Positions 1 to 62,710 of a DNA stretch of 62,710 nucleotides are shown piece after piece. The first letter of the stretch is position 1; every line of letters starts with the position of its first letter. A model generated the notes under the pieces. It saw only the letters and a program-made list of their open reading frames with translations. It had not been told where the DNA came from and did not search any database. The DNA comes from Nitrospirae bacterium GWC2_57_13 (GTDB lineage: Bacteria > Nitrospirota > UBA9217), in NCBI GenBank assembly GCA_001805055.1, contig MHDZ01000090.1:1-62710 (forward strand), given 5' to 3'. A program made the position numbers and the translations under genes.

Positions 1-359
1 TTCTGCAGTGCGTTCTGAACCTGCTGAGCAATGCCGTGAAGTTTACGGAGAAAGGCGAAGTTCGTCTCTCTGCGCGGCGAACGCCTGAAAAATGCGGGAA
101 AAGGGGCGTGGATTGCGTCGAGATCATCGTTCAGGACACGGGGATCGGGATCTCCGCCGAAGACCTGCCGAAGCTGTTCACGTCCTTCACGCGGCTTGAA
201 TCGCCGCTCAAAGGCAGGGTCCTCGGCACGGGCCTGGGGCTCTATTTGACGAAGAAGATCACCGTGGAAATCCTGCAGGGTGAAGTGGATGCGGCAGGCG
301 CTCCGGGCCTCGGGAGCAGGTTTGCGCTCCGGATACCCGTGGTTCGGGAGGAAGAATGA
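1..359 (+). CDS. Sensor histidine kinase, C-terminal HATPase_c fragment (5' end outside window)
   Basis: Frame is open from base 3. It shows LNLLSNAVKFT (N box), QDTGIGI (G1) and GTGLGLYL (G2). Its stop overlaps the next start (ATGA at 356-359). Confidence 0.85.
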   Translation, partial: LQCVLNLLSNAVKFTEKGEVRLSARRTPEKCGKRGVDCVEIIVQDTGIGISAEDLPKLFTSFTRLESPLKGRVLGTGLGLYLTKKITVEILQGEVDAAGAPGLGSRFALRIPVVREEE

Positions 360-730
360 AAAAAGTGCTGATCGTGGAGGACAACAAGGACAATCTGCGG
401 CTGATCACCTATGCGCTGCAGCACGCTGGGTATGAGGTTGTGCCCGCAGAGACGGGAGAAGATGGCGTCCTGGCCGCCGGGCAGGAGACACCTGATTTTA
501 TCATCATGGACATCAATCTTCCGGGAATGGACGGCATTGAAACCACCCGTCGGATCCGTGAGATGCAGTCAACGGCGGAAGTCCCGATCATCGCGATTAC
601 CTCATACGCCATGGCCGGCGACCGGGAGCGCATCCTGGATGCGGGCTGCGACGGCTACCTTGAAAAACCGATCGATCCAATCAGGATCGTGGCGCAGATA
701 GAGCAAATGCTGACGAGGAGGTCGCCATGA
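356..730 (+). CDS. Stand-alone response regulator receiver (CheY-like)
   Basis: 124 aa with VLIVEDN, IIMDINLPGMDG, ITSYA and GYLEKP receiver motifs. It is translationally coupled to both neighbours. Confidence 0.9.
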   Translation: MKKVLIVEDNKDNLRLITYALQHAGYEVVPAETGEDGVLAAGQETPDFIIMDINLPGMDGIETTRRIREMQSTAEVPIIAITSYAMAGDRERILDAGCDGYLEKPIDPIRIVAQIEQMLTRRSP

Positions 731-3297
731 GAGTGTTGATCGTAGACGACAACGCCGAGGACCGGCGATTGCTGAAGCTTAATCTCGAACATCATTCCTG
801 CACGGTCATCGAGGCCCAGGACGGACTGCAGGGCCTGGAGTTGGCTAAGACCGGCAAGCCGGACCTGATCATATCGGACGCCCTGATGCCGCGCATGGAC
901 GGATTCCAACTATTGAGGAAAGTCAAACAGGACGCTGCGTTGAAGTCGGTCCCCTTCATCTTCTATTCTGCAGTCTATACCGGTTCCCGCGAGGCGGAGC
1001 TGGCGATTTCCCTCGGCGCCGCGGATTTTATCATAAAGCCGAAGGAGCCGAAGGAATTCTGGATTGATGTTCAGTCCGTCATCGAGGAGTGCAGGCTGAA
1101 AAAAGAGCGGCCGGTGGAGGCGAGGCTGATTGAAAAAGAGCAGGAATATCTTGAGAAATACAGTACTATCGTGGCCATGAAGCTCGAAGAGAAGGTCCAG
1201 GAACTTGAAAAAGCGCTGGTGGTGCAAAAAGCTGCTGAAAAAAGTCTCGCTCGCCAGCTTGATCTCGAAAACACCATGTGCTGTGTATCATCGCGGTTCG
1301 TCGGCGCAAACGATATGGACGCAGCCATCAACCAATCGCTTTCCGATATCGGCGTGCTGAGCGGTGCGAGCCGCGCATACGTGTTTCTTATGAGTAAGGA
1401 CAATGCCGCCTACCGCAATACGCATGAATGGTGCTCCGAAGGGGTGCAGCCCGTCATTGCTATGGCCCGGCACCTGCCCGTCGAAGCCTTCCCCTGGTGG
1501 ACCGAAAGACTGCGGCAGGGAGCGGTCATCAACGTCGATGACGTTTCCTCGCTGCCTGTGGAGGCCGCGAACGAAAAAGCCGAACTTGCGCGGCAAGGCG
1601 TGACCTCCGTCCTTGTACTGCCCCTCATGCTGCGCGAGCGGCTCGGCGGATTTGTCGGTTTTGATCATGTCTTCGGGGCCTGGAAATGGAAGGAAGGCGA
1701 CATTGCCCTGCTGCGCATGTTCTCGGAGATCATTTCGCGGGCAATCGAACGCCGACAAGGGGAGGAAGCGTTGCGCGAAAGCGAGAGGAAGTATCGGGAT
1801 ATCTCTCAGCAATTCAGCGCCCTTCTCGACGCGATACCCGACAACATAACCATGCAGTCACCTGACCTCAAGGTACTCTGGGCGAACCGGGGCGCGGCAA
1901 TAGGGCTTGATGCGAAGGTCTCTGATTTATCGGGCCGTTACTGTTATGAACTGTGGCACGGCAGAACCGCCCCCTGCGTTCCTTGTCCCGTGGCAAAGAC
2001 TTTCAACACCAAAGAGCCGGCGCTGGAGACGATTACGACACCTGACGGTCGAATATGGGAGTTGAGAGCAGTGCCCCTCTTTGATGACGAGCACAACGTT
2101 ACCACTGTTCTTGAGGTAGGCAGGGAAATATCCGAACAGCGGAAGTTGGAGGCCCAGCTTCGTCAGGCGCAGAAAATGGAAGCAATCGGGCTTCTCGCAG
2201 GGGGCATTGCACACGACTTTAACAATATCCTGACGGCGATCATCGGGTATGGAAATATAGCGCTTATGAGGCTGGAGGAAAAGGAGTCGGCCGATCACGC
2301 TATCGAGCAGATACTCGCATCCGCTGACAGGGCATCACGTCTGACCCACGGACTGCTTGCCTTTAGCCGTGAACAGGTCCTCCAGCCGTCACCGCATCGC
2401 TTGAACGCGATCATAAGCAATATTCACAATCTTTTGTTGCGTTTGATCGGCGAGGACATCGCGCTCAGGACAAAGTTCGCGGACCCGGAAATAGCGGTAC
2501 AGGTCGACCGGGGGCAGATCGAGCAGGTGTTGATGAACCTGGCAACGAACGCCCGGGACGCCATGCCGCAAGGCGGCGATCTTCTCATTGAGACGGAGGC
2601 CGTCGAGATCAGCGCGGACTTTATCGCGCGGCATGGATATGGAGAAACGGGAATATTCGCATCGATATCGATAACCGATACGGGCATGGGAATGGACGCG
2701 GAGATGCAGAAGAAAATATTTCAGCCTTTTTTCACTACCAAGGAACCGGGCAAGGGCACGGGGCTGGGCCTCGCCATGGCCTACGGGATTATAAAGCAGC
2801 ACAACGGATTTATTAATGTGTACAGCGAACCCGGCAAGGGAACGACCTTCAGGATCTATCTACCAGTGGCAGGCGCGCCTCCGGAAGAAGAGCGGCCCGA
2901 GCCGAAGCGGGCCGAGATCGGCGGCACGGAAACGGTCCTTGTGGCCGAGGATGACACTGTTGTCCGGCAGCTCACACGACAGATACTCGAGGAATTCGGG
3001 TATACCGTAATCGAGGCCGAGGACGGCGAAGATGCCGTGTCCAAGTTCAGCGAGCATCGTGATGCGGTCCAGCTCGTTCTTGTCGATGCCATTATGCCGA
3101 AGAAGAACGGGAGGGAAGTATACGACGCAGTCCGGCGCATACGACCTGACGCCAAGGTGCTCTTTATGAGCGGATATCCTGCGGAGGTGATTACGAAAAA
3201 AGGTATTCTCGAAGCAGGTCTGCATTTTGTCCCCAAGCCGGTGTCGCCCACGGATCTCCTGAAGCGGGTGCGTGACATTCTTGATGCGAGCGCGTGA
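727..3297 (+). CDS. Hybrid sensor histidine kinase (REC-GAF-PAS-HisKA-HATPase-REC)
   Basis: N-terminal receiver (VLIVDDN, ISDALMPRMDG), H box GGIAHDFNNIL, N/G boxes (NLATNARDAM, DTGMGMD, GTGLGLAM) and C-terminal receiver (VLVAEDD, VDAIMPKKNG, FVPKP). Confidence 0.9.
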   Translation: MRVLIVDDNAEDRRLLKLNLEHHSCTVIEAQDGLQGLELAKTGKPDLIISDALMPRMDGFQLLRKVKQDAALKSVPFIFYSAVYTGSREAELAISLGAADFIIKPKEPKEFWIDVQSVIEECRLKKERPVEARLIEKEQEYLEKYSTIVAMKLEEKVQELEKALVVQKAAEKSLARQLDLENTMCCVSSRFVGANDMDAAINQSLSDIGVLSGASRAYVFLMSKDNAAYRNTHEWCSEGVQPVIAMARHLPVEAFPWWTERLRQGAVINVDDVSSLPVEAANEKAELARQGVTSVLVLPLMLRERLGGFVGFDHVFGAWKWKEGDIALLRMFSEIISRAIERRQGEEALRESERKYRDISQQFSALLDAIPDNITMQSPDLKVLWANRGAAIGLDAKVSDLSGRYCYELWHGRTAPCVPCPVAKTFNTKEPALETITTPDGRIWELRAVPLFDDEHNVTTVLEVGREISEQRKLEAQLRQAQKMEAIGLLAGGIAHDFNNILTAIIGYGNIALMRLEEKESADHAIEQILASADRASRLTHGLLAFSREQVLQPSPHRLNAIISNIHNLLLRLIGEDIALRTKFADPEIAVQVDRGQIEQVLMNLATNARDAMPQGGDLLIETEAVEISADFIARHGYGETGIFASISITDTGMGMDAEMQKKIFQPFFTTKEPGKGTGLGLAMAYGIIKQHNGFINVYSEPGKGTTFRIYLPVAGAPPEEERPEPKRAEIGGTETVLVAEDDTVVRQLTRQILEEFGYTVIEAEDGEDAVSKFSEHRDAVQLVLVDAIMPKKNGREVYDAVRRIRPDAKVLFMSGYPAEVITKKGILEAGLHFVPKPVSPTDLLKRVRDILDASA

Positions 3298-3577
3298 AAG
3301 GAGCGGTAGCATCGGGAACGTGTCATGCTTTAGGAGTATCAATGTGTTCTGTTAAGGTCAGTATCTGCTGTTGTGCTGATATTTCTGCAGGTTGCATAAC
3401 ATCCCTTCTACTGATACACTTTATGTATCAGCCTTTCGATTCCCTCTTTTCATCGTTTTCCAACTGTAACGCCGGGTTTGAAGGTGCATAATGCGCATTG
3501 TGTGATTGCGCCCTTTCCCGCCTTCCGGCAGGGCAGGATGCGGGAGGGGCTCCACGATCTCCGCCAGGAGGTGATAC

Positions 3578-4572
3578 ATGCCTGAACTGCGGCAGGACCC
3601 CACTACCTTCGACTGGGTCATCATTGCAAAGGAGCGGGCAAAGCGTCCTGATGATCTCCGGCGAAAAGGAGAGCCGGAACGGTCCCTGCCTGATCACAGC
3701 CCGGACTGTCCCTTTTGCCCCGGGAACGAGGCCAGGACGCCAAAGGAGGAAGCAGTGTACGGCGGGCCTGACGGATGGAGCATCCGGGTGGTGCCGAACA
3801 AGTTCGCCGCGCTCTCGCCCGAGGGCGATATGGAACGGGAGGAGTGGAAGCTGTTCCGCAAGACCCACGGCTACGGCAGGCACGAGGTGATCATCGAGTC
3901 GCCGCGTCACAACGAGTTCATTCCCTTTATGACCATCAACCACGTTGAGGACCTTATCCGCGCGTACCGGGACCGATACCACGCCCTGCGCCGGGACCCC
4001 AACGTGAGGCTCATCATCATCTTCAAGAACCACGGAGCGGGCGCGGGCACATCCCTGGAGCATCCCCACACCCAGGTCGTCGCGACACCGGTGGTCCCGC
4101 CCTACATCAGGCGAAAATACGAGGTGGCGACGCAGCATTACGACAACACGGGCAGGTGCCTCCAGCACGACCTCCAGCTCGCCGAGCTCGAGGCCGGGGT
4201 CCGGATCGTTGCGGAGAGCTCCCATTTCGTCGTGCTGCATCCCTTCGCGTCCCACTATCCCTTTGAGACGTGGATCATGCCGCGGGAGCACAAGTCGTCT
4301 TTCGGGGCCATCTCCGATGACGAGATCAGGGACCTCGCCCGGGTCCTGAAAACCACGCTTCTGCAGCTTCATACCGCGCTGCAGGACCCAGATTACAATC
4401 TCATCATTCATACGTCACCGGGGACGACGAGCACAAAGCCTACTATCTCTTGCATATCCAGATCATTCCGCGGCTCACGAAGGCGGCGGGCTTCGAGCTC
4501 GGATCGGGTATCTATATCAATATCGTCGTTCCTGAAGAGACGGCGGCATATATCAAGACCATTCAGGTGTAG
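3578..4572 (+). pseudogene. galT: Galactose-1-phosphate uridylyltransferase-like (GalT / HIT superfamily) gene with an apparent 1-nt frameshift near its 3' end
   Basis: CPFCPGNE zinc motif and HPHTQ active-site motif are present. After HTSPG (G run 4420-4423) the listed frame becomes nonsense. The adjacent frame reads DDEHKAYYLLHIQIIPRLTKAAGFELGSGIYINIVVPEETAAYIKTIQV and stops at 4570-4572. Confidence 0.7.
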
Positions 4573-4590
4573 GGGCAAGGGGTGAGCGAC

Positions 4591-4702
4591 GAGTATGGAG
4601 TTCGGAGTGTGGAGTTATAGCATAGAGCATAGAGCAGAGGGCATAGAGTAGAGAGCAGAGAGTCACCCTATGCACTATGCGCTTTGCGCCATGCCCTCTG
4701 CA
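4591..4702. repeat. Heptamer tandem-repeat hairpin element (copy H1)
   Basis: Ten consecutive 7-nt units (GAGTATG GAGTTCG GAGTGTG GAGTTAT AGCATAG AGCATAG AGCAGAG GGCATAG AGTAGAG AGCAGAG). A turn AGTCACC follows, then five reverse-complement-type units (CTATGCA CTATGCG CTTTGCG CCATGCC CTCTGCA). Confidence 0.85.
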
Positions 4703-4788
4703 GCTCCGTGCCTCCCCCGGCCTCGCATCCATAAAAATCGGAACCGGGGCGGGCGTGGTAAAATCTTTTTAATGTATGGAGGGATCAT

Positions 4789-5151
4789 ATGAGAACGATG
4801 GTACTTACCGGTCTTTGCGCAATGGCGCTGATGTTCGCTGCGGGGACTGTTTCCGCTCAGCAGGGCGGAATGATGCCCGAGGGCAGGCAGAAGATGCCGA
4901 TGATGGAACACATGCAGGGCCATGGCACGATGATGCAGGACATCATGAGTATGATGAAAAGGACAATGGAGGTGCAGCGAAAGATGCTCCAGGGCATGAG
5001 CTCGCAGGAGCGAACAGACGCAGTGAAGGAACTTACGGTCATGATGGAAAAGATGAACGCCATGATGAAGGAGCACGAGCGGATGATGTCCGGCGGTATG
5101 ATGATGCACGGCATGGAGCCCGAGGAAACGGGGAAGGGCGCAGGGAAATGA
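4789..5151 (+). CDS. Secreted Met/His-rich protein, putative periplasmic Cu(I)-binding
   Basis: Signal peptide MRTMVLTGLCAMALMFAAGTVSA. The mature part is dominated by Met/His (MMPEG, MPMMEHMQGHGTMMQDIMSMM, MMSGGMMMHGM). The stop overlaps the tlpA-like start (ATGA), at the head of the copper cluster. Confidence 0.6.
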   Translation: MRTMVLTGLCAMALMFAAGTVSAQQGGMMPEGRQKMPMMEHMQGHGTMMQDIMSMMKRTMEVQRKMLQGMSSQERTDAVKELTVMMEKMNAMMKEHERMMSGGMMMHGMEPEETGKGAGK

Positions 5152-5684
5152 AAATACGTTGTCCGCTCATATTTCCGGTTCTGGTCGTCCTGGTACTGCT
5201 CACCGGATGCAAAGCGGGGGAGACGCAGCGCGCTGCTGTGGGGAGTCCGGCACCTGCCTTCGCGCTACAAGGGCTGGACGGCAGGACCGCGCGTCTTGCG
5301 GACTTCCGCGGCAAGGTCGTGGTCATGGACTTCTGGGCCACCTGGTGCGCACCCTGCAAGGAATCAACGAAGGAATTCGAGGCGCTGCACAGGAAGTTCA
5401 AGGATCGCGGTGTCGTGATGATCGGCATCAGCATGGACAAGGGAACTGACGCTTCCGCCACGGTCAAAAAATACGCACAGGAGAATACAGTTGCTTACCT
5501 GATGCTCATGGACGATGGAAGGACGAGCGACGCCTACGCCGTGCGGAACATACCGGCCACTTATATTCTCGACAGGGACCATGTGCTCGTAAAGACCTAT
5601 CCGGGCTACCTGTCGGGCCTGGGGGACCGGATCGCGAAGGAGATAGAAGAGCTGCTATCAAAGCCTGAAAGGAGTGAGTCATGA
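5148..5684 (+). CDS. TlpA/ResA-family thiol:disulfide oxidoreductase lipoprotein
   Basis: Lipobox LLTGC and thioredoxin motif FWATWCAPC. The longer listed ORF 4776..5684 overlaps the Met-rich gene in another frame, so the internal ATG at 5148 is preferred. Confidence 0.85.
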   Translation: MKIRCPLIFPVLVVLVLLTGCKAGETQRAAVGSPAPAFALQGLDGRTARLADFRGKVVVMDFWATWCAPCKESTKEFEALHRKFKDRGVVMIGISMDKGTDASATVKKYAQENTVAYLMLMDDGRTSDAYAVRNIPATYILDRDHVLVKTYPGYLSGLGDRIAKEIEELLSKPERSES

Positions 5685-5721
5685 AGCTCGAACCGCTTGC
5701 ACAGGGAAGGAGATGTGAACG

Positions 5722-8115
5722 TTGGCAATCGAGATGTGGTCAATATTATTTGCTGCGCGGCTTTTGCGTGCGCGCAAAGGACCAGCCGTGGGAACGGCCC
5801 TGATGCTCCTTGCCATCGTTGCCGGCCCGGCCTCCGCCGCGGTCGTTGAGTACGACCTTGTCATCGCGCAGGAAAAGGTGAGTATCACCGGAAAGCCAGT
5901 CCCTGCCATGACCATCAATGGGGGCATCCCCGGCCCGGTCCTGCGATTCAAAGAAGGCGACATTGCCCGCATCCGCGTCCAGAACAAGATGGCCGTAGAG
6001 ACCTCGATCCACTGGCACGGCCTGCTCGTGCCGCCGGGAATGGATGGTGTTCCTTTCATCAGCTATCCTTCCATCGATCCCGGCACGACCTTCACCTATG
6101 AGTTCCCTATCCGGCAGAGCGGCACCTACTGGTACCATTCCCACACCAGCCTCCAGGAGCAGAGCGGCGTTTACGGCGCCATCGTGATCGACCCCCGGGA
6201 CGCGAAACCCGCGAAGGGCGACCACGTGGTCCTCCTGTCCGACTGGACGAACGACGATCCCCATGAGGCACTGCGCACGCTGAAGCGAGGCAGCGAATGG
6301 TTCGCCCTGGAGAAGGGAAGCAGCCAGAGCATCATCGGCGCGGCGCGCCTCGGCAAGCTGGGCGACTACTTTTCGCGGGAACTGCAGCGCATGCCCGCCA
6401 TGGACATTGCGGACGTTGCCTACGACCGCTTCCTGGCCAATGGGAAGCCGGATATCGAGGTCCCGGCGGCGCCCGGCGCTATTGTCCGGCTCAGGATCAT
6501 CGACGGGTCAGCCACCACATTTTTTCACCTGTTGTTCAGCGGCGGACCGCTCACCATCACCTCGGCCGACGGTCAGGACGTGGAGCCGGTGAAGGTCGAC
6601 CGCCTCCTGATCGGTGTTGCCGAGACCTACGATGTGCTGATCACCATTCCCGCCTCGGGCGCTTACGAACTCCGCGCAACAGCCCACGACGGGTCGGGGC
6701 ATACCTCGGTCTGGATCGGGTCAGGCGAGCGCCATCCCGCTCCGGCCATCCCGAAGCCGAACCTCTACCACGCAATGGGCGGACTGAGCCTGAAGCGTGT
6801 TTTCGCGCTCACGCCTGCCGGTTCCCTGGGCATGAGCGATCGTGATGTCAAAGCAGGGAAGTTCGACATGTCCGGCATGATACCGATGGGCGGGATGGAC
6901 ACGCACGGCGGCATGCAGGGAATGGACCACGGAGAAGAGATGAAGGGGATGGACCACACGATGGATCAGGGCCATAGCATGGACCAAGTGAAGCCGGAGG
7001 CAATGGAGCATCAGGGTCATGACATGACCATGAGCGGCCATGGAAAGAAACACAGGAGTGGCAGGCGGTTCGGCACGAACTTCCGGCTGCTTGCCTCCGA
7101 TGTCTCGTCATCCAAAGACCTTGCCGTCGATAGCATGGACCCGCGCCGTCCAGGCCCGCCCTATGCCAGGCTTCGGGCCGTGCGGAACACGGACCTCCCG
7201 AAGGACCGGCCCATGCGGGAGATACGGCTCACCCTCGACGGCGACATGGAGCGGTATGTCTGGCTGATCAACAATAAGCCCCTCTCGGAGACCGACTCGA
7301 TCCTGATCGAGAAGGGCGAGGTCGTGCGTTTCATTATGATCAATCGCACCATGATGCACCACCCAATGCATCTGCACGGCCACTTCTTCCGCGTCGTGAA
7401 CGGTCAGGGCGACCACGCGCCGCTCAAGCACACCGTTGACGTGGAGCCCATGTCCACGACGGTGATCGAGTTCGACGCTAATGAGTTCGGCGACTGGTTC
7501 TTCCACTGCCACCTATTGTACCACATGAAGGCAGGCATGGCACGCATGGTACACTACGACGGATTCAGCCTCTCTCCCAAGCTCGCCGCAGTCCGGCCGC
7601 GGCTGTACGGAGAGTCATGGTACTTCTGGGGCGCAATCACACCGCTCAGCAACATGGCCGAGGTTTCGATCACGGCCTCGAGCACGCGGAACATCCTACG
7701 GCTCCGGGGACAGCTCGGATGGCGGGATGAGGCCGCGCAGAAGAACCGGTGGGAAACAGTTCTCACCTGGGACCGCTGGTTCAACCGGTTCTTTACCGTC
7801 TTCATCGGCGTCGATATAGAAGGCGAGCGGAGCGACTCTGAATATACGCGGAGCGTCATCGGATTTACCTATCTCCTGCCGTTCAACTTCGAGACGCGCG
7901 TCTGGGCCGATGACGACGGCGGCTGGCGAGGCGCCGTCGGCAAAGAGTTTCAACTCACCCCGCGCATCGCTCTCTTCGGAGAGGCGGAGTACGATTCTCA
8001 CGAGAAATGGGAGGACCGGGCGGGTGTGGCCTACACGGTCTCGAAGAACTTTTCCCTCGTCGGACTGTGGCACTCCGACTTCGGTTGGGGCGGCGGGCTG
8101 CAGGCGCGGTTCTGA
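5722..8115 (+). CDS. Multicopper oxidase (CopA/PcoA type) with C-terminal CopB/PcoB-like extension
   Basis: Copper-ligand motifs HWHG, WYHSH, HPMHLHGH and HCHLLYHMKAGM, plus a Met/His-rich loop (MSGMIPMGGMDTHGGMQGMDHGEEMKGMDH). About 190 aa follow the T1 site and resemble CopB (FNFETRVWADDDGGWRG, FGEAEYD, final aromatic residue). TTG start lies 9 nt after GGAAGGA. Confidence 0.8.
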   Translation: MAIEMWSILFAARLLRARKGPAVGTALMLLAIVAGPASAAVVEYDLVIAQEKVSITGKPVPAMTINGGIPGPVLRFKEGDIARIRVQNKMAVETSIHWHGLLVPPGMDGVPFISYPSIDPGTTFTYEFPIRQSGTYWYHSHTSLQEQSGVYGAIVIDPRDAKPAKGDHVVLLSDWTNDDPHEALRTLKRGSEWFALEKGSSQSIIGAARLGKLGDYFSRELQRMPAMDIADVAYDRFLANGKPDIEVPAAPGAIVRLRIIDGSATTFFHLLFSGGPLTITSADGQDVEPVKVDRLLIGVAETYDVLITIPASGAYELRATAHDGSGHTSVWIGSGERHPAPAIPKPNLYHAMGGLSLKRVFALTPAGSLGMSDRDVKAGKFDMSGMIPMGGMDTHGGMQGMDHGEEMKGMDHTMDQGHSMDQVKPEAMEHQGHDMTMSGHGKKHRSGRRFGTNFRLLASDVSSSKDLAVDSMDPRRPGPPYARLRAVRNTDLPKDRPMREIRLTLDGDMERYVWLINNKPLSETDSILIEKGEVVRFIMINRTMMHHPMHLHGHFFRVVNGQGDHAPLKHTVDVEPMSTTVIEFDANEFGDWFFHCHLLYHMKAGMARMVHYDGFSLSPKLAAVRPRLYGESWYFWGAITPLSNMAEVSITASSTRNILRLRGQLGWRDEAAQKNRWETVLTWDRWFNRFFTVFIGVDIEGERSDSEYTRSVIGFTYLLPFNFETRVWADDDGGWRGAVGKEFQLTPRIALFGEAEYDSHEKWEDRAGVAYTVSKNFSLVGLWHSDFGWGGGLQARF

Positions 8116-8136
8116 GGAGAAGGGTGAGGGGGAAAC

Positions 8137-10761
8137 ATGAAGGTCACTGATCCCGTTTGCAAGATGAGCATCGATGATCAAGAAGCCGCGGCAACGTCCA
8201 CCTATAAGGGAACGACGTACTACTTCTGCTCGCAGGCCTGCAAGGAAAAGTTCGAGAAGGCCCCTGCATCCTATGTGGAGACGAAGATGCCCGGCTCAGC
8301 AGAGAGCGTTAGTGAGAAGAAGCAAGCCAGGCCTCGCAGCGGGAAGAAGCACGGGGCCGGCTCGTGCCCCACCTGCGGCAGGGAGCTGATCCCTGACGAG
8401 CCTCACACCGACGCGGCCAAGAATGAATGGACCTGTCCCATGCACCCCGAGGTACGGCAGCCAAGCCCCGGTGCATGCCCGAAATGTGGTATGGCTCTCG
8501 AACCCGTAGGCCCTCTCCAGAAGACCCACCCTCATCCGGTCCCTCAATCTGAGACCGCCCCTCACCCCAGCCCCTCTCCCTCGAGGGGAGAGGGAAAAAG
8601 GGAGAGGGAGCCTATCTATCGGGAAGGGGTGGCGGACAAAGATAATTCTATCGAATGGACCTGCCCCATGCATCCGGAGATCGTGCGCGACGCGCCGGGG
8701 AGCTGCCCCATCTGCGGCATGGCGCTGGAGCCGAAGACCGTATCTCTTGAGGAGGAGGAAAACCCGGAACTCATCGACATGACCCGTCGGTTCAAGATCA
8801 GTACTGTACTGTCTATCCCGCTGGTGTACATCGCGATGGGCGGTCTCATTCCTGCCATCTCGCCGGAGAAGTTCATCCCCATGGCGATGCACAAATGGCT
8901 GGAGCTCCTTCTGGCAACACCGGTCGTGCTCTGGGGAGGCTGGCCGTTTTTTGTACGCGGGTGGCGATCGATCGTCACCTGGAACCCCAACATGTTCACG
9001 CTGATCGGCCTCGGCACCGGAGTTGCCTACGGGTACAGCATTGTGGCAGCCCTCCTTCCCGATCTTTTTCCTCCATCGTTCCGGGACCGCAGCGGGTCCG
9101 TGGGCGTCTATTTTGAGGCAGCGGCAGTCATTGTCACGCTGGTGCTGCTGGGCCAGGTGCTGGAGCTCCGGGCACGCAGCAAGACGGGCACTGCCATCAA
9201 GGCCCTGCTGGGGCTGGCGCCCACGTCAGCTCGTCGTGTGAAGGACGGGAAGGAAGAGGATGTATTGCTTGAACAGGTTCAGGCCGGCGACCTTCTGCGC
9301 GTGCGGCCCGGTGAAAAGGTGCCCGTCGATGGCTTGGTAACCGAAGGATCGAGCACGGTGGACGAATCCATGATCACCGGAGAGCCGATCCCCGTGGAAA
9401 AGCATGCGGGCGACCGCGTTGTAGGCGCTACGGTGAACGGGACAGGCTCATTGATCATGAAGGCCGAGAAGGTGGGCTCCGAGACCCTTCTTGCCCAGAT
9501 CGTCCATATGGTGGCTGAAGCCCAGCGCAGCCGCGCGCCGATCCAGAAGCTTGCGGACATCATTGCGGGATATTTTGTTCAGATCGTGGTCTCCATCGCC
9601 GTTATAACCTTCATCGTCTGGGCCTGGGTCGGACCTGAACCGCGCTTTGTCTATGCTCTCGTGAACGCTGTGGCAGTGCTGATCATTGCCTGTCCCTGCG
9701 CCCTGGGGCTCGCCACGCCCGTGTCCATCATGGTCGCCATGGGCAAGGGAGCGGCAGGCGGTGTGCTGTTCAAGAATGCCGAAGCCATCGAGCTTATGAG
9801 AAAGGTGGACACTCTGGTGGTGGACAAGACCGGCACGCTGACGGTGGGGAAGCCGAAACTGATCACGGTTGCGCCAAATGATGGACTTGACGAGAAGAAT
9901 ATTCTTTTATATGCTGCCAGCATCGAGCGGGGCAGCGAACACCCTCTTGCGGCGGCCATCGTGGCCGGTGCCGAGGAAAAGGGCGTCAGTCCGAAGAATG
10001 CCGGGGAATTTCAATCCAAGACCGGGAAAGGTGTCATCGGCAGGGTTGACGGACATGCAGTAGCGCTCGGCAATCGCGCGCTGTTCGACGAGCTTCGCAT
10101 CGATCCCGGCGGGATGGAGGCAAAGGCCGAGGACCTGCGGAAGGACGGCCAGACCGTGATGTTCGTTGCCGTGGACGGAAAGGCGGCCGGTCTCCTGGGC
10201 GTTGCGGATCCGATCAAGGAAACCACGGCAGAGGCGGTCAAGCACCTGCATGAGGACGGCATCAGGATCGTCATGCTGACTGGCGACAACAGAACAACGG
10301 CTGAGGCTGTTGCGAAAAAGCTCGGGATCGACGAGGTAGTGGCCGAGGTGCTGCCTGATCAGAAGGCCGAGAGCGTGAAGAAGTTCCAGTCGGAAGGCCG
10401 GTTCGTGGCAATGGCCGGCGACGGCATCAACGACGCTCCGGCGCTTGCCCAGGCACAGGTGGGCATTGCCATGGGCACGGGCACCGACGTGGCCATGGAG
10501 AGCGCCGGGGTGACGCTCGTGAAAGGCGACTTGCGCGGCATTCTGCGAGCGAGGCGCCTCTCCCGGGCCACCATGAAGAACATCAAGCAGAACCTCTTCT
10601 TTGCCTTTGTGTACAACGCGCTGGGCGTTCCGATCGCGGCCGGCGTGCTCTATCCCTTCCTCGGCATCCTGCTCAGCCCCATCTTCGCGGCCGCGGCCAT
10701 GAGCTTCAGCTCCGTGTCGGTGATAGGCAATGCCCTGCGGCTCCGGGGGGCGAGGATCTGA
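8137..10761 (+). CDS. copA: Copper-translocating P1B-type ATPase with YHS/TRASH-like N-terminus and two CxxC metal-binding modules
   Basis: CKMS...YYFCSQAC, two copies of WTCPMHPE...CPxCGMALEP, ITGEP, CPC ([13 protein letters not shown]), DKTGTLT, SEHPLA and GDGINDAP. Confidence 0.95.
8572..8610. repeat. C-rich/G-rich palindromic element embedded in frame in the copA linker
   Basis: CCCTCTCCC-TCGAG-GGGAGAGGG hairpin (8572-8594) followed by a second GGGAGAGGGAG. It is translated as [13 protein letters not shown] between the two metal-binding modules. Confidence 0.75.
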
Positions 10762-11058
10762 ATACCACGACAGTGCGCTGACCCCGCGGCCGCGGCAGGC
10801 CCCCGACTCCCGTCGGGGGAGGTGAGCGGCCGTCGCGTTCGCGACGACCGTTGCGAGTACGGATGCCAGCCGCTGCGGGATGTCGCGGTGTTGAAATCCC
10901 GATGCGTGGGGATGCTGGTGTGGGCTCCACCGCTCCGGCATGGGATCAGGCACGGTGATACATCGGGCAAGCACCTGTTGTGCATGCCATCTGATATCGA
11001 AAGGTCGTAATGCCGGCTCTCAGAGGGCCGAATTTATCATTGGGAGGTATATGCGGCA

Positions 11059-11505
11059 ATGGAAACCGAATTCATCTGCTACAACAGGAAGGGACTTGAG
11101 GCCATTCTGCCGCACCGGGGGGCGGCGCTCAGGAAGATCGACGGCGCTTTGTATAATTCCATCGCGCCCCGCACGATGGTTGGGGTCAAGGAGATCGGCA
11201 TCGATGATCCGGACCTTGAAGGCCATTTTCCCGGAGCGCCCACCTATCCGGGATATGCCCAGGACGAATTTGCCTGCCTCATTGCCGCGGCACTCATTCC
11301 GAACATCGATAAGAACCTGAAGTATGAGCCGCATGTCGTGCAGAAGAACGTGCGGTATAAGAAAAACGTCGTGCCCGGCGACACGCTGACCGCCGAGGTC
11401 AGGCTCCTTGGAAGAAAAGGCAGGTTCTATATCTTTTCCGCTGAGATCAAGAACCAGCGCAGCGAGATCGTTGCAGAGTATGAAAAGATCGTCGGTGCGG
11501 TTTGA
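11059..11505 (+). CDS. FabA/FabZ-like hotdog-fold dehydratase homolog
   Basis: LPHRG...LEGHFPGAPTYPGYAQDEF matches the FabZ His/Glu active-site region. GGGAGG lies 10 nt upstream of the ATG. Confidence 0.6.
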   Translation: METEFICYNRKGLEAILPHRGAALRKIDGALYNSIAPRTMVGVKEIGIDDPDLEGHFPGAPTYPGYAQDEFACLIAAALIPNIDKNLKYEPHVVQKNVRYKKNVVPGDTLTAEVRLLGRKGRFYIFSAEIKNQRSEIVAEYEKIVGAV

Positions 11506-11517
11506 GGATGAACTGAA

Positions 11518-11922
11518 GTGACGTCATCGGAAAGACTCAGAGACGCACGCGAAAGCATCGCAGAAGGCACGCTGCTGCGCCGGGAGAGCATCGGCAGCAA
11601 GCCTGTTCTGGCCAAATATTATCATGCAATGATGAACAGCCTTTTAGCCCTCTTCGGCATCCGCGATATAGGGCGGTTGACGCACGCTGATATCATCGAG
11701 CGGTTCGAGCGGGAGCACGTACGAGCGGGAACAGTCGACGGATCGGTGTTCAAGGCTCTCCGAAGGTCCTACGATCTTACCCATGAGTGCGAATGCGATC
11801 ATATGCCGGTCCCGACGGAAGAGGAGATCGAGGCGGCTCTGCAGGCCGCCGAGGGCCTTGTTCGCGCTGCTGAACAATTGCTGAGAACGGAGGTGAAGGT
11901 CAATGAAGGAGGCCCGGTTTAA
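11518..11922 (+). CDS. Hypothetical all-alpha protein, HEPN-like
   Basis: 134 aa, GTG start. Helical pattern with AKYYHAMMNSLLALF and an R-x5-H-like RSYDLTH. Assignment is by pattern only. Confidence 0.35.
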   Translation: MTSSERLRDARESIAEGTLLRRESIGSKPVLAKYYHAMMNSLLALFGIRDIGRLTHADIIERFEREHVRAGTVDGSVFKALRRSYDLTHECECDHMPVPTEEEIEAALQAAEGLVRAAEQLLRTEVKVNEGGPV

Positions 11923-12118
11923 TGTTGCAAAACATCTCTGCGCGGAGTGTTCAATGGCTCTGAGGCGGTTCATCGGCGGCATGGACGGCGTGGAGTCCAT
12001 CGACGCGGAGCAGGGAAAGATCACCGTCAAGTTCAATGAGGCGGAGATCGACGAGAAAAAGCTCTCGACGATCACGCGGGACAGCATCGAGAAGCTCGGG
12101 TACAGGCTGGAAGAATAG
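11903..12118 (+). CDS. Small HMA-like (ferredoxin-fold) protein with non-canonical CAEC motif
   Basis: 71 aa. HLCAECSMAL...GVESIDAEQGKITVKF...KLGYRLEE resembles a heavy-metal-associated domain. It overlaps the upstream gene by 20 nt. Confidence 0.5.
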   Translation: MKEARFNVAKHLCAECSMALRRFIGGMDGVESIDAEQGKITVKFNEAEIDEKKLSTITRDSIEKLGYRLEE

Positions 12119-12334
12119 GGCACGGTACTCAGCGTCAGGTCGCTGAGTACAGCGGATTCGACTGAGCAGTGTGCGGCGAATGAGGGCATGCGGCAGGCCA
12201 TGGTTTACTCTGCATCGCAATTCTGCTACAATAGCATCGTTAGCGTGGTCATAGAATAGCTCGATCACGCATGGCTCGGGGAGCGGATACTGGTTTCGTT
12301 GTGGCCGGACCAGGGAGGCGTAAAACCGTACAGT

Positions 12335-12724
12335 ATGGGCTTCTGGAAGCGAGTAAAGAAAAAATTGCAGCTCGATAAGGATGATGGCCTTGAGGATCAG
12401 ACGCGCGTGGGCAGGGCCGCGCGCGCCGTGGACAGGCAGCCCATGCTCATCCGAAGACGAGAGAAGATGCAGCAGGAGTTCTGCGTCTTGGGAGCGCGGG
12501 TCTACGAGGCCCGCTCAGCGGGAAAACACCTGCTGAAGAACAAGGCGGTTAAAGAATGCATCGCCCGTATCGTGAAGCTTGAGCAGGAGGCCGTGGTGCT
12601 TCCCCAGAAGAAGAAGAGGGCGGGAAAGGTCGCTCCCAAACGGGCGAAGAAGGCTGCGAAGAAAAAGGCAGGCAAGGCCGCGCCCCGGCGGGCCAAGAAG
12701 GCAGTGAAAAAGCGGAAGAGATAG
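12335..12724 (+). CDS. Small protein with Lys/Ala-rich histone-H1-like C-terminal tail
   Basis: MGFWKRVKKKLQ... ending KKKRAGKVAPKRAKKAAKKKAGKAAPRRAKKAVKKRKR. Start is uncertain (listed ORF begins at 12299). Confidence 0.5.
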   Translation: MGFWKRVKKKLQLDKDDGLEDQTRVGRAARAVDRQPMLIRRREKMQQEFCVLGARVYEARSAGKHLLKNKAVKECIARIVKLEQEAVVLPQKKKRAGKVAPKRAKKAAKKKAGKAAPRRAKKAVKKRKR

Positions 12725-12906
12725 GGATGTCGAAAGCGTCTGCATCTGGAATTGCGCAAAGCTTGATTGAGTGCTCGTCGTGGATGGCCAGACGACGTTG
12801 TCGCTCAGGCGCCTACTGGTGTCGCAGTGAGAGCCGGAATAGACACCGTTTTAAGTCCGAATTTGAACTTGCTTTACGTGGAAAAATGACGTAGCATATT
12901 TCCATT

Positions 12907-13266
12907 ATGCGTCTGAACGTGCTTCTCATAGTGTCCCTTCTGGTGATCATAATTTTCGCCCCCATCGTAGACGCGATTGCTTGCGACGACTGTAAGGACA
13001 TCGTTCCGCTTCGGGATATGCCGCAGTGCCTGACGAATGGGGCGGATCATTCAGGTGGCAGTCTGTTGTCGTCTGATGGCGATCGTTCAGCGCGGCAGGA
13101 AACCGGCACCGCGCAAGACCTCTGTCCTGTTTGCGCCAATATCGCCGTTGCCATGGGCAATTCATGCTGCGGCGCTCCGTCCATGATCAGTCAAACGAAC
13201 CATCTTCCGAAGATGATCGCTTTATCAGGCCCCTCCTATTCCATCACCAAGCCACCTCAGAACTAA
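12907..13266 (+). CDS. Small exported Cys-rich protein upstream of the RND operon (CzcI-like position)
   Basis: Hydrophobic N-terminus MRLNVLLIVSLLVIIIFAPIVDA, then CDDC, C, CPVC and CC motifs. No family is recognised with certainty. Confidence 0.4.
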   Translation: MRLNVLLIVSLLVIIIFAPIVDAIACDDCKDIVPLRDMPQCLTNGADHSGGSLLSSDGDRSARQETGTAQDLCPVCANIAVAMGNSCCGAPSMISQTNHLPKMIALSGPSYSITKPPQN

Positions 13267-13468
13267 CCCTCGCAGCTTTATTCAAGCAGCCGCATTGTGC
13301 CTCGAGTGACCTTTGTCGCCCGTTGTGCAGATGTGCGTTCGCGCCTTATTTCCAATCAAATGAAACGAAGTGATGTGTATTCATGACGCGAATGATAATT
13401 TTTGCGTGCAGTCATTGGTAAAGATGATATGCGTGTATTCACGTTGGCATGCGCTGAAAGGATGTCGA

Positions 13469-14761
13469 ATGTTTCATAAAAATCTATTTTTCCTCGTAAC
13501 GGGGATGTTCGTAACGGGCGGGCTGGTAACAGCACCATCGCTTATCGCGATGGCAGGGACAAACACGTGGACACTGGAGGCCGTTGTCCAGCGCACGATG
13601 GAGATTGCTCCGGAAATCCGCACCGCCGAGGCCGAGATCGCGGCGCGCGCCGGCGAGCTGACCCAGGCCGGCGCCTGGCCGAACCCCACGGTTGACCTGG
13701 GTGCAGATGACAGTCTCGGGCAGGAGGATGGCAGCGGCGGGACCGAGCTCACTCAGATAACATTGAGTCAGCCGTTGCCGCTGCGACGCCTCGCGCGGCA
13801 GCGTGCTGCAGCGAGGGCAAATCTCGAAAGCGCGAGAGAGAATCGCCGTTACCAGCGCCTGCTGCTTGAGAGCGAGGCGTCGCGCGTTTTCCGCGCGTTA
13901 CAACATACCGAGGCCAGGGTCGCGCTCGCTCGCAGTCGTCTCGATCTGGCCGAGGGCTTCGGACGCCCCGAGCCGGGTGGAAAAGCGCGCGATCCGCTGG
14001 TGCGTTATCTCACGCCGCTCGAACGCATCCGGCTTGCTGTGTTGCGCGAGGAGGCGAGGCAAGCGGTGATGGTGGCGGAGAAAGACTACCAGAAGGCGCT
14101 TGCGGAGTTTCGATCACTGCTGGCGCTGTCCGCGGACACTGCTGTCCAGACGGCTCCGCTCGATCTTGCTGCGCCACCGCCTGAGCTGGCCGGGCACGAA
14201 CAAAATCTCGAAGCGCACCCGTTGCTGGCCTCTGCCCGCAGGGAAGTCGAAGCGGCGCGCGCCGGCGTCGCGGTAGCCGAGTCGCAGCGCTTCGCCGATC
14301 CCGAGCTCAATCTATTTCGCGAGCGCGATTATCTCAATGGAGAGCGGCGCGACGTCACCGGTGTCGGCATCAGCTTCCAGATTCCGCTCTGGAACCAGAA
14401 CCGCGGCCCCGTGGCCAAGGCCAGGGCCGAGGCGCTGCGGGCACGGGCGCAGGTCGAGCTTCGGCAGCGCGACATGCTCACGAGCCTGCGCCAGAGTTAT
14501 GCCGAGCTCGCGCGCGTGATCGAGCAGGCGCGGCGGACACGCGACAATTTGCTCGAACCGGCTCGACAGGTGTTCGATCTCACGCGCCGCGGTTTCACCT
14601 CCGGAGAATTGAACCTCCTCGCGCTCGTGGACGCCAACAACACCCATTTCGAAGCACAGTCGCGCTACCTTGATCTGCTCAAGGAGGCGCACCTTGCCGG
14701 CGCGGAGCTGCGCCTCGCCGCCGGGATATCGCTGCTGGAAGAAAGAGAGGTACAGCCATGA
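13469..14761 (+). CDS. TolC-family outer membrane efflux protein (CusC/CzcC-like)
   Basis: About 430 aa from MFHKNLFFLVTG with a signal-like N-terminus and two coiled-coil/barrel repeats typical of OMFs. The stop overlaps the RND start (ATGA 14758-14761). Confidence 0.8.
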   Translation: MFHKNLFFLVTGMFVTGGLVTAPSLIAMAGTNTWTLEAVVQRTMEIAPEIRTAEAEIAARAGELTQAGAWPNPTVDLGADDSLGQEDGSGGTELTQITLSQPLPLRRLARQRAAARANLESARENRRYQRLLLESEASRVFRALQHTEARVALARSRLDLAEGFGRPEPGGKARDPLVRYLTPLERIRLAVLREEARQAVMVAEKDYQKALAEFRSLLALSADTAVQTAPLDLAAPPPELAGHEQNLEAHPLLASARREVEAARAGVAVAESQRFADPELNLFRERDYLNGERRDVTGVGISFQIPLWNQNRGPVAKARAEALRARAQVELRQRDMLTSLRQSYAELARVIEQARRTRDNLLEPARQVFDLTRRGFTSGELNLLALVDANNTHFEAQSRYLDLLKEAHLAGAELRLAAGISLLEEREVQP

Positions 14762-17700
14762 TCTCCGCACTTATTCGCTTCTCGCTCATCCAGCGGCTGA
14801 TGCTGCTGCTCGCCGCCGCGGCGCTCACGGCCGGGGGGGTGTGGGCGTTCAGCGCGCTTCCCATCGACGCTTTCCCGGACATCTCGCCGCCGCAGGTGCA
14901 GGTGATCGTCAAGGCCCCGGGGCTCGCGCCCACCGAGGTCGAATCGCGCATCACCTTCCCGATCGAGATGGAAATGCAGGGCATCCCGAACCAGAAGATC
15001 CTGCGCTCGACTACCAAGTACGCGCTGTCCAACATCGTCATCGATTTCGAGGACGGCACCGACATCTACTGGGCGCGTCAGCAGGTTACCGAGCGCCTGA
15101 CCCAGGCTCGCGAGGCACTGCCCGCCGGCGCCGAGGTCGTGCTCTCGCCCATCTCCACCCCCCTGAGCGACATCTTCATGTACCGCGTGAAGGGTGAGGG
15201 CTACTCCAACAGTGAGTTGCGCACGCTCCAGGACTGGACAATACGCCTGCGGCTGCGCACCGTGGATGGTGTCGCTGATGTCAACTCGATGGGCGGTTTT
15301 GTGCGCTCCTTCGAGGTGCAGCCCGACCCCCGCCGGATGGCGTCGCAGGGACTTTCAAGCGACGATCTCGAGCACGCCATCGAGCGAAACAATCGCAACG
15401 CCGGCGGCGACCGCATCAACCGCAAGGACAGCATGCTGCTGGTGCGCACGCTGGGCCAGTTGCGCGATGCTGACGACATCCGCCGCATCACGGTGGTGAC
15501 GCGCAGCGGCGTGCCCGTGCGCGTCAGCGACGTGGCCGGCGTGCGCGAGGGAGCACTGGTGCGCTACGGCGGGGTGACCGCCGACGGCCAGGGCGACGTC
15601 GTGACCGGTCTGGTGCTGCTGCGTGTCGGCGCGAACAGTCGCACGGTGGTCGAAGCCGTCAAACAGGAGCTCGCCCGCCTCGCACCCACCCTTCCGAAGG
15701 GTGTCATCGTAGAACCGTACTATGATCGCGGTGATCTCATTAACGCCGCGGTGCTCACGGTGGAAATGGCTCTTGGCGAGGCGGTGGTGCTGGTGGTGCT
15801 GGTGCTGATCGTGCTGCTCGGCAACCTGCGCGCGGCGCTCACCGTGGCGCTGATCCTTCCGCTGTCGGTGCTGTTTACCTTCATCATGATGAAGCTCTTC
15901 GGTGTCACCGCTAACCTTATGTCACTCGGAGGGCTCGCCATCGCCATCGGCATCCTGGTTGATGCGGCGGTCGTGGTGGTCGAGAACATTCACACCCAGC
16001 TTGCGCATGCGCCGAAGGGAGTGAGCCGGCTGCATCTTGTGTATCGCGCCGTGACCGAGGTCGCGACCCCGGTGCTGTCCGGCATTCTCATCATTGCCAT
16101 CGTGTTCCTGCCGCTGTTTTCGCTGACCGGCCTCGAAGGGCGGATGTTCACGCCGCTCGCGCTCACCATCATGTTCGCGCTTCTGGGCTCGCTCCTGCTG
16201 TCGTTTACGGTGATACCGGTGCTGGCGAGCTTTCTGATGCGCGGAGGAGCGCACGGTGAAGATCGCGTGCTCGCGGCCATCAAGCGTATGTACCTGCCGG
16301 CGATGCGCTGGGCACTGGCCCATCGCACAACGGCGGTCGGCGGCGCGCTGGTAGCGCTCGTCCTCGCCGCAGCCTTGTTCCCCTTCATCGGCAGGGAGTT
16401 TATGCCGGTGATGGATGAAGGCCATACGTTGGTCAACCTGGAAAAGGCCTCGGATATCTCGCTCGAAGCCTCGCTCGCCATGGACGCGCCGATCCAGAAG
16501 GCAGTTCTGGAGATCCCCGAGGTCACGGGTATGCTTTGCCGCAGCGGATCCGACGAGCTGCGCCTCGACCCGATGGGCTTTTACCAGTCAGACTGTTTTT
16601 TGCAGACCAGGCCGCGCGAGGAGTGGGGCTATGGACTGGAGACAATGCACGAAAAACTGCGCTCGAAACTCGAAGGCTTCAAAGATCAAGGCGTTGAACA
16701 CGGTTTCAGTCAACCAATCGACATGCGTGTCTCGGAAATGCTTTCCGGTGTGCGCGCCGACGTGGCCATCAAACTCTTCGGCGATGATTTTGAGGTGCTG
16801 GAAGAGAAAGCCGGGCAAATCGAGGAGATCGTCAAACGCACACCGGGAGCAAACGACGTGTTCCGTGCGCGCCTCTCCGGCCAGGGCTACCTCACGGTGG
16901 ACATCAAATCAGAGCTGCTCGCACGCTATGGACTCAACAACGAAGACGTGAACGACGTCGTGGAAACCTCGGTCGGCGGCAAGGTTGTCACTGAGGTGAT
17001 CGAAGGCAACCGTCGCTTCGGCGTTTTGCTGCGCTTTCCCGAGCCCGCGCGCACCTCACCCGCGGACATCGAGCAGCTGCTCATCAAGACCACGGGCGGC
17101 GCGATGGTTCCGCTCGGCATGGTTGCGAGGGTAACCGAGGTGGACGGCCCGGTGCTGATCCAGCGCGAGTCGGCCCGGCGCTACGTGGTGACGCGCACCA
17201 ACGTCGAGGGGCGCGACGTGGTGAGCTTCGTCGAAGACCTCAAGGCGGCGATCGAACGTGAGGTGAAGCTGCCGCAGGGATACTACATCGATTACGGCGG
17301 TCAGTTCGAGAACCAGCAGCGCGCGGCGGCGCGCCTGGCGCTGGTGGTGCCGGTTTCCATCGCGCTTATATTCTTCATGCTGTTCCTGACCTTTCGTTCG
17401 GTACGCCAGGCGGGGCTTGTCATACTTAATATACCATTCGCCCTGATCGGCGGCGTTGTCGGCCTGTTCGTCTCCGGGCTTTACCTGTCGGTGCCGGCCT
17501 CGGTCGGCTTCATCACGTTGTTCGGCGTAGCCGTGCTGAACGGTGTGGTCATGGTGGCGTATTTCAACCAGTTGCGAGAGGCCGGGCGCACGGTGCTGCA
17601 AGCGGTTCAGGAAGGCGCCGAGCGGCGGTTGCGACCGGTGCTCATGACAGCCTTGATCGCGAGTCTTGGGCTCGTGCCGATGCTGCTGGCGACCGGCCCC

Positions 17701-17853
17701 GGTTCCGAGCTGCAGCGGCCGCTCGCCGTGGTCGTGATCAGCGGCCTCATCACTTCGACGCTGCTCACGCTCATTTTGTTACCCACGCTCTACGCCTGGC
17801 TCGAGGGGCGGGCCGAACGGCGCATCAAGGGCTCGAAAGGAGAAACGCCATGA
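14758..17853 (+). CDS. cusA: Heavy-metal efflux RND transporter (CusA/CzcA family, CusA-like TM4 motif)
   Basis: 1031 aa with 12-TM RND architecture. LGGLAIAIGILVDAAVVVVEN resembles the CusA-type TM4 rather than the CzcA DFG...DG type. Confidence 0.85.
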   Translation: MISALIRFSLIQRLMLLLAAAALTAGGVWAFSALPIDAFPDISPPQVQVIVKAPGLAPTEVESRITFPIEMEMQGIPNQKILRSTTKYALSNIVIDFEDGTDIYWARQQVTERLTQAREALPAGAEVVLSPISTPLSDIFMYRVKGEGYSNSELRTLQDWTIRLRLRTVDGVADVNSMGGFVRSFEVQPDPRRMASQGLSSDDLEHAIERNNRNAGGDRINRKDSMLLVRTLGQLRDADDIRRITVVTRSGVPVRVSDVAGVREGALVRYGGVTADGQGDVVTGLVLLRVGANSRTVVEAVKQELARLAPTLPKGVIVEPYYDRGDLINAAVLTVEMALGEAVVLVVLVLIVLLGNLRAALTVALILPLSVLFTFIMMKLFGVTANLMSLGGLAIAIGILVDAAVVVVENIHTQLAHAPKGVSRLHLVYRAVTEVATPVLSGILIIAIVFLPLFSLTGLEGRMFTPLALTIMFALLGSLLLSFTVIPVLASFLMRGGAHGEDRVLAAIKRMYLPAMRWALAHRTTAVGGALVALVLAAALFPFIGREFMPVMDEGHTLVNLEKASDISLEASLAMDAPIQKAVLEIPEVTGMLCRSGSDELRLDPMGFYQSDCFLQTRPREEWGYGLETMHEKLRSKLEGFKDQGVEHGFSQPIDMRVSEMLSGVRADVAIKLFGDDFEVLEEKAGQIEEIVKRTPGANDVFRARLSGQGYLTVDIKSELLARYGLNNEDVNDVVETSVGGKVVTEVIEGNRRFGVLLRFPEPARTSPADIEQLLIKTTGGAMVPLGMVARVTEVDGPVLIQRESARRYVVTRTNVEGRDVVSFVEDLKAAIEREVKLPQGYYIDYGGQFENQQRAAARLALVVPVSIALIFFMLFLTFRSVRQAGLVILNIPFALIGGVVGLFVSGLYLSVPASVGFITLFGVAVLNGVVMVAYFNQLREAGRTVLQAVQEGAERRLRPVLMTALIASLGLVPMLLATGPGSELQRPLAVVVISGLITSTLLTLILLPTLYAWLEGRAERRIKGSKGETP

Positions 17854-18158
17854 AAAACCTCACACTGATAGTGCATGCCGACAGCCGGCAGAGCCTGGCA
17901 GACCTTCTTCGCAGTCAGCCGATGGTCACGGGTTTTACCTTCACTCACGTTGAGGGCCACGGCGCCCAGGACGAATTCGATCCGGCGCTTTCAGCGCGCG
18001 ACCGCGTGGTCGGCTATACGCCGCGCATGCGCGTGGACATACTGCTCAATGACGAGGAGGTGGACGAGGTCCTGCAGGTGTTGAGGGCCGACGGCTGCGG
18101 TCTGGCGGGGTGCGGTATTTTCTGGATCACGCCGCTGGAACAGCATGGGCGGTTATAA
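17850..18158 (+). CDS. Small P-II-like protein (DUF3240-like) typical of the position downstream of cusA/czcA
   Basis: 102 aa, coupled by ATGA to the RND gene. Assignment rests on pattern and position only. Confidence 0.55.
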   Translation: MKNLTLIVHADSRQSLADLLRSQPMVTGFTFTHVEGHGAQDEFDPALSARDRVVGYTPRMRVDILLNDEEVDEVLQVLRADGCGLAGCGIFWITPLEQHGRL

Positions 18159-18276
18159 TCGTGGCATGCCTCCTCGTTCGGCGCATTGCGCTCGGCATGC
18201 TGCTGTCGCTGCACCGAAACGCGAGAGAAAAACGGATTCGTAAATAGACGGCACTTGACTAAAACAGGAGGTTTGC

Positions 18277-18885
18277 ATGTGGAACAAAATTGCCATACGT
18301 GTGGCAGTGTTGGTGTTGGGACCGTCACTGGTCGGATGCGGCGCAACGGCACAGATGATCGTGGAAAAGTCTCAGAGCGAACGGACGGATATCTTTCAGG
18401 AAATATCGAGAGATGAGGCGATTCCGGCAGGTTATGCGGGCCTGGCAATAAAGGCGAGCCTCAAGACGCATGTCGCAGGATATTATGTCGGCGAGTCAGA
18501 AAAAAGTCTGCATGGAAAGCCGGGTTATCCTTTTGTGATCAACATCGATGGCCAGGCTGCAGTCTGGGAGGTAGACGGTCAGAAGGCCGTCAAACCTGCC
18601 TATGATGAGCAAGGCAAAACGAGCAGGGACCCGGAAGCCAGAGCGGGAATTATGTATATTCTGGAAAAGAAACTTCGGCTTCGTCCCGGTGAGCACAAAG
18701 TCTTTTTTGGATTGCCGGAGGACGATTATTACGCAGAAACGGAAATCACTCTTCGCGAGGGGGAGGAAGCCGCATTGGAATTTAAGCCAACATATTGCTA
18801 CAAGACCTGTCCGACCAGAATTCCGACATTTCTTAGGGGTATATGCGACTATGAGAGCTATTTACATGGAGTGAAGCTCAACTAG
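18277..18885 (+). CDS. Lipoprotein of unknown function
   Basis: Lipobox SLVGC after a hydrophobic N-terminus. AGGAGG lies upstream. Confidence 0.6.
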   Translation: MWNKIAIRVAVLVLGPSLVGCGATAQMIVEKSQSERTDIFQEISRDEAIPAGYAGLAIKASLKTHVAGYYVGESEKSLHGKPGYPFVINIDGQAAVWEVDGQKAVKPAYDEQGKTSRDPEARAGIMYILEKKLRLRPGEHKVFFGLPEDDYYAETEITLREGEEAALEFKPTYCYKTCPTRIPTFLRGICDYESYLHGVKLN

Positions 18886-19181
18886 AGCGTGTAGAGTGTC
18901 CGTATCAGCGTTTCATGGATGATAGCGTACTAAAGGCAGTTCCTGAATGTTTCGGAACGGCCTTTAACTATTCCAGAATTATATGCTCAAGTAAAAAACG
19001 ATCGTTCCGTTTTATTGACTCAGCCCGCAATTCATGATACAGTAATAACTATCACGCCGTTATTTCGCATCGAATCAGATCTTCTACGACCTTTTTTCGT
19101 GCAGCAGGAACGCTCAGGTTCCGCTGTTCAGCGCATTAAACAACAAATCTGTTCATTCATCATCACAAGGAGGGCACTATC

Positions 19182-19535
19182 ATGAATCTCTGGGACAAGG
19201 TGAAAAAGGACGTGCAGAAGGGGCTTAAGGAAGGCATGGAGTACGTCAAGACGGGCGCCGGCGTGGTGCAGAAGAAGGCTGGCGAGCTCAGCGACGAAGG
19301 CAGGAGGCGGTTGAAGGCGCTGGAGCTCAAGGCGAGGGTCTACCGGGAGATGGCTGATCTGGGCGGCAAGGTCTATCATTTGAGCGGCTCAAAGGAGAAC
19401 CCCTTGCAGAACGCAGGCGTCAAGGACGTTATCGGCAAGGTGAGCAAGATGGAGGCCCAGATCGCGCGCCTCGAAGGAGCGACTGGAAAGAAGGCTGCCA
19501 AGAAGAAGGCGAAGAAAAAGGCGAAAAAGCCTTAA
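19182..19535 (+). CDS. Small protein with Lys/Ala-rich C-terminal tail (resembles 12335..12724)
   Basis: MNLWDKVKKDVQKGL..., LGGKVYH, KMEAQIARLE, tail GKKAAKKKAKKKAKKP. AGGAGG RBS. Confidence 0.55.
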   Translation: MNLWDKVKKDVQKGLKEGMEYVKTGAGVVQKKAGELSDEGRRRLKALELKARVYREMADLGGKVYHLSGSKENPLQNAGVKDVIGKVSKMEAQIARLEGATGKKAAKKKAKKKAKKP

Positions 19536-19568
19536 GGACAGGGTCCGGCTTATTTCAAGGAGGCAGCC

Positions 19569-19808
19569 ATGCCTACGCTTATTGTTTTGCTGGTGATCAT
19601 TTCGCTGGTGACGATCTTTTCGGTCCAGAACGCGGCGCCGGTGACGATCTCGCTCTTTTTCTGGAGCTTCCAGGGGTCATTGGCGGTCGTCATTTTTCTT
19701 TCGACCGTGGTGGGGATCATTATCGGCGTCATCATCATGTCCATGATGCACATGAGGTCCGTGAGGAAGAAGAAAGAGAAGGAGAGCCAGGCGATCCAGG
19801 ATCTGTAG
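19569..19808 (+). CDS. LapA-domain (DUF1049-like) small inner-membrane protein
   Basis: 79 aa with two TM helices, the FSVQNAAPVTISLFFW motif and a basic C-terminus. Confidence 0.7.
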   Translation: MPTLIVLLVIISLVTIFSVQNAAPVTISLFFWSFQGSLAVVIFLSTVVGIIIGVIIMSMMHMRSVRKKKEKESQAIQDL

Positions 19809-20112
19809 CAGCGATATCCGAATCTTAGTAAGGAATCAAATTCTTCTCTACATGGCGAGAATATTTGCCGCAAAAAAGCGCAAGAGACGCAAATAGTTCA
19901 CGGGCTTCCTTGTGTATTTTGAGCCTCTTTCTCCGTCCCGCAGCTAAAGCAATCTGACACGCCCGCCCCGGATCAAACAAACATAGGAAGCGGGTCCCGC
20001 ACCTTTGCCAAAAGCAGTGGACGCGGGACTCTCGAAACGGAGCCGGGGGAGCGGGGGCGGCTAATCGATTTTGATTTTCTTTTTGCCTTTGAGTCTTTGT
20101 GGCAAGTTTTGG

Positions 20113-20158
20113 TTCCGGCCTCGTCCCGCTTGCGGGGCTTGTTCAGGTTAAGGAGAGA
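20113..20158 (+). repeat. Conserved leader hairpin element, copy L1 (upstream of mscS)
   Basis: TTCCGGCCTCGTCCCGCTTGCGGGGCTTGTTCAGGTTAAGGAG. It matches 35501-35547 at 37 of 43 aligned positions by hand. GTCCCG-CUUG-CGGGGC stem-loop sits just 5' of the RBS. Confidence 0.75.
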
Positions 20159-21202
20159 ATGGTGAACATGTTCAACGGAGTGGCCATACCGGTGGTAGCC
20201 GGGCTGGTGTCGGCGGCTGCGTTGATGGTGGTACGGAGCATCGCGATCCGGCTGCTGCGCCGGTGGGCGAAGCGCACGGAGACGCGGCTCGACGACATCA
20301 TCATCAGTTCCTTCAAGACACCGTCGTTCTTCTGGTGCCTTGCCATCGGCATCTACGTTGGCGTTGCCGTGTCGGACCTTCCGCAGAAGTACGTCCACTA
20401 TTTCAGCACGGCCATCCACGTCATTGTCATCCTGTCCATTGCCATCGCCGCGGCGAACCTTTCGGGCAGGATATTTACCCACTACCTCCAGAAAGCGAAC
20501 CTGCCGTTCAAGAGCACGGGCCTTGCCTACGGGATCATGACGGCTGCCATCTACATCATCGGCTTCCTGATCATCCTGACCTTGCTGGGCATTTCTATCA
20601 CCCCCCTCATCACCGCCCTGGGCGTCGGCGGCCTTGCCGTTGCCCTGGCCCTCCAGGACACGCTGGCGAACCTCTTCGCCGGCATTCACATTCTGGTCGA
20701 AAAGTCCGTCCGCGTGGGAGATTTCATCAAGCTCGAGACCGGCCAGGAGGGATACGTTCAGGACATCACCTGGAGGACCACGCGGGTGAGGATGCTGCCG
20801 AACAACATGGTCATCATTCCGAACAACAAACTGTCTCAAAGCATCGTGACCAACTACTATCTTCCGGAGCAGAGAATGTCCCTGCTCATCCCCATCAGCG
20901 TGAGCTATGCCTCGGACCCCGAGCACGTGGAGCGGGTCCTGCTCGAGGAAGCGCAAAGGGGGGCGGGGGATATTCCCGGGCTTCTGGGCGATCCGGCGCC
21001 CTTCGTGCGGTTCATCCCCGGATACGGCGAAAGTTCACTGGACTTCACGCTCATCTGCCAGGTGAAGGAATTCGTGGACCAGTATCTCGCCCAGCATGAG
21101 CTTCGGAAGCGGATCTTCAAGCGGTTCAAGCAGGAAGGAATCGAGATACCCTTCCCGCACCGCACTGTCTATCTCCGGGAAGAGAAGGACTGGAAGAAAT
21201 GA
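20159..21202 (+). CDS. mscS: Mechanosensitive ion channel, MscS family
   Basis: TM helices followed by the conserved LANLFAGIHILVEKSVRVGDFI...G.V.DI.WRTT core. Start chosen at the ATG after AAGGAG. Confidence 0.9.
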   Translation: MVNMFNGVAIPVVAGLVSAAALMVVRSIAIRLLRRWAKRTETRLDDIIISSFKTPSFFWCLAIGIYVGVAVSDLPQKYVHYFSTAIHVIVILSIAIAAANLSGRIFTHYLQKANLPFKSTGLAYGIMTAAIYIIGFLIILTLLGISITPLITALGVGGLAVALALQDTLANLFAGIHILVEKSVRVGDFIKLETGQEGYVQDITWRTTRVRMLPNNMVIIPNNKLSQSIVTNYYLPEQRMSLLIPISVSYASDPEHVERVLLEEAQRGAGDIPGLLGDPAPFVRFIPGYGESSLDFTLICQVKEFVDQYLAQHELRKRIFKRFKQEGIEIPFPHRTVYLREEKDWKK

Positions 21203-21480
21203 CCGCCTTCGAGTTCCGGCAAAGCTCAGTCCTGATTAAATCCACGGGCCGGAAGGCCGGGGGCCTGCGCGAGCTGCGCGAGGGCATCGCCTCGGTCAGC
21301 GACGAAAGCATCTTCTATCACACCTATGCATCCTGATCCTGGCGGGCAGTCCGGCCGCGGACGATCCTGAGGGCGAGGCGGTCCTGAACGAAGTGAAGGA
21401 ATGCGCGGCTGATGATCCGGACATCCGCTTTGACAATCACGATCTGCTATGCTTTTCTATATTCTTAGTCCCTCATCAAT
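21199..21480 (+). pseudogene. Gene remnants: truncated DUF5752-like N-terminus followed by a glycosyltransferase-like internal fragment
   Basis: 45-aa ORF MTAFEFRQSSVLIKSTGRKAGGLRELREGIASVSDESIFYHTYAS stops abruptly. The next frame reads ILILAGSPAADDPEGEAVLNEVKECAADDPDIRF, like the middle of a GT4/trehalose-synthase-type enzyme. Both are recognised by pattern only. Confidence 0.3.
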
Positions 21481-21501
21481 CCTTTTGTCTGGAAGGCTGC
21501 C

Positions 21502-23736
21502 ATGGAGCATCAGGAATATCTGGTCAATGAACTTGCGAAACTCTGCGGCATCGTTCCCGACTACTGGGACATCTTCGGCAAGAAGCACACGGCCACGCAG
21601 GAGATGAAGCGCGCCACGCTGCGGGCCATGCGGATCGACGTGGACTCGACAGAGGCCCTGGAGCGGGAGATCCGGATGCGCGGCACCAGGCCCTGGACAA
21701 CGGTGCTCGAGCCTGTGATGGTGTTCTCTGCTGAAAAGCAGCCTGTCGAGGTCCCTCTGCACCTCCCCGTGCCGGAAGGGGCCGAGGACGGACTTTCCAT
21801 CACCTGGTCGCTCAAGGACGAGCAGTGCCGCGTGAGCAAGCATTCCCTCACCGAAAAGGCAATTACCACAGCAGGCACGAACTGGATCGACGGTACGCGA
21901 TACATCAGGATCATGTTGAAAGATGAGGCTGACCGCGAGCCGGGTTATTACGACCTATACGTGGAATGCAACCATCGGGACGGGATCTTTGCCGGCGGCT
22001 CGAAGAGCCTGAGCATCACATCGCGTGTTGCTATCGCGCCTGACGCGTGCTATCTTCCCGAAAAATTGAAGAGCGGCAAGGCCTGGGGGCTGGCCGTGAA
22101 TCTCTACGCTGTCCGGTCAGAACGGAATTGGGGCATCGGCGACTTTACGGACCTGGCCCGGATCGTCGAATGGGTCCACGGCCTCGGCGGGGGGTTCGTT
22201 GGCATCAATCCGCTCCATGCCATCCCCAATACCTATCCCTACGGCATCAGTCCCTATTCTCCCATCAGCCGGATGTACAAGAACTTCATCTATCTTGATA
22301 TGGAAGCAGTGCCCGATGTGGCGGAGTCGGAAGCGGCCGGGGATATCCTGCGTTCAGAGGCATTTCAGAAGGACCTTGGCGAGGTGCGGAGTGCCGATCT
22401 CATAGACTACCCCCGCATAGCGAAGATGAAGGAACGGATCCTGGCCCCGGCCTTTGTGAGTTTTCTCAAAAAGCATCACGGCAAAGGAACGTCACGGGAC
22501 GAGGCTTTCCGGAAGTATTGTGAAGAGGAGGGCAGGGCGCTCGACGCCTTCGCACTCTATTCAGCGCTTTGGAAGCACCTCCACGAGACCCGCGGCACCC
22601 ACGGGTGGCCGCAGTGGCCCCAGGAATATAAGGACCATGAAGGGGAAGCCGTTCGGGCATTCGGGAAGGATCACAACAGGGAAAGGCTGTACCACGCCTA
22701 CGTGCAGTGGCTCATCCACGAGCAGCTCGGAGGGGCATCGGCCCTGTCGGTGAAGCTCGGCATGCCACTGGGCCTGTACCACGACCTCGCCATCGGCGCC
22801 ATCGGCGGCGGCAGCGACGCTTGGATCTACCAGAGCGTGATGGGGCTTGCCGATGTAGGAGCGCCTCCCGACGACTTCAGCCCTGCAGGCCAGAACTGGG
22901 GATTCCCGCCCATGACGCCGGAACAGCTCAAGGAGACAGGCTATGAGCCGGTGATCAGGACCATGCGAGAGAGCATGAAGTACGGCGGCGCGCTCAGGAT
23001 CGACCACGCACTGGGTCTCTTCCGGCTCTACTGGATACCGCGGGGGAAAGAACCGAGGGAAGGCGTCTATGTGGAGTACCCGCACGAGGACCTGCTCAGG
23101 ATCATTGCGCTTGAGAGCGTGCGCAACAAGGTGGTGGTGATCGGCGAGGACCTCGGTACGATCGGGGACAACGTGCGGGAGGCACTGAAGCAGTTCAACA
23201 TGCTCTCGTATCGGCTCTTTTACTTCGAGCGGAATTATCCTGATCCGTCTTTCCGTATGCCCGAGAAGTACCCGGAGCCCGCGCTCTGCGCCGTGACGAC
23301 CCACGACCTGCCGACCCTTACGGGATACTGGCAGGGAAGGGACATCGCGGTCCGGAAGGAGCAGGGGATGTATCCCGACGATGAGTCCTGGAAAGGGCAG
23401 CTGCAGGAGCGGGAGCGGGACAAGAAGCTCCTCCTCGAACTGCTGCGTTCTCAGGGGCTGCTCCCTGCCGGATCTCCGGAAGGACCGGGCGAGATGCCGG
23501 GAATGACTTCGGATCTCATGATCGCGATCTACCGGTTCCTTGACAGCACGCCCAGCCGCCTCATGCTTGTGAGCCTCGACGACGTGATCGGCACCCTGGA
23601 TCAGCAGAATCTTCCCGGCACCGTTGACTCCCATCCCAACTGGCAACAGAGGACGCCGCTCACGCTGGAAGCGATGGTCAGGGACCGCCGTTTCCTCGAC
23701 CTTGCCGCGAGACTCACGCGCTCTACCCGGCTGTAG
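21502..23736 (+). CDS. malQ: 4-alpha-glucanotransferase (GH77) with ~230-aa N-terminal extension
   Basis: YGISPYSPISRMYKNFIYLD, RIDHALGLFRLYWIP, VIGEDLGTI and TTHDLPT catalytic motifs. Confidence 0.9.
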   Translation: MEHQEYLVNELAKLCGIVPDYWDIFGKKHTATQEMKRATLRAMRIDVDSTEALEREIRMRGTRPWTTVLEPVMVFSAEKQPVEVPLHLPVPEGAEDGLSITWSLKDEQCRVSKHSLTEKAITTAGTNWIDGTRYIRIMLKDEADREPGYYDLYVECNHRDGIFAGGSKSLSITSRVAIAPDACYLPEKLKSGKAWGLAVNLYAVRSERNWGIGDFTDLARIVEWVHGLGGGFVGINPLHAIPNTYPYGISPYSPISRMYKNFIYLDMEAVPDVAESEAAGDILRSEAFQKDLGEVRSADLIDYPRIAKMKERILAPAFVSFLKKHHGKGTSRDEAFRKYCEEEGRALDAFALYSALWKHLHETRGTHGWPQWPQEYKDHEGEAVRAFGKDHNRERLYHAYVQWLIHEQLGGASALSVKLGMPLGLYHDLAIGAIGGGSDAWIYQSVMGLADVGAPPDDFSPAGQNWGFPPMTPEQLKETGYEPVIRTMRESMKYGGALRIDHALGLFRLYWIPRGKEPREGVYVEYPHEDLLRIIALESVRNKVVVIGEDLGTIGDNVREALKQFNMLSYRLFYFERNYPDPSFRMPEKYPEPALCAVTTHDLPTLTGYWQGRDIAVRKEQGMYPDDESWKGQLQERERDKKLLLELLRSQGLLPAGSPEGPGEMPGMTSDLMIAIYRFLDSTPSRLMLVSLDDVIGTLDQQNLPGTVDSHPNWQQRTPLTLEAMVRDRRFLDLAARLTRSTRL

Positions 23737-25123
23737 CCTTTTCTTCTTTTTCCTTCTTCCGGAAGGGGATGAGTCCGTAGACCAGCCCCATTGTAGGCAT
23801 GTTCGAAATGATCTTGAAGAAAAGGCGGGGATAGCCGATGGGCTCCACGGTCCGGACCTCGTGCAGCAGGGGAATAAAGATGACCGTGGCCGCTCCGCGG
23901 AGTATGCCGCTGACCAGGAAGGCCATGAAATAGGGCGACAGGAACAGGACGTGGGCGCGGACGATAGCGCTGCCCAGCAGCGCACCGATGAGCAGGGCCA
24001 TGCCGTTGATCACGTTGTAATAGGCCACGCAGGTGGCCCGCTTCCGGACCGACGTGGAGTCGAAGATGAAATTAAAAGCCGCGATCTCGAAGCCTCCCCA
24101 GATGAACCCCGAGTAGACCTGTATGGCGATGAGGTAGGCGAGATCATGGGAAAAGAGCCACAGGACCGGGACAACGGGCATCAGGAACCCTGCGAGGCTC
24201 AGCACGCGGCGCGTGCCGAAACGGTCCACGGCCATGCCCCAGACGGGCATGGAGAGGAACTTCACGATGATGGCCGCGGCATGGATGACCGCGAAGGTGA
24301 GATAGCTGAACTGCAGGTCCTTCAACAGGTAAGGCGTGAAGAAGGGTGCGGCCACGAAGACCGAGAGGTTCATGAGCCCCAGGTACAGCACGAAGCGTCC
24401 GTAGTTCCGGTGTGCGGCCTCTCGCAGGAACTGTATAAAGGTGAATTCCTCGTCCGCGGGAACGGCATAGGAAGGCTCGTATTTCCGCGATAGATAGAAG
24501 GCCGATGCCATGCGGGAGGCGAAGGCGAGGCCGAAAATCACGGCGAATCCCAGGTATTGCACACGGTCCTCGCGGCCGAATGCCTGGAGGATATACCCTG
24601 CCGCGAGGAAGGACAGGAAGGTGCTCATGCCCGTGATCTTGCTCCTCCTGCCGAAGTACTGGCCGCGGCGGTGCTCGTTCACCAGGTCCCCCATCCAGCT
24701 GTTCCATGCCGGGCTCAGGACCGTGCCGAAGGCCCAGTAGAGGCAGGTGAAGAGTATAAGATGCCAGACCCGGAAGGCGCCGAAAAAGAAGACGAAGGCC
24801 ACGGGAATGTACATGGCACCCTGCAGGAGGGCCGCCGTTACCACAAGCCGCTTCCGCGAGCCGAGCAGCCGGATAAGGGCGGTGGAAAAGAACTGGATGA
24901 GGGAGCCCAGTGCCTGGGGCAGGGCGCTCAGCACCGCAACCTGGAAGGCGTTCGCTTTCAGCAGGAGCGCGTAGGGCACGAAGAAGGACTCGCCGAAGCC
25001 GATCATGGAAGCGGAAAAGGCGCCGTCGATCACCGAATAGCGCAGGCTCTTCCGGGTCCGTTCGTCAGTTCTACGGTCAGGATGGTCCTGCAAGGGTGTT
25101 GACGGCGGCAGATCAGGCTGCAT
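23723..25123 (-). CDS. MFS transporter
   Basis: 466 aa and about 12 TM helices with the G.L.D..GRR-like loop (MGDLVNEHRRGQYFGRRSK). Its 3' end overlaps the malQ 3' end by 14 nt. Confidence 0.85.
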   Translation of the reverse strand: MQPDLPPSTPLQDHPDRRTDERTRKSLRYSVIDGAFSASMIGFGESFFVPYALLLKANAFQVAVLSALPQALGSLIQFFSTALIRLLGSRKRLVVTAALLQGAMYIPVAFVFFFGAFRVWHLILFTCLYWAFGTVLSPAWNSWMGDLVNEHRRGQYFGRRSKITGMSTFLSFLAAGYILQAFGREDRVQYLGFAVIFGLAFASRMASAFYLSRKYEPSYAVPADEEFTFIQFLREAAHRNYGRFVLYLGLMNLSVFVAAPFFTPYLLKDLQFSYLTFAVIHAAAIIVKFLSMPVWGMAVDRFGTRRVLSLAGFLMPVVPVLWLFSHDLAYLIAIQVYSGFIWGGFEIAAFNFIFDSTSVRKRATCVAYYNVINGMALLIGALLGSAIVRAHVLFLSPYFMAFLVSGILRGAATVIFIPLLHEVRTVEPIGYPRLFFKIISNMPTMGLVYGLIPFRKKEKEEKATAG

Positions 25124-25311
25124 TGCGCGAGGTCCTCCGGTCTTTTCTTATGATAATAGCAAAAAGAACGAGGCGATGCCTGACTGGAGAGGAAGGTAAA
25201 CCGTATTTTCGCCTTGCCGGGCAGCTCAGATTATCTTATATATTGATCTTATCAAGGATCACGGTGAGCGAAGCGGTATACTCATTGAGGACGCGTGAGG
25301 AAAGGGGCAGC

Positions 25312-26127
25312 ATGGCAAAGAAAGCGCATATCGCGGCATTGGCAATCATGCTCACATACCTGTGGTGTGCCGTTCCGGGCGAAGCGCCGGCCGCTGAACC
25401 GGCGCAGGAACCGCCGGCGACCAGGCAGCGCGATGACGGAATGATGCTTATCGGAGGGGCCGTGATCGGACAGATCAGTGCTTTTGAACCGGTCTACTTC
25501 GCTTATGGCTGGAGAGGCCAGGAGAACGCGAAGTTCCAGGTGAGCTTCAAGTACCAGTTCAGCCGGGGATTCTTCCTGGGTTATACCCAGACATCGGTAT
25601 GGGACCTCGGGACCGAGTCGGAGCCCTTCCATGACAGCAGCTACCGGCCCAGCATTTTCTACGTCATGCGGCGGGACCGGCAGACCGCCTGGCAGGCGGG
25701 ATATGAGCATGAGTCCAACGGAAAAGCGGGGACCGAATCGCGCAGCATCGACATACTGTTCCTCAGGCCCATGATGGACCTGGGATCGTCGGGCCGGTAT
25801 CGCCTCATCCTTGCCCCAAAGGTCTGGGCCTACGCTGACAAGAGTGAGAACCCCGACATTCAGAGGTACCGGGGCTACGCGGACCTTTTCGTGCTCTATG
25901 AAATGCAGGAAGGGTTCGGCATTTTCGACGGTCTCCAGCTCTCGGCCAGCGCCCGCAGGGGAATGGACAAGCACTATGGCAGCGTCCAGGTCGATCTTTC
26001 CTATCCCCTGGGCAAGGTAGTCTACGCATATGTCCAGTACTTCAGCGGATGGGGCGAGACGATACTGGACTACAACCGGAGGCTGCCGTTCCAGGTGCGG
26101 GTCAGCGTGATGCTTGCGCGGTGGTAG
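25312..26127 (+). CDS. pldA: Outer-membrane phospholipase A
   Basis: Signal peptide, then the YEHESNGKAG catalytic His-Ser motif and beta-barrel-like alternation. The upstream part of listed ORF 24910..26127 is antisense to the MFS gene. Confidence 0.8.
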   Translation: MAKKAHIAALAIMLTYLWCAVPGEAPAAEPAQEPPATRQRDDGMMLIGGAVIGQISAFEPVYFAYGWRGQENAKFQVSFKYQFSRGFFLGYTQTSVWDLGTESEPFHDSSYRPSIFYVMRRDRQTAWQAGYEHESNGKAGTESRSIDILFLRPMMDLGSSGRYRLILAPKVWAYADKSENPDIQRYRGYADLFVLYEMQEGFGIFDGLQLSASARRGMDKHYGSVQVDLSYPLGKVVYAYVQYFSGWGETILDYNRRLPFQVRVSVMLARW

Positions 26128-26174
26128 GCTAGTCGGCTGGGTGGTGCACCCTGGTGGCAGGTCGCTAAAAAAGA

Positions 26175-26210
26175 GGACGGACATTCAGTCCGCCCCGTGT
26201 ATTTTTTCTT
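26175..26210 (+). terminator. Stem-loop plus T tract between convergent pldA and NmrA-like genes
   Basis: GGACGGAC-ATTCA-GTCCGCCC (7 of 8 pairs) followed by GTGTATTTTTTC. Confidence 0.45.
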
Positions 26211-26230
26211 TATCCGACTTCATTCCTTTG

Positions 26231-27136
26231 TCAAGCAGCCTTCTGCTTGCGGTAGAGCATGTCAAAGACCTCGGCGAACTCCTCAAGGGACGTCGGCGTT
26301 GTGCTCTCCGGAGTTCTGACCAGTCCCGTCTTCACGCGCCCTTCGTTGAAGGCCCTGGTCATCTCAATATAGAGCCTGCTCATATCAGGTGACAGGCCGG
26401 CTGTTGTGAGCCCCTTCTCCGCTCCGTCATAAGGGAACTGAGCATAGGCAAGGTCTGGCTTCCCGATCCTGCTGCCGAGAATAGTGATCGCTTCGTTGTG
26501 GGTCAGCTCTCGCTGGCCAAGAAGGTAACGCACGGACGAACCCTTGAAGTCGCGCTTTACCAGCAGACTTGCCGCCACCTGCGCAATGTCCTTCGTGGCG
26601 ATCATGGGAAAGGCAATATCGCCTTTTGCAGCGCTTCCCGCGATGCCCTTTGTCCTGATGAGGTCAATGTTCATCAGCAGGTTCTCCATGAAGAATGCTG
26701 CCCGCAGATGGACAATGTTCAGACCCGCGATCTTGTTCAGCCGCTCCTCCTGGCGATGGAGACCCACGATGGGCCCCGTGCCCTCAGGGAGATCAGCCCC
26801 GATGCTGGACAGGTTGACCACGTATTTTACCTTCCCGTCCTTGACCGCCTTCGCGATGCTCTTCGACATGGTGTCTGCGTAGGCCAGAAAGTCCTTTGCG
26901 GTCAGGTTCGGCGGGACCAGGGTGAAGGCCGCGTCCGCGCCCTTGAAGGCCTTGGTCAGGAATGCCGGATCGGCCGCATCGCCGGCAAATGCCTCGGCCC
27001 CCCGCTTGACCAGGGGCCGCAATCGGTCTACAGATCGTGCGATGACCCGGATCTTTTCTCCCTTTGTTAGCAGAATATCTGCTATGGTGCTTCCAATGTG
27101 TCCTGTCGCTCCTAATATAGCATACATATGTACCAC
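26231..27136 (-). CDS. NmrA-family NAD(P)-binding protein (atypical SDR)
   Basis: N-terminal Rossmann motif ILGATGHIGS, about 300 aa. The start may be the ATG at 27127. Confidence 0.85.
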   Translation of the reverse strand: MVHMYAILGATGHIGSTIADILLTKGEKIRVIARSVDRLRPLVKRGAEAFAGDAADPAFLTKAFKGADAAFTLVPPNLTAKDFLAYADTMSKSIAKAVKDGKVKYVVNLSSIGADLPEGTGPIVGLHRQEERLNKIAGLNIVHLRAAFFMENLLMNIDLIRTKGIAGSAAKGDIAFPMIATKDIAQVAASLLVKRDFKGSSVRYLLGQRELTHNEAITILGSRIGKPDLAYAQFPYDGAEKGLTTAGLSPDMSRLYIEMTRAFNEGRVKTGLVRTPESTTPTSLEEFAEVFDMLYRKQKAA

Positions 27137-27247
27137 CCCCTCTGCAAAGCCCTTTAATAAGGACTTAATTCATCCTATATATTCAGTTTATCATCCAAGG
27201 CAGGGGGTGTCAAGGGGAGAGGGCGGGTGAGATGCGTGTAGAAGAGA

Positions 27248-27356
27248 CCAGTTCGGAGTGCGAAATCTGAGACGCGAAGACGGGGTGACAGAACGAGTGA
27301 GGGCGGAATGCAGAGTAGGGACGAGAAGTTGGGAAGTTGGGAAGTTGGGAGGATGG
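27248..27356. repeat. Short-period tandem-repeat element (copy H5)
   Basis: Contains the AGTTCGGAGTG word shared with H1/H4, GCAGAGTAGGGA, and (GAAGTTGG)x3 followed by GAGGATGG. Confidence 0.7.
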
Positions 27357-27367
27357 GCGAAGGATGG

Positions 27368-28032
27368 TCAGCTCACGCGCCGTTCAGCGGTCTTTTCCAC
27401 TATGAAGGCATCGAGGGCCGCTTTTTCTTCAGGCCGCAGGTCCAGGAACCTGATGCCGTAGCGGTTCGTCTTATCATCGTATCCGGCAGGCTGGTTCTTC
27501 TCCCGAACGACCTCGCAGGCTGATCTAATCTGCTGTCTCCCGGGGAGGTAGAAGGAGCAGGAAACCCGTGTGCCGATCTCGAGGGGCTGTTCCGTCTCGA
27601 TCAGGAGCCCCGGGGGCCGGTGGCGTCGATCGTAACGCTCAACAGAACACGATATGCGGTCCTTGCAGAGATACTGAGAAGCTGGCGTACGGCCTGGGTA
27701 AAGCGGTCAACGGGCACAGGCTTGATCATGACAGCGTTGGCCCGGCATCCGGCGCCAAAGTCAAGGGCGGTTGCCTCATCCTGGCACAGGATGATGACCG
27801 AAACTTTCGATAGGTTGTGATCGTCCCGGACGAAGGAGCAGAATTTTCGCGTGTCCAGATTGTCCTGCTGAAGATGGACCGCGATCAGATGACGAGGGAT
27901 CATCTCTGCGGCATTTACGGCAGACCGGACCGTCCCGATGTCCGCATTTCTTTCCAGGCAACACGGGAATTCTGCGGGGCATCATCTGGCGAGGCCCTGC
28001 AGCTGCCGGGCGAGCTTGAGATCCTGACCGCT
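27368..28032 (-). pseudogene. Degraded receiver + PilZ gene, divergent paralog of 28090..28851
   Basis: The receiver-like frame (…AEMIPRHLIAVHL…VIILC…NAVMIKPV…RTAYRVLLSV) ends at GPRGS*. The PilZ core (GLLIETEQPLEIGTRVSCSFYLPG…YGIRFLDL…) continues in another frame across the run at 27608-27616. There is an in-frame TGA at 27982-27984 and no start codon. Confidence 0.55.
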
Positions 28033-28089
28033 TCAGAGGCATACTAGAAGCGATCAGCATTCTTCTATTGAAGGCGGAGGGTAAGGCAG

Positions 28090-28851
28090 ATGGCGGAATG
28101 CGCCGTTGGGGACACAGGGGTCAGGGACGACAGGAAAAGCAGATTCGTGCTGGTGGTGGACAGTAACCCTGCGGAGCGCAATTACACCAGCATCATCCTG
28201 CAGCGGTTCGAATACAGCGTCTGTACCGCGGCAACAGTGGAGGAGGCGCTCGAATCCATGGCAGTTGCTGTTCCGGCCCTAGTCATTTCCGACGCAGCCC
28301 TGCAGGAGAAGAGCGGCCTTGATCTACTGGGCACGATGCGGCAGCGGGAGGGCCTGAAGGACATTCCCCTGATCTTCCTTTCCTCTTTTACCGATCCCGG
28401 CATGGAGGAGCAGTGCCACTTCGCCGGGTGCGCCGATTATCTCCGGAAACCCGTAACAGCCCAGGAACTCTACCGGGCAGTGCAGCTGGTGCTGGAGCCG
28501 GTGCCGCGCAAAAGCATCCGGATCGCTGCGTACTTGAAGGCCGATATAGGCGGAACTCCTGCAGGCATTGCCGAATATGCCTCGGTGTTATCCGAGAACG
28601 GCATGTTCGTGCGGACTTCAGCGACCCGGCCCGTGGGCACGGTGCTTCCCGTGAGCCTTATGATCAGGGGCAAGACCCTGCAGGTCGAGGCGATGGTGAT
28701 CTATAGCTACGGTTTTGGAGGTTATCCCTACAAGGAGCCCGGAATGGGCCTGAAGTTTGAGAGCATTTCACCTGCCGACAGGGCGGTCATAGGAGACTTC
28801 ATCATTGACCAGATCGTTACCGGCCTCGCAGACCCCGGCAAAAAAGAATAG
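28090..28851 (+). CDS. Response-regulator receiver + PilZ domain protein
   Basis: FVLVVDSN, LVISDAAL and DYLRKP receiver motifs, then a PilZ-like RKSIRIAAY…ENGMFVRT…GMGLKFES. Confidence 0.8.
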   Translation: MAECAVGDTGVRDDRKSRFVLVVDSNPAERNYTSIILQRFEYSVCTAATVEEALESMAVAVPALVISDAALQEKSGLDLLGTMRQREGLKDIPLIFLSSFTDPGMEEQCHFAGCADYLRKPVTAQELYRAVQLVLEPVPRKSIRIAAYLKADIGGTPAGIAEYASVLSENGMFVRTSATRPVGTVLPVSLMIRGKTLQVEAMVIYSYGFGGYPYKEPGMGLKFESISPADRAVIGDFIIDQIVTGLADPGKKE

Positions 28852-28933
28852 CGAAGGCACGCAGGCATTGTCCGTGCCCGAGGTCTTGTCCTCCACGTGG
28901 AATGCAATACAGAACGATACCAGTTGACCTTCA

Positions 28934-28970
28934 CCCGCAGTCGTCCCGCGTCGCGCGGGACGACTGCGGG
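28934..28970. terminator. Perfect 17-bp inverted repeat between convergent genes
   Basis: CCCGCAGTCGTCCCGCG-TCG-CGCGGGACGACTGCGGG. There is no clear T tract. It carries the GTCCCGC word seen in other intergenic hairpins. Confidence 0.4.
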
Positions 28971-29016
28971 TCGCGTTGTTACATCATGCCCTGGCGTGAC
29001 TGCCGCAGGGGCTCCA

Positions 29017-29943
29017 CTATTTCATTCGTTGCCGCACGATTTCATACAAAAAAACAGCTGCTGAAACAGCCACATTCAGAGAGTCGATCGTTTCGGCCAT
29101 GGGTATGCGGACGCGCTGATCCATAGAGTTCAGGACATCGTCCGGCAGTCCCGAGCCTTCCTGGCCGAGAAGTACGGCGGTCGGTTTTTTGAGGTCAAGC
29201 TCAACATGGGTTGTTCCTCCGGCCAGGGACAGCGCTACGGTCTGAAATCCCCTCTCTGTGCACTTCCTGATGAAACCCGGTGTATCATTGATCCGCGCCA
29301 TCGGCAGACGAAGTATACTGCCCATCGAGGCGCGGACGGTCTTTGCATTGAAGGGGTCCACGGTGTTCGACGTGATGGCGAGGCCCGCAGCGCCAACGGC
29401 CTCGCAGGTCCGGATGAGGGTACCCAGATTTCCGGGGTCCTGAAGCTGGTGCGCAATGACGATGATGCCCGACGGATGGTCCAGGAGCCGGCCCTCGTTC
29501 TGCTCCCGCATCTTAATGACGGCCATGACGGGCTGGGGTGTCTTGTTTTCCGAGAGGGCATCGAGCAGCTTGTCCGATATCCAGAGGATCTCGCAGGAGT
29601 GGTCTTCGGCAAGCTTAAGCAGTGCCTTGCCGTGGCGCCTGACAAGGGACGGCGCAGCGACGACCAGGGAGACGCCGGCGTTGCCGCGCAGAGCCTCCTC
29701 GACCATCTTGACGCCCTCGATCAAAAAGGCCTGTTCGTTCTTCCGGTGCTTGGGATCGTGCAGTGAGCGAAGCTGCTTTACCTTGCTGTTCTCTTTGCTT
29801 GTTATTGGTTGATGAGGGCTGGACTGCTGCATGGGGGAGTATACCATAACGCGGCCTGAGGGCCGCAATTTAAAATTGTAAATTTCAAAGTACAAATTTG
29901 AGGTATGGCTCGAGGCCATGATGTCATACATTCTCGTAATCAC
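29017..29943 (-). CDS. TrmH/SpoU-family RNA 2'-O-methyltransferase
   Basis: Substrate-binding N-domain (FLIEGVKMVEEAL) and SpoU motifs (QDPGNLGTLIRT, LLGQEGSGL, IPM...SLNVAVSAAV). The true start is probably downstream of 29943. Confidence 0.85.
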   Translation of the reverse strand: MITRMYDIMASSHTSNLYFEIYNFKLRPSGRVMVYSPMQQSSPHQPITSKENSKVKQLRSLHDPKHRKNEQAFLIEGVKMVEEALRGNAGVSLVVAAPSLVRRHGKALLKLAEDHSCEILWISDKLLDALSENKTPQPVMAVIKMREQNEGRLLDHPSGIIVIAHQLQDPGNLGTLIRTCEAVGAAGLAITSNTVDPFNAKTVRASMGSILRLPMARINDTPGFIRKCTERGFQTVALSLAGGTTHVELDLKKPTAVLLGQEGSGLPDDVLNSMDQRVRIPMAETIDSLNVAVSAAVFLYEIVRQRMK

Positions 29944-30104
29944 GCCTGCTGTGCCCCGCTAATGCGCGGGGCAGGTCTGAGAATAAAGAGCATAGACCGG
30001 ACACGGACGGACAGGGATTAAAATAGCAGGGGGCGTACCGCTAAAGAAGAAACCGCCGATCATTATTCCCAGAGGCAAGGCAGCCAAGCGAGACGAAAAA
30101 ATAC

Positions 30105-30133
30105 TTGACAAGAATGGTCAGGTTTGATATTGT
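30105..30133 (+). promoter_or_regulatory. Putative sigma70-type promoter of the isc operon
   Basis: TTGACA-17 nt-TATTGT, about 70 nt upstream of the iscR-like ATG. Confidence 0.45.
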
Positions 30134-30203
30134 GAGAAAAGGAAGTATGTAAGATGAATTTGGTCCTTTTTTATGACGTTTGCGGCGCAGAGAATTCAAG
30201 CTC

Positions 30204-30671
30204 ATGAAGCTTTCAACCAAGGGAAAATACGGTGTCCGGGCGGTCTTCGAAGTGGCCAAGCACTTCGGCCAGGGACCGATCACCATTAAAGAGATCGCCG
30301 AGCGGCAGGGGATATCGTTCTCCTATCTTGAACAGATATTGAACCGCCTCGGAAGAGCGGGAGTTATAGAAAGCGTGCGGGGACCGGGTGGAGGGTATCT
30401 TCTGGGAGGAAAGCCCTCTGACCTGACCGTAGGTGACGTGGTCCGCGCCCTGGAAGGGCCCATTGCCCTGTCACACTGTCTGGAGCCGGGAGACTTGGGC
30501 GAGTGCCATCAGGCCGATGACTGCGTGGCCCGTATGGTATGGGCCAGAGTGGGAGCGAAGATCGAAGAGGCGTTGGATAGCATCAGCTTTGACGATCTTC
30601 TGCGTCAGTATCAGCCGAAAGAGCTGGTCGCTCTTAAAAGAAAGGCCGCTGCCGGAAAGGGGGCATGTTGA
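30204..30671 (+). CDS. iscR: Rrf2-family transcriptional regulator (IscR-like)
   Basis: MKLSTKGKYGVRAVFEVAK wHTH N-terminus. A three-Cys cluster (CLEPGDLGECHQADDC) is spaced like IscR ligands. Confidence 0.8.
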   Translation: MKLSTKGKYGVRAVFEVAKHFGQGPITIKEIAERQGISFSYLEQILNRLGRAGVIESVRGPGGGYLLGGKPSDLTVGDVVRALEGPIALSHCLEPGDLGECHQADDCVARMVWARVGAKIEEALDSISFDDLLRQYQPKELVALKRKAAAGKGAC

Positions 30672-31849
30672 TCGTGAGGAAAGTCTATCTTGACCATGCA
30701 GCAACGACGCCGACCCACCCGAAAGTGGTGGAGGCGATGCTTCCGTACTTCACGGAGCGGTTCGGCAATCCGTCGAACCTTCACGACGCCGGTCGAGAGG
30801 CGAAGAACGCCGTTGAGGAGGCACGGGCAAAGACTGCGGCCCTGATCAACGCAAAGCCCGAAGATATCTATTTCACCTCCAGCGGCACGGAATCGAACAA
30901 CTTCGCCCTCAAGGGCATCGCCCAGGCTTACAGTCAGAAGGGAACGCATATCATCGTTTCCCAGATCGAACATTTTTCCGTTCTTCATACGGCCAAGTCT
31001 CTCGAAAAGGCCGGATTCACGGTCACCTATGTCCCGACGGACCCGCAGGGCCTCGTTGACCCGTCCGATGTGGCTAAGGCCATCACGAAGGACACGATAC
31101 TCGTATCCATCATGCACGCCAACAACGAGATCGGCACAATAGAGCCCATCGCGGAGATCGCAAAGATAACGAAGAACAGGGGCGTGCTGTTCCATACCGA
31201 CGCGGTCGCTTCCACGGGCTGGGTTCCGGTGGATGTTAATGCCCTTGGAGTTGATTCGCTGTCGCTCTCGGGGCACCAGTTCTACGGCCCCAAGGGAGCT
31301 GCGGCGTTGTACGTGCGCAAGGGTGTGCGGATCAGGCCGCAGATCGAAGGAGGCGTGCAGGAGGACGGTAGGCGAGGCGGAACGGAGAATGTCCCTGCTA
31401 TCGTCGGACTGGGCGTTGCGGCCGAGATCGCGGCTGCCGAGCTTCCGCGGCGAATGGGCCATGTTGCGGGGCTGCGCGACCGGCTTCAGAAGGGGCTCAC
31501 GGAGCGAATCGAGCACATGGTAGTGAACGGGCATCCGACCCTACGGCTGCCCCACAATCTGAACGTTTCGATGTGGTATGTGGAAGGCGAGTCCATGCTT
31601 TTGTTCCTGAACATGGATGGGGTGTCTGTATCGAGCGGGTCTGCCTGCACGTCGCGGTCGCTCAAGTCTTCCCATGTCCTGACCTGCATTGGGACCGATG
31701 CAGCTGTTGCGAACGGAACGCTGCTCATGACGCTTGGCATGGGAAATACGGAAGGAGACATCGACTTTGTGCTGGAGAAGCTGCCGGCCATCGTGCAGCG
31801 TCTGCGGGAAATGTCGCCTCTCTATGAAGATATGGTAAAGAAAACATAA
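30665..31849 (+). CDS. iscS: Cysteine desulfurase homolog (IscS/NifS class), with Gln at the expected PLP-Lys position
   Basis: YLDHAATTP and the active-site loop SSGSACTS are present. The motif SGHQFYGPKG stands where IscS has SGHKIYGPKG. Confidence 0.85.
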   Translation: MLIVRKVYLDHAATTPTHPKVVEAMLPYFTERFGNPSNLHDAGREAKNAVEEARAKTAALINAKPEDIYFTSSGTESNNFALKGIAQAYSQKGTHIIVSQIEHFSVLHTAKSLEKAGFTVTYVPTDPQGLVDPSDVAKAITKDTILVSIMHANNEIGTIEPIAEIAKITKNRGVLFHTDAVASTGWVPVDVNALGVDSLSLSGHQFYGPKGAAALYVRKGVRIRPQIEGGVQEDGRRGGTENVPAIVGLGVAAEIAAAELPRRMGHVAGLRDRLQKGLTERIEHMVVNGHPTLRLPHNLNVSMWYVEGESMLLFLNMDGVSVSSGSACTSRSLKSSHVLTCIGTDAAVANGTLLMTLGMGNTEGDIDFVLEKLPAIVQRLREMSPLYEDMVKKT

Positions 31850-31863
31850 CGAAGGGGGAAGTC

Positions 31864-32292
31864 ATGGAACAGTACAGTTCAAAAGTAATGGAGCATTTCG
31901 CCAGCCCGCACAATGTGGGCGAGATCGCCGACGCCGACGGCGTGGGTACCGTGGGCAATCCCGTCTGCGGCGACGTGATGCGGCTTTATATCAAGGTGGA
32001 AAAGGATATCATCACCGACGCCAAGTTCAAGACCTTCGGATGCGGCGCTGCCATTGCAACGAGCAGCATGGTCACGGACCTGGTGAAAGGAAAAACGGTG
32101 GGCGAGGCGCTCAAGATATCGAACCAGGCCGTTGCCGAGGCGCTCGGCGGCCTGCCGAAAGTGAAGATGCATTGCTCGGTGCTTGCCGAAGAGGCGCTGA
32201 AGTCGGCTCTTGACGATTACTACAAGAAGCGGGGAAAGCCTTCGCCCGTGAAGCTGCCCGAGAGTGTCGGGCATGAGCATGAGATGGAGTAA
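31864..32292 (+). CDS. iscU: Fe-S cluster scaffold (IscU/NifU N-terminal type)
   Basis: Conserved Cys in GNPVCGD, FGCGAAIA and MHCSVLAEEA. Confidence 0.9.
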   Translation: MEQYSSKVMEHFASPHNVGEIADADGVGTVGNPVCGDVMRLYIKVEKDIITDAKFKTFGCGAAIATSSMVTDLVKGKTVGEALKISNQAVAEALGGLPKVKMHCSVLAEEALKSALDDYYKKRGKPSPVKLPESVGHEHEME

Positions 32293-32344
32293 CCGTAGAT
32301 CCCAAAGCCCACATGACAGATTTTAAATTGGATGAAGGCATATC

Positions 32345-32587
32345 ATGGATTTGAAAGATGTCAAACCCGATGAGGTTCTGGACTGTGTCGCACTTGCCTG
32401 TCCTATGCCGATCTACAAGACGGCGAACAAGATCAAGGAAATGCAGTCCGGCCAGGTGCTTGAAGTTCAGGCCGATGACGACGGGATCGAGAAGGATATG
32501 CCTGCCTGGTGCAAGGCCACAGGACATGAGTATTTGGGCCTGGTAAAGCAGGACGGCGAATATCGGGCGTACGTTCGTAAAAAGTAG
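32345..32587 (+). CDS. tusA: TusA/SirA-like sulfurtransferase
   Basis: 80 aa with LDCVALACPMP (CPxP motif). Confidence 0.75.
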   Translation: MDLKDVKPDEVLDCVALACPMPIYKTANKIKEMQSGQVLEVQADDDGIEKDMPAWCKATGHEYLGLVKQDGEYRAYVRKK

Positions 32588-32614
32588 CTCTTTGGATCAT
32601 CCACTTTCCCCATT

Positions 32615-32650
32615 GCCGACAACTAATACTGGTCGGCTTTTGTTTTTTTC
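32615..32650 (+). terminator. Rho-independent terminator after tusA-like gene
   Basis: GCCGAC-11 nt-GTCGGC followed by TTTTGTTTTTTTC. Confidence 0.7.
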
Positions 32651-32687
32651 TCTTCCCCGCATATCCCCTGTGGTATAATTTAGTTCT

Positions 32688-34214
32688 GTGAAAACGTCGG
32701 TCCTCATCATATCAGCGAATGGTACAGACTGCCGCGTCATCTCCGAGGCGGCGATAGCGCAAGACTGCAGGGTCTCAGTGGTAGACACTGCAGCCGACGC
32801 GCTTTCGTCCCTGGATCGAGAGTGCCCCGCAGTCGTTTTCTGCGACGCTGCTCTCGCCGGGGGCGGGCGGATGCTGCGTTCCATCTCCGAGTCTGCGGTC
32901 CGGACCGGAACCAGTATTCATCTCATCGTGCCTGCGGAGATAAAGCCGGGCATGATCCGCGCCATGCGGCCCTGGGTGCACGATTATCTTTCCACGCCGG
33001 TGCTGCGGGAAGCCGCTTCCGCGAGGATCAAGAATATTCTCCATGTCCGAAGGCTCGAGCAGGCCGCGGAGAGTTCCAGTAACGGAATGTTGACCTGGCT
33101 CGCGCGGCTCGAGAACCTGACACGGTATTTCGAGCCGCTGTCCTATGATGCGTCCCGATCGCAGGATGATCTGGCGCAGCGCATTATTCGTTCAAGGTCT
33201 GGTGACAGGGAGAATCCCGCCTGCTTCATGGTTGCCCGGACCGACGGTGCTGCAGGCCTGGTATGCGATATCTACACCCAGGGGAGTTCCGGAGTCGATC
33301 GGATCGGCAGCGAGGTCACGATGCCTGAAGCGGCCATATTTTATCTCATCAAGGCTGAAGAAGGCGCGACCCATGTGAACTATTCCGACCGGGGCGGCAG
33401 TCTCGCCGATTTTCAGGCCCAGTTCCCGCCGGAGATTCATCAGACCATCGGTACGATCAGGAATATGACGGCCTGCAGGCACGGGGAAGTGTATTTCGTC
33501 GCATTCAACTACGGGCGACCGGTAACCGCACAGGATTCCCTGTTTCTGAAGGGGCTTGCGCTGCCCGGAAGCTTTCTGGCCGTTGTCGCCGGAGACGTGC
33601 AGGACATGTCGAAGTCCTTCCTGGTCATGGTAAAGACGCTCGCCATGGCTACCGATTCCGCCGGGGACAATGGGGCCCATGTGCTGCGGATGAATGAATA
33701 CGCCCGCGCTCTGGCCGAGAGCATGGATCTCCCTGAACGGTTCGTGAAGGCCCTTTCCTACTCGGCGCAGCTGCACGATGTGGGAAAGATCTACATACAT
33801 CCGGATCTTCTCGAAAAACCGCTCCGGCTCACGCACCATGAGTTCGATCTGGTGAAAAAACACACGCTGCTCGGAGCGAATATTATCGGCGACTCTCCCC
33901 TGCTCCGCACAGCGAAGAACATCGCCCTCACCCACCATGAGTGCTGGGACGGCAGCGGCTACCCGGCGGGCCTGACAGGCGACTCCATCCCCCTGGAAGG
34001 AGCCATCGTGAAGGTCGCCGATGTATATGACGCGCTGCGGACCATGCATACCTACAAGCCTTCCTATTCGCACAATGACGCCTGCAGGATCATTCTCGAA
34101 GGGGGCGGCGACGGCCTGCATGAGATCAGACCGGCGCATTTCCATCCCGCCGCACTCCAGATTTTTGGAAAGATATCCCACCAGTTCGATGCGATCTATC
34201 ACGCCGCACCGTAG
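32688..34214 (+). CDS. Pseudo-receiver + HD-GYP domain protein (c-di-GMP phosphodiesterase family)
   Basis: HD (LHDVGKI) and HHECWDGSGYP motifs. The N-terminal receiver-like fold has SAN in place of the acidic pair and T in place of the conserved Lys. GTG start is uncertain. Confidence 0.8.
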   Translation: MKTSVLIISANGTDCRVISEAAIAQDCRVSVVDTAADALSSLDRECPAVVFCDAALAGGGRMLRSISESAVRTGTSIHLIVPAEIKPGMIRAMRPWVHDYLSTPVLREAASARIKNILHVRRLEQAAESSSNGMLTWLARLENLTRYFEPLSYDASRSQDDLAQRIIRSRSGDRENPACFMVARTDGAAGLVCDIYTQGSSGVDRIGSEVTMPEAAIFYLIKAEEGATHVNYSDRGGSLADFQAQFPPEIHQTIGTIRNMTACRHGEVYFVAFNYGRPVTAQDSLFLKGLALPGSFLAVVAGDVQDMSKSFLVMVKTLAMATDSAGDNGAHVLRMNEYARALAESMDLPERFVKALSYSAQLHDVGKIYIHPDLLEKPLRLTHHEFDLVKKHTLLGANIIGDSPLLRTAKNIALTHHECWDGSGYPAGLTGDSIPLEGAIVKVADVYDALRTMHTYKPSYSHNDACRIILEGGGDGLHEIRPAHFHPAALQIFGKISHQFDAIYHAAP

Positions 34215-34322
34215 TCGCTCCCCGCAAACAACTGCATGAAACAGAGATCGTCCTATCTGTGCACGCTCACGCTGTTCAGGTGATCGTCCCGGTTGCCCTG
34301 CGCCCGAATTCAGGCTTTCCGT

Positions 34323-34351
34323 TTGACAATGCCGGGGGGATGGTTTATTAT
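34323..34351 (+). promoter_or_regulatory. Putative sigma70-type promoter upstream of yhaM-like gene
   Basis: TTGACA-17 nt-TATTAT, 24 nt before the ATG region (RBS AGAGGGG). Confidence 0.45.
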
Positions 34352-34374
34352 CAGCCCATTCAGAGGGGTTTACC

Positions 34375-35460
34375 ATGCAGATGATCGCAGCACTCAAAGA
34401 AGGCGACTGGGTAGAAGAGACCTACCTGGTCGTCGCGAAGCAGGTACTGACGGCGAAGAACGGCGTGACCTATCTGTCGCTCAAGCTCGCGGACAAGACG
34501 GGCGAGATCGACGGGAAGATGTGGGACAATGCAGAGGACGCGGCAGGTAAATTCGCACGTGAGGACTTCATCCGTATTAAAGGCGTCGTTTCCAACTATC
34601 AGGGCGCTCTGCAGGTCAAGATGAAGACGCTCGAGCGGATCGATGACGCGAACGTCGATATTTCCAGTTTTGTTCAGTCCTCTTTGCGCGATCCGGACGA
34701 CATGGTAGGCGAACTGCGGGCGATAACGTCGGGGATCACAAACAAGCCGCTGCGGAGGCTGATGGAGGCCTTTTTGAACGACGCTCCCTTTATGGAAGGT
34801 CTGAAGCGCGCGCCGGCGGCGAAAACGATGCATCATAATTATGTAGGTGGACTGCTGGAGCACGTGCTGGAGCTGATCGCTCTCTGCAGGACCCTTTCCG
34901 GCCACTTTCCGGACATAGATGCTGACTTGCTTGCGGTCGGTGCTTTTCTTCATGACATCGGAAAGATACGGGAGATGTCCGTCCGGAAAGCGATCCAGTA
35001 TACCACGGAAGGCAGGCTCATCGGCCACATCTCTCTGGGCTATGAGATGCTGACGGAAAAGATCAACGGACTTCCGGATTTTCCTCTTGAAACCACAATG
35101 CTCCTGAAGCATATCATGCTTTCTCATCACGGTGAATACGAGTTCGGTTCACCCAAGAGGCCCAAGACCCGCGAAGCGCTGATCATCCACTACCTGGACG
35201 ATCTTTCCGCAAAGTTGAACAACTATCAGATCACCATGGCGAAGGAGAGCGTCGGTGAAGGCGAGTGGTCGGCATTCAACAAAATGCATGACCGCTATCT
35301 CTATCGGCAGGCGTCGTCCCCTGCAGTCGCGCCTTCAAATTCCGGCGAACTTCCTGCGACGGGCCTTCATCCCGGCGGTGACGGGAACCAGCCGCGGCGC
35401 GACAAAGCGCAGAAGGATGAAAAAAAAGAACAAACCGGCAAGCTGCCGCTGGATATTTGA
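34375..35460 (+). CDS. yhaM: OB-fold + HD-domain 3'-5' exoribonuclease (YhaM-like)
   Basis: N-terminal OB fold (YLSLKLADKTGEIDGKMWD) and HD domain (HHNYVGGLLEH, FLHDIGK). Confidence 0.75.
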   Translation: MQMIAALKEGDWVEETYLVVAKQVLTAKNGVTYLSLKLADKTGEIDGKMWDNAEDAAGKFAREDFIRIKGVVSNYQGALQVKMKTLERIDDANVDISSFVQSSLRDPDDMVGELRAITSGITNKPLRRLMEAFLNDAPFMEGLKRAPAAKTMHHNYVGGLLEHVLELIALCRTLSGHFPDIDADLLAVGAFLHDIGKIREMSVRKAIQYTTEGRLIGHISLGYEMLTEKINGLPDFPLETTMLLKHIMLSHHGEYEFGSPKRPKTREALIIHYLDDLSAKLNNYQITMAKESVGEGEWSAFNKMHDRYLYRQASSPAVAPSNSGELPATGLHPGGDGNQPRRDKAQKDEKKEQTGKLPLDI

Positions 35461-35500
35461 AAAAGCATCAAAGAACAATTCTCAAATTATAAATTTCCAA

Positions 35501-35547
35501 TTCCGGCCTGTCCCGCTTGCGGGGCTTGTCCGGTGTAAGGGGTATTC
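35501..35547 (+). repeat. Conserved leader hairpin element, copy L2 (upstream of ftsY)
   Basis: TTCCGGCCTGTCCCGCTTGCGGGGCTTGTCCGGTGTAAGGGGTATTC, immediately before the ftsY ATG. Confidence 0.75.
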
Positions 35548-36453
35548 ATGTTGGGCGTTCTGAAAACATTCACTGAGGGGATGGCGAAAACCAGGAAGAC
35601 CTTTGCCGATACGGTCGGCTCGCTCATTCTGGGTGACAAGATAGATGAAGCATTCCTTGAAGAGCTCGAAGAGGCTCTGGTTGCCGCTGATGTAGGAATG
35701 ACAACGGCCGCCGCGGTCCTGACGGACCTTAAGGAGCGGCACAGGCGAAAAGAACTTTCCACTCCCGACGACGTGCGGCTACGGCTGCGGCAGATCCTTC
35801 GGGAGATATTGTCCGCCAGCCATAAGCCGTTTGTGGTATCGGCCGTACCCTTCGTGGTGCTCGTGGTTGGTGTGAACGGGACCGGCAAGACCACGACGAT
35901 TGGAAAGCTCGCAAGCCGTCTCGCAGGCGGGGGGAAGAGCGTGATGCTCGCTGCTGCGGACACCTTCCGGGCAGCAGCTGCCGAGCAGCTTTCGATCTGG
36001 GGCGAGCGGTCCGGCATACCGGTCATCAAACACCGCGAGGGGGCCGATCCCGGTGCCGTGGTCTTTGATGCGCTTGCTGCTGCAAAAGCCCGGTCTGTTG
36101 ACGTTCTGATCGTGGATACGGCCGGCAGACTCCATACCAAATCCAATCTCATGGAAGAGCTGAAGAAGGTGAGGCGCATCCTGGAGCGTGAACTGCCGGG
36201 CGCTCCCCATGAGACGTTGCTTGTCGTCGATGGCACCACGGGCCAGAACGCGCTCGTACAGGCAAGAATGTTCCATGAATCGATTGGCGTGACCGGCCTG
36301 GTGATCACCAAACTGGATGGATCGCCGAAAGGCGGGATCCTCTTCGCCATCGCCAAGGAACTGGGCCTGCCTGTCAAGCTGGTCGGTATCGGAGAGGGGA
36401 TCGAGGACCTGCGGGACTTTGATCCCAAGGAATTTGTCGAAGCACTGTTATGA
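35548..36453 (+). CDS. ftsY: Signal recognition particle receptor FtsY (NG domains only)
   Basis: GVNGTGKTTTIGKLA, DTAGR and TKLDG motifs. Confidence 0.95.
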   Translation: MLGVLKTFTEGMAKTRKTFADTVGSLILGDKIDEAFLEELEEALVAADVGMTTAAAVLTDLKERHRRKELSTPDDVRLRLRQILREILSASHKPFVVSAVPFVVLVVGVNGTGKTTTIGKLASRLAGGGKSVMLAAADTFRAAAAEQLSIWGERSGIPVIKHREGADPGAVVFDALAAAKARSVDVLIVDTAGRLHTKSNLMEELKKVRRILERELPGAPHETLLVVDGTTGQNALVQARMFHESIGVTGLVITKLDGSPKGGILFAIAKELGLPVKLVGIGEGIEDLRDFDPKEFVEALL

Positions 36454-36640
36454 GCATGGAGCATAGCGCATAGAGCATAGCGCATAGAGCATAGAGCAGA
36501 GAGCATAGAGCAGAGAGCATAGGGCAGAGAGCATAGGGCAGAGGGCATAGGGCAGAGGGCAGAGGGCATAGGGCAGAGAGATTCATACCCTATGCGCTAT
36601 GCCCCATGCGATATGCATGCATTACCCATGCCCTCTGCCA
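36453..36640. repeat. Heptamer tandem-repeat hairpin element (copy H2, largest)
   Basis: 18 consecutive 7-nt units (AGCATGG, AGCATAG, CGCATAG ... GGCAGAG) span 36453-36578. A turn AGATTCATACC follows, then about 7 reverse-complement-type units (CTATGCG CTATGCC CCATGCG ATATGCA ...). Confidence 0.9.
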
Positions 36641-36651
36641 ATCGTAAACCT

Positions 36652-36933
36652 ATGGAAAGCATCCAGATCCAAATATTCGGCCATACCTACAGCATCAAGG
36701 CGATGGAGAACCCCGAGTATGTCCGGGAGCTTGCCGCCTTCCTCGACGGGAAGATGCGCGAGGTGCAGCAAGGCACAGGGACGGCCGATCCGCACCGTGT
36801 CGCGATCTTGACGGCCCTGACCATCAGCGATGAGCTGTTCCGCCTGCGTGAACGGTGCGGCACCATTGAGCAGTCCGCCGACCAGGCCGTCGAGCGGATG
36901 CTTGCCCTCACCGGCGATGAAGGAGCGCGCTGA
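36652..36933 (+). CDS. zapA: Cell division protein ZapA
   Basis: 93 aa. IQIFGHTYSIKA…EYVRELAAFLDGKMREV…AILTALTISDELFRLR is the typical ZapA pattern. The upstream part of listed ORF 36592 lies in the repeat. Confidence 0.8.
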   Translation: MESIQIQIFGHTYSIKAMENPEYVRELAAFLDGKMREVQQGTGTADPHRVAILTALTISDELFRLRERCGTIEQSADQAVERMLALTGDEGAR

Positions 36934-37036
36934 GGTGTTGGCGCGACTGACGGCAATGCCAGGCCTTGCCCCTCTTATGTCATTGAAAGTAAAGACTATT
37001 TTTGCAGCATCAGTAGAACGGCGTATGATTTTCTCC

Positions 37037-37065
37037 TTGCCATTTTTTTTTATTTCTGGTATATA
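37037..37065 (+). promoter_or_regulatory. Putative sigma70-type promoter of the 6S RNA candidate
   Basis: TTGCCA-17 nt-TATATA, ending about 18 nt before the closing stem of the RNA candidate. Confidence 0.45.
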
Positions 37066-37082
37066 CTACTCAGGTTAATAAT

Positions 37083-37267
37083 AAAGTCCCCTGCGTTGTG
37101 CGTGATAGATATTAACTTGATCCTCGTGAAAAAATTAAAACGGGAGCTGTCCCTGGAGAGGGTGTGCATGCCCAGATTAGACTGGGAAGCCTAAACTTTC
37201 CGATATGGCACCCACCTGGCATACGACCAGGTTCAAGCGTATCTGCACGGCAATGGCGGGGGACTTT
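37083..37267 (+). ncRNA. ssrS: Candidate 6S RNA
   Basis: 185 nt, directly 3' of zapA as in E. coli. The 5' end AAAGUCCCCUGC pairs with the 3' end GCGGGGGACUUU, extended by GUU/AAU and GUGC/GCAC. There is an A/U-rich internal region and an apical CCCAG-AUUAGA-CUGGG hairpin. No convincing ORF is present, and a GGGAAGC-GGG-GCTTCCC hairpin follows at 37279-37295. Confidence 0.5.
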
Positions 37268-37711
37268 CAGATTATTTCGGGAAGCGGGGCTTCCCTGGTT
37301 CGTTATACAAAGAAACCGAACAGCGCCAGAAGAAGGGAGCGGCAAGTAAGGAAGGCTCCAGCGCTTGTGATAGTGTTACACTACGGAAGAACGGTACGTT
37401 GCGGGAAGCACGATGAACAGTTGCTGTTCTGATCCGGGGCGTCCGTCGGGCAAGAAATTTAAAAGCGGCTCAACAGAAGAAATACGATGCAGATCAATCT
37501 ACATATATCTGGACGCCATCTCCTGGATGCGGGTTTGTTCCGCGCAGAGGAATCGGGTGCTCTCGGTTTGTTCGCCGACTCGGGCGTCATGAGGGGCCAG
37601 CATCTGCCACCCCCCTCGTCCATGATCGTATAAACGCTGTTGCCGTTTCTCTATCCGCTTGCTCTGTTCCCGTCCTGTCACCAGCCCTGAAGCGCCTTCC
37701 TGAAGTCATCG

Positions 37712-39043
37712 TTGGGCCCTAAGAAACAAACAGAACATCGTCTGCTCTTTCCGGATGCGGGACCTGCTGAGCCGCCGCTTGCGTGGCGAATGCGCCCCCG
37801 GGACCTGTCTGAATTCGCAGGTCAGCAGCATATCCTCGGGCCGGGCAAGCTCCTCCGCAGGGCGCTTGAAGCAGACCGCTTCATGTCGTTGATCCTGTAC
37901 GGACCGCCCGGTACGGGCAAGACCGCGCTGGCGCATCTCATTGCCGAGCGCAGCAAGGCTCAGTTCCTTGAGATCAACGCGGTGACGTCAGGTGTGGCCG
38001 ACATCCGCGCAGCGGTGCAGGCAGCGGCTTCCGAGCGAGGGCAGTCCGGCCGTAAGACCATCCTGTTTATCGATGAGATCCACCGATTCAATCGAGCCCA
38101 GCAGGATGCATTGCTGCCTGACGTCGAGAAGGGGAACATCATTCTGATCGGCGCCTCGACGCAGAATCCCTTTTTTGCCATCATCCCGGCCCTTTCTTCC
38201 CGTTCCCAGATCTTTGAATATCTGCCGCTCGACGACGAAGACGTCCGTGCGCTCGTGCTGCGCGCCCTTGGGGACAAGGACCGGGGGTTCGGGTCGCTGA
38301 AGATAGAACTCGCGCCTGAAGCCCTTGCGCACATCGTGGCGGGGTCGGGGGGCGATGTCCGGCGTGCGCTGAACGCGTTTGAGATCGGCGTCCTGTCGAC
38401 GGCACCGGGCGTCCATGGTGGGATCGTTTTCGATCTCCGGACAGCGGAGGAGTCGATCCAGAAGAAGGCCCTTGTCTATGATGAGGACGAGCATTATGAC
38501 ACGATCTCTGCGTTCATCAAAAGCATGCGCGGAAGCGATCCCGACGCCGCACTGTATTGGCTTGCGAAAATGATTGCAGCAGGAGAGGACCCGCTTTTCA
38601 TCGCGCGAAGGATCGTTATCGCGGCCAGCGAGGACGTGGGCAATGCAGATCCTCGGGCCCTTACGACCGCCGTTGCGGCATACCAGGCTGTTGAGCGGAT
38701 CGGCATGCCTGAGGGGCGGATCCCGCTGGCCCAGGCAACAGTGTATGTTGCTGCAGCGCCGAAGAGCAATGCATCTTACGTCGCTATCAACGAGGCTATG
38801 AAGGACATTGAAACGGGTCGACTGCTTCCCGTGCCCGGTCATCTCCGTGACGCCCATTACCGGGGCGCGGCACGGCTCGGCAGGGGGGCGGGTTACAAGT
38901 ATCCTCACGACTACCCGAACCATTTTATCGAACAGGAGTACCTTCCGCAGAAGCGGGAGTATTACCGGCCCACAGAGCAGGGTGAAGAAAAGCGGATCAA
39001 GGAACGCCTTGCAGGGCTGAAAAGAAAGAATCCAGGAGGATAA
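37712..39043 (+). CDS. rarA: Replication-associated recombination protein A (AAA+ ATPase RarA/MgsA)
   Basis: PLAWRMRPRDLSEFAGQQH, Walker A GPPGTGKT, FIDEIHRFN and the MgsA C-terminal domain. TTG start. Confidence 0.9.
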   Translation: MGPKKQTEHRLLFPDAGPAEPPLAWRMRPRDLSEFAGQQHILGPGKLLRRALEADRFMSLILYGPPGTGKTALAHLIAERSKAQFLEINAVTSGVADIRAAVQAAASERGQSGRKTILFIDEIHRFNRAQQDALLPDVEKGNIILIGASTQNPFFAIIPALSSRSQIFEYLPLDDEDVRALVLRALGDKDRGFGSLKIELAPEALAHIVAGSGGDVRRALNAFEIGVLSTAPGVHGGIVFDLRTAEESIQKKALVYDEDEHYDTISAFIKSMRGSDPDAALYWLAKMIAAGEDPLFIARRIVIAASEDVGNADPRALTTAVAAYQAVERIGMPEGRIPLAQATVYVAAAPKSNASYVAINEAMKDIETGRLLPVPGHLRDAHYRGAARLGRGAGYKYPHDYPNHFIEQEYLPQKREYYRPTEQGEEKRIKERLAGLKRKNPGG

Positions 39044-39049
39044 AAGAAC

Positions 39050-40606
39050 ATGCTTGAATATATCATACTCATGATCGTAGGACTTGCCGTGGGCCTTGGC
39101 ACCGGCCTGCTGATCAAAGGGCGGGTCGCTGCCGGCAAGATCCGTGACGCCGAGCAGGAGGCGGGTCGGATGCTTGCGAACGCGAAACGCGAGGCCGACA
39201 CTAAGCTGAAAGAAGCGCAGCTCGAATCAAAGGACAAGCTCTACCAGGCGCGCTCGGACTTTGACCGGGAGACCCGCGATAAACGCACGGAGCTTCAGAA
39301 CCAGGAGCGGAAACTCACCCAGAAGGAAGAGAGCCTTGAGAAAAAGTCCGATGCCGTCGAGAAGCGGGAGGCCGAGGCCCAGCGGCGCGAGCGCGAACTT
39401 ACTGCCCGCGAGAAGATCGCCCAGGAGAAGGAAGAGAAGTATGAAGCGGGCCTGCGCGAGCAGCGCCAGATGCTCGAGAAGATCGCCAGCATGACTGCCG
39501 AAGAGGCAAAGCGGCAGTTGATGGTCGCCATGGAGGACGAAGCGAAGTATGAGGCCGCCAAGACGATCAAGCGGATCGAGGATGAAGCGCGCGAAGAGGC
39601 GGACAAGAAGTCAAAAAGCATCATAAGCACCGCCATCCAGCGGTATGCCAGCGATTACGTTGCAGAGGCCACCGTGTCCGTGGTGAACCTGCCGAACGAC
39701 GAGATGAAGGGCAGGATCATCGGCCGCGAAGGTCGAAACATACGCGCTCTTGAAGCTGCCACGGGGATCGACCTGATCATCGACGATACGCCTGAAGCGG
39801 TGATCCTGTCGTGCTACGACCCATTGCGCCGGGAGATCGCCAAGCAGACCATCGAGCGGCTGATCCATGACGGCAGGATCCATCCGGCGCGGATCGAGGA
39901 GCTCGCCGATAAGGTTAGAAAGGATTTGGACATTTCCATGAAAGATGAGGGCGAGAAGGCCGCCTTCGATCTCGGCATCCATAACCTTCACCCGGAGATC
40001 ATCAAGCTGATCGGTCGGTTGCGGTATCGGACGAGCTACGGACAGAATGTGTTGATGCATTCCCGTGAGGTCGCCTACTTCGCCGGCATCATGGCCGCGG
40101 AACTGGGCGTGGACCAGAAGCTCGCCCGCCGTGCCGGCCTTCTGCATGACCTGGGCAAGGCCATTGACCACGAAGTGGAGGGGACGCATCCCTCCATCGG
40201 CGGCGATCTTGCCAAGAAGTACGGCGAGTCACCGAAGATCATCAATTCGATCCTTACCCATCACGGGGACGGCGAAGCGGAATCCGTTGAGGCCGTGCTC
40301 GTGGCCGCGGCTGACGCTCTCTCGGCAAGCAGGCCCGGTGTGCGGCGCGAGACCCTTGAGAGCTACCTCAAGCGGCTCGAGAAGCTTGAGGAGGTCGCCA
40401 ACTCCTTCAAGGGCGTTGAGAAGTCCTATGCCATCCAGGCAGGGCGAGAGATCAGGATCATCGTGAAGCCCGATGATCTTTCCGACGCACTCTCGGCGCA
40501 GGTATGCCGCGATGTGGCCAAGAAGATCGAGCAGGAGCTTTCATATCCCGGGCAGATCAAGGTCACGGTGGTGCGTGAGAGCAGGTATGTGGAGTTCGCG
40601 AAGTAA
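39050..40606 (+). CDS. rny: Ribonuclease Y
   Basis: N-terminal TM helix, long coiled coil, KH domain ([15 protein letters not shown]) and HD domain (LLHDLGKA). Confidence 0.95.
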
Positions 40607-40608
40607 CG

Positions 40609-40661
40609 CGCAGAGAGCAGAGAGCGGACAGGTTCATACCCTATGCGCCATGCTCCATGCG
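40609..40661. repeat. Heptamer tandem-repeat hairpin element (copy H3, short)
   Basis: CGCAGAG AGCAGAG AGCGGAC, then turn AGGTTCATACC, then CTATGCG CCATGCT CCATGCG. The turn and first reverse unit are nearly identical to H2. Confidence 0.85.
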
Positions 40662-40699
40662 AGACGTCAACAACGTGAGTTATTTCACAGGAGTACTGT

Positions 40700-41482
40700 T
40701 TGAAGGTTCTATTTATCGGCGACATCGTAGGCGAGCCCGGGCGGAAGATGGTGAAGGCGCATATCAGCGCCCTGACCGCCCAGTATCGTCCCGACCTGAT
40801 CATTGCGAACGGCGAGAACGCGGCCGGCGGTTTCGGCATAACGTCCGATATCGCCGAGGAGTTCTTTTCGCTCGGCATCCATGTGCTGACGTCGGGAAAC
40901 CATGTGTGGGACAAGAAAGAGATCGAGCCCTACCTTACGAAGCACGACAGGCTTATCAGACCGGCAAACTATCCCGACGGCAACCTGGGATTCGGCAGTG
41001 TGGTCATATCAACAGCAGCGGGCAAGGCAGCAGTGCTGAACCTGGAAGGGCGGGTCTTCATGTCGAACCTTGAAGACCCCTTTCGCGTCGGCATGAGGGA
41101 GATCGAGCGGCTCAAAAAGGAAACGCAGGTTGTGATCATTGATTTTCACGCTGAGGCGACATCGGAAAAGATCGCCCTCGCTTGGTATCTTGACGGCATG
41201 GCAAGCGCCGTCATCGGCACCCATACCCATGTTCAGACAGCTGACGAGCGGATCCTGCCGGGCGGTACGGCTTTCCTGACCGACGCAGGCATGACGGGCC
41301 CAACGGATTCCGTGATCGGCGTGAAAAAGGAGGAGGCCATTGCGCGCTTCCTGAGCCAGAGCCCGCATAAATTTTCGATCCCCAAGGGCCCCACGCACCT
41401 CGATGCTGTAGTTATTGAGGTCGATGCGTCGGATGGGAAGGCGAAGTCGATCGAGCGTATCAAACTGAAATCGCAATTCTAG
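40700..41482 (+). CDS. ymdB: YmdB-like metallophosphoesterase (TIGR00282 type)
   Basis: FIGDIVGEPGR, ANGENAAGG, GNHVWD and GTHTHVQTADE motifs. It follows rny as in many bacteria. Confidence 0.9.
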   Translation: MKVLFIGDIVGEPGRKMVKAHISALTAQYRPDLIIANGENAAGGFGITSDIAEEFFSLGIHVLTSGNHVWDKKEIEPYLTKHDRLIRPANYPDGNLGFGSVVISTAAGKAAVLNLEGRVFMSNLEDPFRVGMREIERLKKETQVVIIDFHAEATSEKIALAWYLDGMASAVIGTHTHVQTADERILPGGTAFLTDAGMTGPTDSVIGVKKEEAIARFLSQSPHKFSIPKGPTHLDAVVIEVDASDGKAKSIERIKLKSQF

Positions 41483-41546
41483 GAGTGCGGAACGCGGCGT
41501 GATGCAATTCCCGCATCCTGAATTCCGCCTTCCGAGACCTCATAAT

Positions 41547-41765
41547 CCTGAAAAGAGTATTTGGGCGCGGATATAATCCGATGCCAGCAGATAAAAATAG
41601 AGAAAAAAACTTTTTTGATGTTGAAAAAGAATCACCGTTGGGCTGAAGGCTCTTTCTGCGCTTGAGGGCCTGGTTGTATCTCCGAAAATCTGCGTTTACC
41701 CCGTTAGAAGATTTTTATTTCTAACGGGGTGAATCTGCGTCCAACTACCGTTTCCAGGGTAAAAC
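41547..41765 (+). repeat. Dispersed intergenic repeat, copy A (5' of xseA), with an extra internal hairpin
   Basis: It shares two blocks with 46874-46985: CCTGAAAAGAGTATTTGGGCGCGGATATAATCCG... and ATCTGCGTCCAACTACCGTTTCCAGGGT. It contains the hairpin CCCCGTTAGAA-9 nt-TTCTAACGGGG (41699-41729) flanked by AATCTGCGT on both sides. Confidence 0.75.
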
Positions 41766-42971
41766 ATGCAAACGCACATCCTCACCGTTACGCAACTGAC
41801 CCACAGGATCAAGGACCTTCTCGAAGGTGCGTTTCCCGACGTATGGGTCGAGGGGGAGATATCGAACCTCCACGTACCCCAGTCTGGCCACACCTATTTT
41901 ACCCTGAAGGACGAACAGACTCAGGTGCGCGCGGTCTTGTTTCGATCATCGCTGCGCCATCTGAAGTTCACACTGCAGCACGGAATGCAGGTGATCAGCC
42001 GCGGCAGGGTGGGCCTCTATGAGCCGCGGGGGGAATATCAGCTCATTCTCGATTACATCGAGCCGAAGGGGATCGGGGCCCTTCAGAAGGCATTTGAGGA
42101 GCTGAAGGCAAGACTCTCCAAGGAAGGCCTGTTCGCGCCTGAGCGAAAGAAACCCCTCCCGCTCCTGCCCCGGAAGATCGGCATCATCACCTCGCCCACC
42201 GGCGCAGCCATCCGGGACATGCTGCGGGTGATCCGGCGTCGTCATCCCCACATGGCAATACTGCTTTATCCCGTCGCGGTCCAGGGCGCGGCAGCGGCCC
42301 CGGGGATCATCGAGGCGATCGAATATTTCAACGTCGAGAAGAACGTGGAAGTCATGATCGTTGGCCGGGGTGGCGGTTCGCTGGAAGATCTCTGGGCCTT
42401 CAATGAAGAATCGGTCGCCCGGGCTATCGCGGCATCCCGCATTCCCGTTATCTCCGCAGTGGGACACGAGACGGATTATACGATAGCTGATTTCGTTGCT
42501 GATCTTCGGGCGCCAACGCCTTCAGCGGCCGCCGAGATGGTGGTGGAGAGTGAAGAAAGCCTCCGGGAATTCATCGCCGCCCATCAGGCCCGGATGATCC
42601 GCGGCATGCGCCAGATGATCGGGCTGATGCGGGCATCGGTCAGAGAGAAGGTCCGGATCATCGGGGACCCTCGCAGAAGGCTGGAACAGGGGGCGCAGCG
42701 GGTGGATGAGCTGTTCGGGAGGTTGGCAACGGGACTAGGCCATCATCTGCGCAGGGACCGGGTCCGCCTCGCCTCACTCGCCGCAGGCCTCGATCATCTC
42801 AATCCGCTGAGTGTCCTTGCGCGCGGTTACAGCATAACAGTCATGCTTCCCGGACGGGAGATCGTAACGGAGGCGAAGCAGGTGAAGGCAGGGGACCTTT
42901 TGGGAACGCGGGTCAGGAGCGGAGAGGTATTGTCCCGGGTAGTGGATGACAACACCGGGGGTGATTCCTAG
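41766..42971 (+). CDS. xseA: Exodeoxyribonuclease VII large subunit
   Basis: 401 aa. The N-terminal OB fold (VTQLTHRIKDLLEGAFPDVWVEGEISN) and catalytic core pattern are typical of XseA. Confidence 0.95.
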   Translation: MQTHILTVTQLTHRIKDLLEGAFPDVWVEGEISNLHVPQSGHTYFTLKDEQTQVRAVLFRSSLRHLKFTLQHGMQVISRGRVGLYEPRGEYQLILDYIEPKGIGALQKAFEELKARLSKEGLFAPERKKPLPLLPRKIGIITSPTGAAIRDMLRVIRRRHPHMAILLYPVAVQGAAAAPGIIEAIEYFNVEKNVEVMIVGRGGGSLEDLWAFNEESVARAIAASRIPVISAVGHETDYTIADFVADLRAPTPSAAAEMVVESEESLREFIAAHQARMIRGMRQMIGLMRASVREKVRIIGDPRRRLEQGAQRVDELFGRLATGLGHHLRRDRVRLASLAAGLDHLNPLSVLARGYSITVMLPGREIVTEAKQVKAGDLLGTRVRSGEVLSRVVDDNTGGDS

Positions 42972-43222
42972 CTGTTGCCGCCCCGGTCAGGAGAGCATTC
43001 GAAGACGATCGGCGAGTTGGGCGATTCATTATACGCGGTTTCGCCCCTCTTGAAGCGCACATAGAGCTCCAGACTCTCGCGCAAAAGGCTGGCGATGCTC
43101 TGGCGCGTCGTTGCTTCCAGGTCGATCAGGACACGGACCTGTTCTTCATCGAGGCAGGAGTTCAGGTCGATCTTATTTTCGCCGTTCATGTTGGCACTCT
43201 CCTGTATGAAGAATGAACTCAC
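42968..43222 (-). CDS. Small hypothetical protein, possibly ribbon-helix-helix
   Basis: 84 aa (or 73 from MNGENK). VRVLIDLEATTRQSIASLLRESLELYV resembles a strand-helix-helix unit. It is antisense-oriented between xseA and xseB. Confidence 0.35.
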   Translation of the reverse strand: MSSFFIQESANMNGENKIDLNSCLDEEQVRVLIDLEATTRQSIASLLRESLELYVRFKRGETAYNESPNSPIVFECSPDRGGNS

Positions 43223-43513
43223 GTAGGCATCCTAACACGCCACCCTGTTCCGGTCAATGCCTTTCTCATGGTTTATCGGGATCGGTCAAGCACTTTGTCG
43301 CAGACGGACCGCTGCGCCCGGTCTGCAGGCGTTCATGGTCCCGCCTGCGTGATCCTTCATTGCAATGGGGGCGGGACCGGTTCTCTTCGGATCTCCGGAT
43401 AGCTGGGCATTTGCCGCGATTTTCCCTTGCCTTTCCGATGTTTTTCGGGCTATAATTTACGCACTCCATCGGTTGCGCTGTGGGAGCGAACGCACATTTG
43501 AGTGAGAGGAAGC

Positions 43514-43747
43514 ATGGCGGAAAAGAAGTTCGAGGCTGCCCTCGGCAGGCTCGAGGAAATCGTCAAGGAACTTGAGAAGGGCGACCTCCCCCTGGAGCAG
43601 TCGCTCAAGCTGTTTGAAGAGGGGGTAAAGCTATCCCGGCTCTGCACGAAGCGTCTTGACGAGGCGGAGCGCAAGGTCGAGATTCTCGTGAAGGACGGGT
43701 CGGGGAATGTGACTGCCCGGCCCTTTGGCGAGGAAGAGGACGAGTAG
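43514..43747 (+). CDS. xseB: Exodeoxyribonuclease VII small subunit
   Basis: MAEKKFEAALGRLEEIVKELEKGDLPLEQSLKLFEEGVKLSRLC is the classic XseB N-terminus. Confidence 0.9.
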   Translation: MAEKKFEAALGRLEEIVKELEKGDLPLEQSLKLFEEGVKLSRLCTKRLDEAERKVEILVKDGSGNVTARPFGEEEDE

Positions 43748-43817
43748 GCTTTTCGTGCCGGAAGTTTGCCTGTTCCTTTCGGCATGCATCTGCTGCAAAC
43801 GGCCGGTTACTCGTGAA

Positions 43818-43852
43818 GTTCCCGGCAGTCCCGCTTTGGCGGGACGGGGAGT
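43818..43852 (+). repeat. Leader hairpin element, copy L3 (upstream of ispA)
   Basis: GTTCCCGGCAGTCCCGCTTTGGCGGGACGGGGAGTG. GTCCCGC-UUUG-GCGGGAC stem-loop lies 19 nt before the ispA ATG and is related to L1/L2. Confidence 0.6.
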
Positions 43853-43870
43853 GCGAATACTCGAGAACTC

Positions 43871-44761
43871 ATGGACATCAAGGCTTATCTGACAAAAAAG
43901 AAGGAGGCTGTTGACCGGTCGCTTGAAAAGCTCATGCCGCCTGCAACGGCCTTTCCCTCGGTAATCCACGAAGCAATGCGGTACAGTCTGTTCGCCGGCG
44001 GGAAGCGGGTCCGGCCGGTGCTTGCCATCGCCGCGGCCGAGGCTCTCGGAGCGAAGGCGACGGGCGTAGTGCCGATCGCAGCTTCGCTTGAGCTCATCCA
44101 TACCTACTCGCTGATCCATGACGATCTGCCGGCAATGGATAACGATGATTTCAGACGCGGTCGGCCTACGTGCCACAAGGTATACGGCGATGCGGTGGCG
44201 GTTTTGGCAGGGGACGGTCTATTGACAATGGCCTTCGAGGTGCTGTCAGACCCGAAACTGGAAAAAGCCATTTCCGCCCGGACACTTTTGTCGGTCATCA
44301 AGGAACTATCCACGGCTTCCGGCGTGCGCGGCATGGTTGGCGGCCAGGTGGTGGATATGCAGTCCGAAGGCAAGGAGATCGATTTCCCGACGCTGGAATA
44401 TATCCATATGCACAAGACCGGGGCATTGATCCGCGCCTCTGTTCGAGCGGGCGCGCTCTACGCGCGGGCAACGAAGCAGCAGTACCTGGCGCTCACGCGC
44501 TACGCCGAGATGGCGGGCCTGGCCTTCCAGATCGCCGATGATATCCTCGATATTACCTCAACGCAGGAGGCGCTCGGAAAGGATATCGGAAGCGATCTCA
44601 AGAAAGGCAAGAAAACCTTTCCGAGTTTCTACGGCCTTGAAGAATCGAGACGTCGCGCCCGGGAGGTGGTGGATCACGCCCTCGGAGCGTTGAAGGGTTT
44701 TGACCGGAAAGCCGATGCGCTTCGGGAGCTGGCGAAGTATATTATCAACCGTGTTAATTAA
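43871..44761 (+). CDS. ispA: Farnesyl diphosphate synthase (polyprenyl synthetase)
   Basis: First and second Asp-rich motifs DDLPAMDNDDFRRG and IADDILD. Confidence 0.9.
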   Translation: MDIKAYLTKKKEAVDRSLEKLMPPATAFPSVIHEAMRYSLFAGGKRVRPVLAIAAAEALGAKATGVVPIAASLELIHTYSLIHDDLPAMDNDDFRRGRPTCHKVYGDAVAVLAGDGLLTMAFEVLSDPKLEKAISARTLLSVIKELSTASGVRGMVGGQVVDMQSEGKEIDFPTLEYIHMHKTGALIRASVRAGALYARATKQQYLALTRYAEMAGLAFQIADDILDITSTQEALGKDIGSDLKKGKKTFPSFYGLEESRRRAREVVDHALGALKGFDRKADALRELAKYIINRVN

Positions 44762-44884
44762 GAGGAGAAGGTTACGAGGCCCGTATCGACTGTCGGCAAC
44801 GTGCAGCATGGTAAACACGAAGGACGAGAGACGTAACCGAAACAGGCATCGTGACCGTAACTTCCGGACGAACGAGGTAAAACC

Positions 44885-46804
44885 ATGATACTCGACAACA
44901 TCAACAATCCAGATGACCTTCGGTCACTCCCCGAAGAGGAGCTTCCTTCTCTTGCATCGGAGATCCGCGAAAAGATCATCGACGTCGTCTCGAAGACAGG
45001 CGGGCATCTTGCGCCGAGCCTCGGCGTGGTGGACCTGACCATCGCTCTGCATTACGTGTTCGACACGCCGCGGGACCGCATTGTCTGGGACGTGGGGCAT
45101 CAGGCCTACGCCCACAAGCTGCTCACGGGCAGGCGCGACCAGTTCCACACGCTCCGGCAGTTCGGCGGTATCAGCGGGTTCCCCAAGCGCGACGAGAGCC
45201 CCTATGACCACTTCGACGTGGGCCACGCCAGCACTTCCATCTCCGCGGCCCTCGGCATGGTGGCGGCGCGGGAGATCAATAATGAGGACTACCGTGTGGT
45301 CGCCGTGATCGGCGACGGCTCCATCTCCGCCGGGCTCGCGTTCGAAGGGTTGAACCAGGCGGGGCACCTGAAGAAGAAAATGATCGTTGTGCTGAACGAC
45401 AATGAAATGTCCATTTCGCCGAACGTGGGTGCTCTGTCGTCATATCTCAGCCGGCTCATGACAGGCCAATTCTATACGAAGCTGCGTCAGGAGGCGAAGA
45501 ACTTTCTGCAGAGCATCCCGAAGCTGGGCGAGTCCATGTTGAGCTTCGCCAAGAGGGCAGAGGAGTCGTTCAAGAGCCTCATGGCGCCGGGAATGTTCTT
45601 CGAGGAGCTGGGGTTTCAGTATATCGGACCGATCGACGGCCACCGCATCGACCACCTGCTGGAGACGTTCAACAACATTAAGGATTTCGATTGGCCGGTG
45701 CTGGTTCACGTTGTCACGAAAAAGGGCAAGGGGTGCGAGTTCGCGGAATGTGCTCCCTCCCAGTATCACGGCACGGCCCCCTTTGATCGGGCTACCGGAT
45801 CGGTCCCGAAGAAGCCCGCCGCGTTGAGCTATACCGACGTTTTCGGCAGCACCATGCTGCGTCTTGCCGAGAGCGATCGGTCGCTCGTGGCCATTTCTGC
45901 CGCCATGTCCGATGGTACTGGGCTGGACCAGTTCTCCCAGCAGTACCCCGACCGCTTCTTCGACGTGGGGATTGCCGAGTCGCACGGCATCACCTTTGCC
46001 TGCGGCCTTGCAACGGAGGGTCTCCATCCCGTGGCTGCGATCTATTCCACCTTTATGCAGCGGGCTTATGACCAGGTGGTGCACGACATGTGTCTCCAGA
46101 ACCTTCCGGTGACGCTCGCCATGGACCGCGCCGGCATCGTGGGCGAGGACGGGCCGACGCACCACGGGACCTTTGATATCGCCTATCTCCGCCATATCCC
46201 CAACATCATCATCATGGCCCCGCGGGACGAGAACGAGCTTCAGCACATGATCAAGACCTCCGTGGATTATCACGGTCCTTCGGCCGTGCGCTACCCGCGC
46301 GGTGCCGGCTTCGGCGTTCCCATGGACCAGCAGTTGAAGACCCTGCCCATCGGGAAAGGCGAGGTAATGCGGGAAGGGAAGGACGTCGTGATCCTGGCCA
46401 TCGGCACCATGGTGCACTCTTCTGTCCTGGCTGCTGAGCGGCTGGCAGCGGACGGCATTTCCGCTGCCGTCGTGAACGCGCGGTTCGTAAAGCCTCTGGA
46501 TGAGGAGCTGATCCTCCGCATGGCGCGCGCAACCGGGAAGCTCGTCACTGTCGAGGAGCATGTAATCGCCGGGGGGTTCGGAAGCGCCGTGCTGGAGTGC
46601 ATGGAAGCGGCCGGTCTCTACGGTGTCAAGACCCTGCGCATCGGTCTGCCCGACAAGTTCATCGAGCAGGGCGCCCAGAAGATCCTGCGCCAGAAGTACG
46701 GGCTTGACACGGAGGGTATTTACGGGATGGTCAGGAATTTTCTGGCAGGAGCCCATGTTGAAACTGTCACGCCCTACGCGTCTTTTCGGGCGATGGATGT
46801 GTAA
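44885..46804 (+). CDS. dxs: 1-deoxy-D-xylulose-5-phosphate synthase
   Basis: [30 protein letters not shown], the GDGS...NDN TPP motif and 639 aa. Confidence 0.95.
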
Positions 46805-46873
46805 GCACTCTGCAGGATAAAACATGGCATATCATCAGGCACTGAGAGTTCTCTTGGTGCCTTTTTTATTCAT

Positions 46874-46985
46874 CCCGAAAAGAATATTTGGACGTGGATG
46901 AAATCCGGAACAGCGGATAAAACCAAACAAAAAGTGTTTCTGCGTTCATCTGCGTCAAACTGCCGTTACCAGGTTCATAGGGTCG
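46874..46985 (+). repeat. Dispersed intergenic repeat, copy B (5' of tlyA)
   Basis: CCCGAAAAGAATATTTGGACGTGGATGAAATCCGG... and ATCTGCGTCAAACTGCCGTTACCAGGTT. The second block matches copy A at 24 of 28 positions by hand. Confidence 0.75.
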
Positions 46986-46993
46986 TGAACAGA

Positions 46994-47743
46994 ATGAAGG
47001 ACAAAATTGACAAGCTCCGCATCGACCGGCTGCTCGCGGATCGGCAGATCGTCGAGAGCCGCGAGCGGGCCCAGGCCCTGATCATCGCCGGCCAGGTCAT
47101 CGTTGATGGGAAAAAGATCGAGAAAGCCGGTACGCTGGTGCCTGTGGCCGCCGAGATCCGCATTCTTGGCGAGCAGATGCCTTACGTGGGCAGGGGCGGC
47201 CTTAAGCTCGAAGCCGCTCTCCGGGAGTTCAAGGTCAGTGTTGCGGAGAAGTGTGCCCTCGACGTGGGTGCTTCCACAGGCGGGTTCACGGACTGTCTCC
47301 TTCAGCAGGGCGCAAAGAAGGTCTATGCCGTTGACGTGGGGTACGGCCAGATAGCCTGGAAGCTGAGGCAGGACCCCCGCGTTGTCATCCTCGAACGCAC
47401 TAACATCCGGGACATCGATCCTGCGCTGATCCCCGAGCCTGTGGACTTAGTCGTCATTGATGTTTCGTTCATTTCCCTCGCGAAGGTGGTCCCGGCTGTT
47501 AAGCAGTTTCTCGCTCCCCATGCCGCGATCGTGGCGCTCATCAAACCGCAGTTCGAGGTGGGAAAAGAGCAGGTGGGCAAGGGCGGGATCGTGCGTGATG
47601 AAGCGGCAAGGATGGCTGCAGTAGAGCGGGTCCGGGAATTCGTGCAGGGACTGGGACTTGAGGTAAAGGGTGTGATCCCGTCGCCCATCACGGGCCATGA
47701 TGGGAACATAGAATTTCTTATTTATGCCGTTTGGCATAAATAA
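46994..47743 (+). CDS. tlyA: TlyA-family rRNA (cytidine-2'-O)-methyltransferase
   Basis: S4-like N-terminus (RIDRLLADRQIVESRERAQALI) and FtsJ-like motif DVGASTGGFTD. The start is chosen downstream of the repeat. Confidence 0.9.
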   Translation: MKDKIDKLRIDRLLADRQIVESRERAQALIIAGQVIVDGKKIEKAGTLVPVAAEIRILGEQMPYVGRGGLKLEAALREFKVSVAEKCALDVGASTGGFTDCLLQQGAKKVYAVDVGYGQIAWKLRQDPRVVILERTNIRDIDPALIPEPVDLVVIDVSFISLAKVVPAVKQFLAPHAAIVALIKPQFEVGKEQVGKGGIVRDEAARMAAVERVREFVQGLGLEVKGVIPSPITGHDGNIEFLIYAVWHK

Positions 47744-47748
47744 GAAAT

Positions 47749-47815
47749 AGTTCGGAGTCGAGAGTTCGTAGTTCGGAGTAAAGCAAGGATAGTTCGAGTG
47801 ATCGAACTCCGAACC
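47749..47815. repeat. Heptamer tandem-repeat hairpin element (copy H4, AGTTCGG variant)
   Basis: AGTTCGG AGTCGAG AGTTCGT AGTTCGG AGTAAAG CAAGGAT AGTTCGA, then GTGA, then TCGAACTCCGAAC. It lies between convergent tlyA and the DUF3786-like gene. Confidence 0.85.
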
Positions 47816-47832
47816 CCCAACTGTTGTACTCG

Positions 47833-48633
47833 CTACGCCAGTAGCCGCGAAGCAAACTCCTCCCCCAGCACCACGATCGATTCGATATCCAGGTACCGGT
47901 TGGCGTTCTCGTCCAGCAGCATGGTGCATTGCGCAGGGAAGTCTTCTTCCGGCACAGCATCCCAGAACAGGAGCAGGACAGGGAACTTCGGAAAGAAGCG
48001 AAAAAGATAGGCGGCGTTGTGGCTGCCCTCCCGTTCGATTGCTTCGCCTCCCTGTGCCGCGCAGGTTCTCCGTAATCGTTCTACATCTCCGGAATAACGG
48101 CCGGCGATCACTTCTTCCACATGGCCTTTCCAGGCCTTGTCCTTGGCATGGGACTGCGGTAGTGCGGAAAAGGATATCCACTCCCCGGCGTTGGGCGGCG
48201 GATCAGGCATGCAGAGGTGGTTGTAGATAAGGATCGAGATCCAGGGCCGGGTCTCTTGTCCCGAGGCGTCAAGCACCCGCTCTTTCGTGACAAGGTAGCG
48301 CTCATTCAGGAAGATCAGGTCCATGCTGTCAGGGCCGTGAAGGACCCCGCCCAGGCGCTCTGCAGTCTTCACGAGATCCACAGTCTTCATCTTCTCTTTC
48401 AAGACTTCCAGGGCCTGCTCGTAGACCGTTCCTGGTGATGACGTCCTGTCACCAACAGCTTCACGGAGCTTCTCCCGCGCCTGATCCTCCAGATGCGGGC
48501 AGTCTTCGATTGACGACAGGTTCGCAGCCAGTTTTGCAGCAAATCCGAAGCAGCTCGGCAGGCCGCATTCTCCACAGTTCGTCTTCGGCAGGTATTTGTA
48601 GATATCGATGGCTGTTTTCACGGCAGGATACAA
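47833..48633 (-). CDS. Fe-S-binding N-terminal domain + DUF3786-like protein
   Basis: LPKTNCGECGLPSCFGFAAKLA resembles the N-terminal Fe-S domain of the CODH/ACS gamma subunit. The remainder matches my recollection of DUF3786. Confidence 0.65.
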   Translation of the reverse strand: MYPAVKTAIDIYKYLPKTNCGECGLPSCFGFAAKLAANLSSIEDCPHLEDQAREKLREAVGDRTSSPGTVYEQALEVLKEKMKTVDLVKTAERLGGVLHGPDSMDLIFLNERYLVTKERVLDASGQETRPWISILIYNHLCMPDPPPNAGEWISFSALPQSHAKDKAWKGHVEEVIAGRYSGDVERLRRTCAAQGGEAIEREGSHNAAYLFRFFPKFPVLLLFWDAVPEEDFPAQCTMLLDENANRYLDIESIVVLGEEFASRLLA

Positions 48634-48767
48634 TACTGCGATTTGGATGGTATGTCAATGAGGCAGGGGTAAAGCTTTACGACGTAGACCTTGTCCTTAC
48701 CCCATGCGAAAATTCAGGTGTGTGGAGTCTCTCCAGCCCTTTTAACATCGCGACATCCCGCCGCCGG

Positions 48768-48809
48768 ATCAGGAAAAGAAAAGGGCGGACGCAAAAAAAG
48801 CGTCCGCCC
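48768..48809 (-). terminator. Rho-independent terminator of typA
   Basis: On the minus strand, GGGCGGACGC-TTTTTTT-GCGTCCGCCC followed by TTTTCTTTTCC, 10 nt after the typA stop. Confidence 0.75.
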
Positions 48810-48819
48810 GCTGGTACCG

Positions 48820-50631
<1,812 letters not shown>

Positions 50632-50795
50632 GGTACCGTATCCTTCACTGGTATTGCCGAGGTTGCACGCCCGTTTCCGGCGTGGGGAGAGCTGGGCTTT
50701 ATACCATGGTGACACCTCGAAAGTCAACGGTAATATGGGTGTCTGTGTTCGGCGTGGTCGTCGATGCCTTCTTAGTTCAGGGTGTTTTCGCTTGT

Positions 50796-50822
50796 GCAGT
50801 CCGAAGTGCTTCTCTCTCGGAC
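50796..50822. repeat. 27-nt hairpin repeat, copy 1 (typA-aldolase intergenic)
   Basis: GCAGTCCGAAGTGCTTCTCTCTCGGAC, with GTCCGA...TCGGAC inverted arms. It matches 51014-51040 at 24 of 27 positions. Confidence 0.75.
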
Positions 50823-50895
50823 GTAGACGGGGCAGGAGTTTTGTTCAGGACGTGACGGGGGCGTGCAAAAAAAGAGATTCAATCACATGTTTTTC

Positions 50896-50928
50896 GTCAC
50901 CTTTCTTGCGCGCCCAAAGAAAGGTGAC
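50896..50928. repeat. 12-bp perfect stem-loop
   Basis: GTCACCTTTCTT-GCGCGCCCA-AAGAAAGGTGAC. Confidence 0.7.
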
Positions 50929-51013
50929 CCAAAGAAGGGCGCCCCGGCGAAAATTCTATACGGCCTGCTCGGTCGTCCTCGGGGCATTTCGGAAACTCGC
51001 CCTCCGGACTCAG

Positions 51014-51040
51014 ACAGTCCGAAATGCTTCTCCCTCGGAC
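51014..51040. repeat. 27-nt hairpin repeat, copy 2
   Basis: ACAGTCCGAAATGCTTCTCCCTCGGAC. Confidence 0.75.
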
Positions 51041-51160
51041 TCGGTCGCAGTCCTAAATTTTCGCATGGGGTACGGAAGAGGCCCAAGGCTCAAGTCTTTC
51101 CCCAAGTCCTCGTCTCACGCTGGAAGTGGAACAGGGAGTACGCTCACACCAGAATTCACG

Positions 51161-51190
51161 TTGACAGGGAGCCGGGAAAAACGCTATAAA
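51161..51190 (+). promoter_or_regulatory. Putative sigma70-type promoter of the aldolase-family gene
   Basis: TTGACA-18 nt-TATAAA, about 30 nt upstream of the ATG at 51223. Confidence 0.4.
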
Positions 51191-51222
51191 TCCTACACGA
51201 TGCTTCGGGCAGGGGAAAGAAT

Positions 51223-52404
51223 ATGCGCGACCAGATAGAGAAATACACAGAAAAATTGCTCCGGGACGGGACCGCCATTCCCGAAAGCATTCGTTTCTAC
51301 GTTCTTGACGACAACGTGATCGCCGGGAAGGACGATGAGTGGGTGCCTGTCTTCACCGAGGTTTTCACGGGCCTGAACGTGACAGCACTCCTGTTCGCCC
51401 GGCCGTCATTGCCCTTCGCGGATATGCTGATCGCGCGGTCTGCTCCGGGCCTGCAGCGGCTGACGCCCAAGGACAGCGAGACCAAGACCTTCCTCCACGA
51501 TATTCCCTTTATCCGCAAGGACCGATGGCAGGGTAGGCCGAACCAGGACCTGGCAAAAGACCTGATTACGCTGCTGCGGGAGCGGAAGGCGGTCATGATC
51601 GAAGGCCTGGGCGTGGTTGCCGCGGGCGGCGTGACCGTGGAGCAGGCCTTTATCGGCTTTTCGTCCATCTATCACACGACTTTTGTGAAATATCTGCTCG
51701 ACCTGCTGACCGAGGGGTTCCTGCTTCCCGATGAGCGCAGGAATTTCGAGCGCATTGCTGCGGGACTTCTTTCTGTCCCGGACATGGAAGGCCTCGACTT
51801 TGCCGCAGGGCCGCTGGGTTCGGGCGCGGACAGTGAGGCCATCTATCAGGAGATCGCACGGGTGGGCCGCTATACGGTTGAGAAGGGGCTTGTTGATTCC
51901 TTCTTCGGGAACATCAGCTATTTCGACGGCAAGACCATATACATCAGCCAGACCGCTTCCTCACTTGATGAACTGGAGGGCCGCATCGATCCTGTTCCTC
52001 TTGACGGCTCTTCCACAGCAGGGCTTTCCGCTTCGTCCGAGCTGCCGGCCCATCGCGCCATCTACCTTGCATCGGACTATCGCGCTGTGCTGCACGGCCA
52101 TCCGCGGTTCAGCGTCATCCTTTCCATGCTCTGTTCAGAGAAGGACTGTACTATCGAGGACTGCAACCGGATGTGCGACCGGGTCCGGTCCACCTGCGGC
52201 GTGCCGATCGTGGCAGGCGAAACAGGGGCAGGCGGCATCGCAAAGTCGGTCCCTGCAGCCATGAAGGATTCAGGGGCCTGCATCATCTATGGCCATGGTG
52301 TCTTCTCGGGCGATGTGAAGGACTTCAAGGAGGCCTTCCGTAGGATGGTGGATGTGGAGCGCCGGTGCAGGGAGGAGTACTTCAGGATGGTCGGTGAGCG
52401 GTGA
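51223..52404 (+). CDS. Class II aldolase/adducin-family protein (two-domain)
   Basis: 393 aa. The C-terminal half has the AHRAIY…[10 protein letters not shown] pattern of class II aldolase / MtnB-like enzymes. Confidence 0.7.
52354..52404 (+). repeat. Direct repeat, left copy (functional 3' end of aldolase-family gene)
   Basis: GTGGAGCGCCGGTGCAGGGAGGAGTACTTCAGGATGGTCGGTGAGCGGTGA. 45 of 51 positions are identical to 57325-57375. Confidence 0.85.
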
Positions 52405-52879
52405 AGCCGCCAGGCTACGGCGGGCATGCCTTTTGAAGTATCAATAAGCATTAACTTCCTTGAGCTGCTCTTTGCCCCACGATGTCTGCCGAAATAGGTT
52501 TCAGAGGGTTTTATCACCTGTCGACTGATATTCCATTTTATTCTTCCTAATAGCCACTTCGCTTCGAACAGAAAAGAATAGAGCACAGCGGACACCTGCC
52601 ACTTATTACTATTGTATCCTACCTTGCTCCGTTGGAGAAATCAGTTCTCTAGCGGAGCTTACTTTCTCTTCGGCTGACTGAACAGAGAATAATCCCGCCA
52701 AAAAAGGGAATTTTACCGCAAGAATAATTTGTATGAGGTGAATAGTACCTTTACCTTGAAAGAATTATATGGGATGCTTTGCGCAAGCTGAAGTGTCTAT
52801 CGTTACTTCCCTTTTTTAATTTACCATGAAGGCACGCCATAGATTGTGAGGCGGCGCATATCCCGAAAAGGAGGTTCCC

Positions 52880-54100
52880 ATGAAAAAGGTAATAGTGCTG
52901 GTCTCGTTTTTCGTTATATCCACCGTTTTTTATTTTTCAAGTCAGGCCATTGCACAGCAGGACAAGGTGGTATCGAGCGGGGTCGCGATGGTTCCGATCC
53001 GTTCTCAATGGCCCATCGTGCGTGAGGCATCGGGCCAATGGGTGGTCCTAGGTGAAGTAGCCCTTTACAATGTGGGTATCGAGACCGCAAAGATCGATGC
53101 GGTTACACTCAGCGTGTACAACGCAAAGGGCGACGTGCTGGCTGAAAGAATATATGCCAATGAGGAATTCAGGGATATGCTTCCGATTATAGCGATGAAT
53201 CGCGATGGAAGCTACACGCAACGGCCGGCCGGCACGAGAATGCTGGATTCGGGAGGAGCGGGGTTAGGCTATTTAGCAACGCGTGTCGACAGTCCATTGA
53301 CACCTGCAGGCGCGCGCGTGACGGTACGGGTCCATCACCGGGATCCGGTGATTGCTGATATTCCGATCTATGTATTTGATCCAGGGCAGCAGACGGTCTG
53401 GCCGCTGAGGTACAGCAGGGAAAACTGGGTCGCGCTCCGTACTACAGGAAGTACAGGAAGCGAATCTCAATGGCAGGTGTTCTTCAATCCGGCCCCAGGA
53501 GTGGCCTTTTTCCCCGAACGGTTTGCGATCGATACCATACAAGTCGATTCGCAGGGCAAGTCGTCCAATCCGGCTGACAGCTGGAACAAGGAAGATTATT
53601 ACGCCTGGGGCGAAGACGTCCTCAGCGCCGGGGCAGGGATGGTAGTGGACGTTGTAAGTCATTTTCCTGACTTGGCCATAGGAGATTCCGACCAGAGTAA
53701 TCCGGCAGGTAATTACGTCGTTATCCAGCACGCACAGAATCTTTTCAGTATCTACGGGCATATGATGAACAATTCTCCTGCCGTGAGCGTCGGCGATCTG
53801 GTTGCGGCCGGGCAAGTGATCGGCAGGGTCGGCAACTCCGGCAATACGTCCGAGCCGCACCTGCATTTTCAATATATGGACTCCTGGCAAGGGAGTAACT
53901 TCTTTGCCAGGTACAGCAGATGCCAGGGACTGCCGGCTCTATTCTGGAATGCGACGGTAAATCGTCTTTCCATAGTGGAATTGCACAGATTAGCGGGCAG
54001 ATTGCCGGCCACGTGGGACCCGCAGGTAAACCGGAATGGAGGGACCTACATGTTGAACGGCAGTACGGTCTTCAACTTGGATATCGTGACTGCGCCATAA
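52880..54100 (+). CDS. Secreted M23/LytM-family protein with ~250-aa N-terminal domain of unknown function
   Basis: Signal peptide. M23 core NPAGNYVVIQH…YGHM…GQVIGRVGNSGNTSEPHLHFQ. The upstream HxxxD motif is not obvious (AWGED at the aligned position). Confidence 0.75.
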   Translation: MKKVIVLVSFFVISTVFYFSSQAIAQQDKVVSSGVAMVPIRSQWPIVREASGQWVVLGEVALYNVGIETAKIDAVTLSVYNAKGDVLAERIYANEEFRDMLPIIAMNRDGSYTQRPAGTRMLDSGGAGLGYLATRVDSPLTPAGARVTVRVHHRDPVIADIPIYVFDPGQQTVWPLRYSRENWVALRTTGSTGSESQWQVFFNPAPGVAFFPERFAIDTIQVDSQGKSSNPADSWNKEDYYAWGEDVLSAGAGMVVDVVSHFPDLAIGDSDQSNPAGNYVVIQHAQNLFSIYGHMMNNSPAVSVGDLVAAGQVIGRVGNSGNTSEPHLHFQYMDSWQGSNFFARYSRCQGLPALFWNATVNRLSIVELHRLAGRLPATWDPQVNRNGGTYMLNGSTVFNLDIVTAP

Positions 54101-54118
54101 AGACACCCTGAATGCGCC

Positions 54119-54180
54119 AAAAAGCCCCTTACCGTGATCTCCTTCCATGGAAGAGAAAAGGATGAGGGGCTTTTGCTTTT
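54119..54180 (+). terminator. Long stem-loop plus T tract after the M23 gene
   Basis: AAAAGCCCCT…(internal CTTCCATGGAAG palindrome)…GAGGGGCTTTTGCTTTTG. Confidence 0.5.
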
Positions 54181-54525
54181 GTCTGAGTATGTCCGTGCTT
54201 GCCCTGTAAGAGTTTGGTAGGCTCGTAGGGGACATTGTTTCTATGATTGCATTTTTTCTGCTTTAAGCAACGCATAATTAGAAACGATGTCCCCAAGATG
54301 TACCGGGGAACGACCCTCTTTGACAAAGAGGGGAGAGATTTTCTGAGTATTCGTTTCTATTTTGAGACTGGCTATAATATACCTTTCATCATGAAAGGCC
54401 CGATGTAAGTGTCATGATATTAGCCGGATGCGAAAAAGGCAATAATATTATTGAACAGCGGAATATCCTGTGATAAGATTCATTTCAGCCGTTCCGACAA
54501 TAACTAATTATATGGTGACTGAATT

Positions 54526-54783
54526 ATGGCAATAGCCTTTCTACCCGTCATACTTTACCCTTTGGGAGCATTAGCGGCTCTCTTTGCTCTATGGATAGCC
54601 ACAACTTATTATATTGCAAAAAATAGTGGGTGGCAGCAGTTACAGGCCCTCTATCCTGCACCACCGAAATCGACTGGAACAGCATTTTCAAACGTTGGTG
54701 CTATATTTAATGGCGCCCATTACTCGGGCGAATCGCAGAAAAAGCTGGTCTTCGCTGAGCGACCCGTTAGGCATAATCAATGA
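54526..54783 (+). CDS. Small membrane protein, unknown function
   Basis: 85 aa with one or two N-terminal hydrophobic helices. AT-rich codon usage. The stop overlaps the next start (ATGA). Confidence 0.4.
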   Translation: MAIAFLPVILYPLGALAALFALWIATTYYIAKNSGWQQLQALYPAPPKSTGTAFSNVGAIFNGAHYSGESQKKLVFAERPVRHNQ

Positions 54784-55157
54784 AAACCACGGCAATTTTA
54801 CTTATAGCCACATTCCTGTTGTCTAGTTGCGTAGCAGGGGAGCAAGAAAAGAAACTGCCATTAAAAGATGGTGAGTATATATTTGAGCATAAATATGCAG
54901 AAGCTGAACAATATAGAATTAAAAGCATCACATTAAATGTAATAATAAAAGGAAGGCACATAGTAGTGATAAATAACGACCGATACGATGTGTTTCCAAA
55001 AGGAGTATTAGAAGAAGGAACACTTATGTGGCACTCAAGATCCGGTCAATGGATTATTGGAAATAGTCCCTCCGATAAGAACGCCATTGATGTAGGCGGG
55101 TGTAGTGAAGGGCCTACTGTAATAGATCTAGAAAAGCGGATTTACTGGACTTGTTAA
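54780..55157 (+). CDS. Small lipoprotein, unknown function
   Basis: Lipobox FLLSSC after MKTTAILLIAT. 125 aa, AT-rich. Confidence 0.55.
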   Translation: MKTTAILLIATFLLSSCVAGEQEKKLPLKDGEYIFEHKYAEAEQYRIKSITLNVIIKGRHIVVINNDRYDVFPKGVLEEGTLMWHSRSGQWIIGNSPSDKNAIDVGGCSEGPTVIDLEKRIYWTC

Positions 55158-55239
55158 CCAATAGAATGCCTAACAAGTAGCATGCCCGCAAAAAACGCCG
55201 GCGGGACGCGCGTATTGCGCGCGCCCCTCAATTCTGCCG

Positions 55240-55656
55240 TTGATCTTCAAAAAAGATAAAATGACATACTACGAAAAAGCGCGAAATCGGGCCAAAGAAA
55301 GATTAAAGAGTCCGTGGACAATTCCACATAGAATTTTCAGTTTCATTTTAGCCGGAGGCGTCTGGTATTTGATTGTCTGGAGTGTATGGCAGTTTCATTT
55401 GCTCTGGCACCCAGACCACACCTTTAGCTACTACCATGAGGGTATTTTGGGAATTTTAGTCACGGTTCCGCCTCTTTTTGCTGCTTTACCGGTAGGCATG
55501 CTTATCGGCAATTTTTTATTCTGGTTGTTTCCACCAGCGAGAAAATCGCTAGATAAAGTTGCTGACTTTAACGAATCTCAAAAACAACTATTAAAGGCCT
55601 CTAAATGGCTCGCCATCCCGACAATAACTGTAAGCCTTATCGCCGCAATATTTTAA
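55240..55656 (+). CDS. Small multi-pass membrane protein, unknown function
   Basis: About 130 aa with three predicted hydrophobic helices. Start is TTG 55240 or ATG 55261. Confidence 0.5.
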   Translation: MIFKKDKMTYYEKARNRAKERLKSPWTIPHRIFSFILAGGVWYLIVWSVWQFHLLWHPDHTFSYYHEGILGILVTVPPLFAALPVGMLIGNFLFWLFPPARKSLDKVADFNESQKQLLKASKWLAIPTITVSLIAAIF

Positions 55657-55744
55657 CAAAAAAGATGGCAGTCACTGCAACGGACTGGAAGAAGCGCGGC
55701 GCCTATGGCGTCCCGCGCAAAAAAAAGAAGAGAGGACCAAACCC

Positions 55745-57325
55745 ATGAAAAAAATTGTATTGATCACTTTCTGTGCCGTTCTTTTTGCAGCTTGTCAGCC
55801 GGGGAAGCTCGTCCGCGTACCGCTGGGCGGCCCGGGCGATGTTCAGCCGCAGATCATCAAACTGATGGACCTGGGCAGCCTGTCGATCCCCGATCAGGGG
55901 GAACTGAATACGCTCGAGAGCGACGAGACCTTCATCGCCGGGGAGTGGGTAGCTGTTGCAGGAACAGGGCTGAATACGAACGGAACCAGGCTGTATCTTG
56001 ACGGGACGGAAACGCAGGTCAGGGGCGGGCTCAAGGGAGGCGGCTTGATCTTTCGTCTGCCTCGGGATCTGAAGTTCAGGCATGCGTATACGGTCCGCGT
56101 TGAGACGCCCAGAGGCGCAGCCGAGAGCAAACTGCAGGTAGCTAATCTACTCGCAATGGCGGATGCGCGGGAGAACCGACTTGTTTTCTGGAAGACGTCG
56201 GCGGAGAAGAAACGCCTTTTCGAGGAACAGGAACTGACAATGCCCTGTGCCGAGGCCGGTCCCTTTGCCCATGCTCAGAGCGGCGGCATTCTCTATGCAA
56301 CGGCACGCGGCGCCAAACAGGAAGGACCTTCTCCCTACCAGTTGAAGACGGTGCACCTTGGCGCCAAGGGAGGTCCCCGGCAGGTTTTCTCGACCGGCTA
56401 TGAGGCAAAGAACGCCGCCGTTTCCCTCGTGCCGACCGCATCCCACCTCTTCATGTTGACCGACAGTGAACTTGTGATCTTCTCTCTTGCTGACCCGGTG
56501 CAGCCGAAGCTCATTGCGCACAAGTCGCTTCCGCTGCCGTCCAAGCATGCGACGTACCGGGACCTGATCCTGCTGGGCGATGGGAGCAAAGCCGTGGTGC
56601 TGGAGCAGGAAAACAACCAGGTCTACCTGATAGACCTCGCGGATCCGGCCGCGCCGACGGTCGCCGGGCCCTTTGCCGTTATCCCGGCCGCAGGATCGTC
56701 CTATTCCGTCGGTCTGGCGCCGGACCGGGGAAATGCAAAGGCATTCTGGCTCCTGACCGGCGTGAACACGCAGCAACTGCGCGAGCGTTTCCAGGCACTC
56801 TGGCACGACAACCCGGAGGACAAGACGCCCACCCGGACGGCGCTGTATCATATCGAGCTGAATGACAGCCGGCTGGCCGCGCGAGGCGAGCCGATCCTTC
56901 TTCCCGAGGGCGTTATGCCGCTCGGCCTGTCCACTGAGCGGGGCGGAGATGTGCTGATAACCGCCCTTGCCTATGAGAAGGAAGTGCTGGCCAAGACCTC
57001 GTTCTCGCTCAAGGGAGCGCGCAACCTCGTGAAGGGGCTCTGGGATTCCATCTTTGCCGGCCGCGTGTACCGGGTCACTCCGCAGGGAGCGGTCACGAAC
57101 GATCTTAAGTCGGTGAACCTGTTCGTGTCGCTTGCGCAGATCGAGGGCAGTCCCCTTGTCTATTCGAGCTATCGCCTGGTCACGAAATATCTCAGGCCCT
57201 CCGTCAAGGTGGTCCTTGCCGTCGATGTTCTCAAAACCCAGACCTTCAAGGTGCGTGAGGTGGAGATGGAATGGAAGATGGTGTTGCCGCCTTATAAGTT
57301 CTTTCCGGAGGTTGCGTTGTATTAG
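55745..57325 (+). CDS. Lipoprotein with IPT/TIG-like N-domain and probable beta-propeller
   Basis: Lipobox LFAACQ. An Ig-like segment (GEWVAVAGTGLNTNGTRLYLDGTE…YTVRVETPRG) precedes repeated strand-rich blocks. Confidence 0.65.
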   Translation: MKKIVLITFCAVLFAACQPGKLVRVPLGGPGDVQPQIIKLMDLGSLSIPDQGELNTLESDETFIAGEWVAVAGTGLNTNGTRLYLDGTETQVRGGLKGGGLIFRLPRDLKFRHAYTVRVETPRGAAESKLQVANLLAMADARENRLVFWKTSAEKKRLFEEQELTMPCAEAGPFAHAQSGGILYATARGAKQEGPSPYQLKTVHLGAKGGPRQVFSTGYEAKNAAVSLVPTASHLFMLTDSELVIFSLADPVQPKLIAHKSLPLPSKHATYRDLILLGDGSKAVVLEQENNQVYLIDLADPAAPTVAGPFAVIPAAGSSYSVGLAPDRGNAKAFWLLTGVNTQQLRERFQALWHDNPEDKTPTRTALYHIELNDSRLAARGEPILLPEGVMPLGLSTERGGDVLITALAYEKEVLAKTSFSLKGARNLVKGLWDSIFAGRVYRVTPQGAVTNDLKSVNLFVSLAQIEGSPLVYSSYRLVTKYLRPSVKVVLAVDVLKTQTFKVREVEMEWKMVLPPYKFFPEVALY

Positions 57326-57375
57326 TGGAGCGGCGGTGCAGGGAGGAGAACTTCAGGCTGGTGCGGGAGCGGTGA
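57325..57375 (+). repeat. Direct repeat, right copy (orphan duplicate of the aldolase-gene 3' end)
   Basis: GTGGAGCGGCGGTGCAGGGAGGAGAACTTCAGGCTGGTGCGGGAGCGGTGA encodes [16 protein letters not shown], versus [16 protein letters not shown] at 52354-52404. Confidence 0.85.
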
Positions 57376-57437
57376 GGGCCGTGAAGACGCGGCGGTAAAG
57401 GCGCAAGAAGGCAGGGGATAAACCGCAAGCTCTGCCT

Positions 57438-57945
57438 CTACGCTTGCTTCTTTCTCTTCCTGTCCATCAGGGCCTCGATATATTCAATGTGTTTTATCTG
57501 CTGTGCGCGCGGGTTTTCCACGACTTTCAACATAGTGACAAGATCTTCGAGGAGAGGAACTCTGACAAAAAAAATCACCGGCAGGGTCTTTCTTTATGAC
57601 GGCACGTTCATAGGCATCGCCGAAGCCTATGGTGGCGCTTTTCTTTTTATTCGAAAAAGCTTTCACGAAAAAGACATCCACTTTGAAGAATTCGCCGTCG
57701 GTAAACGTATCAAGAGGTCTGCTCTCAGTCTTCGAGTGTTTCCCATGAAGACCTGATTGCCCGAGGATTTTGTAGACCTTTGCTCTGTCTTCACTGGACA
57801 CCCAGAAGTCCCAGTCAGCTGATCCGAACGGCGCGCCGTGCATGGCCAGCGCCATGGATCCTCTAAGCAGATATCTGACATTATCCCTGTTGAGCCTTCT
57901 TATCAGCTCAATAGGAACCGGTTCGACGTCGCCTTGTGACTTCAT
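57438..57945 (-). pseudogene. Nucleotidyltransferase-fold protein (TA-toxin-like), frameshifted at an A8/T8 run
   Basis: VRYLLRGSMALAMHGAPFGSADWDFWV resembles the minimal NTase fold. After the run at 57567-57574 the alternative frame reads FVRVPLLEDLVTMLKVVENPRAQQIKHIEYIEALMDRKRKKQA* (stop 57438-57440). Confidence 0.5.
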
Positions 57946-58096
57946 GTCCGGGTTGCACCTCTGTAAGGGTCTTCAGATAAGCAAGGGCCTTCCTTTGCTT
58001 TTCAAGGGCGCGAATCTTCTGCGAGGGAGAGAGCGCGGAGAACTCCCTGATGTTCTTTTGTATCGACTGTTTTCGGGTCGGAAGTCCTTTTTTCAT
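57908..58096 (-). CDS. Small protein upstream of and overlapping the NTase gene (antitoxin-like position)
   Basis: 62 aa, basic, overlapping the NTase start by 38 nt. No family is recognised. Confidence 0.3.
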   Translation of the reverse strand: MKKGLPTRKQSIQKNIREFSALSPSQKIRALEKQRKALAYLKTLTEVQPGHEVTRRRRTGSY

Positions 58097-58170
58097 GAGA
58101 GCATTATATCAGGGTACAGTGGAAATCTCAAATTAAATGCTGAGCTAATCCTCCCCGCGTCCAGGCGCGA

Positions 58171-61100
58171 TCACACTTTGACCACCGGTTCCAGCCTGCT
58201 GCTGTCAAGGAAGAGCAGATAACCCTCCACCTGCTTCAGCCTGAAGATCTCCTTCACCGCCTCGCAGTAGATTCTGACCTGGGGCAGATAGTGTTCCTTC
58301 CATGATGCGGCCGCATCCTGATCCTCGATCATGATCGCCTTGTAGTCGATCACAAAGCCCTTACCGTCCTTCACGATCACGCGGTCGATCACGCCGCTCA
58401 CCAGATCGTTCCCTTTACGAAGCAGGAAAGGCAGTTCCGCGTAGGCATCGGGAGAGGGTTCGAAGATCCATCCCAGGCCGGCATTTCCAGTAATAGATTT
58501 CATGACCAAACCCACATCGGTTAAAAACCGCTCCCGCACGTCATGGTCGAGCGTCTGCATCTCAGGATACTCCCCGAGAACGGCTTCCAGGTCGTATGAT
58601 CCTTTCTTCGCGTATTCCTCAAGACAACGGTGGAGGATGATGCCACGCAGCCGCGGGGAGACGGACCGACCCGCCTGCACGAGTGGCTGATCCATGTCCC
58701 ATTCCTTCTCGTCGTTAATGTAATCTATCGCTTTTTTCCATTCCGGCGTGTCAACTACATCAAGGTGGCGCAGGTTAGCGAGAACGGCAGCGCTGTCAAC
58801 TGCAACAGTTGGGCTGGACTGCTCAGGTGATCTTTTTCCAACTCCGTACTGCTCCGGCATATGTGTTTGAGCTGCCCAGTCCGGGTATGATCGCTTCACG
58901 ACTGCCGGGCCACTATTCTCTGCCCTCTGCGAAGGGACCGCGAGCGCCCCGTACAGATAGCTCAGCCATGTATTGTCCTTGGCAGGCTTACTGCTGTCGT
59001 TGGGAGTGCCGATCATGAAGAGGTGGTCCCGGGCCCGCGTCATGGCAACATAGAGAAGCCGCTGATGCTCACGTTTCAGTTCCTCCTTTTCCCGCTCCCA
59101 CAGCTCATCATAGACCGGGCTATCCGCGTCCTTCAAGGCCATCCGAACGCGGTCGTCGGATTCGACGATCGCGAGAGGCCCGGCAGTGAGGGACCGGGGC
59201 TGCTGGTTCAGGCCCGGCAGGAAGACCACGGCAAATTCCAGTCCCTTGGCCTTGTGCACCGTCATGATGCTGACTGCGCCCTGGAATCCGGGAAGGTTCA
59301 TGTCCGCTGTGGCCTCGCGCTGCTCAGCCTCGCGGATGTTCCTGACCCACTCCACGAAATCCTGCAGCGTGGTGTAGCCCCGGCGGTCGAAGTCCCGCGC
59401 CGTATCGAGCAGCTTGTCGAGATTGAAGATGGCCTGGGGGTTCTGTTTGCCGAAGCGTATGTATGCGCCCGAGTCCTGAATGATCCGGTGAATCAGCCCG
59501 GCGAGAGGCTCGGTGCCCGCGTACTTCGACCAGTCGTTGAAGCGGGACCATGCCTGGGGCTGCCGCTCCCGGAGGACCGGGAGCGCATCCTTGTTGCCGG
59601 AAAAGACGTCGACGATGGCCTGGTCCGGGAGGCCAAAGAGCGGGGACCGGAGCGCTGCTGCGAGGGCAAGCCGGTCGTCGCGGTTCCAGAGGAAAAAGAG
59701 GGTGTTCAGGATCGCCTGGATCTCGTCTTCCTCATAGAACCCGATCCCGCCGACCACGCGGAAGGGAACGCCTTCCTGCTTCAGGGCGGCCTCGTACTCC
59801 TTCAGCCGTGTGCGGGACTGGATGAGGATCGCGCAGTCGCCGTACTGGACGGGTCGGGTTTTCCAATCATCATCCAATCCCCCCGTGCCCCCCTTTGTTA
59901 AAGGGGGGATTTCTTTTCCTCCCCCTTTGGAAAAGGGGGATGGAGGGGGATTTGCAGGAGAGGTCTTTTCATGCACGAGAGTCCCGTTATCGACCAGTGT
60001 TCTGATTTCGAGTGCCAGCACCCCGGCTTCGCTCAGGCCTATCTCTGTCCCTGTCTGTTCGCCAAGGAAGACCTCGATCAGCTGCACGCTTCCCTGGTGC
60101 CTGTTCCGATCTGTTGCGGAGCGCTTGTACGCTTCGCCCCAGAGAGCGCTGAAAACCTGATTCACTGCCCCGATCACCTCGGGCACGGACCGGTAATTCT
60201 TATCCAGCGTGCGTATCTCTCGCGTGCCGGGCAGCAGGCTCTCTTCCATTTTCGTGCGAACGTTCTCGATGAGGCGATAGTTCGCCTCGCGGAAACGGTA
60301 GATGGACTGTTTCGCATCGCCCACAACAAAGAGGGTTGAAGGCATGGGCTTGTCCGCGCCGAGGCCTGCGAATATCTCCTCGGTCAGCTTCCGGAGAACA
60401 GCCCACTGGATGTCGCTCGTGTCCTGGAACTCGTCGACCAGGAAATGGAGTATCTTGCGGTCGAGCCAGTAGAGGATCTCAGGAGAGTCCGCGCCTTTCA
60501 GCAAACGGTAGGCGAATATCTCCAGGTCATCGAAGTCCAGGAGCCCCTCCCGCAGCTTTGCGGACCGGTAGTTCTCTTCAGCGCGGAAGAAGAGACGCAG
60601 AAGGCTCAGGGCTTCCCGGCCTGCCTGGGCGCGATGATAAGCAGCAAAGAACCGCGACAGGACATCCTGGACCTGCGAAGAGAGCGTTTCGTAAACAGTA
60701 TAGGGGAATGTTGTCTTGGCGAGGTATTTTCCTTTTGCTAGTGGAGGTCTTTTTCGGGGCTCGGCCTTCTGGGTGAAATAAACGGGCCTGATCAACTCGG
60801 CAGTTCGATAGGCTGCATGCACATCAGGCGCTATGGCGAGAGAGCCGTGTTCCGCACCGCGGCACTCTGCATACTGGTCAGGCTGCGACCTTAGCAGGAG
60901 CTCCATCTGCAGAAAGAGGGCCTTCCAGTCCGGGTCCCTGATAAGCGCGTTCATCTCCGCTTCCGCAGCCGGGGTCTCCATGCCGGAACTGACAATGATG
61001 AGCAGGTTAGCGGGGCCGCCAGCGTCGATCTCCAGTCGCTTGATCCTGCTCCTGAGGGAGAGCAGGAAGGCGATCGTATCGATCAGCTCATCGGCGCCGA

Positions 61101-61527
61101 AGCCGCGCAGCGGAGCCATGATCTCCTGGTCGCGGTCCGATGATTCGAGGGCGTTTTCAACGGCCTTTTGCACCTTGTAGGCCCGGTCGCGCTCGTCCAG
61201 CACGCCGAAGTCCGGCGGCAGGCCGGCTTCAAGGGGATAGCGCTTCAGCAGGTTCATGCAGAAGGAATGGATCGTCGAGATGCGCAGGTCCTGCCGTCCC
61301 CGGATGATCTTCTTGAGCAGGGCCTCGGACAGGCCCTGCATCACCCGTTCCTTGATCTCGGCCGCGGCCTTCTCCGTAAAGGTGATGGCCACTGCCTGGT
61401 CAAGGCGCAGCCCGGCCGCGTCAATGCGGTCCAGCAGCGCGAGATAGCGCTCCTTCAGCGCCCGCGTCTTGCCCGAGCCGGCCGAGGCGGAGAGGTGGAT
61501 GGATCTGTTGGTCGCAGTGTTATCCAT
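58171..61527 (-). CDS. addA: UvrD/Rep-type helicase with C-terminal PD-(D/E)XK nuclease (AddA-like)
   Basis: Walker A SAGSGKTRAL, DEFQDTS, VHKAKGLEF and nuclease motif GVIDRVIV…FVIDYK. 1118 aa. Confidence 0.9.
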   Translation of the reverse strand: MDNTATNRSIHLSASAGSGKTRALKERYLALLDRIDAAGLRLDQAVAITFTEKAAAEIKERVMQGLSEALLKKIIRGRQDLRISTIHSFCMNLLKRYPLEAGLPPDFGVLDERDRAYKVQKAVENALESSDRDQEIMAPLRGFGADELIDTIAFLLSLRSRIKRLEIDAGGPANLLIIVSSGMETPAAEAEMNALIRDPDWKALFLQMELLLRSQPDQYAECRGAEHGSLAIAPDVHAAYRTAELIRPVYFTQKAEPRKRPPLAKGKYLAKTTFPYTVYETLSSQVQDVLSRFFAAYHRAQAGREALSLLRLFFRAEENYRSAKLREGLLDFDDLEIFAYRLLKGADSPEILYWLDRKILHFLVDEFQDTSDIQWAVLRKLTEEIFAGLGADKPMPSTLFVVGDAKQSIYRFREANYRLIENVRTKMEESLLPGTREIRTLDKNYRSVPEVIGAVNQVFSALWGEAYKRSATDRNRHQGSVQLIEVFLGEQTGTEIGLSEAGVLALEIRTLVDNGTLVHEKTSPANPPPSPFSKGGGKEIPPLTKGGTGGLDDDWKTRPVQYGDCAILIQSRTRLKEYEAALKQEGVPFRVVGGIGFYEEDEIQAILNTLFFLWNRDDRLALAAALRSPLFGLPDQAIVDVFSGNKDALPVLRERQPQAWSRFNDWSKYAGTEPLAGLIHRIIQDSGAYIRFGKQNPQAIFNLDKLLDTARDFDRRGYTTLQDFVEWVRNIREAEQREATADMNLPGFQGAVSIMTVHKAKGLEFAVVFLPGLNQQPRSLTAGPLAIVESDDRVRMALKDADSPVYDELWEREKEELKREHQRLLYVAMTRARDHLFMIGTPNDSSKPAKDNTWLSYLYGALAVPSQRAENSGPAVVKRSYPDWAAQTHMPEQYGVGKRSPEQSSPTVAVDSAAVLANLRHLDVVDTPEWKKAIDYINDEKEWDMDQPLVQAGRSVSPRLRGIILHRCLEEYAKKGSYDLEAVLGEYPEMQTLDHDVRERFLTDVGLVMKSITGNAGLGWIFEPSPDAYAELPFLLRKGNDLVSGVIDRVIVKDGKGFVIDYKAIMIEDQDAAASWKEHYLPQVRIYCEAVKEIFRLKQVEGYLLFLDSSRLEPVVKV
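59888..59939. repeat. Two C-rich/G-rich palindromes embedded in frame in addA
   Basis: CCCCCCTTT-GTT-AAAGGGGGG (59888-59908) and CCCCCTTT-GGA-AAAGGGGG (59921-59939). They are translated on the minus strand as PSPFSKGGGKEIPPLTKGGTGG. Confidence 0.8.
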
Positions 61528-61631
61528 ATTTTATAAAAAAAGTTCTTCTGACTTTTCCGTGGTCCGATCAACCGTCTCTTTCCTTATTTAATGAGTACCT
61601 AACCTGGATAACCAGAACCCAAAAGACATCT

Positions 61632-61737
61632 CTCGCAGAGCACGCAGAGGACGCAGAGTTAAATCGAAATCTTTAGGTTTGTTTTAAACACATAAGCTGG
61701 ATTTGCTCGGCATTTCTCTGCGAACTCTGCGCCGCGA
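61632..61737. repeat. 9-nt tandem-repeat hairpin element in the addB-addA spacer
   Basis: CTCGCAGAG CACGCAGAG GACGCAGAG (61632-61658) and, about 57 nt later, CTCTGCGAA CTCTGCGCC GCGAG (61716-61737). Confidence 0.75.
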
Positions 61738-61755
61738 GCATATTCCCGTCCTTCT

Positions 61756-62710
61756 TTATGGTTCCCTCCTGCACATCGTTTTATTTTGACAATACCGGCA
61801 CTTCTTCTCATCCTGAGGCCGGGACAGGAAATCACCTGACAGGATGCCTTCCACTGCCTGGCGCGCCTTGTCCATGCTTCTTCGTAATATCTCTTCGAAC
61901 TCTCCGGAGCTTTTCGGGCTCGACCGTGGCTTCGTAGTGGGCTGGTCTTTCAGCACATCAGCATTAAACAGCACCACGTCCCTGGCCGCTCCCTTGTATT
62001 TGCCTGCCAGGTCATAATAGACAAGGCCGATGGCTCTTTTCAGGAGAGGCATATCTTCAGATGATTCTGCGGTCATCGCCATGACCGCGTAGACAGGCAG
62101 CTGAAATATCTCCTGCTCCAGTCCGGTTCTCGGAAGGGGATAAGCGCCTGTCTTGTAATCAACGATCATGAAATTGCCCTTGTCATCAACGTCAATGCGG
62201 TCGACCTTGGCATGGATTTCGACGACCGTTTCGTCCGGCAGGGGGAGTTGGAATGACTCGATGGATAGTTCCAGGTACGCCGGTGTGAAGCCATGCTTCC
62301 AGAACTCCTTTTCAGCATCGAGGAACCGTTCGGCCATGACCAGGAGGAAGAGTTCCTTTTCGCGCCGGTTGCGGAAGGTGTCTGCCTCGTTCTGGAAGGC
62401 CCGTACAGCAAGGGACCTTAGCAGCTCCCGCGCCTTGTCCTCCTTCTCCGCAGTGACCGGTCCTTTCCACTCTTCGTAGAACTGCCGCAGGACCGCATGG
62501 ACCTTGCTGCCCCGGGCAAGGGGCGAGATGTCCTCGGTCACTTCCTCGAGGGGGGCGATGCCGAGTACGTGTTTGACATAGTAATCATAAGGACAGGCAA
62601 GATAATCATCGAGCTCCGTGACCCGGAAGACGCGTTTCGCTGGAGGGGTGACCTCTGTTGCTGCGGTCGATGGCGAGAAGGCCAGAGCAGTCCTGATGCC
62701 TTCCATCCCC
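61756..62710 (-). CDS. addB: PD-(D/E)XK nuclease with Fe-S Cys cluster (AddB-like), C-terminal part (5' end outside window)
   Basis: DRIDVDDKGNFMIVDYKTG nuclease motif. An N-proximal Cys (LACPYDYY) plus C-terminal CRYCQNKTMC (C-x2-C-x5-C) are arranged like the AddB iron staple. The frame is open to the window edge. Confidence 0.75.
   Translation of the reverse strand, partial: GMEGIRTALAFSPSTAATEVTPPAKRVFRVTELDDYLACPYDYYVKHVLGIAPLEEVTEDISPLARGSKVHAVLRQFYEEWKGPVTAEKEDKARELLRSLAVRAFQNEADTFRNRREKELFLLVMAERFLDAEKEFWKHGFTPAYLELSIESFQLPLPDETVVEIHAKVDRIDVDDKGNFMIVDYKTGAYPLPRTGLEQEIFQLPVYAVMAMTAESSEDMPLLKRAIGLVYYDLAGKYKGAARDVVLFNADVLKDQPTTKPRSSPKSSGEFEEILRRSMDKARQAVEGILSGDFLSRPQDEKKCRYCQNKTMCRREP

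Follow-up and report, generated by a model that had tools for sequence, protein, structure and literature searches.

The spacer between ftsY and zapA in this uncultured groundwater member of the Nitrospirota carries a heptamer array, with a left arm of tandem units and a right arm of reverse-complement type, that is real and variable in length rather than an artifact of assembly. It is a new example, in this phylum, of a kind of repeat hairpin known from Xanthomonas, Nostoc and Haemophilus. The reading that we prefer, held tentatively and at a little under an even chance, is that of a slippage-driven, hypervariable heptamer hairpin that acts, if it acts at all, as a stem-loop between genes on an ftsY-zapA transcript. 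Within the window, which is the whole 62,710-nt stretch of DNA that was analyzed, the locus has the following parts.

35548 to 36453, plus strand: ftsY, the SRP receptor gene (TIGR00064 ftsY, 351 bits, E 3e-105)
36453 to 36578, plus strand: left arm, 18 head-to-tail 7-nt units (Tandem Repeats Finder, unit parsing, alleles)
36536 to 36573, plus strand: G-quadruplex-type motif in the proximal left arm, six GGG tracts with 4-nt loops (regex scan)
36537 to 36639, plus strand: core imperfect hairpin, 36537-36552 pairing with 36625-36639 and 36557-36571 with 36590-36604 (minimum free energy and centroid folds)
36579 to 36589, plus strand: turn AGATTCATACC, 11 nt (direct reading; two exact matches in the window, 0 expected)
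36590 to 36640, plus strand: right arm, about seven units of reverse-complement type (direct reading)
36649 to 36654, plus strand: zapA start context CCTATG(G), a lookalike of a right-arm unit, predicted to pair with spare left-arm CATAGG
36652 to 36933, plus strand: zapA, 93 aa (NF010724 ZapA; PF05164; start positions in relatives)

The array opens with the final A of the TGA that stops ftsY, so that this intergenic element lies nearer the end of the upstream ORF than the next ORF. The left arm reads, in order, AGCATGG, two rounds of AGCATAG CGCATAG, two of AGCATAG AGCAGAG, two of AGCATAG GGCAGAG, and then GGCATAG, GGCAGAG, GGCAGAG, GGCATAG and GGCAGAG; 15 of the 18 units match RGCAKAG. Tandem Repeats Finder, with scores of 139-157 cited for the array, calls period 7 at 36452-36580 (18.4 copies, score 139) and also period 14 (7.9 copies, 94% matches), and the arm displays a higher-order 14-nt structure. 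The pattern GCAKAGRGCAKAG, with at most one mismatch allowed, has 29 matches in the window against 0.73 expected. With 18.4 copies and this excess of matches, the array is a heptanucleotide simple-sequence repeat longer than chance allows, in what is reportedly the sense of Mrazek and colleagues in 2007. Beyond the turn, the right arm runs CTATGCG, CTATGCC, CCATGCG, ATATGCA, TGCATTA, CCCATGC, CCTCTGC and CA, with its fourth and fifth units degenerate. Left GCAKAG units and right CTMTGC units, separated by the 11-nt turn, form a convergent inverted pair of unequal arms (18 against about 7 units), which ends at 36640, 12 nt before the zapA ATG at 36652. Direct reading and Tandem Repeats Finder both bear out this layout, which had been proposed in the preliminary description. 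GGG tracts are confined to 36536-36573, the longest G-quadruplex-type motif in the window, and the distal half of the array has none.

The arms had been proposed to form a long imperfect hairpin, and the spacer array indeed folds with a minimum free energy of -83.4 kcal/mol (z-score -4.45), a value that none of 200 shuffled sequences reaches. In the predicted fold, pairing with the right arm is limited to about eight turn-proximal left units, and the remaining left units are spare. The alleles of 20, 18 and 14 units described below are all predicted to form the identical core hairpin, and across the observed alleles about eight units are paired and 3-12 are spare. Over 18 elements the sense and antisense strands fold equally stably (summed difference +3.5 kcal/mol), and in the main copy and one of its siblings, copy C, the antisense strand folds better than the sense. 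This comparison shows no folding bias of the kind expected from RNA-level selection on the sense strand, and it therefore cannot separate RNA roles from DNA roles.

The element is neither an intrinsic terminator nor a CRISPR array nor a gene. The suggestion of a terminator fails on the lack of a U-tract, the sequence past the stem being AATCGTAAACC, and a promoter and terminator scan of the spacer (36454-36651) returned no promoter-like or terminator-like site. A CRISPR array, whose repeats would be 21-48 nt long, had already been discounted from the 7-nt period and the absence of spacers, and we concur. An intramolecular triplex was set aside on inspection, because the units are not mirror repeats. 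Rfam and tRNA scans of the window found nothing at the array, where no Rfam family reached its gathering score; the only Rfam match in the window is a 6S RNA at 37085-37266. Arrays of this kind mislead gene callers: some predict a 113-aa zapA from 36592, within the right arm, which is an artifact of reading through the repeat, since relatives start zapA at the conserved ATGGAGAGC/ATGGAAAGC. A minus-strand ORF at 35487-36569 is likewise an artifact of reading through repeats.

Length variation in the array is natural. Six alleles, with 11-20 left-arm units, occur in independent assemblies of one Nitrospirota population of the Rifle aquifer, the evidence being assemblies from different samples and assemblers rather than raw reads. 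Fifteen contigs span the array, of which 13 are gap-free and two (L004 and L006) have N-gaps inside it, and four more (L009, L010, L235 and L236) stop inside or near it. Spacer lengths in the gap-free contigs are 188 nt (seven contigs, including the window and a Logan assembly), 160 nt (two), 202, 167 and 139 nt; the sixth allele, with a different unit order, comes from L236, which breaks off within the turn. Every difference in allele length is a multiple of 7. Whole blocks of 7, 14 or 21 nt have been gained or lost, all of them within the left arm, and three independent block indels in combination account for the alleles. The left arm is the sole part that varies between assemblies and the right arm is invariant in all, and in the 11 contigs checked the flanks have no mismatches over 2,500 nt. 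The earlier suggestion of a slipped-strand variable spacer is thus supported by the comparison of unit numbers that had been proposed alongside it. The shorter copies of the element show no such variation, B over 5 assemblies and C over 10, which fits a dependence of slippage on the length of the array.

It is scarcely credible that assemblers created the array or its length differences, an explanation that had been named among those that would overturn the finding. In its favor are the N-gaps in two metagenome-assembled scaffolds and the four contigs that end in or near the array; such arrays do break metagenome assemblies, with contig ends and N-gaps falling exactly here, and one k127 contig ends precisely at the point where the alleles diverge. 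However, the identical 188-nt version is present in seven contigs (the window and six assemblies) from at least three pipelines, and homologous arrays are present in relatives. No allele branches in a de Bruijn graph at k>=31-41; assemblers would therefore not collapse the array, and collapse is ruled out as the source of the length variation. The L236 allele, moreover, is not derivable from the others by collapse.

Related elements reside elsewhere in the window, where the ftsY-zapA array is designated copy A.

4586 to 4724, plus strand: copy B, directly after the stop of a galT-like gene (z -3.06; invariant in 5 assemblies)
40607 to 40661, plus strand: copy C, directly after the stop of rny, encoding RNase Y (z -2.83; invariant in 10 assemblies)
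47746 to 47825, plus strand: AGTTCGG-type heptamer hairpin, 5 nt past a tlyA-like stop, between convergent genes (z -3.82)
61632 to 61738, no strand assigned: hairpin of CGCAGAGNA 9-nt units between two minus-strand helicase-nuclease genes (z -3.53)

The preliminary description held that a nearly identical turn recurs in two other copies. For copy C this is correct: the turn AGRTTCATACCCTATGCGC has exactly two matches in the window, at 36579 and 40630, with 0 expected, and copy C consists of two GCAGAGA units followed by a turn and right-arm start that match the main copy, such that the same 19 nt stand in copies A and C at a distance of 4 kb. Copy B (4591-4702) has a turn that is merely similar, AGAGTCACCCTATGCAC; its layout is GTNNGGA units, seven CAKAGAG units, the turn AGTCACC, and then CTATGCA, CTATGCG, CTTTGCG, CCATGCC and CTCTGCA. 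Among the variants proposed with other words, those at 47749-47815 and 61632-61737 do fold (z -3.8 and -3.5), the latter lying about 19 nt after the stop of its upstream gene and flanked by a gene for a UvrD-like helicase and PD-(D/E)XK nuclease and by one for a PD-(D/E)XK nuclease. The third, proposed at 27248-27356, does not belong to the family as a hairpin: the purine-rich sequence at 27240-27365 contains an 8-nt repeat and does not fold (z -0.76). Copy B contains one GGG tract, and copy C and the elements at 47746-47825 and 61632-61738 contain none.

Similar comparisons can be drawn at the same junctions in relatives, which by FtsY are Nitrospirota. A repeat-built hairpin stands directly behind the ftsY stop in most of the related lineages, with different unit numbers and often different words. 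The relative with 92% FtsY identity has four left units and a nearly identical turn, those at 76% have about seven units and other turns, and further ones have GCA-type words, other words or nothing, the element being absent in L140, L144 and L151. The ftsY-zapA copy has, judging from these sequences, been inherited in place from an ancestor shared with the 92% relative. At the rny-ymdB junction, all 10 lineages examined have a hairpin directly behind the stop (z -1.8 to -6.7), for which at least five different word sets are in use and, in one case, a sequence that is not repeat-built, and at the yhaM-ftsY junction hairpins come and go between lineages. One genome, L135, uses different words at different junctions (GGAAATT, GCATAGA and CAGGAGC), which argues for local generation and against a single mobile element. 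The arrays of relatives start -3 to 30 nt from ORF ends, and many of their hairpins use words without GGG tracts. Farther afield, arrays of three GCAKAG units are spread over many phyla among the matches listed in a scan of a genome collection, which do not include the source genome, and inverted pairs from other phyla have the same polarity as the main copy in 15 of 15 cases. In Nostoc and Microcoleus, GCATAG/GCAGAG-type arrays adjoin STRR-like words, and in Microcoleus the same heptamer array lies within an obviously dispersed inverted-repeat element.

The short tandemly repeated repetitive sequences (STRR) of heterocystous cyanobacteria, reportedly described by Mazel and colleagues in 1990 and cited in PMC4692102 and PMC4679880, have words such as CCCCAGT, TTGGTCA and CAACAGT. 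The likeness to STRR that had been remarked upon is apparent, in that both are tandem intergenic heptamers with several word families per genome. However, STRR are defined by other words and another taxon; the present array is not one of them, its words being GCATAG/GCAGAG and its FtsY relatives Nitrospirota. In enterobacteria and pseudomonads, REP, BIME and REPIN elements are imperfect palindromes in operon spacers behind stops, where they shield upstream mRNA from 3′ exonucleases. The ftsY-zapA element is also an imperfect palindrome in a spacer behind a stop codon, but REPs are conserved sequences of 20-40 nt in hundreds of copies, mobilized by RAYT transposases, with no tandem 7-nt units and no change of words from junction to junction. 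The TAACTGA repeats of marine Beggiatoaceae, cyanobacteria and Bacteroidetes, for which a post-transcriptional role has been proposed, are similarly abundant intergenic heptamer direct repeats scattered over phyla, but they lie just upstream of start codons in 2-6 copies and are almost devoid of inverted pairs, with one indirect repeat among 170 sets (MacGregor, 2015; PMC4679880).

The preliminary description knew of no described equivalent of the self-complementary layout, but parallels have been published. G-rich heptameric repeats of Xanthomonas (GGGAATC) and Nostoc (GGGGAYT) form arrays of 2-26 units, 89-93% of them intergenic; each Xanthomonas genome has 70-75 convergent inverted pairs able to form stem-loops, which recur at corresponding junctions of two species and vary extensively in length and sequence (Rehm et al., 2015, PLoS One; PMC4692102). 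Tandem 7-nt units, the convergent pair, and its polarity and turnover are shared features; the GGGNNNN format of the published repeats gives a G-quadruplex motif, and a motif of that type lies here in the proximal half only. The Nitrospirota array starts 0 nt after the stop, whereas the Xanthomonas repeats follow the upstream ORF at a mean distance of 28 nt and are much nearer to it than to the next (PMC4692102). It differs further in its GCATAG/GCAGAG words, its restriction of GGG tracts to proximal units, its phylum, the possibility of a separate word set for each junction, its arms of 18 and 7 units, and the documentation of variation inside one natural population.

In Haemophilus influenzae, the (ATCTTTC)n repeats of hmw1A/hmw2A are the left arm of a long imperfect 5′-UTR hairpin, with about 10 units in that arm; extra units, whose number varies in nature, leave the predicted fold unchanged, expression drops as unit number rises, and cleavage by RNase III has been demonstrated (Rapun-Araiz et al., 2025, NAR; PMC12721329). 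As in hmw, the ftsY-zapA array precedes a gene in the same orientation, supplies one arm of a hairpin (about eight units paired here) and varies in unit number. The hmw right arm, however, is a unique G-rich stretch rather than reverse-complement repeats, and the hmw array sits between promoter and adhesin gene in a host-adapted pathogen, not after a stop codon in a housekeeping cluster with many siblings. RNase III cleavage and repeat-dependent expression are features of hmw, and the ftsY-zapA comparison is one of sequence and predicted folding.

In the stem-loop reading that we tentatively prefer, arrays would lengthen and shorten by strand slippage, and complementarity between the arms would be kept either by template-switch copying of one arm from the other or by selection for pairing. 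On a polycistronic ftsY-zapA RNA, the stem-loop could act between the two cistrons as a barrier or a site of processing and thereby influence the 3′ terminus of the ftsY message and how accessible zapA is, and the number of spare distal units would be nearly neutral. In favor of this reading are the reality and variability of the array, the persistence of its position through turnover of the sequence, the junction-specific words within one genome, the lack of promoter-like and terminator-like sites in the spacer, and the published parallels. Against it stand the lack of a sense-strand folding bias, the dispensability of the element at the ftsY junction in some relatives, the coming and going of hairpins at the yhaM-ftsY junction, and the Xanthomonas repeats, for which Rehm et al. 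(2015; PMC4692102) found no part in regulation. The same observations favor a pure mutational by-product, in which repeats and their inverted partners would gather where intergenic DNA tolerates them, mainly after stops and away from promoters, and would have no cell function. Such an origin is somewhat less likely than the stem-loop reading. In its favor, relatives differ in whether they have the element at a given junction, words turn over rapidly, folding is without strand bias, experiments in Xanthomonas found no role (PMC4692102), and similar arrays are present in many phyla among the matches listed. It accords poorly, however, with a rny-ymdB hairpin kept in 10 of 10 lineages despite replacement of its sequence, with arm complementarity that survives changes of words, and with the strict polarity of inverted pairs (15 versus 0). 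Spread of the GCAKAG hairpin between intergenic sites by a small mobile or gene-converting element, similar to a MITE or REPIN, is improbable. It would account for the 19 nt that copies A and C share (0 expected by chance), which local generation alone does not explain, and copy B is similar, while the Microcoleus array shows that such a sequence can lie inside a dispersed element. Yet neither terminal inverted repeats beyond the arrays nor target duplications were seen, the 18 window ORFs scanned include no transposase, the genomes of relatives have junction-specific words, and the ftsY copy, shared with the 92% relative, appears to have been inherited in place.

Conceivably, the number of repeats could act as a rheostat on zapA in the manner of hmw1A: a transcribed hairpin, possibly cut by RNase III, would leave spare units to pair with the zapA start, and unit number would tune ZapA synthesis. 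This model is distinctly less probable than that of a by-product. The zapA context CCTATGG mimics a right-arm unit and no Shine-Dalgarno sequence was found for the gene; the minimum free energy fold pairs 36518-36523 with 36649-36654. The predicted probability of pairing between AUG and left arm differs between alleles, from 0.91 (20 units) through 0.89 (18), 0.77 (14) and 0.48 (11) to 0.11 in the 15-unit allele, which lacks the terminal block. The core fold is kept in the 20-, 18- and 14-unit alleles, a natural allele series exists, and hmw, with 10 left-arm units, offers a precedent in which extra units are neutral to the fold and expression falls with unit number (PMC12721329). However, these probabilities come from an equilibrium folding model and do not change monotonically, the distal units would be disturbed by any ribosome that terminates at the ftsY stop, zapA has a housekeeping role that is atypical of contingency genes, hairpins of the same kind occur at many unrelated junctions, and co-transcription of ftsY and zapA is something we infer. 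Least plausible of the biological alternatives is a G-quadruplex or protein-binding array, in which proximal GGGNNNN units would form a quadruplex that competes with the hairpin, or would bind a single-strand-binding protein with a 7-nt register. The six GGG tracts with 4-nt loops at 36536-36573 suit a quadruplex, and GGGAATC repeats of the same format form one in vitro (PMC4692102), but half of the array (AGCATAG, CGCATAG and AGCAGAG units) is without G tracts, as are copy C, the elements at 47746-47825 and 61632-61738 and many hairpins of relatives, and copy B has a single tract; nor did any protein emerge as a candidate binder.

Several bacterial phyla have abundant intergenic heptamer repeats, and the question of what these do goes back to 1990. 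This locus adds a clear case from the Nitrospirota, a natural series of alleles from one aquifer population in which all else is constant, and orthologous junctions that keep a hairpin while the repeat words are replaced. Together these make two questions testable: whether the hairpin is selected or arm-templated, and how unit number relates to downstream expression. A bolder generalization, to which we assign a rather low probability, is that heptamer hairpins are a functional RNA class behind stops in several phyla, arising from a sequence-independent process that proceeds in 7-nt steps with the G-rich arm first, and that the spare units here tune zapA translation through start-codon pairing. 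If true, the ftsY-zapA array would be the equivalent, for a housekeeping gene of an environmental bacterium, of the hmw repeat switch in Haemophilus, and the aquifer alleles would be expression variants.

Between ftsY and zapA lies a tandem array of heptamers that is opened by the last base of the ftsY stop codon (TGA followed directly by GCATGG). The features of this region are:

35548-36453, + strand, ftsY (TIGR00064)
36453-36578, + strand, left arm of the main copy, 18 uninterrupted 7-nt units
11 nt directly 3′ of the left arm, turn of the main copy, AGATTCATACC
51 nt ending at 36640, right arm of the main copy, reverse-complement-type units
37001-37029, sigma-70-like site near the 6S RNA gene
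37085-37266, + strand, 6S RNA gene directly downstream of zapA (Rfam RF00013, 107.8 bits, full length)
37285-37297, weak terminator-like site near the 6S RNA gene

The linkage of zapA and ssrS is classical. Unit parsing of the left arm agrees with the preliminary description, which had counted 18 heptamers from that stop-codon base and had placed the array end (36640) 12 nt before the zapA ATG (36652). The units follow a higher-order 14-nt pattern: AGCATGG, [AGCATAG CGCATAG]x2, [AGCATAG AGCAGAG]x2, [AGCATAG GGCAGAG]x2, GGCATAG GGCAGAG GGCAGAG GGCATAG GGCAGAG. The window contains 29 occurrences of two-unit words, versus 0.73 expected. Folded as RNA, the region has a free energy of -83.4 kcal/mol (folding z-score, z, -4.45), with 36537-36552 predicted to pair with 36625-36639 and 36557-36571 with 36590-36604. 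The long imperfect hairpin proposed earlier is therefore recovered, but the predicted partners of the right arm are only the ~8 turn-proximal left units, leaving ~10 spare. No other G-quadruplex-type motif of the window is as long as the one in the proximal left arm of this copy. A site scan of the ftsY-zapA spacer found no promoter-like or terminator-like site, which speaks against the suggested terminator role, and no Rfam family matches the main array, the 6S RNA being the sole Rfam match in the window.

The turn together with the beginning of the right arm (AGRTTCATACCCTATGCGC) occurs exactly twice in the window, at 36579 and 40630, with 0 occurrences expected by chance. Other hairpins in the window are:

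4586-4724, copy B, after the galT-like stop codon, main-copy layout in GCAKAG words with a merely similar turn
40607-40661, copy C, after the rny stop codon, main-copy layout in GCAKAG words
47746-47825, hairpin of AGTTCGG words
61632-61738, hairpin of 9-nt units

All of these hairpins, the main copy included, start 0-19 nt past a stop codon, and period-7 arrays occupy 4 of its ~38 spacers. The architecture attributed to two further copies holds at 40609-40661, where the turn is identical; at 4591-4702 the layout is shared but the turn is only similar. Among the proposed variants with other words, 47749-47815 and 61632-61737 are hairpins, whereas 27248-27356 does not fold and was for that reason removed from the family. 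The 953-nt spacer at 27137-28089, between divergent genes for an NmrA-like protein and a PilZ-domain response regulator, contains a purine-rich stretch, especially at 27322-27357 ((GAAGTTGG)x3; not a hairpin), with a G-quadruplex-type motif at 27331-27357; the word AGTTCGGAGT is common to this spacer, 4600 and 47750/47771. A perfect 18-bp GC-rich palindrome without a T-run (CCCGCAGTCGTCCCGCG TCG CGCGGGACGACTGCGGG, 28933-28971) lies between convergent genes, which suggests that gene ends in this genome are marked by hairpins without a U-tract. On the minus strand, the coding region of the UvrD-like helicase-nuclease contains two perfect GCAGAGG units (GCAGAGGGCAGAG) at 58918-58930.

Exact-protein look-ups retrieved the locus from many Rifle aquifer groundwater metagenome assemblies and MAGs. 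The spacer measures 188 nt in seven contigs (the window and six assemblies, including one Logan assembly from a different assembler), 160 nt in two, and 202, 167 and 139 nt in one each; on another contig, L236, which stops within the turn, the allele has 14 units, differently ordered. All length differences are multiples of 7 and fall within the left arm, and three independent block indels, variously combined, account for the alleles. Across the 11 contigs checked there is no difference in the turn, the right arm or 2.5 kb of flank. Repeat collapse by assemblers could be invoked as the source of these lengths, but a de Bruijn graph built from any single allele has no branches at k>=31 (for the longest allele, k>=41). 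A k127 contig breaks off at the very node at which the allele classes part, as co-existing alleles would cause, and the N-gaps and contig ends inside the array agree with this. Copy B (left arm ~11 units) is invariant in five assemblies and copy C (~3 units) in ten. Because of the 7n steps, the identical flanks, the de Bruijn test and the invariance of B and C, the variability is taken as real, judged from assemblies rather than reads, and consists in whole blocks being gained and lost, in the long arm only. The length polymorphism and variable spacer envisaged in the preliminary description are thereby borne out.

By its FtsY homologues the organism belongs to uncultured Nitrospirota, the closest other FtsY being 92% identical and the remainder at most 78%. 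Gene order is conserved (yhaM-like, ftsY, zapA, 6S, rarA, rny, ymdB, xseA). At ftsY-zapA the 92% relative has four left units (GCATGAA GCATGGC GCAGAGC GCAGAGA), a near-identical turn (GACTCATA[C/G]CC) and a short right arm; the left arm has therefore expanded from 4 to 11-20 units in the window's lineage. Two 76% relatives have ~7 GCATAG units and different turns, and in further relatives the junction is occupied by a degenerate GCA-type hairpin, by a hairpin whose short repeats are quite different, by a partnerless purine-rich array, or by nothing. At rny-ymdB a hairpin lies directly past the stop codon in all ten lineages examined (z -1.8 to -6.7), in at least five word sets, one hairpin not being repeat-built. 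The yhaM-ftsY junction is without a hairpin in the window and the 92% relative, and four other lineages have strong heptamer hairpins there (z -2.8 to -7.3), whose words, GGAAATT or AATGCAA, are shared within subclades:

L134, 9858-10003, GGAAATT/CCAATTT
L135, 9855-10003, GGAAATT/CCAATTT
L136, 9872-10003, AATGCAA-type
L148, 4870-5003, AATGCAA-type

The large hairpin of L134 and of L136 is preceded by a small GC-rich one directly past the stop. Hairpins are thus common at gene junctions in the clade, and they persist at orthologous junctions although their words are replaced. They are inherited in place for a time, quickly remodelled and at times lost, each junction tending to have its own words. 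GCATGG or GCATGA right after the ftsY stop (36454-36459 in the window) is conserved even in array-less L136, and zapA in the clade usually starts in the context CCATGG; the heptamers could have grown out of these two complementary hexamers as a seed.

The belief that the self-complementary layout had no described equivalent is incorrect, given published cases. Xanthomonas genomes each contain 183-186 G-rich heptamer arrays, ~90% intergenic, lying on average 28 nt from the upstream ORF versus 160 nt to the next; 70-75 convergent inverted pairs have stem-loop potential, junctions are the same in two species despite extensive length and sequence variation, and the arrays, which are transcribed and fold into G4 structures in vitro, are without a known function (Rehm et al., 2015; PMC4692102). 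These Xanthomonas/Nostoc repeats share the anatomy of the ftsY-zapA element. In H. influenzae, (ATCTTTC)n upstream of hmw1A is transcribed; RNase III cleaves a long hairpin whose left arm consists of ten of the units, and additional units lower expression with the fold unaltered (Rapun-Araiz et al., 2025; PMC12721329). Heptamers are described as the commonest long simple repeats, with polymerase slippage proposed as the cause (Mrazek et al., 2007, as related by MacGregor, 2015; PMC4679880).

A scan for three GCAKAG units, with one genome per species, gave at least 120 loci. The matches listed include Cyanobacteria (Microcoleus, Nostoc, Scytonema), Saprospiraceae and other Bacteroidota, Delta-type proteobacteria, Nitrospirota, Omnitrophota, Patescibacteria, Acidobacteriota and Planctomycetota, with different heptamer words side by side in many of the genomes. 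Among these listed matches (L011-L130), a reverse-complement partner lies within 120 nt downstream of 15 of the 120 arrays and upstream of none, so that here the G-rich array comes first in the pair on either strand. The rny-ymdB spacer of one Nitrospirota relative (L144) is an exception, its C/A-rich arm coming first. In Microcoleus (L043, L050, L089, L096, L116, L118, L121 and others), (GGGCATA)n of 3 to >19 units resides in a dispersed inverted-repeat element, TATAGCCTTTCTCAG..ATGAGGT-[array]-ACCTCAC..TTGAGAACCGCTATA, which looks like a MITE with a variable heptamer array.

The zapA start context, AACCTATGG, resembles a right-arm unit, and zapA has no Shine-Dalgarno sequence in the window's lineage. 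Partition-function folding of each allele predicts pairing of the AUG with a spare left-arm unit at probabilities of 0.91, 0.89, 0.77 and 0.48 for 20, 18, 14 and 11 units and 0.11 for the 15-unit allele, which lacks the terminal 3-unit block; the trend with unit number is not monotonic, and the core hairpin is predicted to be unchanged in the 20-, 18- and 14-unit alleles. In this equilibrium model, the hmw logic would be carried over to a housekeeping gene. Several public gene calls (36592-36651; also L001, L003, L005, L007 and L008) start a 113-aa zapA at an ATG inside the right arm. In relatives the start is the conserved ATGGAGAGC/ATGGAAAGC, to which position 36652 and a 93-aa product correspond; the repeat leads gene callers astray.

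Slippage would create and remodel the arrays, and intrastrand template switching or selection for pairing may keep the arms complementary. On the ftsY-zapA transcript, the stem-loop, which is devoid of terminator or promoter features, would, in the favoured reading, serve as a barrier or processing site between both genes, although the data hint weakly at such an RNA role. A purely mutational origin without function carries nearly the same weight, since sense and antisense folds are equally good across 18 elements and some relatives do without the element. Whether RNA stem-loop or mutational product, the ftsY-zapA array is real and well documented, and it is unusually long for the known, functionally unexplained class to which it belongs. 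It is of value chiefly as a clean natural system, in which an allele series and orthologous junctions are available for testing how heptamer hairpins act.
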